Positions 1 through 64,000 of a DNA stretch of 64,000 nt are shown here, piece by piece. Both the position numbers and the translations under genes were made by a program. The notes under the pieces were generated by a model. It did no database searches, was not told the DNA's origin, and saw only the letters and a program-made list of their open reading frames with translations. The stretch's first letter is position 1; each line of letters starts with the position of its first letter. This DNA comes from Podarcis bocagei (taxonomy: Eukaryota), in the NCBI GenBank assembly GCA_964188305.1, contig OZ076886.1. One strand, 5' to 3'.

Positions 1-2464
1 CCATACCTGGCTTTTCTGATAGGCTGTTAGTATCTTTTTGTTTTTGAGGACTTAGGGAATGGGTACGGTGCACACTGATATTTTATCAGCGGGGTTTGAG
101 TCGTGATTGATGTTGGTTTTTAATCCTCAGTTTTTTCTATGATTTGTATCTGATTTTGTTAATTTAAATTTTCTGTTAGACAGTGTTCAATTTTGAACAG
201 CACAGTATAAATGTTTCAGATTTTTTTTTAAGGTATTTAAATTCATTATTCAGCTCTTGATTAGAAATTCTGCAGGATTAAGCAGGTACTTAATGAAACA
301 GGCACAAGACAGATTGGTCTACATAGCTGCCAGGGTCTGCTGCTTCACTGAACAAAAGGAAAGTTTTTACATGCAACATTACCTTTAGTAAACAACAAAA
401 CAATATCAACTTGGTATGAAAAGGCAACATTCATCCAAATTAGGACCCACGGGTCTATTGTATTATGTGTTGTATACTGTAATTATATCAATAGATCTAG
501 CAATATTGACAAATTGGTTAACACAGTGCATGTTCAAACAGGAAAATGTCACAATGAAAAACAGGGGTTCTTCAAAGGAAAGAGAGAGAGAGGGCAAGGA
601 AACACTCAACCAAATGTGAAAATAGGCAAGAATGAAGCATATAGTTCATTTGTTACAAGCATTCCAACATGCTAGGGTTTGAAACGCTATATATATATTC
701 TCAACACTGGAGCCACATCAGACAGAAGACTGAGGGCTTCTCCACGCTTACCCTTTTGCCCAGCTCTCTCCAGGCAATGGTCCACGCTTTAACACTCTTT
801 AAAGTTGATTCGGAGCAAATGTCAATTCAGGGTTTTCACAGGGAAAGCTCTGGAGCAAAACAAAAGTTGCTCTGACACAGAGCTTTATAAAGCGTGGACC
901 ATGCCTAAAAAGAGCGGAGGAAAGGGAACACTGGATAAGCCCTTGGGAGTGGCCATGTGTGTGACGGAGCTCTTCTTCAGATAGCACCAAACCCTTTTGA
1001 AATGAATCCTAATTCTGCCTTGATACCTGTTCTTTAAAGTTGAAATATTCTTTGTCAAGAGCGCTTCAGTGAACCAAGGGCTTGTCCACATCAGCAGAAG
1101 GTGGATTTGCACGGGCCTGTGTCCCCATTAATGCTGGGGCATCAACATGACACCCTCCCCATCCCAGTGTTGTCATGAACTGTTCCCCTTTGAAATGTGG
1201 GTTTGCTTGCTTGCTTGCTTTTAATCTTTGGAAAGTCTAAAGCCATTAGGATTTAAAACCGCCACATTTGAAATTAGAAAGGTCTCAAACAACGCTGGGT
1301 TGAGGGTCCACATTTTGCTCTGATGTGGACAAACCCCAACACTAATAACTCAAGAGTACATCTATGTTAGCTGCTTTCTTCCCAGCATTGATACCCCCTG
1401 CATGGGTTGCACAATGCTGTGCTAACTGCCTGTCCTGCTTATTTCGTTTCCTTCTCGGGAAACTGTCTTGCTTAACTCTCTTTCTCTTCCTTCTTTTTTA
1501 TATGCTTTGCTTGACTAATATCAAGCAGGCGTAAATAATCCCTTTTCTGCTTCTGGAGCACAGTTGGTTAAATAGGCAAATCTGTAGTCATTCCGTGACA
1601 GGCAGGCAGAGAATAATCTCTGCACCCACCTCCAGATACTGATCTAAATCGGCATTTTGCTGCATCAGCAAGCTAAAAATATCCCCTCTGTTTACTGCAC
1701 TGGGCATGGTAGACTTCTACGAGAGCAACAGGAAAACAGGGAGGAGGCAAGCAAAGCATGAAAGGGGCTGCAGAAGTAGTGCCAAAGCAGCTTTCACCTT
1801 CTCACCTGTATATGTGTATATATACTGAATTTCGGTGCAGGTAATGGCTTGTGTTGCTGTCTGTTTTAGGACTGTGATGGAAACATCCTGCTTGCTCTAA
1901 ATAAATGAATAACTTGGAACAAAGGTTCCCAAGGCAGCTGTAATGTGTCCATAGTGCATGCATGGGATGTATTCTGCTGCTTGGGAGGTTTTCACTGTCT
2001 CAGCAGGCACAGAGGAAAAATGTACTGTATTCCGATCTTTCAAAGCGACCACTCTTCCAGCAAGGGAGGGATAAACCACAGCTGTACCAGTCTGGGGTCT
2101 CATCCATGCCATACATTTAGAGCATGTGGCTCCCCCCCCCCCGCCCAAGTGTTATAAGAATGTTAATGTCTTAGATATGTACGGTAAGTTCCATTGCATT
2201 TCCAGTTGTGGGACTCTTTGAGTTGTCATGATTCAAAATGGATCCGGCTTGTTTCTAGTGATTGTTTCTAGTGATTCTTATAAAAGTCTCTGCTTCCCTT
2301 CATTTTCAAGGGCAAGCAGCGTGTCTGTCAGGATCCTATTGCCCATGCAGTACTGTACTGAGTGAACATAGAAGGTTAGGCTTGTGCCAGTCACAGCAGA
2401 TGGGGCCTTAGAGACCGAGTGACATCTTAAAATGTCAAATTCTCTTTCTTTCCTCTCTGTCTAG

Positions 2465-2553
2465 TTTCCGTATGCTGCCCCACCGCCCCAGGAGCCAGTG
2501 AAGACACTGCGAAGCCTGATAAACGTCCGAAAGGACACATTGCGCCTAGTCAA
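2465..2553 (+). CDS. RNF157: RNF157 exon 3 (FPYAAPPPQEPVKTLRSLINVRKDTLRLVK)
   Basis: Pyrimidine tract plus ctag acceptor; AA|gtaagt donor; 89 nt; peptide recognisable as RNF157/MGRN1. Confidence 0.95.
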
Positions 2554-3918
2554 GTAAGTCACTGTTGCTTCACAACAGGGGTTTGTAGCACTCTGCTGTT
2601 AAACCATAATTTATTTTAAACTGGTTTAACTCAAGGAGCTGACCTTATAACTTCCCAATCCCAATTCCTTTGGTTGTGGGGACAAACAATGAGCTCTGGT
2701 TTGCATCTAACGTGAAGCCAACCTCTGGTTTCTTTCCCTCCTGTCATGTCCCAGGCAGAAGTGGGGAAGGAGCAACCTGGGAACTTTTGAGCAGTGTGCA
2801 TTAACACGCTGCCCGTTGTTTTAAACTATGGTTTAATGTGATGTGTAAACTAGGCAGCTGCTGTCAACCTTGGTGAGCCCAAAGATTCTGCAAGGATTGG
2901 GTCTTTTTCAGCCTTGCTAGCAGAAATCATTTTGAGTGGCTATGTGATGAAATTAATCTGGGATCTTCTGCATGGAGAGCATGTATGTTCTGCCTATGAG
3001 CTATTCCCCTTCCCTTCCCCAGTTCATCAGATAACTCTGTAAAAGCATCTTCAGCCATAAATGATTTTTTTAAGGTGCCAGACATACCTTGGCCTTCCTA
3101 AATGAAAAATATCTCTGCAGTGTTTTCAAATATATTCCTGGACCATGAGCACTTGTCTAATAGGATAGATGGGGTGTTATACACAGTGAGTTCTGTGTGC
3201 CTTTGCAGCTATTCATTCTGACAAAGGGTGCCCTCTGTTAGGTGCCTGAGAGCTGGTTTTTCTTAATTTCCCGGGCACAAAATTATTGCGTTTAAGTGGC
3301 AGAATGCATGCATGGTGTGCCAGTTATGAATGCTGCATATGTGTGTAAATGAGCTGGTTTCCCTTCAATTGAAGAAACAGAGGCTTGGTCCTTTTCCCAG
3401 TTTCGGTCAGTGCTTTTAAATGCTCAGGTCTTTGCTGCTCATTAAACATGAAAGGATCATCCTTCCCCCAGCCTCCCGCATACTTGGGCAAACTCAGCTG
3501 CTCAGAACACACATGCCATCCACAGATGAGAGTGTCATGCATTGTTTTGCTCCTCCCCCCCCCATTTGAACTTGACTTCAAAAAGCAATGCTTGAATTTA
3601 GGTAAGTCTGTTTGCTCCGTTTTGATAATGGTCTGCTGGAAGCAATCCCATCAGCTGCAGTACAGCAGGGGAGATCCGTTTGTAGCTCCTCAAGATTAGT
3701 GCAGAGATTATCTGGCTGTTTTGGAGGAGGAGTTACACAGATGCCCTGTAAGACAACGAGACAGGCTGTTTGTGCCTTTATATCTCTATCTTCTCCACTT
3801 GGCTTTCAGGGTCACTGCAGGTGACAACAGGATTAGGAGTTGAATTCACTCCTGTTGCTGGGCTAAAATCAGAGCCAAATAAAATCCAGCAGTTTAGAGC
3901 TCAGGACCTGAGGGGTTG

Positions 3919-3919
<1 letters not shown>

Positions 3920-3965
<46 letters not shown>
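3920..3965. repeat. (TG)n microsatellite
   Basis: Read directly. Confidence 0.98.
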
Positions 3966-3966
<1 letters not shown>

Positions 3967-4426
3967 AGAGGGACTGACCTAGCAAAGACTGTGGGCAGTA
4001 TAGCGGCAGTAATGAAACAGGCCTGGGTGAAGGGATGTTCTCTACCAGTTTAACATGCCGTGAATTTGGTTACTGAGATTGCCCCTTCCTTACTTGCATT
4101 CTGGATTCAATTTGCATTTGTGTTTTCAGTTATTTTCAGAGGGATGTTGCCAAGGCCTGGGAAGTCAGGCATGCAGAAAAGGCAGTGGAAAGAAAGGGGG
4201 GGAGCCTTTTTGTAGCCCTTCCCCCCCCCACTGCTGCCAGTGGCTGTGTGCATGGGTGTCCAGAGGGGGTTCCGTCCCCGACAGTGGGTGGGTGTGAAGT
4301 AAATACCCCAAATACATAAACAAGGATACATAATTTAGCACCACAGAATTGGTCTGTCATTTCTGGTAGATCTGGTAACCATGTAGGGCCTGGTTAGGCC
4401 TGATGTCTGAGAGACTAGTACTCAGG

Positions 4427-4865
4427 AGCCACATCCGTACTACAGTGGTACCTCTGGTTACGTACTTAATTCATTCTGGAGGTCTGTTCTTAACCTGAAA
4501 CTGTTCTTAACCTGAAGCACCACTTTAGCTAATGGGGCCTTCCACTGCTGCTGCACCACCACCGCACGATTTCTCTTCTCATCCTGAAGCAAAGTTCTTA
4601 GCCCGAGGTACTATTTCTGGGTTAGCAGAGTCTGTAACCTGAAGCGTATGTAACCCGAGGTACCACTGTATATATTTAAAGCACTTGATACCACTTTAAC
4701 AGTCATAGAGAATCCTGGGAACTGTGGTTTGTGGTTGAGGGGAATTGTCAGGTCAGCACCCTTAACAAACTACAGTTCCTATGTGTCTTTGAGGTGCATA
4801 TGTAGGAAGCCATAACTGTTAAAGTGGTATAAGAGTGCTTTAAATGTTTGGCACGGACGTGACCC
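4427..4865. mobile_element. Older fold-back MITE (ccacatccg...cggacgtg ends; tttaaagcac/gtgctttaaa arms), interrupted by the mariner MITE
   Basis: Inverted arms tttaaagcacttgataccactttaacagt / actgttaaagtggtataagagtgctttaaa; related copies at ~40760-40940 and ~46825-47000. Confidence 0.6.
4443..4668. mobile_element. Tc1/mariner-type MITE, nested inside an older palindromic MITE
   Basis: TIR CAGTGGTACCTC...GAGGTACCACTG flanked by a TA duplication; same family as 53570-53811. Confidence 0.85.
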
Positions 4866-5731
4866 CTCTGTCGTTTCTCAACATGGTAGTCCTGGCATCT
4901 TGATGATGCTGTACTTCTACCCACAGCTGAAACTCTCAGTTCTTTATCTGACTCCCACCCACCTTTTTAACTCATTGCACTGCTTGCTACAATCAATTTC
5001 ACACACCCAGCAACTTCATTTCCAATAATATTGACTCACACCATAGTAATCCGTTTTAAACAAAATAATAATAATAAAACAGCAGGAACACTGGGTTTCT
5101 CTTGCCACACTTACTGACTCTGCAAACATAGCACGGGGCACCAAAACCCAAGAGAAACACAGGATTTCATTTCCAAAATGGTTACCTTCAGGGTCCAGCT
5201 TAGCCCCTTGCCCCAGAGGGGTGTGGCCAGAAGTATCAGCTTTGGGTAGAGGTTTGTTTCGACACACTTGATGTAGCAGGGATGAAATGGGTGTCTGGAA
5301 GGAAGAAGGGGATGGCATCACATTCTGTTGTCTTACTGTGGCAGGTGGGTGCAGACGTCTGGCCAGGCTTAGCAAATGGGATGCTTCAGGGTTAACTAAC
5401 TGAGGACCTGGAGTTTGTGTCAATGCTAGATGGGCTGCATGCATACAGTTGCCTCCAGGGGTTAAATGTTTTTAAAGATCTGTTGCAGGTGTGCATGCAG
5501 CACAAGCCATTTACTTTCTTAATGTTTACTTTAGCATAGTGGTAGCCAATGTAGCACCATGCACTTGTTGTTGGACTCACCGTCCTTGAATGCTGGCCAT
5601 GCCTGCTGGGGCTGACGGGTATTGTATTCCAACAACATCTGGAGGGCTACACCTGTTTTAGCAGAAGAGAGGTCAAATCACTTCTTGGGCATTTTGAGTT
5701 GCGTCCTTTCTGTTTGTTGCAAGGTCTAGAG

Positions 5732-5868
5732 CAGGAATAGGCAAACTCGGCCTTCCAGGTGTTTTGGGACTACAACTCCCATCATCCCTAGCTAACAGGA
5801 CCAGTGGTCAGGGATGATGGGAGTTGTAGTCCCAAAAACACCTGGAGGGCTGAGTTTGCCTATGCCTG
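5732..5868. mobile_element. hAT (Charlie-like) palindromic MITE, 137 bp
   Basis: TIR CAGGAATAGGCAAACTC / GAGTTTGCCTATGCCTG; perfect 8-bp TSD GTCTAGAG at 5724-5731 and 5869-5876. Degenerate relatives lie near 5600, 16040, 21470, 42400, 53100, 56230, 59910 and 61050. Confidence 0.9.
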
Positions 5869-5913
5869 GTCTAGAGCTAGACTAATTTCTTTGCCTGCGT
5901 CTTTATCTACCAG

Positions 5914-6060
5914 GTGTGCGGAGGAAGTGAAGACTCCAGGGGAAGAAGTCAGCAAAGCCAAAGTCCATTACAATGTGGAATTCACATTCGACACTGATGC
6001 CCGGGTGGCTATAACAATTTATTACCAGGCTACTGAAGAATTCCAGAATGGAGTAGTGAG
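5914..6060 (+). CDS. RNF157: RNF157 exon 4 (CAEEVKTPGEEV...YNVEFTFDTDARVAITIYYQATEEFQNGVV)
   Basis: ccag acceptor, AG|gtaaat donor, 147 nt, inside ORF 5804-6064. Confidence 0.95.
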
Positions 6061-6357
6061 GTAAATATACCGAAAGTTGGGTTGGGGAGTGTTTGCTTCC
6101 CACAGAATCAGACGGCTTAATAATAGCATTTCTTAAATTTTTCTTGCACACTCAGACAGGGTGTCTGAATTTTTTTGCACCACCAGTGAATGGAGGGAGG
6201 AGGTGGACTGCACCTCCAGGCTCTGCCAATAGCATCCATATGTTCAGCGCAAAGGAGAGCCTATTCACGTGTGCATAGAAAAGCACATGGGCTTTCCGTA
6301 CAGTTGGGAAGCCTGCACCATTTCTCCCAGCCCCAACTTGGTGTTAGATGTATGCTT

Positions 6358-6520
6358 AAACATAAGAAGAGGCTGCTGGATCAGGCCAATGCCCTGTCTA
6401 GTCCAGCATCCTGTGCTCACAGTGTTCAACCAGATGCCTGTGGAAAACTCTCAAGCAGGACCCAAGCACTCTTCCCTTCCTTTGGTTTCTAGCAACTGGT
6501 ATTCAGAAGCATGAACTGCT
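6358..6520 (-). mobile_element. CR1 LINE 3'-end fragment
   Basis: aacataagaagaggctgctggatcaggcc...ctagtccagcatcctg is the reverse complement of a typical reptile CR1 3'UTR/tail. Confidence 0.6.
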
Positions 6521-7775
6521 GGGAAGCAGCTGCACATAGTGCAAAATGAATCAATTTGCCAATGGCTAGAATGCAGAGCAGTTTAAAAAAACACCTGCTT
6601 TAGAATTCATAGAACTCTGGGTATTTTGAGTGGCACCTTAAGACTAACACAGTGTACTCTTTTGTGGGCCAGGGTCTTACTTCATCGGATCCTTAGTTGA
6701 TGAGTGTTTTTGTATATATATGGGTGGAAAGGGAGAGAAAACGTTAGCAGTGAGGCCATAAGGAAACAAAATACAAGAAAATAAGGAAACTGGAATTGCT
6801 TTACAGCATAAACATGTAAAATAAGGGCAGTGACCATTCGCAAAGCAGTGTGAATGATAACACAAACATCCTGACATTGCTACGTTTATTGAAACATCCA
6901 TTCTGGGACAGAGCAAACACTAGTATAAAATGCATGTAGTTTGCAGTTCTCTTGTATGCTGCTGAAAAGCTAAGTTGGCAGAGTCCTCAAGGGACGAGGC
7001 TGCAAATCACTGTAGGTTCAGGCAGGGAGCCAACATGTGTAAATCATTCTGGAAGAGCAAGGGCAGGTGACCAGAGAAATGGCCACACACATTGGGCCCA
7101 GAAGCAGAATAGATTAAAAGCACCTAAACAGCAACAAAAAGCCAACTGGGCTGTTGTAAGGGCCTTGTGTTGAGCTTGCTATATGTGCAGGGGGAAGAAA
7201 TCAACTAGACACAAGTTAATGGATGGGCAGAAAGATTACCTGCAAGGGTCTGTGTAGCAATTTGAGCTGTGGAATCTTGGAATCAGTGTCAGCCTGTAGC
7301 AAGGGAGAATTCATCCTAGAACAGCATTTGACAGCATGCACAGAATCAAGAGTAATATGGCATCTGATAACATCTCTGCGCATTTGCAGAAAAGGCAATG
7401 TTGCAGTGGCATACCAAAGCCAATCTGAGTTGAATTATGTAGATGCTATCAGGATGTAGATGAGTGACTCACCATGGATCAATGTCAGCGTGGGCTTCCA
7501 CATGCTGGGGTTGTTCTGGAAATCGGCCTTGAGGGTACCATTAGAGAGTCTTGATTGGAGGCTTGATATTCTGGATAATAAGGAAGTGGCTGTCGGGGGA
7601 TATTAATATAATGCAGACCTGAAATCCCTTTGAACTAGTAGGAGCCTGTTAGAGATAAAGCTGGTTTGTTGCATGGAGGAAGATCTTCGTCTTGGAGTGC
7701 ATTTGGGGAATGCTACATGTTGGGATTCGAGAATAATTAGCACACGTTCTTTGTTGTCTTCCCTTTCCATGGTAG

Positions 7776-7893
7776 TTACATCCCCAAAGACAATAGTTTG
7801 CAATCGGAGACTGTCCACTACAAGCGAGGGGTGTGCCAGCAGTTCTGCCTCCCCTCCCACACTGTTGATCCCTCAGAATGGACTGAAGAGGAG
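7776..7893 (+). CDS. RNF157: RNF157 exon 5 (YIPKDNSLQSETVHYKRGVCQQFCLPSHTVDPSEWTEEE)
   Basis: gtag acceptor, GAG|gtaagg donor, 118 nt, phase consistent. Confidence 0.95.
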
Positions 7894-8231
7894 GTAAGGC
7901 AAAGTGGGTTTGCAAATGTGGGAAGGGAGTTTAAGGGATATTTTCAGCACTGGAGGGGAGGCATAATAATTAAGGAGTCCTTAGTACGTTGTAAGGACCC
8001 ATCCTGATAATACCAATGCAGCAGGATACTGCCCTATGGGAATTTACAAACAGAAAAGATGCAAGCAGACTATATTGTAGTATAGAGGGAACTTGAGTCC
8101 ATTCATCTCTTTTAAAAATGCAGTATTGATACAGAAGCACTTAGCAACTCTAGGTGTTATTAGGGGCCGATGCCACTCCTCACTTTGCTCACCACTGTAT
8201 ATATTCCTTTCTTCCTTCTTGTTCTTTGCAG

Positions 8232-8298
8232 CTGGCCTTTGATCTGGACCGTGAAGTCTACCCCATGGTGGTTCTTGCAGTGGTAGATGAGGGAGACG
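8232..8298 (+). CDS. RNF157: RNF157 exon 6 (LAFDLDREVYPMVVLAVVDEGD)
   Basis: gcag acceptor, G|gtaagc donor, 67 nt. Confidence 0.94.
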
Positions 8299-8871
8299 GT
8301 AAGCGATGCTCTTAAGGTTTGGATTCATTTTGGCACTGAGTTAACATGGATGCTCAAATGATTTTTGCCTGGCAAGCTGTAACTGTACTCTTTGCAACCC
8401 AGCTTCTATTTAGATAACCACATTCCAGCTATCTATCAGATGCCCTGCTGAGTGACATTTTCAAACAAATACACTCTGAAAACTGCCTATAATGAGCTAT
8501 TTGTACACATTTAATTGATCTGTTTATAGGTTTTACCAACTTGAATTGTGTTCGTCCTTTGACACCTGCAATTGCAGAAAACCTGTACCAGGTGTGACAA
8601 ACCTGTCACCCTCCATATATTGGCAAACTGAAGCTGGCATCACCCCTGGCCATTGGCCTTTCTGGCTGGAGGTGATGAGAACTGAAGTGCAACTGTATCT
8701 GTGTATTCCGTGGGAAACCCAGCCAGATGGGCAGGGTATAAATAATAAAATATTAATTGATTGATTGATTGATTGATTGATTATGGAAGGCCATCCCTGA
8801 CCTCTATCATCTATATACAGGCTTCCGCATGTGTGTGTCAATCACTCTCATTCTTGCCTGTTGCCTTGCAG

Positions 8872-8915
8872 AGCATATGGGCCACTGCCATGTACTCCTG
8901 GCAACGTTTGAGAAG
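8872..8915 (+). CDS. RNF157: RNF157 exon 7 (EHMGHCHVLLATFEK)
   Basis: gcag acceptor, AAG|gtgagt donor, 44 nt. Confidence 0.94.
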
Positions 8916-9880
8916 GTGAGTGTGGTCTTTCTCTTGACTTCTTGTCCAAGCTAGCTTTTATGCCCAGAAATCTGGCCTCCCAAATGTGGCTTAAGAGTTT
9001 GCTCTGAAAGCAAGTCCGTGGTCAAAGGGTTAGGAAGACTGCTGAGCCGCTTGGGTAAATTGGCAAGGGGCAAGCTCTGTAGACTTCTCCAGCCTCTGCT
9101 TCCCACCACATTCTCCAAGTTACATGACTTTGTATCATGAGGAATGGCTTGGAGAGCTGCCCAAGCTTCCAAGAAGCAGCCAGGATCTCTGAACAATGTT
9201 GGCCTTCTTGGTAGAAGAAGAGAAGTTCTGGGCCCTCTTCTATATAATAGGATTTCATGGAATCGGAGGGGATCTGAGGATGGTGATCCTACTGAGCACC
9301 TGAGGTTGCAGGCTTTGCACACTGCTTGTTTGACGCTCTGCTACACAGTGATATTGGTAGCACTGTCTATTTGCTGTATGCCCAAACACCAAAGAAGCGG
9401 GGCGTTAATGTTCAGCAGGGATATAATCAGAAGACATGCATGTGGAACCAACCCAAACTCGCTTACACCAAAACAAATCAAGCCCCCGCCCCCCAATTCC
9501 TTCAGTTAATTAAATTTAACACACACTCACCCCTTGTACGCAGGCTGAGTGAATGTAAAAAATATTTATGTGACTACACAGCGAAATAAATATAAAGGAT
9601 TAGAGGCTGCTTTTGAACTGTAGCAATCTTTTGTGAGCGTTTGAATAGTAAAGAAGAGTGCTAGGAGAGTTGAAAGGGGAGCGATTCTTAGAAGATTCCT
9701 GGAGCACGAGGCGCAACGTGAATAAGATGCATTCCTTTGGCATTCTGCTACAAGGCGGACGCGTTCTTTTTTAAAGCGGATGCTCTTCAGTAGGCGAATT
9801 CTGTTTCATCGCAAATGTATTCTGTGAAGCCTCTTTTGACAGACTAAAGCCCTATCTGATCGCTTGTGTTTTTCTCCCAG

Positions 9881-9928
9881 CATGCCGACGGCAGCTTTTG
9901 TGTGAAGCCCCTCAAACAGAAGCAAGTG
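9881..9928 (+). CDS. RNF157: RNF157 exon 8 (HADGSFCVKPLKQKQV)
   Basis: cccag acceptor, GTG|gtgagt donor, 48 nt. Confidence 0.94.
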
Positions 9929-10451
9929 GTGAGTGTGTGGCTGGTGTTTGGTGGTGGCTGCCTGCTGCTTTAGTTCAGGTGTGTCCCTGGTTACCACTTT
10001 TCTGGGAAAGCTGCCTAGAATCACTGAAGACCCCGAGACACAAGTATATTTGGGTGACAGCCAACATTAGTCATACTCATATTAGATCCATTTTAAGTCC
10101 ATCCATTTCAGTGGGCTACCTCTAAGTTGGATATTGCCCAATTGGGGGGGGGGCATATGAGTTGGGGTCAGATTTGTTTGGGATCTCCATCCCAGTCTAG
10201 TCTCAACCATCCATGCCTATTGCTGAGAGCATTTAGATAAAAGGCATTGGGAAGCCATGGATTAGGGAAAATTAAAGAACAGTTTGATGTCATTTTAGGG
10301 ATGAAACTTAATTTTTGCAAGTTTCTTCCATGGGGGGGTCATAAAAATACGTGTTTGGAAGCCTACGTCTGATGAAGAAGCACACAATCAGCTTTCAGGG
10401 GAAAAAATGAAGAATTCTAATTTTACCTTCCAAAAATGTCAAGCAATGCTA

Positions 10452-10456
<5 letters not shown>

Positions 10457-10517
<61 letters not shown>
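10457..10517. repeat. (TA)n microsatellite
   Basis: Read directly. Confidence 0.98.
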
Positions 10518-10519
<2 letters not shown>

Positions 10520-10663
10520 TTTCGTAGATTTTCACGGGTACAGGAATGCAGGTTTTGGTGTCTTCGGGTGTCTTCCCGTGTAAGAGTTGGGGTGTCTAGG
10601 CGACGTTTCGACGAGGTCTCACTCGTCATCTTCAGGCTGGTGCTTTCGGCTTCTTGTTACTAG
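10518..10663 (-). mobile_element. Penelope-like element terminal fragment carrying a minimal hammerhead motif
   Basis: CpG-rich (young) fragment abutting (TA)n; minus strand reads CTGAAGA-stem II-GAAAC-GTC. Confidence 0.7.
10597..10640 (-). ncRNA. Minimal type I hammerhead ribozyme motif (PLE type)
   Basis: Minus strand: ccagc CUGAAGA u GACGAG ugagac CUCGUC GAAA cg UC gccua. Core intact, 6-bp stem II, palindromic ACGU stem III, weak stem I. Confidence 0.6.
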
Positions 10664-11091
10664 ACAAACCACAAGTATTTGGCAATCTTTTTTTTAAAAA
10701 AAACTTCTATGCAATTTTACACGTATTTTACTTACCAAACAAAACTAAATTATATGAATTTAACCAAAATATATTTTGATTTCCCAAGTCATGTTACAAC
10801 TTTTTAGCACCCCTCCTTTTGGGAATTTGAAAGTTGAAAAATTCAACATGCCATAGTCACCCATAGCATTTAAGTATTGCAGAGAAGCATGGAGTTTACT
10901 TCCCCACAATATGGGCTAGTGTGTGTGTGTTTAGGTGGGCCGAAGCAGACTGGTATCTTTGGATTAGAGAAGGTCTTGTTTCTCGCAGAAGCTGTCTGTA
11001 GTCCTCCCCCTCCTCCCGAAGGAGCCTATTCTTTTTTACTCTACTTACCTCCAATTACTTATGTGTTGATTCTCTTTCCCTGCCCATGTAG

Positions 11092-11163
11092 GTGGACGGA
11101 GTGAGCTACCTCCTTCAAGAGATCTATGGGATAGAAAACAAATATAATACACAGGACTCCAAG
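11092..11163 (+). CDS. RNF157: RNF157 exon 9 (VDGVSYLLQEIYGIENKYNTQDSK)
   Basis: gtag acceptor, AAG|gtgagt donor, 72 nt; conserved LQEIYG motif. Confidence 0.95.
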
Positions 11164-11482
11164 GTGAGTACTGAAGCAGAGGATGCAGGGCAAGTTCACA
11201 TGATGTAAAAATACACATGAAACAGACTCAAGAAGGATTTGTTTTCGTACGAGAGAATTCGCCTTGGAAAGCTGCTGTGGCAGAAATTTTAAAATTTAAA
11301 AGGGGAGGACCTCTTAACATTTAGTTACTGCTCAATTTTTATAGTTCTCTTCTCCCCCACCTCTAATACATCTGTGTAAACACAGCAAAACAGCATTCCC
11401 ATTTATTCAAACTCATTAAGGAAATATTTGAACGTCATATTTCACCTACCTGTTTTGCATTTTGCTTTCCTTTCCTTTCCAG

Positions 11483-11642
11483 GTAGCAGAAGATGAGGTG
11501 AGCGACAATAGTGCAGAATGTGTGGTCTGCCTCTCTGACGTCCGGGACACCTTGATCTTACCTTGCCGCCACCTTTGCCTCTGCAATACCTGCGCCGACA
11601 CCTTGCGTTACCAAGCCAACAACTGTCCCATCTGCAGGCTGC
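11483..11642 (+). CDS. RNF157: RNF157 exon 10, RING finger (CVVCLSDVRDTLILPCRHLCLCNTCADTLRYQANNCPICR)
   Basis: ccag acceptor, C|gtaagt donor, 160 nt; MGRN1-type RING-HC Cys/His spacing. Confidence 0.97.
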
Positions 11643-12142
11643 GTAAGTCCGCGAGCTTCTTTACACCTTGATGTTTGTCCAAATTAGAGGTAGCCATATC
11701 CTGGAAAAATCAGTGGCTTATCCTATTTGATCCTCTGACTTTGGAAAGTTAACATTCAATTTTCATTGTTGACAAAAATCCTGTCTGATTTTGCATGCAG
11801 TATCTTATTTTTAATTATTTTTATTTTTTTGTCACCATGTGCAAATTATAGCGTATGTTGTTATATTGCACCTGTCTCCTGAGGGAGCTTCCAAGCAGGG
11901 GCTTATTATTGCAAAGAGTCATTCAAACATCTCGTATGGGCTGCTGACAACAGGGGTTTCCAAATCAGATTTCACCCAGTAAGGGTAAATCTGGATTAAA
12001 TTTATGGGATTGCGTTTTGGTGTTTTGTGGAAGCCACACAAAATTGTGTGCATGAGGAGTTCCTGTCTGACAGTGAGCATCCTTAATATTTGTTGTTGGA
12101 AGCTGTTTTTATTCCTCCTACCCTTCATCTCTTGCCCTGCAG

Positions 12143-12255
12143 CATTTCGGGCTTTGCTACAGATCCGAGCCATGAGAAAAAAGCTGGGACCCCTTTCCCC
12201 AACCAACTTCAACCCTATCATCGCCTCCCAGACATCTGACTCAGAGGAGCACTCG
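12143..12255 (+). CDS. RNF157: RNF157 exon 11 (PFRALLQIRAMRKKLGPLSPTNFNPIIASQTSDSEEHS)
   Basis: gcag acceptor, TCG|gttagt donor, 113 nt. Confidence 0.95.
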
Positions 12256-13555
12256 GTTAGTATAGGTGTGCTGGTGGTCCCAGTGTTGACACTGCCCTGC
12301 TGTCTTTGCTGAGCAGGTCTTGCGGGCTGTGAAATACGGTAGTTTGCTGAAGAGGAGTTGGGCACAGAGAAGGCGTCTTTAAAAACCTTCCCTATAGTAA
12401 CGTATGCACAGAGCCTGTTGCGGGACTGCTGTACAGCCAGTGGCTTTGGGGGTCCAAAGAAAAGGTGCCGCTGATGACATGGGCAACTAGCCTTCCTCAC
12501 AATGATTCAGGTAGCGTGGCAGGAAATTCCATGCAAAATCAAGCGAATCAGCCTTGAGCCAGAAGCCATGGGTTGAAGACAGAGGAGCTAGGAATATGGA
12601 AGCTTACTTGGCAAATGAGGCCCTTGTGCCTTACAGCAATTTACTCTGCCCCAGCAGCACCCACATAGAGTGAGTTGTTCACCTCCTGCCAGTCTGCATG
12701 TCCAGAATTTAGTGTAGATCTGGTATCTATCTAGGGGAGAGCTGGGATTCATTCTAGGTCCACATGCAGAGTAGATTTAAGGTTTCTAGACAATAGTTCT
12801 TCAGACTGCAAGTGGAAGGTAATAATATCAAATTCTCTTCCTTTTTCGCTGGTTTATTTTTTAAACAGCTTTGCATTTAGAAAACTAGATACTGGGGAGA
12901 AGAGCAAAATTCTAGTCTTCTTCCCTCAATACTTTAGTTTTGAGTGCATGTGGACTTCCACCCAATGGATAAATAATTTTAACAACGTGACTTTTTCCAC
13001 ACGGTGGGCAGTCCGAAGAGATCTGAGCCAAGAACTAATTTACCACCATATCTGCAACGTCAGGGAACTAGGCCTGAAATGTCAAGCTTGGAACAGAAAA
13101 GTGTGCCCCGTATCCTCTTGACTATGGAAGTTTGTTAGAATAGTAGCAGGTTGTGTGTTGGATGATTCCTGTGTGTTAGTCCCCCCCCCTTTCCTCACTC
13201 TCTCTCTCTCTGGCTTCTGTGCCCTGCACGGCTCCAGCACCCAAGGGTGTTCCTCTTCCCATTTTACAGTCACACAGTCGCAACTTCTTCCAGCTAAAAG
13301 ATTTCAGGCTAAGAAATCCAAGCGATCTGGTCCAGAATAAAGCATGAAAATATCAGCAACTTTATGTGAAATAAGCAAGTCTCCTATCGGTGATCTCAGC
13401 CTGTCTGTCTCTCTCTCTTGCTCCTTTTACGTATGAGTCAGATTCCTTTGGAGGGGGGTGGATCTTACTCCTCTGTGCTGAGCTCTCTTGTAAAAAGCTA
13501 TGTATGATACAGAGGGAGAGTGTTCTTCTCACACCCATCTCCCCCGTTCCTCTAG

Positions 13556-13794
13556 TCTTCAGAGAACATCCCTCCGGGCTATGAGGTGGTCTCTCTTCTG
13601 GAAGCCCTTAATGGGCCTCTCACTCCATCCCCAGCAGCTCTACCGCTCCACGTACTTGGGGATAGCCACGTGTCAGGCATGCTGCCCTCATATGGCAGTG
13701 ATGGCCACCTGCCTCCCGTCCGGACCCTGTCTCCCCTTGACCGCTTGTCGGATTGCGGCAGCCAAGGACTCAAGCTGAAGAAGAGCCTGTCCAA
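13556..13794 (+). CDS. RNF157: RNF157 exon 12 (SSENIPPGYEVVSLLEALNGPLTPSP...LKLKKSLSK)
   Basis: ctag acceptor, AA|gtaagt donor, 239 nt. Confidence 0.94.
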
Positions 13795-14017
13795 GTAAGT
13801 AGCTTGCTGATGTCTCCTGCACTGCAGTGGCTGTTCCCCAAACTGCCATGGCTAAGCTACAATTGCTGGTACCTGTCTGCTGTCTCTCGATGTAGCTGCT
13901 GCCTTCCAGGTGTATCTAGCTGCTTGTAGATGTGTCTTCTGTTGTCAGCTTGTAGCTCTTTAGAGCTCCCCCTTCCCTTTGGTTTCTAGTAGAAAGAAGT
14001 GGTTTGTTTTCCACCAG

Positions 14018-14126
14018 GTCAATATCCCAGAATTCCTCAGTACTACATGAAGAAGAGGATGAGAAGACCGGCAGTGAATCTGAAATCAGGATTTCCAGGA
14101 GGAAGTCTCCTCGTCCTCATGAAGAG
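14018..14126 (+). CDS. RNF157: RNF157 exon 13 (SISQNSSVLHEEEDEKTGSESEIRISRRKSPRPHEE)
   Basis: ccag acceptor, GAG|gtgatt donor, 109 nt. Confidence 0.92.
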
Positions 14127-14735
14127 GTGATTGTTTGTTTGAAAGGTCTTGGGTTTATATTAAAAAACCACCTCTGCTTCCTGAGAACAGGAGGGTTAAA
14201 GAGTTTCCCTGCAAGAGATCCCAGGAGTTAAACCCAATGTCTTTGTTGCTCATGCTAAGGAAGCGTGCTGGCAGAGCTCTCCTGAACCTGGTTTAGGAAA
14301 GAATTTCAGAGGCTTGGAAAAGCCCACCTCAAAGAGGAAGTGAGCTTTGCTAACTCAGGAATTCGTCTCTGGCTCAGATTGAAATCCAAAGCCAGGGAAG
14401 AATCACTGGCTTCCCTTGTTGCTAAATGCTTTGCCAGGCCAGGAGAGATTGAGCAAAGCCTTTCTTGACCAGAGATTGTTGGAGCACTGCCAAGGAACTA
14501 GATCACTTCCTGTTTTAAGGGGCTAATTTTTTTGGAACTTTGATTGCCTTGGTAAAATAATCTGAGAGCTTTCTCATTTGTTTTCAGAAGACCTCAACTC
14601 TTATGTCCATTAATCTGAAGCAGGTTTGGGGGAGTTTGCCTATCTGTAATGGCAAGGCTAAGCACACAATTTATGGCAGTAGTTCCATCACTGGAAATTA
14701 TGTTTCCCTCTTAACATCTGATGCATTTTTTTCAG

Positions 14736-14847
14736 GAATGTGGTGTGACGCCAGAAAGTGAAAACCTTACCTTATCCTCCTCAGGAGCAATAGACCAGTC
14801 TTCATGTACAGGGACACCTCTCTCTTCTACCATCTCTTCTCCAGAAG
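14736..14847 (+). CDS. RNF157: RNF157 exon 14 (ECGVTPESENLTLSSSGAIDQSSCTGTPLSSTISSPE)
   Basis: tcag acceptor, G|gtatag donor, 112 nt. Confidence 0.93.
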
Positions 14848-15192
14848 GTATAGAAGAAAAGCTGACTTGCTTTGATTCTGGGGGCACATCTTCAAAAGAC
14901 CCCTCAGCAAGCATATTAGTGGTTTTCCTCAATCTCACACTTCTTCCCCTATACCACCTTTTTGTACGCCTTGGCAGAGGACATAGGCTGAACACCAGTG
15001 CACAGGGATAGACCATAAGATGCACAGTCTTGGCTTTAAAATAAAAAAAAAAAGGTTTTGCAGATGTTCCACCTTTTGGCCTCCTTGCTTTTATGGATAT
15101 CGTGTTGATTAACTAATGGGTTGATTAACCCATGCTGCTGCTATACAGTTGGAAAGCAGGCAGATCATTGAGTAGCTTTATCGTAGGATTTG

Positions 15193-15477
15193 CTAGAAAA
15201 ATGCAACCTGTTCTGTTGATAGAAGTAATACGACTCATGCAACACGTTGGCAACTAATATACACACAGTAATTACCAAAATGATTATACATTCTTTATCA
15301 ATCTTCTGAGAAAAATACAGCCACAGAGACATTATAACAGAAATCAGACATTATAAGTTCATCTTAGGTTGGGTAGTTCACAAGTCTCTGTGGCTTTGCA
15401 TAAGGTTCTGCATTTTTCTCAGAAGATTGATAAAGAATGTATAATCATTTTGGTAATTATTGTGTGTATATTAATCA
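15193..15477. mobile_element. Unclassified fold-back insertion with 15-bp TSD
   Basis: TTATCGTAGGATTTG direct repeats at 15178-15192 and 15478-15492; 62-bp inverted arms at 15255-15316 and 15412-15473. Confidence 0.75.
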
Positions 15478-15761
15478 TTATCGTAGGATTTGAGCTAGAA
15501 GAGACAGCTCATGAAAGACACGTGATCAGGAGCCGGATGCAGTAAGGAAAACGTGTGATGTACTGACTGAGTTAAGAGCACAGCAGAGTGGACCTTTTCC
15601 TTGCACAGGACTGAGGCTCTGGTTGGATCTTGGAAGCTCTTAAAAAGCTTGTTTTTTTAATTTTTTTTTGCTAAACTTGTATCTCAGCTAGTTTATTGTG
15701 TGTCCCTTTATAACCAGCCTCCCTGGCAATGTCTTGCCTGCGCCCTCCTCTCTTTCCTTAG

Positions 15762-15946
15762 ATCCTGTTAGCAGCAGCCTGGCCCAGTCGGTCATGTCCA
15801 TGGCTTCCTCTCAAAGCCAGCACTCTGAGATCAGCACTGACACCATGTCTTCCATGTCAGGCTCCTACGTAGCTCCTGGCACTGAGGAAGAGGGGGACAT
15901 GATCCCATCGCCTGCTGTTGCCAGTGGGGTACCTTCAGAAGGAGAT
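15762..15946 (+). CDS. RNF157: RNF157 exon 15 (DPVSSSLAQSVMSMASSQSQHSEISTDTMSSMSGSY...PSEGD)
   Basis: ttag acceptor, GAT|gtaagt donor, 185 nt. Confidence 0.93.
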
Positions 15947-16311
15947 GTAAGTATGGCAAGCCTATTCAGATGACCAAGCAGCAGAAACTGCGATGCGGGC
16001 TAGTTCATTTCTGTGATGACAGCCACCCTTATTAAGGCAGGGGTGGGAAACCTGTGGCCTTCTGGATGTGGTGGAACTTCAACGCTCATCACTCCCAGCC
16101 AGGAGGGAAAGTAGCCAGAGATGATGGGGGTCGTGGTCCAACAATAACTGGAGAGTTACATGTTCCCCATCCCTACTCTAAGGGATGTGTTCACCATTGG
16201 GGCAGGCAAAGCACTTCATATAATGCAAGACCTTTTAAAATTCTCAAACCGAGAGAGATATTCAACTGTTTTAATCAGAGTAGATCCATTGAAATTAATG
16301 GACATGGTTGA

Positions 16312-16441
16312 NNNNNNNNNNNNNNNNNNNNNNNNNNNNNNNNNNNNNNNNNNNNNNNNNNNNNNNNNNNNNNNNNNNNNNNNNNNNNNNNNNNNNNNNN
16401 NNNNNNNNNNNNNNNNNNNNNNNNNNNNNNNNNNNNNNNNN
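16312..16441. other. Assembly gap (130 N)
   Basis: Run of N in RNF157 intron 15. Confidence 0.99.
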
Positions 16442-17035
16442 CCAGGGGGTTTCAGAGCAGTTCACAGAATAAAATAAAAGTTCTACTCTGGGTAAAACTT
16501 AGTTGAATACCACCTAGTTTTTTTAAAAAAGTTATTCAAGCCATTTCAGCTATTGGGTGGAACCCAGTGATTATATGGCACACTTAACATCCAAGATGGC
16601 AGCAGACACACAGCATTGTAGGTTGTGGCTAAGCAGCCATTGCCTGGGTGTGGCAGAAATGGACCAATATGGCGGCCAGGTGCAGTGCTTTTTTTCTGGG
16701 GGGGATGCAGACCCCTAAACATTTTGTGAATCTTCCTACTTTTGTCCATTTACTGTATTTATTTTCCCCGATTTGTACTATAAAATGGTGGTTTTCTTGA
16801 GTCAAAATGAGAGTACCCCTAAACATTTTTTTAGGAAAAAAAAAGCACTGGCCAGGTGTACCTTGTTGCAAAAACTCATTTGAGAAGAGGTGGGAAGCCA
16901 GCGAGACTTTTAAAAATTCAGAACATGTGTTGGGGTTGATACCACTGATGCAATTTGCCAGTGATTGTAACCTGCCTCTACAGGAAATGCACCAGTAAGT
17001 CCAAGTCCTGCCCTTTTCCCTTTCTCTTCCCTTAG

Positions 17036-17101
17036 TCAACCCCCGTTGAATCTCCAGATGAAAATTTTGTCAGTATGTCAGCAGAGGAACGAGACGCAGA
17101 G
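17036..17101 (+). CDS. RNF157: RNF157 exon 16 (STPVESPDENFVSMSAEERDAE)
   Basis: Pyrimidine tract plus ttag acceptor, GAG|gtaaag donor, 66 nt, symmetric phase 0. Confidence 0.9.
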
Positions 17102-17391
17102 GTAAAGTTCCACATTTGAAAGCCTATTTAACACAGGGGGGTTGAAGGGGAGGGATGATTGGATGTAAAAGCCAGTGGCTGAAGCTTTCTTGTGAAAACG
17201 TTTTGCTTTGGCAACCTAGGCATCAATTAGGGAGAGAAAGGCAGATGGGAGCCAATGAGTAAAGTGAAATACTCTAGGTGGAAAATGCTGTAAATTGTGT
17301 AGTTGTGTAGATGGAAAATGCTGTAAATTGTGTAGTTGATAAAGGGGAAGCTGAGAGCTGCTCAGTGATGAAGTTTGTAGCTCAGCACAAA

Positions 17392-18233
17392 GTAACATAC
17401 AACTTTTTTGGCAAAGGGTGTTTAAGGAGATAACAGAAATCACTCGGTTAAAGCTGACTGAAAGTCCAGAGGTAGCATTATTATCAATTTACAGTGGGGT
17501 GGAAGTTTCACAGGATATGAAGGACTTGCTCACAAATTTATTGACAGCTGAACAAGTTATTATAGCTAGGAAGTGGAAGGGGCAAGGTGACTATAAAATG
17601 GAGGAATGGTATAAAGAGGTGTGGGATGTAGCTATTAATGATAAATTAACATGTGCTATTATGGTGGCACTGTGGGTTAAACCACAGAGCCTAGGACTCA
17701 GAAGGTCGCGGTTCGAATCCCCGCGATGGGGTGAGCTCCCGTTGCTCGGTCCCAGCTCCTGTCAACCTAGCAGTTCAAAAGCACGTCAAAGTTCAAGTAG
17801 ATAAATAGGTACCACTCCGGCGGGAAGGTAAACGGCGTTTCCGTGTGCTGCTCTGGTTCGCCAGAAGCGGCTTAGTCATGCTGGCCACATGACCCGGAAG
17901 CTGTACGCTGGCTCCCTCGGCCAACAAAGCGAGATGAGCGCCGCAACCCCAGAGTCGGTCACGACTGGACCTAATGGTCAGGGGTCCCTTTACCTTTACT
18001 AACATGTGCTATTAAGGTAAAACGGGGAATGTGCAGGAGAAATAATTTTGAGGAGATGTGGAAGGTATTTGTAGAATTTGTAGTGTTTAAATGGAAAGGG
18101 GTCAAACCATCACAAGAGGTGTTGAAATTTTTGGAGGTTGGATAGTTACAATGGAATGGTCTCGGGCGTGGGGTGCACGTTTTAATTCTTAATTTTTTAT
18201 TACTACTACGTCAAAAAAAAAAAGTTATAAAAA
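17392..18233 (+). mobile_element. L1/Tx1-like LINE 3' fragment (ORF2 C-terminus plus A-tail), split by a Sauria SINE
   Basis: FWQRVFKEITEI...PEVALL...IIARKWK...W...DKLTCAI resumes after the SINE as KVKRG...FEEMWKVFVEF, then stop, short UTR and poly(A). Confidence 0.7.
17662..17999 (+). mobile_element. Sauria SINE (slightly 5'-truncated)
   Basis: gtggcactgtgggttaaacc head, B box GGTTCGAATCC, (ACCTTT)n tail; 15-bp TSD TAACATGTGCTATTA at 17647-17661 and 18000-18014. Confidence 0.9.
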
Positions 18234-18359
18234 AGGGAGGGGGAGGAAATACTCTGGATTGGTGCCAGGTTCTTCTGGCTAATCTGAGTCTTCATAGATT
18301 GCTGTTAGCTAAACATATTCTCTATGTTGCTATTCCCTGCTGCCCAGCCAAAGCAGCTG

Positions 18360-18506
18360 CTCAGCCAGAGGCTCCCTGTGAAACCTAGTGCGCCCATATG
18401 ACTGGGACTCCAGTTCTAGGAACAAGCACACTAAACTTCATATCCATGGCTTTCCAATCGGTCAAAGCACCACCGCACTAGGTTTCACAAGGAGCCTCTG
18501 ACTGAG
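18360..18506. repeat. 33-bp inverted repeat with 81-nt spacer
   Basis: 18360-18392 versus the reverse complement of 18474-18506: 31/33 identical. Confidence 0.85.
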
Positions 18507-18683
18507 TTCATTTGATCAAGCCAATTTCAGGTTTCCTCTGTGGAGAAAATATATAGGAGAATGCTTCTCTTGACACCCTTTTAAGGAGGGAACCAAGCTC
18601 TGATAACTGAGCTTTTGTGTCATCCTCTGTGTATTGCAAGTCCTTCACTTTTAACATTTGCACCTTGTCATCTTTTGTGGCAG

Positions 18684-18732
18684 GGGAATGACGTCATGGA
18701 GGAAGAGGCTGGCTCCCCCACACAAGAAGATG
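18684..18732 (+). CDS. RNF157: RNF157 exon 17 (GNDVMEEEAGSPTQED)
   Basis: gcag acceptor, G|gtaaca donor, 49 nt. Confidence 0.9.
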
Positions 18733-21700
18733 GTAACAGAGAACAGACCATTACTCCTTTCCCCATATTTTTTGGCTATGTTCCATCCCATCCAGCTGGC
18801 AGTGTTCACAGTGGCGGATAAGGAAAAGCAAGGCTGAGCGGGGGTGGGACTTCTGGACAAGCTCAGCCTTGTTTATCTTGTAGTAGCAGATGGATGGTCT
18901 AAAGAGTTTGGAGGTGTTGGGGGGGAGTTGTAATATAAAGCTACTTGATGGCTTTCCCTGTATATTGTGGGTTTATGTGTTTCCGAGGTCTAGTTTTTGC
19001 AAAGTAGTGTAAAACAGCTTTCAGAAGTTTCAGTAATGTCGCTTACAAGTGAAATTACAAAAATGTTGCAAGGTTAGAGACATAAATGAAAAGTCTTCAG
19101 TTTCAAAATGCCAGCGTCCCTTACTAAAGCAATAGCAATTCCAAACACTTCTCTGGAAAACGGAGCGGGGAGGGAAGGATGAAGCCGAGAGCAATCTTCA
19201 GATAGCTGGAGCATCTTTGGCAATGCCCATAGCAGTGGATGTTCTGGTGCAAAATTGCAAAACTGAGGGGGGAAATCTTCACTGTTGCAGATAATGACCT
19301 ACTAGGTTCAGTCTTTAGCTACTTAGAGGGCTATAGACACCAGAACTTTGCAGCAGCAAAGCATAGGTCAATACAAATCATCACGTTTTGGAAGCTAGGT
19401 CATGGGCCGCTGACATAGGGACCCTGATGGAAAACTGCTCCCCCAAAAGTAAGGGATCTGTGACACTCCCATAACCCCAGGTGACGACACACCTCTTTGA
19501 TACTTTTGGAAGATGCTGCGACAAGCTCTCACTGTGATGGGAAGAGAAGCCAGGTAAAATGGGCTTCCTCTCCTTATTTGGTGTGTTTGGCTGATTAAAA
19601 ATCAACCTGCTTTGTAAAACTTCATAATGAACATTCTTAAGTGTTTCCATACATAACCCCCCCCCAAGTAAAATAGCATTTAGTTGACTCGTGGACTTTC
19701 CTTGTGAACTCTGAGCATCTCATTTTTAAAAGGCAAGTTTCAGGTGCTCATGGTCAGCAGCAAGGAGACGAGCTCGAAAATGCCGCAACCGCATGCTTAA
19801 TAATTGGAAGGTTAAAGCAAAACTTAAACCCACATGCGTGTTATGATTCTGGAAGTTGACACCCACAAAGCATATGCATAGTGAACATGCAATTTCAATG
19901 GAACATGCCAATTAGCCTCAGGTTTCTGCCTCCTGGTATGCTTGCAGAATGTTTCATGATGCTGTGTTTTTGCTAACATTTGAGGGTTAACTTAAAAGCT
20001 GCAGCAGGAGCTGGGCCAAGTTTGCCCATAACTGGAGCAAATTGTAACTCCGTTAAACTCTGTGGCATGCCACTGGTTCTGGGTGATGGGGAGGGTGACA
20101 GATCGTGTGATCTTTTTCTCTTCCGTGCGCGACACTTCTCACACCCTCAGTAAGCACCAACAAGGCAGAGAACCCATTCTTAAATAGCAGTATAATGGCA
20201 GTGTTCACCAAAACCTGGTGGCTTTTCCGTGGGTCAGCAGGTGCCATTCCCTTTTCCCCCTCCAATGGCTGGGGCTTCTGCTTTAGTGCCAGCTGCGCTT
20301 CTGGGATTCCAGTGGGGTTGCATGCTTGCCTCGTACAGCAGTCGTGCAGCACAATACTTCAACACATGCCCAGCAGCCCACTCCATAAACCAGCCATGCT
20401 GGAGTACTTGGCTGTGCATCAGTTTTGCTTCTTAGCATGTCAACCAAAGCGGCTTTGAGGGATTCTGTCACCATAAAGACTTACTTTATTTTGAAGCTTG
20501 AAATAGCAGAAGGCCTTCTAAATAGCACTCTTATTTAGACGTCCAGGAATGCTCTTCTGGTGTTCTTAGGACTTGCGAGTTTTTGCACACTTGCGCGTCC
20601 AACCAGCAGGGAGTCCAGAGTAGGATGGATAGTCTGTGTGGTTGATTAAGTAAAGAACAACCCACATTATTGTGTGGAATACTTTTCTTTCAGGGCTTCA
20701 GAGAGTTGTTACAGAAAGATTTTTTTTAAACATAGTCTTCTGCTCCAGCCCCCAAAACCACTTGTCCAGAAAACAATTGAAAAGGTTTCCTCTTGCAAGG
20801 TCTTTCGCTTTTTAAAAAAACCAAATGGCAAAATTTCTATTAACTTTTCCGGAATTAATATATGGAAGTTCTGTAAATTTCTTCCTTTACCACATAGATA
20901 TTTCTGTCTCTTTTAAAAACAAAACAAAAAACAAAATAGTACCCACACAGTCTAAATTTAATCTGGAATATTGCAAGGAAAAATAATGAATAAGCCTAAG
21001 GGCTTTTGTAGGGTAGGGAGAGGGGTATAGCCAGATATTGTTAAAACAGATGTCATTGTTGGTTAGGTTGGGGCATTTTCAGAAGTAATGCATCACTCAG
21101 TGTCCTGAGAGCTTCAGGTAAAAGAAGATGCCCCCATTTAAACAGACATTTGACTCAGTTTAGCCTTCTCATTCAATTGTTAAAAATGAAAACTCACCAC
21201 AGTAATTATGTGTGAGCACCTCTTAGAATATTACTGGAGAAACCTGAAAAAGGTAGTCTAAGGCAATCACAGTTTTGGCTTTCCAACATTAAGCTGTGTC
21301 AAAGCAAACAAATCTGTGCTACAGACCTTTCTGTATCTGTTTTATACCAGTGCAAGGCATCATTCAAGGAATCCTGGGAACTGTCGTTCTTGTGAAGGGG
21401 CTAGGAATTCTCTTAGAAATCCCTAGCACTCACTCAACAGAACAGGAAACGGGAAGTCATTGAGCTCCAGGTGACATTGTGGAACTCCAACTCCCATCAG
21501 CCCCAGCCAGCATGGCCAGTGGTCTGGGACTATGAGAGATGCGAGTCCAGGAACATCGGGAGGCCATCAATTTCCCCACCCCTGTCACAAAGAACTACCA
21601 TTCCCAGAGCTACCCGAAGAGAAGGATATGTCCAATGGTGCTTATTTGCGATACAAAATTAATAGTGCTTAATTTTTGCAACCAACTGAGGTTCCTGTTG

Positions 21701-22155
21701 TGTTGCGTTTGCTGGAGAGGTAACAAGTTGGGGGAACGTTTTGGTTTTTGAAGCATTCATATAGCTTCCTCCACAAGGCTTCAGACACCAGCCAGAGACC
21801 TGCAAAAGCATGAGCTGGTGATCTTCCTTTCTGTGCCTGTTTATGTATTGCCTTTGCAGAAAAGGTTAAATATCCTCCTGTGCCTGTACCCTTTTTCACT
21901 GGCAATATTTTTTTTTCTTGGAAACCAGAATAGAAATGGAAGTGGTTGAGGAAACCTGCCAAGATGGCTTAATGCAGATGCAACCCAGTCGAATGCCTTA
22001 TTGTTCACTCTCTATGCCCCCATGGGCTGCCGTTGAGGTTTTCTTCCCCAACTCCTGATACGAACTGTTTGTGCCTTCCGATATTTTAAGGAGAAAGAAT
22101 ACGTATGTCAAAGCGCAGCCCCATCCCCTCTCTAACTACATTAACTCCCTTACAG

Positions 22156-22266
22156 GCCAAAGGACAGGCGCATACCTAGGTATGGAGTGTGACAATAACA
22201 ATGACATTGGCAACGCAAGCGTGAAAGCACTGGACAATAAGCTGTGCTCTGAGGCCTGCTTACCTG
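22156..22266 (+). CDS. RNF157: RNF157 exon 18 (GQRTGAYLGMECDNNNDIGNASVKALDNKLCSEACLP)
   Basis: acag acceptor, G|gtgagt donor, 111 nt, symmetric phase 1. Confidence 0.93.
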
Positions 22267-25110
22267 GTGAGTGGCAGTCTGCTGAACATGAACTTTTGTG
22301 GGTGTGTGGAGGTGGGAGGGGAGCCTCTTACATACCCCCCACCCCACCCTGTCACCAGCAGCCAGAACGTAACACTTGCATGTACATATACTTCACGTTG
22401 AAACAGGCAAAAATACAGGTGCTCAGCTATGGCATCTTCCAAATATTTTAAACCATGCCCACTTACCTCCCCTGACCAGCCCTGCGTTGCACCACAATAT
22501 AGAGATCTTTTTTTAGGTTTCCTAACTTAAGGCAAGTTTTTAATATGGCTTTCTCCACTGACCCCTGGGAACCAAAACTCCCTGAGGGTGTGGAAACATC
22601 TTTGTCGGAGTTCCTAGCCCATAAGACACGGGAGCCACATTTAATTCCATGTGTAGCGTGGTGCCCACTCTTATTTCTTACTGAATATTTCCATCCCCTT
22701 CTTTCTCCTTCTGTGTCCTACTCTCTCCGCCTCCACATTTTTTCCTCATCTTTAAAACTTTTTGAAGCCAAGGGGGGAAAAGAAATGTCAGCACTGCTGG
22801 TGCAGCCCACTTTGGGTTGGGTTGTAACCCACCTGGGTGTCCTCATCCACCTGTTGAGAACCAGCGCCCAAGATCCTTCAGCCATGGCAGTGAAAGCCAT
22901 TTTAGGTGTACAGTTTAGATATGTTCACATACACCTGGCATAAGAAATAGGGTTAAGTTTTAAAGTTGAGCCCAAGACTCAGCGTGCAGAGTTCTTCTTG
23001 ACAAGATTAATAGTGGCAGGATAAATTGTCAGCTCCTAGATAGGCTTATAGAAGTCAAAGCATTGGTTAGATCTGTTGGGTACAGAAGGAACCACACTTG
23101 TTCCATGATATCTAATTTAGTGACTCCATGGAAAAGATGCTCTATTGGGGGACTTCTTCCTGCACTAAAATAAGATCCAGCCGTCACCCCCAATCTCATT
23201 CTATTTCTAAGCAATATGTAAAAGTCCTTCAGATTTAATTATTTTCTTTACACATAGCTAGCCTGGTTAGTAACATAACGAAAAAGCATGTTTGAGACAT
23301 GTTTAATAATTCCTTGGCTTAGCCCTGGTATCACATTCCCCACCTTACTTTTTGTTACTAACCCCGGGTATGCCTTGTGTGTCTCTTTGCTGTTTCATTG
23401 ATCTTTTTGCCCCACTGGGTTTCATCAGTGTGAAAGTTCATGTTCACTCTACGCCAGCAAATTTCTTGTTTTTCTTTTCTTAGCCCATGCTTCCACCCTT
23501 TCCATTTCTCTGGGTTGCTGAAATGGCTGTAAATTTTACTGACTGACCTTTAAGGGTCTGGACAAAACTGAATAGGGGGGAATAGAATCATGCATTATAG
23601 TTGAGCAAATTGGCCTTGCCTGGTCCAGGATTAATGAAAATTAAAGATTTGTTGGTTTTTATTTCCAATGAATGGAAACCATGGGCACAATTCTGTGCCG
23701 GTTCATTGAAATATAAGGGTCTTGTGCACCTCTGCCCTGGATGGATTGCATTCGTGTGTCCCACCCAGAGAGGACTTGGAACACTTACCTAGTGTGTGTT
23801 TTAATTTCTGTTTATTTTAATAGGATTTAAGTGTTCCTAACCTCTTCTGGCTTATGCCCCAAATCTTTAAAATGCAGGTGCATCAGACTCGTCCTCCCAT
23901 GTCAGTAAATTTGTTGTCATTTGTAACACCATAGCAACCCATCTCTTGCTTATTTTGCCTTTCGCTAAAGCTTTCAAGGCTGTAAACTTGAGATACCTGA
24001 AAGAATCTTTCTTGGTTGGTCTAATTCACTGCTTCGGAGAGGGAGAGCTTTCTCACATAGCTGCTAGCAAGCTAGCTCTCTTCCTCTGTTGTGCTGTCCC
24101 TCTGTGTAATTTATTTCACTTGGGAAATTCTGCAGTTAATCCAAGCTTTGCTCTGCAAAAGCATATGTGCCCGCAGATAAGAGACCCTCTAACAATAGTG
24201 GCAAATGCCATCTTTCTTCTGGGGCAGGAATTGTTTGAACACAGCCACATGCAAGGTCATTTATAGTTCCGAGGTTAAAATATTGCACCATATTATGTCC
24301 TTGCAGTGTTGGTACCTTCAAGCAATCATGGCTCTGTGTATAAGCCCAGACCCGAGCAAAATCTTAACCAAATGCCTTGCTAAGTACAATTTAGTGCGTA
24401 TCCATAACCCTTCAAATTGTGATCTTTTAAACTGGGAAATCCTGCTTCAGTCAAGCAAGCTATTAGAGGGCAGTAAAATAAATCACTGGAACATTTTTTT
24501 CAGGGGTCTTAAAATGGCTATTGGGCAGTGAGGAACCAGAGAACAGAGGCTGACACATGCAACCCATCTTATTCAATAAAGTCACCAGTATGGATATAAT
24601 AATGTCCTTGAATTTCTTGAAAACTGCATACCTGGTGTAGTGGATAAGTGTTCCAAATATAGCATCAGGTATCAGAACAGTGGTTGCAGTTCTATCAGAA
24701 GAACAAGAAGTGGGGAGGAGGAATGACATGTTGCGCAACATATTTCACAGCTGAGCTATTTAAAGCTGCCTAGACCCTGTGAAATAGCAGGCTTGTCAAT
24801 GAGTTTTTGAATAAGGAAAGAAAAAAACAGTAGCTTAATATACTGTGCAATATGGTGCAAATTGGTAAAAAAAAAAAAGGCTTTGTAATGCATCTCTGTG
24901 CTTTTAAAGTGAACAACAGTGTGCATTAATGACAGCATGTGAACTATCATGCAAAATATTACTTTTAGCAAATCCTCCCTCTTCCCGCCCCCCAAAAAGT
25001 CCATCATTGCAGATAAATCTCCATAACATTTGATGTCAGGTTTTTTTGTTTGTTTTACTTTTAGGAAAGCAAAACTTTCTCATATTTAAAGGCCTATATT
25101 ATGGCAGTTA

Positions 25111-25477
25111 GGGGACACGGGTGGCGCTGTGGGTTAAACCACAGAGCCTAGGACCTGCCGATCGAAAGGTCGGCGGTTCGAATCCCCACGGCGGGGTGAG
25201 CTCCCGTCGTTTGGTCCCAGCTCCTGCCTACCTAGCAGTTCGAAAGCACCACTAAGTGCAAGTAGATAAATAGAGACCGCTTTCTAGTGGGAAGGTAAAC
25301 GGCGTTTCTGTGTGCGGCGCTGGTGGTGGCTCGCCAGATGCAGCTTCGTCACGTTGGCCACGTGACCCGGAAGTGTCTTCGGACAGCGCCGGCCTCTTGA
25401 GCGAGATGAGCGCGCAACCCTAGAGTCGGTCACGACTGGCCCTGATGGGCAGGGGTACCTTTACCTTTTACCTTTTT
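25111..25477 (+). mobile_element. Full-length Sauria SINE
   Basis: GGGACACGGGTGGCGCTGTGG head, GGTTCGAATCC B box, ACCTTT tail, TSD core TATGGCAGT on both sides. Confidence 0.9.
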
Positions 25478-28400
25478 ACTATGGCAGTAGTTAATGAGTT
25501 AGCTACCGACCAACTTAATGTAGCAGTGTCTCTTATTCTTCCTGTCTCTTATTTCATCACATAACTGCAGCAGTGGGAGAGCATTATGAGATATTTCTCT
25601 AAATGTGTTGTAGTGGAACTTACTCCCTAGCATACTTGGTTGTAGAAAAGCTTCCAAACCCAGAACCTTGGCTAAATTCAAGAATTGCTTTAGATGAAAG
25701 ATCACATCTTTATCACATCCCAGCTGTTATCTGCATAGACATAGGAAGTATTCCCTAGCATTGCCTGCAGTGCTTCTTGAACTGCAGGAGTGGAAGCTGG
25801 GCATCAGGAGACCTGTGGAATAAATTACTATACAGTCACCAGAGGTGTCATCGCCTCCTCTGGCTTGCATACCTTTTGCTGCTTGCAGGAATCTTTTGCA
25901 GATCCCCCACCCTTCACTCTATGCAACAGACGAAGCCAAGTCCTCTTTTTCCCCTAGCTGCAGTGTGTTATTGTGCAAACCCATGCTTTGCTTTGCAGCC
26001 AGTCAGGAAGCAGCATGTACCTGCTTCCATGGTGCACAAGCTATATATGTAAAGCAGAATGGGGAATGAGACTTTTTGAGTTGCCTATTCGCAGATGCTG
26101 TGCCCTTGAGCTTTTTGGTATATGGCTGGAGTAATGCTGTGCCTGGCTGATCTAATGGCAGGGGTGCATTTCTGAAGTTGTCCTCTTGTTTCCCTCACAC
26201 TCCATTTCCTTCACCCCAAAGTTTGAACTCCTAAAAACAAAACAAAAAAGCACTTCTAGGTACTCCACTTCAGTTTATCTGAGGAGGGCAATCCCGCCCC
26301 AGCTTAGTCTCTTTGTTTTAAGGATTTTTAGTCTCTGGGTTCTCTCCCCCTTTTTAAAGAGTGAATAGGTACAAAGGTAAGTACGGGAGATGGAAAAGCA
26401 AAGTATTAATTTTGAATCTGCAATAGTTGGCTTAGGGCTTGTCCGCACTGGGTTTTAATGTGGGTTTGTAGCTGTTTGTGTTCCCAATTGATTTGCATAT
26501 AGTGCACATGACATTGCCCTCACACACACCAGTCTTGATGCTTTTCCCTTATAAATTTTGGCTTATTCGACTTAGCCATCTATGTATATATGTATTCTTT
26601 AGATCACTCAAGATTTGCACAAACCAAAAAACTGCACAAGCAAATTTACTATTGTTTAAGTACTTTTGCACACTTCTTGGGCGGGGAATACATATATAAC
26701 GAAGTGGACACACAGCTATCTGTGCACATGCTCTGTCAGCACTTAATTCGCATGATAGAACCAACAAATTAGAAGGCAGGGACAAACGCAAAAGGGAATG
26801 CCTACTGATGTGGTTAATAGCCAGATGTAGTGGCCCAGTTGTGGGACTAAATAATTCTCAGATGTTGATAAAAACAACATAAGAGATGCAGAAGAGAATA
26901 AAGACCACTTCTTTCAGGTGTACATGCCAGAGAGCAAAATACAGAAATGGTGTCAAATACTGTTGCATGTTTCCCTTCTAAATATCATGTGTATATGGGA
27001 AGTGGAAGGCAGCAAACCAGTCCATGCATGTATTATTTGTTATTCAAAAATCTCTGTTTTGTGTTTCCCAAGTAGCAAAAAAAAATAAAAATGGTACAAA
27101 CAGGGCCTTTAATTGGCAACTGGGCAAGTGGTAATTCACTCAAACAGCTTGATGAGCATGGCTAGCTGGCAATGATCATGTTGGCCCATCTCAAGGGATT
27201 GTGCTGCAGCTATCACAGGGCCAAATAGTGTTCCTTTGGCACCCAGTAATAGGTAAATGTTTATAGTTTGTTGTGTGTCTCCAGCTACGCATTTTGCTCT
27301 GCTGAGATAGTCTCCCAGCTACAAGCAGAATACTCAGGGGGAATTGTTTATTGAGCTCTTAACATGGATACCCCTGAGCCATTGTTAACAGGGTATATGC
27401 ACATCTGGTGTATTCTAGAGGCTACACTACACAACTGTGCTTTCCAGTTATGGCCAGACAGATCTTAGCTGTTGCTTCTTTCTGTGTTAATCCATAATGC
27501 TAATTGAAACTGCCCTATGTTTAAACATGAAGGTCCAAGAATGTGGGGCACAGGATAGCTTACACTTCTTGCTTCTTTTTAGGTTCCGTGCAAAAGTCAA
27601 AGTGTAGCGACCTTAAATCTTGGATGGCAACACTTTGGTCTTGCAATTTGTTTTCCCAACATTAATGTAAGCTGCTTTGGGAATCCCTTTTGAACATAGG
27701 GCATAGATTTTACTACTAAATGAATAATGCTGGGGTCTCATGGAAAGCTAAGAGTAGGTCTTCCATGCATCAACCGTACCACCTAACATTTAGCCCAGAG
27801 AAAAGTTAGCTTGGCCCATTCAAAATGCTATGTCCCATGTCTGCCTTTGGGGGCTATGTCTGATGGATTGTGCCCCCCCCCCCGCAATCTGCTGCCAATT
27901 CTGTGCTATAGAATGTATAACAATGTTATATTGTGACATCATTGGCCATGCAAGAGGCAGGGAATCTCTCTGGAATTGTTGGCTCTCCTCTTAGCATGCT
28001 TTACGGGTTTAATGGCCTAGCTTGCCACCAAACTGTGGTCTGGACCAACAATATCTATGATGGATGTGAGCTGTTTTACAGGGGTAGAGCTCAAATTGAG
28101 TTGGGCTGCAAGGATTAGCTTGCTGCAGCACCGTTCTAGAGCGTCCAGCCCTCTCTTGAACATCCATTAATCAAGGGCCCCTGCTTCCCATCCCATCTGC
28201 TTTAGAAATGTTTCTGTGGAATAAAACAGCCTTTGGATTAAACCTATGCTCTGTCCCATGCTTCTTGTAGACACCTTGGGTTGGGTTCCATCCCTTTGTG
28301 ATAGGCTACTCACAGTAACCAAGACTTGCTTGGAAATTGCCACTGACTTGGAACACAATTCCTAAGAGTTTCAGCACACAGGCTTCTATGTCAAATCTGC

Positions 28401-28570
28401 TAGGTTGGCATTAGGGATTACAACGTAGAAGATAGTTTTTGTTTTGTCCCTTTTTGTGCTCTCTCTCTTTCTCTTTCTCTTTCTCTCTCTCTCCGTTGCA
28501 TGCATTTGCATTTGTGTTGTCTGTCCTTTCTCTTGTTCACCATTTGCTTCTGGTCTTTCCTACTAAACAG

Positions 28571-28611
28571 CTGCAGTTCCGGAATCCTGCCCCATAAGCA
28601 TTGAGGAATAG
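28571..28611 (+). CDS. RNF157: RNF157 alternative 41-nt cassette exon giving a short C-terminus (AAVPESCPISIEE*)
   Basis: ~130-nt pyrimidine tract, aacag acceptor, in phase with exon 18, ends TAG|gtatga. Peptide resembles the MGRN1 alternative C-terminus ALGPDSCSVGIDE as I recall it. Confidence 0.75.
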
Positions 28612-29169
28612 GTATGAGATTTGCGAAGTCCTCTGCTGCTCACTTCGTCTGAATAAACCTAGATTTCATTTTGCAGTATAATCTTTCTCTCTAAGGCTTT
28701 GTTTGATCAAACAGTCCCCACCCCCTACACACTTTTTTTGAAAAAAGGAAGGATTGCCTCTTGCGCATGAAATATTGGCAGGGGCAAGTGATACTTAATC
28801 ACTTCTTGAACCAAAACACAAGTGCATAATGGGCTTTCTTAACTCATTGGTTTAAATGACTTTTAAAAGCCAAGCTACAGAATCTGAGGCTGCAATCTTA
28901 CACATGCTTACCTAGAAGTAATTGCCATTGAACCCCGTGAAACTGACTTTTGAGCAGACATGCACAAGATTACACTGTAAGGCAAACCATGTGCATCTAT
29001 TCATGACCAATAGAACTGTGCCCGGGTGCATTTTTCTGTTTCTAGCCATGTACTGGTTACCCAGGCTATTTCATGTTCAGGGACTAAGTCCACAAATGTT
29101 ACGAAGGGTGTAGTGGGATGGATTTTAGTTTACATGTACTGGGGCAATTATTACCCACCACAACTCTTG

Positions 29170-29420
29170 ACTCTCTTTTGCCATAGGATAGGCTGCTAAA
29201 AAATACAGGTTCCAGTACCAATCCTTGGGGGATTCCACCTTCTACATCCCTCCATCCCTGCTCTCTACTTCCTGTTTCTTGATCCACAACAGGACCTCTC
29301 TGATTCCATGACAGCTAAGCTTACTCGGGAGCTTTTGGTGAGGTAGCTTGTCTAAAGCTGCTTGAAAGTCCAAGTGCACAATATCAACCAGATTCCCTCT
29401 CTGTTATATCTATCTATTAA
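29170..29420 (-). mobile_element. Degenerate CR1 LINE reverse-transcriptase fragment
   Basis: Minus strand encodes VDIVHLDFQAALDKLPHQKL and WRDVEGGIPQGLVLEPVFF, decayed versions of the CR1 RT motifs YLDFxKAFDKVPH and SGVPQGSVLGP. Confidence 0.8.
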
Positions 29421-31004
29421 TCTGACTACAGAAATATATTCACTGTTTTTGTCTTGTGCGCTCAACCACTTTGATTAGCAAATGCCCATAAAATGTTTCC
29501 TTCGCAAGAGTGCAAAAAGACTAACGCTGCTGAATTGACTAAATTTGACTATTCAAAAGGTTGCTGTGAACAATGAACTTTCATTCCTTGTGCTATCACA
29601 TCACAATTAACTTTACATTTCAGCAAGGGCCCATTCCCGAATGAAGGGGGAGTTCTCATACTTCAAAGATTAAGTCCAGGAGGGAGGGAGATAACCGTTG
29701 CTGGATATTTGGTTTCTATATAATAGTTGCACTTTCTCTCTGCGCAGCAATGATTTCCTAATGAAATCCCTGCAAAGTGTATGAGATTTAGAGCTGTTTT
29801 GCAGGAGTTAATTGCCTCATTTAGCATATAACTATGCTGTAGGCTGGCAAGTGGTTTTCTTTCTTTTTTTTGTTTAGTACAAATATAATGCCTTGGGGTC
29901 AAATTAAAGCACATGAAAGATGTACTTAGTTGCTTCCTGTAGTAAATGAAAATCCCAGCTTATAACTTATGGCATTTCTTGGCTGTAGGCTCCATAGATG
30001 CCAAATAATTAAAATGTCTACTTTTTATTCACTGCATCAAAGATGAGAATATAAATAGCTGCGCTGTGCCCAGGGCGGCTATTTTCATACTTGGGCTATA
30101 GCTAAACTAAGATAAGTTAGAGTTATAGGGAATGATGTACAGCACTCTGTTAAAATGGTCCTGTTATGTTATCACCTTCCTAAGTCTGTCCGTCTGTGAT
30201 CACAGAACACAGGCCTGGGCCAATAGGGCTGTTCTTACGGAATGGAAGGTATCAGAATGTTCTTAGAATGAAGAGCCTCACGGGCAATTCCTTTTACTAA
30301 ATCCAGCAACCATTTGAAGATATTCTCACAGTGTGAGGCTGCTAAGTTTAGGAAGGGACCTAAGATACTTCCAGACACCATCTGCCTGTGCTTATATGGA
30401 AGACATTTGTGGGCATGCTTTGTGTACTTGGAGAAACTTTCATTTTGTTTGAAACCACAGCAGCTTCCATATTCACACTTGTATGGGTAACCTGTCAAAC
30501 CTGCAGTGAAGATACTACAAACAGCTAGTTATGTTGGCTGGCTTGTCCAATTTTTCATGATCACCTGGAGGACCTAAGAGCATGATAAGTTTCCTTTTCT
30601 TTAAATGGATGGTTAAAGTGGTAGAAGAAATTATGACAAACCTCCATTAATATATTTTAAGTGCAGGTAGGAAAAGGTAAATGTTTTTAAAAAATAAAAT
30701 AAAAATTAGTTTTACCGAAATTCAGATATACCTTGTAACAAATGTCAGTGTTACAGAATGAACCCAGGGCTCGATGAAGACCTAAAATGAGTTCTGTAAA
30801 AACTGCCACCCCTAGTTATTGACCGTTATGAAGAACCAGTCTTTCAGTACTCTTGCCAGAGTCTGTAGACCACTACATCTATTACTTGCCTAAATTTTAA
30901 AGCACAAACCTCTTGTTTTTCCATTCTTTGGCGCTGGTATTCTGCTTCCTATTATCCCGCTAAGCTCTCGCCAATAGTATTATCCATTACTTTTCTTCTC
31001 ATAG

Positions 31005-31135
31005 GTATCCAGGCGTCAGCTGACAATCTTCTGAATCACAGCCAGACCCTGAGGCGCCACTTTTCTGCCAGCAGCATCAACCTGGAGTACGATGAAGATT
31101 TGCAATGCATGCTGGGACTTCTGTGCCCTCGATGA
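31005..31135 (+). CDS. RNF157: RNF157 last coding exon (GIQASADNLLNHSQTLRRHFSASSINLEYDEDLQCMLGLLCPR*)
   Basis: ttttcttctcatag acceptor, in phase with exon 18, stop TGA at 31133-31135; resembles the mammalian ADN...RRRLSSSSLE tail. Confidence 0.85.
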
Positions 31136-34070
31136 TGTTGCATTGTGTGGAGAGGAAAATCACAGCACTGAACATGTTTCCCTAAAACACTTAAAGCAGC
31201 AAAGCTGTGGGCATTACCCCTGTCAAACCCTGCAGATGATGTGACATTGTTTTAAACACCACACATGGTAGCCAAGAATCCACCTTGCCCTTGTAATCAT
31301 TCTGTGTTAAAACGAACACACAGTAGGACTGGCTGAATGGCTTCAGTTGGGTTCAGATGATGGTTGCCTCCATAAACTTTGATGCTTTGTCTCCTGTTAT
31401 TATCTTGTCAACTCAGCATTCCCTATTCTCTGCTGATCTTTGTCTTTATGGTGTAACCGAATAATTGTTTGGTAATTGCCATAACACCCATTTCCCTTTT
31501 TTAAAAAAAATCAAGGAATTAATGCTGCTTCACCTATTTATAATTCTTGACAGGTGCATGTAGAATGTGTACCTGTAAAAATGTAATGTACACAGAGGAC
31601 AAATTCATACTTGCAAACGAATGCATTGGCACAGCTCCCTATCACATCCACGCAGTGTGGAAGACATGTATTTGATGCCACCTAATACATGCAGCAAACC
31701 TGATAGCAGAAAAATGAGATTATAGTTCCTTCACCCATTCTACACTCACCCTGAAGTCTTTTGAGCTGCCTGGATAATGATTCCAGGTCACAACTAAGCA
31801 ATCAATATGGGGGATATGTAGTATCCATTATTCTTCAAGATCTGGGCTGAATTCTGTGCTGCATAGAAGTGGCAAGATCTAGTACAAAGGGTTTCCCCCC
31901 CCCCCTTAAAATATGGAACATCTAGCAGCTGTATCTTAGAATGGGGGAGAGAAATGGTAAGCAGACAGCCAGTCAAGAGAAAATGACAAAAGAGATTCAT
32001 TATGTGAAAATACAACACTGCCCTAGTGGCTGTTTCTGCTAATTTTGGATCCCATGAGAGGTGACAGAACAGGTGAAGTTAGGCATGTGGACTTGTGGTT
32101 GGGAAAAGATTAACTGGCACCAAGTTAGAGGAGCGTTAGTAAGTGCACTTGTAAAGTGATATTATTAAGGCAGACTGTCCCTTAAACTTCATGCATGGCA
32201 TTACTTAAAAGTGCAGTCTTCCCCCTATGTGATAAAGGCCTTTTAAAGGCATCATTAGCTATGCATTTGTTCACTGTTAATGGTCTTGGTTTCCTTGGTG
32301 ATGAGTGTACACAAGTCCTGCTGAAGCCAGCAGTTCCCCAGTCATTTTAACAAGCTGTCCATCCCAGCAGTCGAATTTGGTCTTTGGTTGGGACCCACCT
32401 GTTGAGTCGAAATTCTCATCCTTCCTTGTGCTGCATTGTCAAGCCTCCCCCTACTGTGCAGAGGCTAGTTGCCAGCAGTCTGGTGAATCACCAACACAGT
32501 CGTTTTAGAACCTGCTGTTTGAGAATATTTGCACTAAAACCATTGGAAGTTTTGCTGTTCTTGAATTGAGGGTGTGATTTCTAGTACACCCTGGCAAAAA
32601 AAAAAAGAAAAAAGGAATGAACATAAAGTGGCATTTGAGCAATTGCAACTGGGGGATGGAGTGGGGATGAGTGAAGCCTTCTCTTGGTCAGGTAAGGTTA
32701 GATTGGTGGTGGGTTTTTTGAGCTGGGCTTGACTACTCTCGCCTCCTACCACTCTCATTCCTTTAGCTCTTTCCTACTGTAGAACAAAATTAATGGTGTA
32801 GCACAAAGATGGCTTCACAAGTCTTTCTGGGCAGACTCCTTTGATCCTCCAGAAGGAGGAGAGCAGGTTACATCTTTAGCTTTGTGTTAACCGGCCCCCA
32901 TCATCAAAGACAAAGACTTTGTCTCAGGCCTTTCTGTTGCATCTTCCTGTGTATGGTCAAGCAAGAAAACATTTGTGTTGCATTGTCTTCACCAGCAACA
33001 CACCCTTCAATATTCCATTTCCCTGTCTACTTTTTGTTTCTCCTTGAAGGAGGGGAATGAGAAGAATGCTGGACACTTTTCAGTTTTTCTGGAGAACATC
33101 AGTTGTGTCTTTAGAAACAACAAAGAGGTATTGCGTCCCAAGTGTGCACATAGTTATTTTGTCCACCCTACCCCAGCTGGTCAGTCAGGTTTTTCTGTAT
33201 AATCTGTTTACAAGAGACAAAGGGGTAAATATACACACCTTCCACTGTGAAATGCCTGTCACGTGGCTCTGGCCTTTACTGTAATTGACTGGTGGTCATG
33301 ACAAAACTCTACAACCGGAGACCTTGGATACAGCCTTTAACCTGCTAATTACCCACATGGAGGAGCTTTCAGTATGGGAGTCTTGGGAAAATGGTTGTGT
33401 GGTCTTGGGAGTCTTCACAAGGGATAGTGGGGCTGGTGAACACCAGAAATGCTTGTTTTAGTTAAATTAATCAAGCTCTCCTCCCACTGCTCCACCAATA
33501 AGCCTGTTGTAGGATAAAGTGCATTTTCTCAAGATTTACCTCAGCATTCAAAACGCTGTATGAAGCAAGACCTGAAGACTGGGAAAAGCAATAACAAGAA
33601 AAATAGGACTGGCATAGACAGCATGGTTGTGTGTTTTTCCTCAGTTCCCTCACATACCCCTCTGAAGCAAACTCTTGTTTATGTTCCAGAGATTTCTCAG
33701 AAAATTGTAATAGTGGCAACGTGGATGGAATGTGGGGTGGGGTGGGGTTACTGAGGAGAAATGTATTTTCTTTTTGTTCGTTCCCCCCTTTACAGGGGTG
33801 GGGGGAAGTCAAAGGCAACAGAAATTGCAGGTGCAAGATGGTGTCCATCTGAATTTGTTACTGTGAAGCAGGCACGTGCAGCAGGGAAGCAAGTTGTGCC
33901 CCATGCAGGAGTACAGTCAGACTGTTCTTAATGGGTGCACATGCCACAACATAGGACTATGGAACCTTCTAGACACGCTTGTGTGCACCTCAGTGGCAGC
34001 AATGCAATATGTATTTATGACTGCATGACTCTTTAAAAGAGTGAATAAAGCTGTTTACAAGGGATGGACA
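31136..34070 (+). other. RNF157: RNF157 3'UTR (~2.9 kb)
   Basis: Repeat-poor stretch from the stop codon to the polyA signal; the end point is approximate. Confidence 0.6.
34044..34049 (+). terminator. RNF157 polyadenylation signal AATAAA
   Basis: AATAAA with an upstream TGTA/U-rich element and a downstream GU-rich tract (tgtttgtgtgtgtc). Confidence 0.7.
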
Positions 34071-36496
34071 GCTGTTTGTGTGTGTCATTGTCTGAGGTAA
34101 AAGATGTGTTACCACCACGCTATTATGGGCAGCGGTTTAAGTCATAGGGGCATGCTGCTGCTTGCCTGTCAATATAAAGAGGCTCATTTGTTTAAAAATG
34201 AATTTTGAGGAGGGGGGGGGGGTGTTCTAACATTCCTTAGGACATATTGTCCTATCTGCTTCCTCTTATGACAGCTACATCTCAGCAACACAAAAGCCAT
34301 TTTCAAAATGTCAGGATTCATCTTTTTATTGATGTGCCTGGAACTGAGTAACAGATCTATGGAAGCTGGAACGATTATTTGCGTCACTTAAAACAACAGC
34401 CTAGGGCCACAGTGAGTTATATGGGAGGTGTAGTGAGTCTTTGAAATCAGAAGATGGCATGCAAGAGCCAAACACTCTCTTATTGCCCCAGAGAAAGGGA
34501 TTTGCAATTACACAAGAGGTAGAAATTACATGAATGAGAAGCTTTTTGAGAAGAAATGGGTGGGAGAGATCTGCCAGTACTAAATTATAGTCTGGTCACA
34601 AACAAGGTCTGACTAGCAGAACATCTCTACCACCCAAATTTGAACTGTACTACCAGAACGTCCGTTACTACACATCCAAATATTGCAGAATGTTGAATTT
34701 CAGTCTTGTGATTTTGCAAGTTGGATTTTGTGAGTTAAATACGGGTTTCAGTTGTAGAATTGGAGCGCCACCTGTCCCTGCAAGAACCGTGACTGTTGGG
34801 GTAGCTCTCTTGTAGGGTGATGAACATCTCCCCTATTTCTTTATCAAAACTTTTCCTTAAAAAATAGCAAACGCTTTTAATGTTTCCAAAATGTATAGTA
34901 TCTCACTGCTGGCAAAATATTGGGATGGTGGATTCTAGGGCTCAAGTTTAGGCAGGACGCTAATCATTGTGTTACTATACAGACTGGGGGACAGAGAGGT
35001 TCTGGAGGGCAAGAAAGAAAAAAAGGTGCCCCTGTTACTTTCCTACCTCCTAAAATCCCCCGATATAGCAAAGGAAAAGGAAGGTTTGGGGTTGCTGGGT
35101 TTTTTTACCTCATGAGTCACACCTGCCGGACCCTAACCCCTGAATAGTGGTTCAAGGGCTCAAGGAAGACAACTTCTAGCATCTTCTGTACCCCTTGCCT
35201 TTATAAACAAGCATAGTCATGATGAAACAGGACAGTTTTTGTTCTACAAAAACAAGCTACATGGATGCAACAATTATTTATTCTTACAGATTGTTAAATT
35301 AACTTCACTGTGAATTAGAACTAAGTTTGTCCTTTCAGATTGCAACTGTCCTTTACCCTTCCACATTCTCCCATATACCAGCTTTTTATTTGCTACCGAA
35401 AATTAATGCTCACCATGCAATTCTAACTTTGCCAGCAAATAGAACTGTGCCCTATTAACTAGTTGCCAGGAAGAGTGGGGGGGGGCTAATGTGTGTGTGT
35501 TTCGGTTTCACAGCGGTAACGCTAACTGCCTGAACATTTAACAGGGCGGTTGATAACTCAGGGATTGGAGACAGTCCGTAATGGGTGGTGCACTGGAGAC
35601 AATGTGCTTTAAAATCATTAGAGGAGGAACTGTGCCAATATAATTTCCATTCTGAGATTGGCAGAGCAGAAGTGTAAACGGCAGAGAGCACCCTTTAACT
35701 CAAGATGTGCGCCGCTCTTTGTGAGTGAGCAACTGGTATGTTGCAACCTCTGCCGTTGGCGCTGGGCCTGCTTCCAAAGTGGGTAAACTGTCTTAGCGGG
35801 GCATTGTCTGATGCTTTTGTGAGGGCAATGGAATGTAAATGTCAGATAAACAATATGAGAGAGAGAGAGAGAAAAGATCTTTAAGGGCAAGAGATTGGCT
35901 TTATGTGTGTAGGAGTGATACTGGTCTCATAACATTTGTATCCTGCTTTTCCTCCAAGGAGCCCAAGGCAGTGTACTTGATTTCCACACAAGCACACGGC
36001 TTCATTTAATCCACATGACAACCCTGTGAGGTAGTTTAGGCTAACGGATACTGACTGGCCAATCCAAGATCTACCCAGTCGTAGTCTGAGACTAGCCAGT
36101 CCACCACTCTGGTTCAGTTGAAAGCAGCCATGGTAGAAGACTCATTTGTCTTGGTGGCCTGTGGGCAAAATCAAAACAAGGTTTTGAGAACTGTTCCACA
36201 TCTCTGCTGTCCTTTTGACGTGGGGAGGGTTTCTGTCCATTTCTCCCCTGCCTGCCCATACCTTACTGCAGCCTGTTTTAATTTTTCAAAGACTGTAGGG
36301 GAAGTGACTGATTAACAGAAATATTTGGACACTACTAGCCAGGTGTGTTGATGTCACCACAGTTCAACTCTGCCCAGCAAAACTCTGCTGAAGCTCTCCA
36401 GAATAAAACACACCTCAGAGCATCAGCTGACCTGGACGAGGTAGGATCACCTTCCATTTCTAAGACAGATTTCCATGTGGGAAATGTACTTGATTT

Positions 36497-36498
<2 letters not shown>

Positions 36499-36576
<78 letters not shown>
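36499..36576. repeat. Compound (GT)n(GA)n microsatellite
   Basis: Read directly. Confidence 0.98.
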
Positions 36577-36579
<3 letters not shown>

Positions 36580-37539
36580 GTAGGCAGAATGGTAAAATGG
36601 CACTTCAGCCATAAAGCTCCCCTTGAGCTCATTAGTACTTCTCAGCCTTGCCTACCTCACAGGCTTGTAAGAATAAAGAGACATGGACTCTTTGGAGGAA
36701 GAACAGCATGAACATGTAATAAATACCTAATATCCATTTCAACCATCCCTTTTTTCTGAAAGAAGGGAGGGGGCATCCTATTATATAGGGCTGCGGCTGT
36801 AGCCTCTTAATTAAAGAGGGGGGCACATCCAGCAACCTTTTTGATGCAGGGTCTGCAGTTCTCCTACACACACAATATTTCCCCCCCTATCCCCTTTCAT
36901 CTAATTACTTCGGGTTACACAAAGGTCAAGGGGAGAAGGTAAACTTCTCAGAACTGAAGCAGGTAAGCAGAGGGGAAAAGCCGTGCCGGCTGCCTTCTCT
37001 GGGCCCAAACTGCACATGGGGTCAATTTGGCCCCCGGAATTTCTTAGCATCATGAAAGGCTAACTATTAATTCAGCCATGGCCAAGGTTCAAGGAGAGCC
37101 AAGACCTTTGCACATGAATGCCCTCTCCTCCTCCGCACCCCTCCAACTGCAAGCAATGACTCTTCATCGTTTTCTCTCAAATATAACTTCAAAGCAGAAG
37201 TAATGCCTGGTCGATTGGGGGGTTGAAGGGGGGGGGGAGTCAGCAACTGCCCTGCCCTGCTGATCAGAGTGGACAAAAGCAATGCCAAGCTAAAGAGATG
37301 AGGGGGGAAATTGCCCCAGTGAAAGGAAGGAGCAGGCGGTTGAAATCGTTCCCTTTCTTTCCAAGGCCTGGAATCTTTCTGGTTGCTGGGTTGTTTGTTC
37401 TTGGCAGAGGGGATCTCTCTCTCTCTCTCTTTCTCTCTACACCTCCAGCTTTCCTTTAGTATCCCGAAGAATAATGGGCATCTGGGAGCTGTTTCAAGTG
37501 GACTTTAATTTGTCTTAATGAAACTCACAGCAAATAATT

Positions 37540-38115
37540 CCCAAGCGCCCACCCCCCACCCCTCTGTGTGCGCAGTGGCCACATACCAACCGAGCCACCC
37601 TTACAAGCAAAGCAGCCGACGGGGGGTGCGCGCACACACAAGCACGCGCTTTTGAAAAGAAACCCCCCCCACCCCCTCGCCGGGTCGTTTATTTTTTATT
37701 TTAAAAAAAATAAATGCGTGCGATCGCGCTTCGTCAGATATTTAAAAGCATTTTAAAGGTTTCATAAGCTTCTCTTTCCCCACCACGGCAGCCAGGATCC
37801 GTGACTAAAAATTAACTGGTGGCAAATGAAGCAGGTGGGAGGGGGGGCGCGATGTGGAGGGGAGAGAGATGGATGGGGGGGCAAAACAAAGTTTGTGCAA
37901 AGTAGCAGAACCGCAGAGAGAGAAACCCTGTCAAGTGATTGCGCTCTCCATGGAGATCCGAGGACCAATGAGAGGGGCAGAAGCTGTTTATAGGGGCGGA
38001 GCGTCTCCATAGCATCCAGAGAAGCCTTTCGGAGCAGCTACTTATTGACAGTCATTCTGTTGCTTACAAATCACAGCGGCTCCGGAATAAAAGGGCTCTG
38101 GCAGCGAGGGGCGTA
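37540..38115 (+). promoter_or_regulatory. FOXJ1: FOXJ1 CpG-rich promoter
   Basis: CpG enrichment; X-box-like TCTCCATGGAGA 37945-37956 and GTCTCCATAGCATC 38003-38016; CCAAT 37965; forkhead TGTTTAT 37985; GC box 37993; TATA-like AATAAAA 38086. Confidence 0.7.
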
Positions 38116-38254
38116 ATAATTCATCCAACGGGAGAGCAGTAGAAATCTACCCTATTTCCCTACCCGGCCCCCACCGCCACACACTTCACCCCACTGAATA
38201 TTCGGCGCTTAGTAGTAAACACTTGGCGGTAGTGGGATTCCTTCGTAGGAACAG
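38115..38254 (+). other. FOXJ1: FOXJ1 non-coding exon 1 (5' end approximate)
   Basis: Strong donor ACAG|gtaaga at 38254/38255 downstream of the promoter motifs; matches the known 3-exon FOXJ1 structure; next acceptor is ttgcag at 39677. Confidence 0.6.
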
Positions 38255-39739
38255 GTAAGATAAACGGAATTATTTGTTTCTTAACAAGGCGGGGAGGGCA
38301 GGCCAGCTTTATTTCTCCCCCACGTTATCCTGGGGAGGCTGGAATCCCCCCAGCACACATTTTTTTTATTTTATGGTTCTGGCCAGACGTGAATGCGGAG
38401 GGACCCTCTCATGAATCCATCAACGCAAATGTAACAACACTTTCATTTAAAAGGGGAAGAAATAATCCATGGTAAGAGCCTTCTGTATAATACATTTGGG
38501 GGCTTGGTTGAATTCTGTGTTTTTCATGTGAAGATGGTTGGCATGAATCTTCATGTACTAGTTCAGGGGGAGTAAAGCTTAAATACAGGTACTCAGCCAC
38601 TCTTCTTCTGTTTCTCCAACCTAAACGCCCTCTTGTTATGCTTACATATGTGGCATACAAGATTCATAGGATTTCAAAGCAGCCCAGTCCTATGCATAAT
38701 ATACTGGGCATTAAGCCCCACTGAGGTCAATGGGGCTTGCTCTCTGGGTACAGGATTACAGCTTTGAGCAGCCTAGGTGTGATTTTACCCTCTGCTCTAT
38801 GAACCAGCTGAGCCGAAGAAGTCAGGTTTAAACCGATTTAGCTCCCTGCCGAATCAATGGGAGCAATTTGCAACCCTAAGCCCATTACCTGAAGGTAGGT
38901 TCCATTGAAATCAATGGGATATACATCACATACTGTGTTTGGCACTGGGGTGCCACTTGCCTTAATGAAAGTGCTTCAACTTATGGATTGTGTTGCTGGA
39001 GGTAGATTTTCCTTTTTTTAAAAAATTGAATCACTTTTATCCCCAAGATAGCCTTGGAAATTCTAGGCATTATGGAATGGCATGAAACTCCCACCATCTT
39101 AACCATTTTTATGGCAGTATTCATACCTCTAATGTTGAAGAAAACAAAAACAAAAACTGATGGGTTTTGTGCATTGAGTGAGGAATCAATGATAGATTTA
39201 AAACAGAGGCTACTTCAAATCACTAAGATGGAATCTGTAAAAGGGTTAGGGACTGTCAGGTTTGTAAGCTGAAGCATTTATGAAGCTGAAGAAATTGTTA
39301 TTTACCTAGAAGGAGATACTATCATGTTCATTTCAGTTGCTTGTTTTAAGCTGGGTTTTAAGTGTTTCAATAGGAACAAATGCTACTTAGATTCTTGGCA
39401 GTTTTGTGAAAAATCTTGCCACCAAAGAAAAAAAGGGGCATTTGGGTGAATTCCACCCATCTTAGGCTGTGGTCTGCATAAAGCAGGCTAGTTAAGTAGG
39501 CTGGTTTGAGAAGGGGATCCTACACCCAGGGATGGCTCAATTCTCTGGGATTACCTCAAGGGTATATTTGGCTCCAGTGCTTTTAGAGTGTCTGGCTAGA
39601 AAACAACCTGCTCAAGTGTTTGTTTGTGAGCCGCCTATTTGTTAGGGGCTTTGAACTTCTTCGTGTTATTGTTGCAGGATTGTCACCCCCCCCTGCCCTT
39701 CCCCCTTCTTCCCCCTTCCTGCTCTCCCACAATTCCTGA

Positions 39740-40261
39740 ATGTTGGACTTGCCTGTTTTGGCTTCCCCTGACATGACTGACAGCTGGCTGAACGTGCAGT
39801 CTGAAGAAGAGAAAGGCCAGGAAAGCAGCATGGCGGATTCAAGCAACCTGGACGACAGCTTGACCAGCCTACAGTGGCTTCAAGAATTCTCCATCATCAA
39901 CGCCAACATGGGCAAGGCAAGCTCTTCCCCTTGCAGCACAGATCCTCACGGCTATCACAAGATCCCTGGCTCTGCTGCACCATGTTCCCCTCTAGCTGGT
40001 GACCCGGCTTGCATGGGGATGCCCCATACCCCTGGCAAGCCAATCTCCTCTTCCACATCCAGGACTGCACACCTGCAAGGCCAGCCATTGGAAGACATAG
40101 ATTACAAGACTAATCCCCATGTAAAGCCTCCTTACTCCTATGCCACGCTCATCTGCATGGCGATGGAAGCAAGCAAGAAAACCAAAATCACCCTCTCAGA
40201 CATCTATAAATGGATTACAGATAATTTCTGCTATTTCCGCCATGCAGACCCCACATGGCAG
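39740..40261 (+). CDS. FOXJ1: FOXJ1 first coding exon (174 codons; LDDSLTSLQWL motif and N-half of forkhead domain)
   Basis: ORF 39740 contains DYKTNPHVKPPYSYATLICMAM...NFCYFRHADPTWQ, then CAG|gtaggt donor. Confidence 0.97.
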
Positions 40262-40643
40262 GTAGGTGCCTAGGATGGGACAGCCCATACCTCTCTGCAT
40301 TTTGGCTACCCAGTCATGTGGGTGAGGTTATAGCGCACTTGCTACTGTCTCCATGTTTTCTGTTGGCTATCCACTGCAGTTCATGACCAGCCATCCTCCC
40401 AAATCAGCCTTGATGCTTCTGTGACTTGCATTATGTGACAGTGAAACTGTTTCACCACTATTTAAATTCTCATGATTTCCATGTGAGGCAAGTGTTGTGT
40501 ACACCTAATATGCTGATGAAGGAAATCTAAACTACTTGACCAGAATCCTTAAAAATGGCCATGCTTAGAGCAGCAAACAGCTCCCTACATTCTTAACACA
40601 CAACACAGTCCTAATCATGTCCATATAGAATTTGATGGGACTT

Positions 40644-40708
40644 GTTGTTGTTTAGTCATTTAGTCATGTCCGACTCTTCATGACGCCCTGGACCAGAGCA
40701 CACCAGGG
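40644..40708 (-). mobile_element. BovB/RTE LINE extreme 3' fragment
   Basis: (CAA)n tail plus gtcatgtccgactcttcatgac...ggaccagagcac; TTGATGGGACTT flanks both sides (40632-40643, 40715-40726). Confidence 0.65.
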
Positions 40709-43707
40709 ACTTACTTGATGGGACTTACTCCCAGCTAAGTAGAGTTAGGTTTGCAACCCGGGGCTGGACCCACACCATACCTATTGAGCACATTCAAAGC
40801 ATTTACACCCCAAATAAATCCTGGGAACTGTAGCTTACCCCAACAGAACTGCAATCCCCAGCAGCTATAACAAACTGCAGTTCCCAAGATTATAAGGGGT
40901 GGTGGTGGTGATGTGCTTTAAATGTATGGTGGGTGTGCAAATTTAGACACTAGCACCCTTTTTCCTGGATCATCTTTCATCATACATACATAATGTAAGG
41001 TTCCATCACTGTCAGCTGTGCCACGTTACAGGAGAACCAGCTATGTCTGTGGTCAGGTGGCTGTAAGACCCTCTTGCCACAAGATGAGGAACAGATCTCC
41101 TGTCAACCTCCTATGACAATAGAAAGCGACCAAGTGTTTGTAGTATTCATGCTGCAGCTCCTTTCTGTGCTTCCTTCTCCCTAGAGTGCAATTACTGTTG
41201 CTTGGTATGTTTCCTATCAAGGTGTTTTGCCTGGAATAAGCACTTAGTAGCACACAGAGGTTGTGGTAAATGAGAAAGCAGAGCAATGTAAACAGGCATT
41301 TTCTCCTTTTGAAGGTAGCAATTATCTAACAAATACTGTGGATGATTGAGAGAATGTCCTTTTTTTCCTCCTTTTTTTTTTTTTTTTTTTTTTTGAGGCT
41401 CCAACAAGCGTAAAGGAAGTGCCATAGAAAGTACAGAAAAACAACAGAGGGGCAGTGAAGGGGAAGAGAGAAGGAAACAGGTGGAGGGCGAAAGAAAAAT
41501 AAAGATGGCAAGAGTAGGAGCCAAGAGGCGGGTTGCGTTGCCTAGAGGTGATTCTCCTCCAGTCTTTCATTGGATGCTTAATGCTGCTAATCCAATCAGT
41601 CATAAATGGGCATTTGGAGTCAATTAAATGCACAACTGGGAGGCAGGGGAACCATTTAGAGAGGGAAGGGGGCAGTCAACCCCAGTCCATCCTTCATTGC
41701 AGATAACATGTGATTATTCCCCACAAGTGTTTATATTTCTGGTTACAACGAGGTAGAAAAAATAGCCACAACAAATGCTCTCAGGATACCTGTTTTTTTA
41801 AAAATAAATTTTATTTTGAATATACCCAAGAAGAAGCCTTGCACTTTGCTGTAAGTCTTAATGCTCCACCCTGAAATGTCTGTTTTCCCCCCAGATTTCA
41901 GTGGGAACAATCTTGTTAGGAGGGCTTTGGAAACCAGCTCTTTTAATATGGAACTATATTCCATATTCAATATCTGGAAGCTTAACTTCTCGTATCCAAA
42001 ATTTAGTTGGTCACACAAGTAGGAGATACTTGGCCGATTTGCGTCATGCCTGGAGAGCATTTAAAACAAGCAACTGCTTCACACACTTCTAGGGAGAAAG
42101 AGGAGAAAAAGTCAGGGGTATAAATTTCTTTCCCCCCAATCCCACCCTTTGATCCATTGAGGAGGAAACCAAAGAAATTGATGTGTCTTTTCCACGTGAC
42201 CTGATGCTTTCCAATATTGACTGTGGAGAAGCATTTGAAAGAAGGCAAAATAAAGATTTGAGAGAGGTTATTAGGAAAGAGGTGCATCTAAGTGCAGAAT
42301 GGCTGGGATATTGGATCAGAAGTGTACAGTGCCTCAAATGGTCAAAGACAGAAATATTATAACTTTTCACTATCCTCTTGGAGAGGTGTAAGTAACCTGC
42401 AAGATGTTGCTAGACTACAATTCTCATCATCCTTGATCAGTGGCCATGCTGGCTGAGGGTAATGAGAGTTGAAATCCAATAACAGCATATGAAGAGCCAA
42501 AGTCTCATGACCACCAGCTGAACAGCCTTGGACATAAGACATCAGCCTGCAATGAAGGCTGTGGCCTGTAATGAGAATAAATTCACTTTTGTTACCATGT
42601 TAACAACAATATTGAAATATTGCATGTTGAGGCTCTCTCCCTCCCCTAGCAAGCACCACAGTGTAAGGAAGAATGTCCTTGAGCACCATCTCCTTCAATT
42701 CTCAATGTCTGTGATACGTGGTAGACTCATTTGTGTCTTTGGCTCTTTGAGGTTTAAAAATATTAGGCTGGACAAGTAAAAGTTTGGGTAGGAAAAAAGA
42801 GGGAAAGTTTTGCCTTTCAGAAAATCCAAATAAAATTTGTTCACCAGGTCTTTATAAGGTACTTACTGGACTCTATTACTGTTGCACCTATATGGCTTGT
42901 AATTTTTTTATGTCCTTCAAATAGTCCTGGCAAGCAGTGAATCTGTAGCCCCACACCAATAGACGGAGACCCAAAAGTCAGCATATTTCAAGCATCCACT
43001 CTTAATTCTATACCTTGGACTTTCCCTTCTGCTCTCGAAGCACTGTTTTCTAAAAATAATAACAAGCATCATCATCTCAGTCAAAGGAAAATGATGAGTA
43101 CATGTCATTCATTTCTGACAATTGATGTGACAGTTTGATATTCATGGGTAGTTTTAGTGTTGAATCCTTGAGGGAAACCCTCTTGAGATGTTCCTTGCCA
43201 CATCGTTCTTAAGATCATAAGAGCTAACTCCTAGGGGTTGAAGGGAATTCACACACACCCAAAATTGAGGGGACCATCCCCCCACTAAGTTGATGGGCAT
43301 TGCCATTCAAATGGTGTGCGTGCACCGTGTCATGTGATCAATTACGAGGGGTGGGGCTTATCTGGGCCCTCCAGTATTTTATTGAAGTTGGCACCCCTGC
43401 TTAAGGTGAAACAAAGAGTTTCCTCTCCATCCTAAGTGATTAGTGAATGAGTTAGATTCTAGGTGTTTGGATATGGTGGTGATGACATAACATAGTACAG
43501 TGTTATTGTCATTCCATCACCTGTCAAAAGGCTGCCACTACACACTGCTAAGCTTGTTTCCAATCCTCCTACTAGACTGTATCACAACCAGGTCTCTTGA
43601 TGTGCCAAAACACTATTGCTTGCAGTCACCACAATAACGCTGCTCAGTGTAGTGGATGTTTCTGATTCCTACCATGGTCACAATGCATAAAACAAGTAGT
43701 AACATCT

Positions 43708-43795
43708 AGCCTGATGAAGACTTCTGGAGAACTCAAAAGCTTGCTCACTATTTTCTGACATTCTAGTGGTCCTAAATCCTAATAAAGGTATTGAC
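43708..43795 (+). mobile_element. Penelope-related relic with a degenerate hammerhead motif
   Basis: agc CTGATGA a gacttct gg agaactc AAAA gc TT gct, followed by ggtcctaa...aataaaggtat. Confidence 0.55.
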
Positions 43796-44187
43796 CAAAA
43801 CTAAATCCATTAGGTTTCCTATGAGATTGGGACATTTTATGTTTTACAGAATTAACAACAACATGGGCATTAATAAGTACAAACAGAAAGAAAGAAAAAC
43901 CCTTGCATATTGATGTGGTTGATGCAAACTTTCCTGTTCTTTCTTTCCCCCTTTAAAAAAAACAAAACCCCAGTATTCACTCCCTCTTTGTCGTGATGCA
44001 GGTGGTTTGATGGATCCTTGCAGGGAAGAATGATAAATATGCTAACTAGCTGGGTAATAATCAGCTTGTAGGCAAGCCCAGCAGATTTAAACTGACTCTA
44101 GCAGGGGAGAGGGTTATTCTCTGACCCTTGTAAAATTTCATTAAACAGTAAATTCTGACTCATCGGAGACCAGCGCGTTCACAGGAA

Positions 44188-44189
44188 TT

Positions 44190-44249
<60 letters not shown>

Positions 44250-44251
44250 TC
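44188..44251. repeat. (TTTC)n microsatellite
   Basis: Read directly. Confidence 0.97.
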
Positions 44252-47200
44252 CCCTTTCTCCCATCGTGCCCATGTTCTCACCCGCCTCGTCAACCCCAGT
44301 TCCTGTAAGTGCAGACACAAAGTCAAAATGTCATGCCACCCATAAGCAGGGGGGTGGGGGGATGGGGAGAGATTCCTGTGGGAGCTGTGTGCTTTGGAAA
44401 GGAGCCAAGATGCCCAGGGAGTTTCAGCCTAGAGGAATAGCTTCTTATTATTATTTAGCCCTCCAGGCATTCAAGCCTTGCTTTTGCTCTTTGGCAATAC
44501 GGATTATGGATGAATAAGCATAAAGATATCCAGGCAACATTTTTTTAAAAAGAAAAAAAAAAGAATGAAAAACTCTTGCACACAATCCTTTACCATATCC
44601 AATCTCTTAACACCCTCCTGGCTTTGTGCTCTATAAGAGGGTGTTATTTACCCAATAACAGAGTTTCCTTTCTGATTGTGCACATCACTCCAGACACGCA
44701 CATTCATTCTTCTGAGGAGTAGCTCTATGGGAACAGTAAATGCCCCTTCTTTTTATTTATCTCTTTGTTGCTATTTTTTTCTAGAGCTTTTCTGATTTTT
44801 CTTTTCCTTTTTATGATGATTTAGAGGGTGATTTCATATGAAGTCCATTCCAACCAAAGGATGTTCCATGGGTGCGCAAATGTGTTTCTCACATGGGTGT
44901 GTATAAATATAAGCAATCCATACCAAGGAGGCCAGTGATTGTGCAGAGCAAGGGGGAGGAGTTATGTTGTGTCCCCTTTTCCATTTCTGTCAAATGAAGT
45001 GGTTCTTTCACAGTGTCGTCATATTTAGCACCATAGTGTACCATGGTAGCTGTGGTTTATGGGATAATCCTTGAGCATCATACATGTTGGTTCACACATC
45101 ATTTGAAGCTTAGCTGTGCTTTAAAAGGCGAACCTGCAGTGTGCTGGTGCACAGAGCAAAAACCGCCACTGCTTCATTCCTCCCCTACTCCTGCCAGGAA
45201 TGAAACCATGGTTTGGATTAGTGACACTTAAGAACCTGAGCTCACTGCTTGTTTTGTGCAAGCAAGCCAGAAGCCAGAAGCCAAGAACAAACTTGGGTAA
45301 TTTACAGTTTATGGTTTGTTTGGAGGGAGAGAAAAAAATGAGCCCAGGTTTAGACATAATCCTAGCAGCCTGGCATGAACAGAGGAAGAGCAAAGCAGCT
45401 GAGATGTTAACAGTGCCTCAAGTACCTTGCATGTTCATTTTTAAACTCTAGGTTTTTAAAGTGACACATCAGCCAGGCCAAAATCAGTTTTCTGGCTAGC
45501 ATGGGTTTTAAAAAACAACCCAACTATGAGGGTCATAAAATGTCTGGCTTACCTTTCTGGTCTCCTGAACATTGAGGGAGGAGGTCTGTTCTCCTCTGAT
45601 TTTGAGGGTGTGAGATGGTGATCTTCATCTCACTGTTCAGAAAGTTGCTGTGAACACTTCTGACCAAAACCAGTGAAACAGAAACTGTCTCTTCTAGCAC
45701 CATGGAAGCGGGAAAGGCGCTATTTCTACTACACGATTTCACTGCATTATAGTCTGTTCTGGTTCAGACCTAATATTGAAAGAAACTATTCATTGTAACT
45801 GGGGCTGGGGAAACCCAGCCAGATGGGCAGGGTGTTGTTGTTGTTGTTGGCATATTAAAGGAGACACTTGATCTTATGATGACTGACACTCAGGATAAAT
45901 GGAGGGCATCTGCATTAGCTTTTTCTTATATTAAGGTGTTCTCCCCCTCCAGTAATTCTGAATGAGCTGGAGCTTGGGGGAATATAAATGTCTTTCCTTA
46001 AGCATCACTAAAGGACAGCAAGGCTGGGCATGTGGTTGCTTAAAAATTACTTCTCTTTCTTTGCCCTCCACCTGCAGAGATTGTTGAGGTGCCTTATTTC
46101 CAGAGGTCAATTTTCCTCTTAATCTTCCACATATGCCTCCATCAAAACTCTCTTTGCACTTTCTCTTCCACCATCCATATTTTTTCTCTCGTGCCAGCAC
46201 TGGACTGGATCTTGTATATCCATCCATATCTGTCTTCAGGCTACTCCACCATGGTTTTCTGGTTTTCTTTTCCAGCTGAAACTATTTTTTTGTGGTTACT
46301 GAGTATCATCTCTCTTTTTTAACCACATCAGTTGTTTTTAAGGATGTTTTGTACTTCTGTAAATTTTGGGATTCCCCCTAATTACTCTAGTTTCTCGGTG
46401 GCTCAGTCTTGGCTCCACTTCTGCTGGCATGTTTGTTATTTAAAGGAGTGACGGAAGGAGGGCAGCAGACTAGAAAAGGTGTGTCAATAAGAGAACAAGT
46501 GTCTGTGTACTATGAGGGAGATGCAAGACCCTTTTTACGTTTTAAGTATTATTATTTATGAAAAGTTTTAAGTACAGATTTAAACAGATTTAATCTCATT
46601 TAGCTCTCTTCTTGACTTCCTTGACAACACCTTGGAAATGGTAGCTTTGCAAGAGTGCTGAGAATTATTTATTAGAGACTTCTGCACAGAACAGCAATTT
46701 GAAAGCCAGGGTGTACTTTGAAAGTCGTTCAAACTTGTAATATAGACACACATGGCATAAGATCTTTCCCTGAAAGCTCAGGGCAACTTAGAACATTTTA
46801 ACAGAATCAAACCTTGAAACTAAGGGCAGATCCATACCCTACATTTAAAGTACATCCAACACACGGCTTCCCCAAAAGTCCCAGGAACTGTAGTTTCCCC
46901 CTTACAGAGCTACAATTCCCAGCACCCTTAACTGCAGTTCCCAGGATTCTTTCTGGGAAGTTATGTGTGTTGAATGTGCCCTAACACTATGCAATGCATG
47001 CACTAGAAAAAGCAGACAGGGTACTAACACCCCTCATCTCCCCACACTTGCCATTGGCATCCATAGGCCATCTCAAATGAAGGTTCGTACAAAATACTTC
47101 CAGTAAATATTCTGGTTCATGTCGCTCTTGTATGAATTTAATGTGACATGATCTGACGTTCTTGGTTGATCATGATGGTTAAAATATCGTGATGGGAGTT

Positions 47201-47466
47201 GAGGCATGAATCCATATATTTCAAAGTTGTATAGGAACGAGGATGGACATTTATCGGTAGAAATATGCCTGGCCATGTGGCTCATTTAAGCATCATTCTA
47301 TTCCAGATTCAGTTTCACTGTGGCAAGCCACTTCAGCCTTCTATCTTGCTGAAAAGACCTTCACACTTACAGCTGATTCAGCCGCCTTCATTGTATTCAC
47401 TTCAATGTGGGTTTATGTTTGCAGTTACTTATATTAAAACTCCATTTTGTTTAATTCTGGTTTCAG

Positions 47467-48285
47467 AACTCCATTAGGCACAACCTGTCCTTGAACAAGT
47501 GCTTCATCAAGGTGCCACGAGAGAAGGACGAACCAGGGAAAGGTGGATTCTGGAAGATCGACCCCCAGTATGCAGACAGGCTGATGAACGGAGCGTTCAA
47601 GAAGCGCAGGATGCCCCCCGTGCAAATCCACCCAGCTTTCACCGGAAGACTCCAGCAGGATGCTGGCTCCAGTTCATTGGCTCACCAGGCGGTGGCATCT
47701 TGGAAAAACAACAGCATCCTGAAAATCAACATGGAGTCTCAGCAGCTGCTCAAAGAGTTTGAAGAAGCCACCGGCGACCAGAACTGGAACCCGGCAGATG
47801 GGAAAATGAGCCATAAACGCAAGCAGCCACTCCCCAAGCGAATGTGCAAGACAGCCCGTCTCTCCAGCTCCCCCCTGCTTACTCAGGAAGAGCAGACAGA
47901 GCTTGGGTCTCTGAAAGGTGACTTTGACTGGGAAGCTATCTTCGACACCACCTTAAATGGTGACTTCTCCACCTTCGAGGATCTGGAGATCACTCCTCCT
48001 ATCAGCCCAATAACCAGGGATGTAGACTTGACTGTGCATGGAAGACATATTGACTGCCCACAGGAGTGGTGCCCTGCCGGGCAGGATTACATCCTAACCG
48101 AATCCAACCAGAACAGCTTGGACTTTGACGAGACCTTCATTGCCACTTCTTTCCTCCAGCATCCCTGGGATGAAGGGAGAAACGATTACCTCTCGAGTTC
48201 TGTCAACATAGACCCGCTCTTTGAACTCAACGATCCTTCATTGCAGACGGAAATGAATGACTGGAGCAATGCTGGGTGTCTTTAA
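47467..48285 (+). CDS. FOXJ1: FOXJ1 last coding exon ([29 protein letters not shown]...[11 protein letters not shown]...; total protein 446 aa)
   Basis: tttcag acceptor, phase 0, completes the forkhead domain; stop TAA at 48283-48285. Confidence 0.97.
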
Positions 48286-49141
48286 TGAGTGACAAGAGCC
48301 CTGGCTGGAAGGCTCAAGATCATCCCAGGTTGACCTGCTGTATGAACAAGATTGGCCCAGTGCTGCAGGACTTTACACTAACAGTAGAATCCTCTAGCAA
48401 ACAAGACATCTTCATTCTTGGGACCACGTGGATCACAGAGGTGTCGGGGGTGGGGAGGGAAAGATCTGGAGAATTTGGCAGGATGTATCTGAAAGCAACA
48501 CACGGGGAACTCTGTACCCCAAAAGACAACAAAATAATAATAATACAGTACTTATTTTTGTGTTCTTTTAAAGAAATATGGAATTTTTCTACTTTAGGGG
48601 TGGAGGGAATTGAAAAGGGCATATCTTCCTTGCAGGGGAGGGCATGACATTTGAATATAATGGAATAGGATGGAAGAGCTGGCCTTTTCTGGTTACTAAG
48701 AACATGTTAGATCTGTGATTTCTGTAATTTCCTCTTCCTTCTTTTGTCCATTTGCTTCTCCCTCCATCCCTCTCTTTCATGTGAGTGTGTTTGCATTGTT
48801 TCTACCCAGGGAAAATTTCTTATAGGTAAAACGGGACAATTAAGTAGCAGGCAAATACAATTCCCATCTGTATTCTAGGAATTTCAGCCACCAGTCTATC
48901 TAGGACTAGTTTAGATGTCGACATCTGTATTTTCAGAAATGAATCAACAAGGCAAGATCTTTCAGGCTTATAAAATAGAGAGCCTACTATATATCTATAT
49001 ATCTATTACAAAACCTATATTTTTAGCTACAGGGCACAATCAGTAGAGTATTTACAGCGGGGGTGGGGAATGAGGATTGTTTGTAATAATGTTAATTAAG
49101 ATTGAAGTGTATCAAGCATTTGTTATACAGAGGGGAAATGT

Positions 49142-49147
49142 AATAAA
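49142..49147 (+). terminator. FOXJ1 candidate polyadenylation signal AATAAA
   Basis: AATAAA ~860 nt after the stop, preceded by TGTA, with U-rich sequence downstream. Confidence 0.6.
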
Positions 49148-52100
49148 ATATGCAAGTGGGAATTCCTGCCAGTAGAGGATTTTTAAAAATCCACAAATGG
49201 GGGCCTGGCATTCTCTAGACGGTCCTTTTTACTTATTTTTGTATCTTAAATTCTTTACATTTTTGCAATCTTGACTGTGTATACTGTAAAGCCTAGACAT
49301 TTGAAGTCATGGCAGGCAAGCCCTCTAAAGTCTTGAACAACTAACAAAGTGCCGTACCCTTTCCTAGCCAGAAGCTATGAAGGCATCTGTGTGATTAAAA
49401 GACAGACTCTGACAAATCAGTTGCCAACACAACTGATCAGTAATGAAGGGCTATTATTTTCCTCTCCTTTTGGCCAAGCGATCCCGGGTGGGTACTTCTA
49501 AAATATTCCTCTGCTTTAGTTAATGTCTCCGTATATTTGAGTCTCTAGCCAGAGAAAGTTTAAAACAAAACTCCGAATGGGCATGTTAATCAGTGGCTCT
49601 AGACTCATGGTAGGTACACACTGTGTGATAATTTGTATTCAGTGCTGGATGAAAGTGCACTTTTGAGGTGCCGTACATACCGACAACATCCTGCTGCATA
49701 TTTAAAAAATGCACATTTTTTTCAAGGTGAGGAAGGAACTACACATGTGCAAGTGCGGTGAGGTGTTGCACCATTTATTCCAGCGCTTAGGGGGTGTGAC
49801 TAGACTACATGAATGGAGGGGAGTAGAGAACATCGCTGTTCACTGCTTCTTAAACCTCCTACCTGTATGTACAGATAGCACAGAGACTAACTCCCGCTTT
49901 AGGCAACGTTGCTGTGCAAAGCTATGTACAATGGCAAAGTGCTATGTACAAAAGCACTCTATGGAATAACAAGCCCTGTGTATTTCAAACTGTACGTGTG
50001 CCCATAGCCTTAAGTGGATGGTTACAGGCCAAAGGCTGTATATGCGGTAGAAACTGCAAATGAAAGCTTCCCCCTGCCTTCTTATTTAGCTTCCATCCTA
50101 GAACTGAAGTTGCCACCCAGCTAGGTGTTTAGCCCACAGCTAATGTTAACCCAATAGTCATCTTAAGCTTTATGTGCATTCAAGTAAACTCTGCATATTC
50201 CCAATAGTTATGGAGATTCCCCCTGGGAACCTGGCAGTCTTGTCTGGAACATGATATTTTATAGGTATTTACCTTTCTGGAATGGTAAAGCTCTACTGTC
50301 TGCATTTAGCAGACGCAGAAACAAACAGAACGTTCATCAAGCAAACGTCAATCCTTTTTTTCTTTACTTCTCTGCACCTTCCTGAATAATGTACACCCAC
50401 GTGCATTATGTTTTGAAATGTTAATGTTTCCATCCCCTTAATCAGTCTGCCCCAATGATTTTTAAGTGGGGAAAGGCTACAACCTGGGGAGAAAAGTGCA
50501 GGCTTTCTGTTTCTGTGTGACAAATATGATGAACTGCGATAAATGCCTCTTTAGAACCGCATCTGTTCACATCAGAGTATTCTGCCCGCCCACCAGTTTA
50601 TTTTAACAAAAGAGCTAGACTTCCAGGGACAATAATTTGACACCTAGAGATGGCTGCTTCCCATGCTACGTTCTCTTTGTTCACAGTTAAAAAAAAACAT
50701 AACCCGCATCATGGACACAGATGAATCCGCAGAGAATCCAAGCACAGCTCTTTGCTTTCTGCCCCCAATATTAGTCCTGTGCTCACATTAGTGTGCAAGG
50801 AGAGATGCGGCAATGAAGCATTGTTATTTCCTAGCATTTTTAGTATTCAGTGTGCTTTGCAATCATCCTCACACCATCCCTCAAAGGTAGGCCATTAAAT
50901 CTCTCTTTAGGCAGAAGACTGAAGGCCATTCCAAATGGCCTGGGTTGTTTTTATGTGCAGTAAATGTGCATTTGGTTCTGAGTTGCTGCACACTTTCTAT
51001 ACACATCGGCTGCACATTATATTTTCCAAGCACTTGACCCAAATTTATTTTTTTTATCTTGGGATATGCAGAGTGCACACAGTCTAGAAAGGGCAACCTG
51101 TGGACTACACATCCAACCTCTGATACAATTTTTTTGTGTAATCAAGAGTTTATGAGTTCTGGGCAGCACCAAGGTAGTCCCATATTTGGGATGGGGATAG
51201 ACACCATTTATTCCTTGAAGCGTCTGCAGGAATGTAGGACATAAATTCCCAGATAAAATAAACTGCCCCCAAGCATGGACAGCTTACATCCTGCCAAGTA
51301 CTAGACTCCTAAAGGGTAACAGAGCCACGCCTCCTGGGTTGTAAAAATGTTCTGCCTTGTGACATTCACAGATGAACTGCCACCACCTGCCTAGTCTTCA
51401 TTACTTGGGTGATAAAGCACATGGCCCCCCAAACTGGCCATCTCTAGTCTAAAATATATTGCCTCCAAAGGTCAATGTAAGAAGACTACTCTGGAGGTAC
51501 ACACACACACACACACACCTGGAAAAGTCACAGGCATATGAGTACCTGAAAAAGCAAAGTAATGGAAGGCAAAGTATGTTCATATTCTGGGACCAGCTGG
51601 TATTAATATTGCTAATAAAAATCAACAGAGCTTCCTGGAGCTGAGCAGGATTCAGCCCTCTATTTGATTTGTAGTGGGAGTGTAGAAGAGTACTGTATCT
51701 GGGAACCATATGGATCACCTAAATATAATGGGGGAAGAGGGGAACCACTGACATGGAACTGAAATATGAGCAATTCAGATTCTAATCCACTCCTTTGCTG
51801 TTGGAAATGTTATTAATTTACAGTGAGTTAAAATACTAGATTTTCTTTGGAGTGTGTTTAGATTAATGAAAAATAGCAAGCTAGGAACTGTTGCTGTTGG
51901 AAACAATATTAGAAACCTTAATCATGTCCGTAGATATGTGTACATGTCTCTCTCTCTCTCTCTCTCCTTATTGCTTGTTTATTGAAAAATAAAAATTAGT
52001 TTGGGTAACTACTGGAAAAGAAAAGCCCTTATTTTAAATTATGGAAGAGTATATATTTCAGAACTAAAAGGAATGGGGACTTACATGCAAAATGGACCAG

Positions 52101-53569
52101 GTGCTCAGCATCAGTTTTGAAACAAATACCGGTAATTGAGGAAAAACGGAATGATTTGCTGAATTTAAAATTTGGAACTTTAATTCAGTGCACTCAGATT
52201 TGGAATTCACGTTTCAATGGACACGAGGCATACAGAGTTCAGCATTTTAAAATCCTATTGTTCAGTGAAAGAATTAAGTTTGCGCTTTAACTCTCTTCCA
52301 CCAAAATCAATAGGACTAAATAGAAATCCAATGGATTTTTGTTATGTCTCTTTGTATTTTGGGATTTGGCATTTGAAGCACAGATATATATTTGAAAAAA
52401 CCTAAATATGTAAATATGTACTCTCAGATTCACAACCTAAATGTAATATTCAGCATTCAAATCAATGAGATTTTTGTCCTTGATTTCAATGGGTTCTGGT
52501 TGCAGTCAGTGACTTTACTTCAACTTATTTTTAAAAAAACCTAATACTGCTGCAAATCTAATTTCAGTGTTCTCCTAATGAGTAAAGTTGCTTTATTGCA
52601 GTCTATGACCAGTATCAGGATGACCAGTATCAGGAGGTATTTAAATTCGTGTTCATCTTGCACGTTTAGAATAGTAAATTTGTTCAAGCTTTTCTCAAGA
52701 GGTACAGATCAGTTTAGGTCTATGGAAGTTGGCTTGAATTTCTGGGCAGCCTACTGCTGAAAGCCTGGTCCCAGTCTCTATACAGGAAGCTTCAGGAGCA
52801 CAGTGTAATTCTAGAGATCAATGGCTTCAGAAAACATAGCAAAGTCTAGAGGAGAATCAGCAGATGGAAGTTCTAACAAGAAAGGCAAATGTGTCTGGCG
52901 GAACCAACTACTCATCTGCGCACAAAAGGGCAAGTTGTGAGAGAATGGAATCCAATTTGCCTCCTGGTGAACCTACCAGAGATAAAAATCAAATTATGCT
53001 CCCCCCCCTTATGTCAAACTGGGAGCATTGGGCCCGCCTGTTGCTTGCACAGGATCTAGGTGGAGGAACATGACACAAAGTTACTCACAAAACTCATTTG
53101 CTGCATCTGGCTTCTGCCCTCCAGATGTTTTAGACCACTGCTCTGAGCAGCTCCTGGCTATGGCTGATGTGCGTTGTAGCCCAAAAACATCTGGAAGCCA
53201 CAAGGTTGGCAAAGGCTGTGCTATACAAACAAGGTGGGAGCTATCAAAATGCACACACTACAAACTATTTCCAAGCCTCTGTTATGGTCAAACTTGCTAA
53301 ACTTCCAGCCAAGAAGCTCTGAAAAATAAATTCTCTGTAGCAATGCAAAACGTTAATTCCACGAGTGCTTTAATAGAAACCGCAACAGAGAAAATGGGCT
53401 GCTTCCACACTGGGGCTTTCTAGCACTACTGATGGACTGGGTATAATTCAACATAGTGCTAAGAAGTTTCCGGGTGAATCCTTAAAGCTGGCTCTTTCAA
53501 GACTTCCCTCTCTTGTAAAGTGGCATTGCCCACCCCATGGCTCCAGATCCTATTCAGCTTAATATAGTA

Positions 53570-53811
53570 CAGTGGTACCTCAGGTTAAGAACTTAATTCA
53601 TTCTGGAGGTCCGTTCTTAACCTGAAACTGTTCTTAACCTGAGGTACCACTTTAGCTAACGGGGCCTCCCGCTGCTGCTGTGCTGCTGTAGCACGATTTC
53701 TGGTCTCATCCTGAAGCAAAGTTCTTAACCCGAGGTACTATTTCTGGGTTAGTGGAGTCTGTAAGCTGAAGTGTCTGTAAGCTGAAGCGTCTGTAACCTG
53801 AGGTACCACTG
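53570..53811. mobile_element. Tc1/mariner-type MITE (same family as 4443-4668)
   Basis: TIR CAGTGGTACCTCAGGTTA / TAACCTGAGGTACCACTG, TA TSD. Confidence 0.88.
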
Positions 53812-54670
53812 TATTAACCATGAAAGACAAAGGTCAAGCCAACTTTATAGTAGTTAGCACAATTGTAGCACAATTATTTGCATCTCCAGACTGTAAAAAC
53901 TGAAATTCAGCCAATAAAACATGGCCAGAGCTTGCTACAGACACTTCCCCAGATCATCTGGATTCATTTCAAGCTAGTTTAGGCCTACTTTGGGGACTGA
54001 AATGGCTTTGGGCAGTTCCCACTCACATTTTGATGCACCAATGATGCATAATGCAACCAGACCTGGGATTATGGAAAGGGCTTTCCTGAACCATGTTATA
54101 TAACCAGTGAGAATTCTACTAGGGAGACATGATGCTCAGCACCTCATTTCTTATCTTTCCCTGCACATCCTCCCAGCAAGGCAACCTCCTCTGCAATGTC
54201 TACTTCCTTTGTGGAGCCTTAGCTGTAATTCCACAAGCAGCTGACAGCAAAAGGACAGAGAGCTACAGTAGTGCAGAGGAGCGACCCAGGCGTACTAGGC
54301 AACCCGAAGGCAAGACCAAAAACAGGGAGTGAGCAGCATTTTGGACCTCAATGATTCAGGGCAAGGGTGAATTTTCCCATCCCCTGAAGTTCACTTCAAC
54401 AGGCGGATGGAGCCACCACCTGTTGATCACCTGGTGTCACTTTGACAGCAGGAAAGCCAATGATTCTTTTTCCCTTGGCAGCCCAGCTTGAACTCAAGAG
54501 GACCCTACTATAAGTGGGATTTGCAGGCACCACCAGCTGCCTGGAAACTCTGCTTTGGTAAGGATGAGCTGCTCCCTATATTTTAGCATCACATTAGATA
54601 TCACGGGCAGAAGCATGTTACATACTCTGACGGACCCTTTAACAAGCCCAGGACAAAAAGCAGCTTTGGG

Positions 54671-54810
54671 AATCATAGAAGTGTAGAGTTGGAAGGGACC
54701 ACAAGGGCCATCTAGTCCAACTCCCTGCAATGCAAGAATCTTTTACCCAACGTGGGGCTCGAACTCACAACCCTGAGACCAACAGTCTCATGCTCTACCA
54801 AGTGAGCGAT
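54671..54810 (-). mobile_element. SINE with tRNA-Lys-derived head and CR1-type tail
   Basis: Minus strand has a tRNA-Lys(CTT)-like head (...gagcatgagac...tcagggttgtgagttcgagccccacgttggg) fused to a CR1 3' end (ttctatgatt); a tail-only relative sits at ~59371-59440. Confidence 0.75.
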
Positions 54811-54881
54811 CTCTCAGGGTGAAGACAAGGAAAAGACACTCAGGAGGATAGGAGAGCATGGGTGTGTGTTTATGTGTGTGT

Positions 54882-54916
<35 letters not shown>

Positions 54917-55114
54917 GCTTTGCTCCTGCTCTTAGTCATCCCCCCTTCTTTTTGCACCGTGGGGTTCCAAATAAAGGTTTACCTGCAAAATGGGACTGGT
55001 TCAAGATATAGACATTTAGCATAGCTGAAAAGGTACATTAGTATCGTGTATTAGTATCCTTTTCTTTTCAGACAGAACAAAGAAGGGACCGAGGTAGCAC
55101 TTCACACTCTAGAG

Positions 55115-55261
55115 CAGGGGTAGAGAACCTCAGGCCTGGGGACTGACTGTGGCCCTCCACACCCCTCTCCCCAAGCTGCACCCCCCTTCTCAGCCACCCC
55201 CCTCAACTGCCCTGCTTTGGAATGTGTCCTTGAGCTCTGCTAATGCCCTCTGGATGAGGAT

Positions 55262-55315
<54 letters not shown>

Positions 55316-55455
55316 AAGCAGTTTATGGTACAGAGGCGAGATTTAGTTCCTTTGCTCACTTTTACCTCTGGCCAGGTACCTCATTGGCCTGTGGCTCCTG
55401 GAAGGCTGCACAGAAGGAAATGTGGCCTTTAATTTGGAAAAATATCCCCACCCCT
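55115..55455. mobile_element. Degenerate hAT-like MITE containing a (GT)n array
   Basis: CAGGGGTAGAGAACCT left end after a CTCTAGAG target; right end tccccacccct is decayed. Confidence 0.45.
55265..55312. repeat. (GT)n microsatellite
   Basis: Read directly. Confidence 0.98.
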
Positions 55456-58400
55456 TCTCGTGGGGGTGGGACTTGATGAAATGAAGAAAATTCAGTCCAT
55501 TTCTGTAGTGGAAACTATCTTGTGCTCACTCCAAGCTAGAAAGCTCTGGTGTGGAGAAGAGATGGCCCAGGTACCCTGAGAAAAGCACGGGAGTGAAGCA
55601 CACACAAAGGAGACAGTAATAGATGAATCCACTTGAGGCTAATTATGATCAGAAGCAATTGCTTCTGTGAAGATGTTGGAGGCAAAGAGGAGAGGGGAAG
55701 GAAACATGAAAGGTTAGGGAGGGTGAACTAATGACCTTTGAGTGGCACAAAGGCACTTGAGGAACAGTACAGGAAAGAATGCCAGCCACGCACTGGTCAA
55801 GCCATGCGGTGAATGGGTTGTTTTAGGGTGGGACCAGGTCAAAATTATGAGCTTAGGGGTCGCCATGCTTCATTGGGGTATGGCAGCTTCAAAATAGGAG
55901 GCATCCATGTATTTTTTGAAAAGGAAGTTTCAGCAGTCTCATATTCTAGGGAATATGTTAGAGAAGTTGCATTGGTTCAGGAAACCTTCACCTTTGGTAC
56001 AGCCATAGGGAAAGTGGAAACTGGCAGCTAGTGAGAAGCACAAAACCTTTAAAATCATTATTACATGGAGGTGTGGCATCTCGCACAGAGCCCCTTCCTT
56101 CGTTCCGCTTAATGTCCCAACACCTCACCAGGAAGCTAGCTCAGATAATCCAAGAATTAAAAAGGGGGCACAGGGATTCAGCCTGCCTCAACTCCTAACA
56201 ATCTGACCTCTCTATCTAGCCGAACTTTTTGTGGCCCTCCAGACGTTGCTGGACTACAGTTCCCACCATCTCTGCACCATCCTATTAGCCATGTTGTCTG
56301 GGAATGATGGGAGCTGGAGTCCAATGGGTTCCCCACTCCTGTTGTACATGAGCAAAGGGCCCTGCATCTCCTCCCTCCTCACCCATTTACCTGCCACCTG
56401 CCTGTACCCCCAACTTCTCTCCCTTCCAACTCTTAATATTCCCACTCCCACCAGATGAGACTGGTATCCATGAGGCATTGCAACAAAAGTCTTCCAAACT
56501 ATCATTAAAATAATAATAATAATAATGGTGGACCACACTACCGTTGAGTGAATTCTGAGATGCTCAGATCCCTTTCGTTTTATTTCCTATTATGTACCAC
56601 AGCTGGGGTATCTTACTTGCCAGCATCCAAGAGGCCACGTGTGACATTGTGCAGGGGGCTCCATAGCAAATCTACTGATGCAGAAAAGGCATCAACTGAG
56701 GTAGAAAGGACATCAATTCCCCGACAATAGGACATTTCAACTCTCCTTGTTGTACGCAGCCCAAACTACCCAGTTACAAGAGAGAAACCTGTGATTGCCT
56801 TGTGTTTGTGTGTGGTCATCCTTCTCCCCCCACCTTCTGTTTTCACTATTTAAAACCCCCTCCATCACCTTGAAGTTGCTGGGGTTGGGAAAATCCAGGT
56901 ACCTGTATGATTTTGGCTCCCATGGGGCCACCAGGAGCTTCGGAAGGTTTAAATGGGGAGGGAAAGTGGGGCTGACGGCGGGTCAACCACCTCCCCACAG
57001 CTGCAATGCTGCTCCAGCTCAACCCCCACGGCTTTTAAGTAAGTACAAATCCGTCTGTCAGGGGGACAGCAGGCCTCCCAAGTTACCTGTTGTTTAGCCC
57101 GGGCAGTTGTCAAAAACAGCTGTGCCAAGCAGCGCCTTTTTTAAAAAAAAGCAAGATACCCCCCCCCCGCCTCCAGCCCACTCTCTTCGGCTTCTCCCCC
57201 ACCCCTGCAAAATGGAAACCCTTTAAAATATAAAAGGGAAACGTGGAAGCGGATGGAAAAAAAAACCCACCCACCCCCCCTACGATTCTTGCAGCGGCAA
57301 AGTGTCAGCCAGACCCCAGGAGGGAGAGCGAAATAAAAGCCGCATCGTCATACGAGGCTTTGGAGGAAAGGGGTGGGAGGTGGAGAGAGAGAAACCACCA
57401 CCTTTTGTCCAGTTTTAAAAACGAAACAAATTTCTGAGTGGTTTTCCACCCCACCAGTGAGGGGTTGGGTCGGGTCCACCCTTTCAAACATTTGTGTGCT
57501 GCAACAGCAGCCCACAAGATGCGTTTGTAACGGGGGTAGCGGGGAGAGTAGATGGGAACAACGGTGGCGTAACCAGGGCGAGAGGTGGAGGGGGGTACAG
57601 AAGGCGGGGGTCTTGGGTTTTTTTTCCCCTTTTCCTTCTTCTTTTCCTTATTATTTTTAAACTTCGATTCCCTCAGAGCTTGACGCTTTCCAGCAGCCAA
57701 CAAGGAGGAGATTGAGCGCAAAGAATGCGAGACAATAAAACTTTCTCCCCCTGGGTTGTCAACTTTGCCCTCCAACGTGAGCTTAGGGGGAGACTACAGC
57801 GCCTCTTACAAAGCACTATGTGTACTCAGGGAGAGAAAAAAGAAGGGGGGGGGGGAGAAACACCGAGAAAGGCAGGTCACGGCCCTTTCGCTGCTCGGCC
57901 TGCCCGGGCTTGCCTGGTAAAAGCAGGAGTTTTCCAACACCAAAGCTTGTGGGCAGGACTCTTCCCCACCCAGGCACCTCAAGGCCTCGCTCCGTTCCCG
58001 GGGGAAGTGGCGCGCTTCCCTCCCTAACTGCAAAACCACAAGCGAGGCCAGGGTGGGGAGGAGCGAGCGGAGCTTGCCAGGGGTTTTTGTGTGTGGAGGG
58101 GGGAACGTGGTGGAATCTTATTTGTTTGTTTAAGCCAGTCAGTTTCACAAAAAGCGTTGAGGGCTATTCTCCAAAGCGGGGCAGAAAGGAAGGGTTTTTT
58201 CTTCCCTGTGTGTGCGAGCACAGCAAATGCATTGCAGTTTGGCAGATCAAACAAGAATTGTGCAACGCAAACTGTGCAATGGCCATCGACCCTGCTTGCT
58301 GCTTCTTTTTCTTCCACAGTCATGCAGCTGATTCGGGTTAGAGCAATTTGCTCCCCAGCCCCCAGTTGAGGCGAGCTCAACCCTTCTAGACAATGGGTTA

Positions 58401-58630
58401 GTTGCAGGCTTCTTCGGATTAGGCAGGCCTCTTGTTGGTAGAGGGCCTGAGCATCTTTCCCACGGGCCTGGGCTAGCAGAAATTGCCTTTTCCCCAACAG
58501 CAAATGAGAATGTTTTGTTCTGGTGTGCACACAATCAATTCCCACCTCCAGAACACCTGGCCAAGACACTTAAAATGGCTGGGCTGCCCTATGGGGTGAA
58601 GGACACATTCCCCTCTCACACCCCTGCGTC

Positions 58631-59337
58631 CAGGGTTGTCGTACCCATTAGGATTAGTGGCGCCCTGCGCCATGGCGCCCACCCATCAGGGGTGCCCAGC
58701 AGCAGGAGTCCAAGACCAACCAGGAATAGCTGCGATGGCATGCTGGGTGGCGGTGGCAGTGGCTCTTCCTACAGCCAGCCACACTCTCTCACTTCCTGCC
58801 TGGGAGAGGAGGCAGTGGCAGTGGCACGCAAAGCTACACAGCGACCTTCTCCCGCCTGCCCGCCCTGCGTGGCAAGTGAGCCTCAAGCTACCCAGCACAG
58901 GGGGCAGGGAGGATGGGGAGAGGGGCCAAGAACATCACCCTCCGACACTTCCGTCGAGGAAAAAGCTGGAGGAGGGATTCATTCAGATTTGGGGCAGTGG
59001 GAGGGGAAAGCTGGGGGGGGGCGCATTATCATTAAGACTCAGTTCGGAGGTAAGGATGGACTCGAGAGCATGCTCTCCATGCAGTTAGTGGTTAAAAACA
59101 AACACCAACAAAAAGTCCTATAAAGACGGGGGCGGGTTTTAAGGTCCTATTGCTTTGGAATCGAGGACTTTATTAAATTTTCTTCTGCCTTTTCATTTTA
59201 TTTTGTTCTAAGGGCTTGTTAGAGATAATGTGTAACAGCAACTCTGGGGAACCTTTACTAAAAAAGGTCAACAACTCTGGGAAATGGGGGGTGGGCCATT
59301 TTGCACCACGGCGCCGGATATGCTTAAGACGGCCCTG
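58631..59337. mobile_element. GC-rich non-autonomous hAT-like transposon (~707 bp)
   Basis: Imperfect TIR CAGGGttGTCgTA / TAaGACggCCCTG; 8-bp flanks cctgcgtc / cctgcacc (6/8 match); subterminal GGCGCC motifs. Confidence 0.6.
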
Positions 59338-60126
59338 CCTGCACCTGCCACTTTGATTCCATAAAAACAAGAATCACAGAGCTGTAAAGTTGGAAGGGAC
59401 CCTAAGGGCCATCTAGGCCAACCCCCGGCAATGCAGGAATTGCAACACCAGAGTTCTCCAAGTGAGCCAGCTCCCAGGAAGCCAAACGCTGGCAATGATT
59501 GTGGAGAAGTTCCCTGGGCCCGGCTGGCATCAGGTCTTCCCCACCCTTCTGTACTGCTCGCCCCCTTACCTGGGCAGGACTCTCTCGCCTCTCTGTAGCT
59601 CTCTACATGGCTGGCAGCCATATTGCTCCTGGTGGGCCAAGGCGCCATCACTCCTGGCCAGCGCATAAGTGGCGATTCCCTCGCCCTGCACCGTTGTACC
59701 CTCACCGGCTCCCCTGAAAGTTCCTCAGAGAGAAAGATAATGCAGGAAGATATGGGTTGCAAGTTAATGAAACTATGTCCCCCTGAGGGCTCCCCTGAAT
59801 GTTCCTCAAGTCTCTCAAGGGTGCCCCGGTTGACAACTAATGCACTAGTGAGATCCTGTCCTCTGTTAGCCAGGAAGGGTGTCTCTCTTTATTCTTAGTA
59901 TTGTAGCACAGCTTTGCCAACTTGGTGCTGCCATCCAAATGTTTTGGGCTATGACTCCTGTCAACCCTAGCCAGAATGGCTGTAGTCCCAAACATCTAGA
60001 GGGCACCACCAGCTTGCAGAAGACTGCTGTAGCACCTGAGTGCTCTCCGTCGTTTCACTGCTACCATCACAGGAGTGGTGCCCATTCACAGCTTTCAGCA
60101 GGCTGGTGGCATTGCCTAAGCAACTA

Positions 60127-60370
60127 GAAGAAGAAGAGTTTGGATTTGATATCCCGCTTTATCACTACCCTAAGGAGTCTCAAAGCGGCTAACAATCTCC
60201 TTTCCCTTCCTCCCCAACAAACACTCTGTGAGGTGAGTGGGGCTGAGAGACTTCAAAGAAGTGTGACTGGCCCAAGGTCACCCAGCAGCTGCATGTGGAG
60301 GAGCGGAGATGCGAACCCGGTTCCCCAGATTACGAGTCTTATCACTCTTAACCACTACAGCACACTGGCT
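60127..60370 (-). mobile_element. tRNA-derived CORE/MIR-like SINE (Squam2-like)
   Basis: Minus-strand head gccagtgtgctgtagtggttaagagtg, B box ggttcgcatc, core gtgaccttgggccagtcac, L2-like tail ending in (TTC)n; an older copy lies at ~35935-36070. Confidence 0.8.
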
Positions 60371-62811
60371 CTAGCAATGGCTGAAACCCGAAGAGGTTGG
60401 TCTGTATAGTTCAGGACTCCTCCAGATGTAGTTCCAGGATTCTGTGGCATTACTGAGGCTTATGGAATCACACAAGGATAAACTTGGCCATTCCTGGTCC
60501 TCATCTGGATGTGCATATGCTTAGTGGGGTGTGGTTGATTCACTTTCAAACAACCACCTGGCTTAATTATAGCTGAAAGAATTGAGTTAGCTGGTAAGTG
60601 GAAATCTGTGGAGGGGCCTGGGCCAGAGGATTAGCTAAACCTGAACTGGGATGCAGTCTATATGGTGAGCTGGGGAGAAGATAGATCAGGGATGGAGAGG
60701 GAGCCTCTCCAGAGGTTGTTGGCAGAGGTGTTCCAAGGCTTCCTTGCACCCTTGGCAAGGAACTGTACTGGCACACACACATGCCAACCCATGTGCCCTT
60801 GGAGCCCCAATGGGAACTTGGATGACTGGGGAGGGGCCCTGCAGGGTTGCTGCAATGGCCCACATCACCTCTGCCAAGGTGCCCAGAGGAGCCTGCATGC
60901 CTCACCTGGCTGTCCAGTGCAGTGGAGGAGCGGTTCAGGGAGTGTGCTGGTGTGCTCCTAGGCACTCCAAGCCAGAGTGATTTTTGCACACATACACCTG
61001 GACCTGCGCCCTTTGCAGGTACCAATCTGACCAACCCCTAGGTACGCCCTTGGTTGTTGGGTTCCAACTCTCAGCTTGACCAGTTGTCAGGGATGGTAGG
61101 AACTGGCATCAACAACATCTGAAGGACTACAGGTTCCCAATCCATGAGGTAGAGTGCATTTGTAGAGTCAAAACTGATTGATCTTAATGATGTAAGAAAT
61201 CTGAATATGACCGTAAATAAAAGCTTGCTGCAGCTGTGACAAGAGGTTTAAATCTGAACATGTATGAGTTGCATGCATTAGGAACAACCCTCTGGCCCCC
61301 CAATTCATAGCTCCCTTTATAAGATTCATTTCGTTCCATCCAAGTGCTGTGTAGCTGTTTCTGGAGCCAGCAACAAATCTACAGCATTTCAGAGGTTGGC
61401 TCCTTCTTGGGAAAATAATGACTGTGCAGAGGACTATTGAGGAGCAAAGGTTCAACATAATACAATGGCCCGTCATTTGGATCAGCATGATTATTACTTT
61501 TCTGTTGCTTGTTTACCATATTCCCCCAGCTGTCCTGCAAACTATCTTCCTTTCTCATTGGGCAAACACCAACACCTCAAACTGCTCTCCCCTTCAGAGG
61601 AAAAATATACACATAAGCCCTCCTCTTTTCCCCCTCTCTGGTTCTTGCCATCCTTTTATTTGTTGCCCTTTCTCTTCCATTGAGTACAGGGGTTGGCACA
61701 GAGCCATCTTGGCAACAACCTGCTTTCACTTGCTAATCATTCTAAATATTGAAAATCAACGCCTAGAATAAACAGCTCTGCAATGGGGCCCAGTCTTTGC
61801 TCAGTTTGGAAATGCTAATCTGCCCAGCTTTTGTTTCCTTCAGGAGGATTTGACGCCTTGCCTTCTGAGCAGGTCACAGCTGATGGTTCCCCAACCCCTA
61901 CCCCCCCCCTTTACATTTTTTTTCCTCATCCTGAAAATTCGTCCCCTTCTAACATTACTCACTAGGGTGGGAAAAAATAAGGAATGGTGCAGGGGAGCAG
62001 AAGGGCTGCACACATGGTGCATAATAATGAAGAAGTGTCCAAAGTTGAGGAATCCAGCTTCCAGTGCAGAGAAGAATCCAGAAATTCAGATATGTTGTTC
62101 AAATGCCCCTTTGCTTGGCAAAATGAAGCCAGAGATTTCGTGGGAATGGGCTCTTTTCTTCTTCTTCCCCTTTGTTCTTTTTGGGAGTTCTCGTGCTTGT
62201 TCTCATCAGTTGGATAGTCTAAATTTTAGGCTCTTAAAAAAAGCAGCAAGTGTCTTGGGCTACAGTTCTAATCCAGGATCAAATGGGAAATGTTGAAGCT
62301 TAATAGCTTCATTGTTCAGTTTTGTTCCTCAACCAATTTTGGTTTGTGGGGCATTCTAGCCCAGCCTGCCTGCCCGCAACTGCCATAGGATTTACTAGTT
62401 AAGAAGAATTGCTCTCGTATATGAAGCTGAAGTCCATTTCACACATTACGCAGAAGCGAACTCAAGCCACTAAATGTGTGCTCAACAGATTGCTGCAGGC
62501 AGAACTCCCCAACTAGTACACCTGCAAGATAATGTACTGCAAGCTTGTGTTTTACATCTTAACTTAGGGGAGGTGGCTATGGAAGGAATTCAACCTAGCG
62601 CTAAGGAAATTGTTCCACCAGCATAAGGATTTCAGCTTGCAAGCAGAATGATCTCCCGTCTACTCACGTGCTGTGTTCTGGGGGTTTCCTTGACCCATAC
62701 ACTGAACCAATAGGGAGGTGCAGGGGTGGGAGAAGAGATGGGAAAGCCCCATTGCACTAGGAGAAGTCCTTGCATTGGCTTCTGCTAGTGGGACTCATTA
62801 GTTGACTCTAG

Positions 62812-62980
62812 CCCATAGCTCAGTGGTAGAGCCCATGCCTTGCATGCACTGGGTTCCAGCTTCAATCCCTGGCATCTCCAGATAGGACTGAGGAAGACAT
62901 CTGTCTGGAACCCCGGAGAACTGCTGCCAGTTCATCTACTGGGCTAGATGGACCAATGATCTGACTTGATATAGAACAGC
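62812..62980 (+). mobile_element. tRNA-derived SINE (Squam3-like)
   Basis: atagctcagtggtagagc A box, ttcaatccctggcatctcca B box, body gctgccagt...gctagatggaccaatg. Confidence 0.75.
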
Positions 62981-63399
62981 ATGCATCTACAAAATGAAAC
63001 TGGGTCTGTAAAGCAACAATATGGCTTGCCTCGGATACAGCATATATTTGACTTATTTTCGGTGTTGTATCATCTCACAACATTTGCGAGTGACACAATT
63101 AGCGCAAGAGACAGACAGTGCAATCCTAAGTGTGTCTACTCAGAAGTACAGGTCCTAAGAGTTCAGTAGGTTTGCTCCCAGGCAAGTGTGTGCAGTGTTG
63201 CAGCCTCAGTGACATGTTTTGGTGTCTGATTTGAAAATAATCTATCACTGAATCATGTTTATTATCCTACCACTTCTAAAAAAGACCCAGCACTGGAAAA
63301 GATCTCATGAGTTCCCCAGGCCATTCATATTGTTGTCATAGCTGGAGAGTGGATCTAGGAAGGATCTACTTGGGTTTTCTGTTTTATTATCATTGCTTA

Positions 63400-63533
63400 A
63401 GGTCTAAACCACTGAGCCTTGGGCTTGCAGATCGGAAGGTCAGCGGTTCGAATCCTCGCGATGGGGTGAGCTCCCGTTGCTCGGTCCTTTCTCCTGCCAA
63501 CCTAGCAGTTCAAAAGCACATGAAAGTGCAAAA
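63400..63533 (+). mobile_element. Sauria SINE 5' fragment
   Basis: taaaccactgagcc...ggttcgaatcctcgcgatggggtgagctcccgttgctcgg matches the copies at 17662 and 25111. Confidence 0.85.
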
Positions 63534-63659
63534 ATAGCCCTTCACTTGTTAAATAGTATTCTAATACTATTAGAGTATCAGAATACGGAATACAGCCAAT
63601 GATAATCTAGCTTGGTGTGCCACAAACAGGAGAGATCTCTCACAGGCTTGAAGGCAATA

Positions 63660-63911
63660 CAGTGGTGCCTCGCAAGACGAAATTAATTCGTTCTGCGAGT
63701 TTTTTCGTCTTGCAAATTTTTCGTCTTGCGAAGCAATGCACCCTGGGTATTAGCGGTTTTAAGAAAAAGGAAACAAACTTGCAAGACGTTTTCGTCTTGC
63801 GAAGTAAGCCCATTGGGAAATTCGTCTTGTGAAGCAACTAAAAAAACCAAAAACTCTTTCGTCTTGCGAGTTTTTCGTCTTGCGAGGCATTCGTCTTGTG
63901 AGGTACCACTG
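63660..63911. mobile_element. Tc1/mariner-type MITE with internal TTCGTCTTGCGA repeats
   Basis: TIR CAGTGGTGCCTCGCAAGACGAA / TTCGTCTTGTGAGGTACCACTG, TA TSD. Confidence 0.88.
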
Positions 63912-64000
63912 TACGTCCATATTGAGTTGCCAGCACTTGGGGGGTCAGCTTCTGTGCTTTTAAAGAGGTTTGCTTTGCAGTCATTAGCAGGTAACTGTGC

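Follow-up and report, generated by a model that had tools for sequence, protein, structure and literature searches.

RNF157 is the vertebrate paralogue of MGRN1, a single co-orthologue being found elsewhere (PMC13161197; PMC5582827). The C-terminal isoforms of MGRN1 have been ascribed to alternative splicing of 'exon 17' (PMC7599452), and human RNF157 has a Ser660-663 cluster through which CDH1 binding and degradation of the protein are promoted (PMC5582827). The tail carrying this cluster was presented as eutherian-only in the text of the latter study, and as degenerate or absent in non-mammalian vertebrates in its supplement; the word 'isoform' does not occur in that paper, nor is loss of the degradation-control tail discussed there (PMC5582827). 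A literature search found no paper on RNF157 splicing. Short C-terminal tails of RNF157 are present in public annotation, in Lacerta agilis (X4) and Tiliqua scincoides (X1/X2), and also in Sphaerodactylus (X1-X5), Apteryx (X3/X4), Monodelphis (X3) and Desmodus (X3). For comparison there is also a class of exons in which the branch point is distant and the AG exclusion zone long; many of these are repressed by polypyrimidine-tract-binding proteins.

We analysed a Podarcis window of 64,000 nt (the whole stretch of DNA under study), which contains the 3' two-thirds of one RNF157 gene on the + strand, with a FOXJ1-like gene downstream. The RNF157 exon translations of the window matched Podarcis muralis X1 (P0363) almost perfectly, and a read-through model of the same species differed from the window by one residue, so this Podarcis DNA may come from a species other than P. 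muralis. The last RNF157 intron (22267-31004) spans 8738 nt and contains no N. A run of N is found at about 16310-16450, inside an RNF157 intron. The features on which the following paragraphs draw are:

18681-18732, + strand: RNF157 exon ending ...SPTQED G/ (phase 1), with a donor GT at 18733
22156-22266, + strand: 111-nt penultimate exon of constitutive type, QRTGAYLGMECDNNND...CSEACLP G/, with a phase-1 end (...CCT G/gtgagt)
22267-22300, + strand: conserved start of the last intron, read through as GEWQSAEHEL
28436-28568, + strand: AG-free pyrimidine-rich zone with CT repeats and TGCATG at 28497, upstream of the acceptor
28571-28611, + strand: 41-nt alternative exon encoding a short C-terminal tail, preceded by the acceptor ...aacAG/
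28612-28617, + strand: donor GTATGA of the alternative exon, directly 3' of it
28652-28657, + strand: AATAAA lying 41 nt past the exon end, which may act as an intronic poly(A) signal
31005-31135, + strand: protein-coding portion of the last exon, with the long tail GIQASADN...RRHFSASS...LLCPR and its stop at 31133-31135
39740-40273 and 47491-48285, + strand: forkhead-domain ORFs of the FOXJ1-like gene, downstream of RNF157

Joined to the phase-1 G of the upstream exon, the 41-nt segment encodes a 13-residue tail, AAVPESCPISIEE, followed by a stop codon (28609-28611) that forms the final 3 nt of the exon. An in-frame acceptor is also available 6 nt within the exon, at an inner CAG whose last base is 28576. 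The original prediction had described exactly this anatomy, with 41 nt between AG and GT, a flush stop and an inner acceptor, and each element was found in place. Use of the inner acceptor in amniotes is unsupported, as no listed short-tail protein has a tail two residues shorter. The exon had also been called hidden. It is indeed absent from the list of open reading frames; the rest of that claim did not stand, because the exon is already known, being listed by the annotation pipelines of dozens of vertebrates and present in public annotation of many of them, including the sister genus Lacerta.

On a rough splice-site score, the neighbouring constitutive exons had stronger donor and acceptor sites than the 41-nt exon, which was also outscored by five other AG...GT pairs of the 8738-nt intron. 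Since this score gives the exon no special rank, splice-site strength was dropped as evidence for it. What sets the exon apart from chance is its identity to annotated exons of other species.

Two upstream partners are available to the short-tail exon. In Lacerta agilis X4 (P0357), ...SPTQED is joined directly to the short tail, which makes exon 18681-18732 an alternative partner; the 111-nt exon 22156-22266 is skipped in this model as well as in Podarcis muralis X5 (P0232) and in several gecko, anole and snake models. The last base of either upstream exon is a phase-1 G, so the frame is held with or without the 111-nt exon. Two choices at each of two exons make four C-terminal combinations possible. 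The last exon was present as previously described, beginning at 31005 and carrying the RRHFSASS serine cluster, and its peptide was identical to the ends of Podarcis muralis X1, X2 and X5 (P0363, P0270, P0232). The last intron, too, is conserved over its first ~30 nt: the read-through GEWQSAEHEL is identical in Podarcis, Lacerta, Tiliqua and hamster, and the teleost reads GEWQPLEHGL. This conserved stretch (22267-22300) is either an intronic splicing element or a third, intron-retention C-terminus. Read-through tails end several database models, among them those of turtles, tuatara, rodents and dog.

The distribution of the short tail was followed in protein databases. With the RING exon as sole query, a library of representatives yielded a pig model of RNF157 and, ending ...YLPALGPDSCSVGIEE, a fragment of pangolin MGRN1; database proteins were then used in word searches and the C-termini tabulated, the queries being single exons and database proteins. 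A tail of the form ...[DE]SCPIxI[DE][DE] ended 33 of the 189 listed RNF157 proteins, with a close variant in one turtle protein besides. These 33 came from a skink, geckos, vipers, colubrids, ratites, galliforms, passerines, marsupials, bats, a mole, a tenrec, a macaque and a hamster. Further members of the short-tail cluster were Lacerta agilis X4 (XP_032995288.1), Paroedura, Heteronotia, Gekko, Anolis sagrei and Sceloporus, together with the snakes Thamnophis, Candoia and Pituophis. The consensus of the tail in RNF157 is A-x-x-P-[DE]-S-C-P-I-x-I-E-E. The proposal that the segment is a coding exon was thereby borne out: the window tail is identical to those of the RefSeq isoforms Lacerta agilis X4 (P0357) and Tiliqua X1/X2, P0237 and P0238 being among the identical tails, and differences of 1-3 residues are seen in the other annotated short tails. 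In Lacerta X4 and Tiliqua X1/X2 the exon has the same last-intron position, the same 41 nt, the flush stop and the GTATGA donor, and we found no structural difference between the annotated short-tail exons and that of the window. The Podarcis muralis models compared (X1, X2 and X5; X3 and X4 fell outside the comparison) all had the long tail and included no short-tail isoform.

Vipera latastei RNF157 isoform 4-T6 (P0307) ends ...DNKLQLRNPVP. This tail is what the short-tail exon encodes when it is read in another frame, the model having used an alternative donor within the 111-nt exon, so that here too the exon is seen to be spliced in.

The RNF157 loci of Lacerta, Tiliqua, grouse and Chinese hamster were then compared at the DNA level. 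All four contained a 41-nt exon that follows an AG, ends in TAG and is succeeded by GTATGA:

L001, 63634-63674: orthologous 41-nt exon
L002, 84682-84722: orthologous 41-nt exon
L003, 16914-16954: orthologous 41-nt exon
L004, 28746-28786: orthologous 41-nt exon
L006, 12442-12476: last-intron counterpart of the exon in a teleost RNF157 locus (GCA_900700375.2), 35 nt long and unannotated

In phase from the upstream G/, the teleost exon encodes DGDSCPVHIEE and a stop. Its 35 nt equal the length of the amniote exon measured from the inner acceptor. The end of the exon and the GTATGAGAT donor region are the same as in lizards, an AG-free CU-rich stretch of 229 nt lies upstream, and the annotated product of the teleost gene has the long tail only. 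The GTATGA donor is thus invariant in Podarcis, Lacerta, Tiliqua, grouse, hamster and teleost. Conservation among sauropsids, and retention in mammals, had been proposed as a check on the exon; it was found in the DNA of lizards, grouse and hamster, and short tails were found in both sauropsid and mammalian proteins. On these sequence comparisons, 28571-28611 is best explained as the lizard orthologue of an old penultimate RNF157 exon that is subject to alternative splicing, a reading to which we assign a probability of about 0.9.

MGRN1 was described in the original prediction as having an alternative end similar to the short tail, and this proved correct. The MGRN1 short tail ALGPDSCSVGIEE, ending ...DIYLPALGPDSCSVGIEE, was found in 26 of the 120 listed mammalian MGRN1 proteins, a tally that took in one human-labelled entry (P0484); most of the other 94 continue ...DIYLPGWSTS...TPL. 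The mammalian alternatives thus part at one junction, LP/A...SCSVGIEE versus LP/G.... Two of the short-tail entries (P0371, P0380) derive from contigs 2-3 kb long that had been assembled from sequencing runs. In the Chinese pangolin, the exon was located in the last intron of MGRN1:

L005, up to 38254: upstream exon, ending ...CCA G/gtaaca
L005, 40380-40424: short-tail exon
L005, from ~41986: last exon

The pangolin exon consists of an acceptor AG, 13 codons, a stop and 4 nt, and is followed by GTATGT. Aligning CLP/AAVPESCPISIEE of RNF157 with YLP/ALGPDSCSVGIEE of MGRN1 gave 7 identical residues in 13, and 2 conservative ones. The two genes have in common the LP/ junction, phase 1, the last-intron position and the 13-residue tail, and pangolin MGRN1 likewise has a GTATG donor after its short-tail exon. 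Both paralogues share the motif P-[DE]-S-C-x-[IV]-x-I-E-E, which is also retained from fish to mammals. They differ in that the pangolin MGRN1 exon is 45 nt long, with its stop 4 nt before the donor, whereas that of RNF157 is 41 nt with a flush stop, and in the AG-free stretch upstream, which is 22 nt in pangolin MGRN1 but 67-229 nt in RNF157. The long tails of the two proteins are dissimilar in mammals. Because MGRN1 has a homologous switch, the choice between tails very probably predates the split of MGRN1 and RNF157, as had been proposed; with junction, phase, position and 7/13 residues shared, inheritance from the pre-duplication gene is the parsimonious reading.

We next consider how inclusion of the exon might be controlled. 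The original prediction had pointed to a CU tract and a TGCATG upstream of the acceptor, and both are there. Pyrimidines make up 82.5% of the tract 28441-28560, and the + strand of the 64 kb has just one other 120-nt stretch like it; the AG-free zone as a whole is 81-82% pyrimidine and contains UCUCU and UCUU. Only two AG-free gaps of the window are longer than the one at 28434-28569 (135 nt), namely the run of N and a gap of 140 nt at 1384-1524, in an upstream RNF157 intron. A long AG-free stretch precedes the short-tail exon in all six RNF157 loci (133, 117, 85, 67, 85 and 229 nt). An alignment of Podarcis, Lacerta, Tiliqua, grouse and hamster showed the proximal ~45 nt of the upstream intron to be conserved between lizards, bird and mammal. 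The CT-repeat stretch is confined to the two lacertids, Podarcis and Lacerta, and is 16 nt shorter in Lacerta; the Podarcis tract is the longest among the species compared, between which CT-repeat content varies widely.

That the exon is regulated is indicated by its weak splice sites together with a long AG-free zone and intron flanks that are both conserved, and the long AG-free zone would place the branch point at a distance. Exons repressed by PTB combine an extended CU-rich tract, UCUU and CUCUCU motifs and a long AG exclusion zone. The window shows all of these and, like the PTB-repressed exons with distant branch points, has its pyrimidine zone (133 nt, AG-free) before a weak acceptor. 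The likeness is that of a candidate recognised from sequence, and CT-repeat content is not conserved among RNF157 loci. A polypyrimidine-tract-binding repressor of the 41-nt exon is thus plausible, at somewhat less than even odds.

The case for RBFOX, which rested on the TGCATG at 28497, fared worse. The hexamer is confined to the lacertids Podarcis and Lacerta; Tiliqua has TGTATG, and in the 200 nt that precede the grouse, hamster and teleost exons no TGCATG was found. Its count is at chance level, with 36 copies in the window and 4 in the last intron. As (U)GCAUG near the exon is not conserved across species, we rejected regulation by RBFOX as a supported claim, and consider it decidedly improbable that RBFOX regulates the 41-nt exon.

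We propose the following course for inclusion. Exon 22156-22266 (or, if the 111-nt exon is skipped, the exon ending at 18732) would be spliced to 28571-28611, adding 13 residues, and translation would stop at the last three bases of the exon. The GTATGA donor would then be spliced to the last exon at 31005, which would be left untranslated.

The AATAAA at 28652-28657 offers another way to the same short-tail protein. The exon could serve as an alternative terminal exon, with cleavage and polyadenylation after this signal, either alone or beside the cassette mode. The signal lies 41 nt past the exon, and both it and some 80 nt of downstream intron are conserved in Podarcis, Lacerta and Tiliqua. 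However, AATAAA occurs about every 1.5 kb on the + strand, so that one within 100 nt is only mildly unusual, and it is missing at the corresponding place in grouse and hamster. In addition, GTATGA would hardly be invariant from teleost to mammal if the donor were neither used nor bound. We regard the terminal-exon mode as unlikely on these grounds, and splicing of the 41-nt exon to 31005 as the preferred course.

The fate of the spliced mRNA bears on a further alternative. With inclusion, the distance from the stop to the last exon junction is 0 nt. Under the 50-55 nt rule, a stop this close upstream of the last exon-exon junction escapes nonsense-mediated decay, and as the stop lies directly at that junction, the mRNA should escape it too. 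The product would then be a stable short-tail isoform and not a poison product. A poison exon, whose inclusion introduces a premature stop, triggers decay and lowers RNF157 output, the peptide being irrelevant, would share several features with the present one: it is short, has an in-frame stop and weak splice sites, and is flanked by conserved intron. Yet the stop is flush with the last junction, inside the escape window; the peptide motif is common to the paralogues and retained from fish to mammals; and the frame is kept even in isoforms that skip the 111-nt exon. All three argue against such a role, which appears very unlikely. Finally, the idea that 28571-28611 is a chance AG...GT pseudo-exon, functionless in Podarcis, could appeal to the five pairs of the same intron with stronger rough splice scores, but it is effectively refuted by the comparative data (a tail identical to the annotated Lacerta agilis exon, an orthologous 41-nt exon there, and conservation in bird, mammal and teleost DNA) and carries next to no weight.

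The consequence of including the 41-nt cassette exon concerns the end of the protein. The short isoform would lack the 43-residue long tail, which bears an R-R-x-x-S-x-S-S cluster. The window RRHFSASS aligns with human RRLSSSS (Ser660-663). Clusters similar to RRHFSASS, of the form H-x-S-S-S-S, are seen in turtles, alligator, other lizards and marsupials. Through loss of the Ser660-663-like cluster, the short form should be less subject to CDH1 control, and the switch probably toggles RNF157 between CDH1-controlled and CDH1-insensitive forms, as judged from the human long-tail experiments. The eutherian-only view of the tail (PMC5582827) may have come from comparing short-tail or truncated models of other species.

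Going beyond this, we advance a broader model only tentatively, well below even odds. The short tail would be a conserved short linear motif at the extreme C-terminus, retained by both paralogues from a time before they diverged, and in RNF157 the switch would be regulated, probably in neurons, so that removal of the CDH1-binding phospho-cluster would stabilise the ligase through the cell cycle.

For annotation, these data mean that the Podarcis locus carries the short-tail exon, and a model with this exon belongs in the gene set. The isoform is in public annotation and its MGRN1 counterpart is in the literature, and no long-standing question is opened by it. What makes it of interest is how deeply the exon is conserved and that the degradation-control tail would be lost: the exon is old, extending from teleost to mammal and common to MGRN1, and its inclusion would remove the one region of RNF157 for which control of the protein's degradation has been shown. 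As functional studies of RNF157 have so far used the long form, such studies should state which isoform is expressed. If true, the CDH1-insensitive switch would be a layer of control unconsidered by the RNF157 literature, which treats a single isoform.
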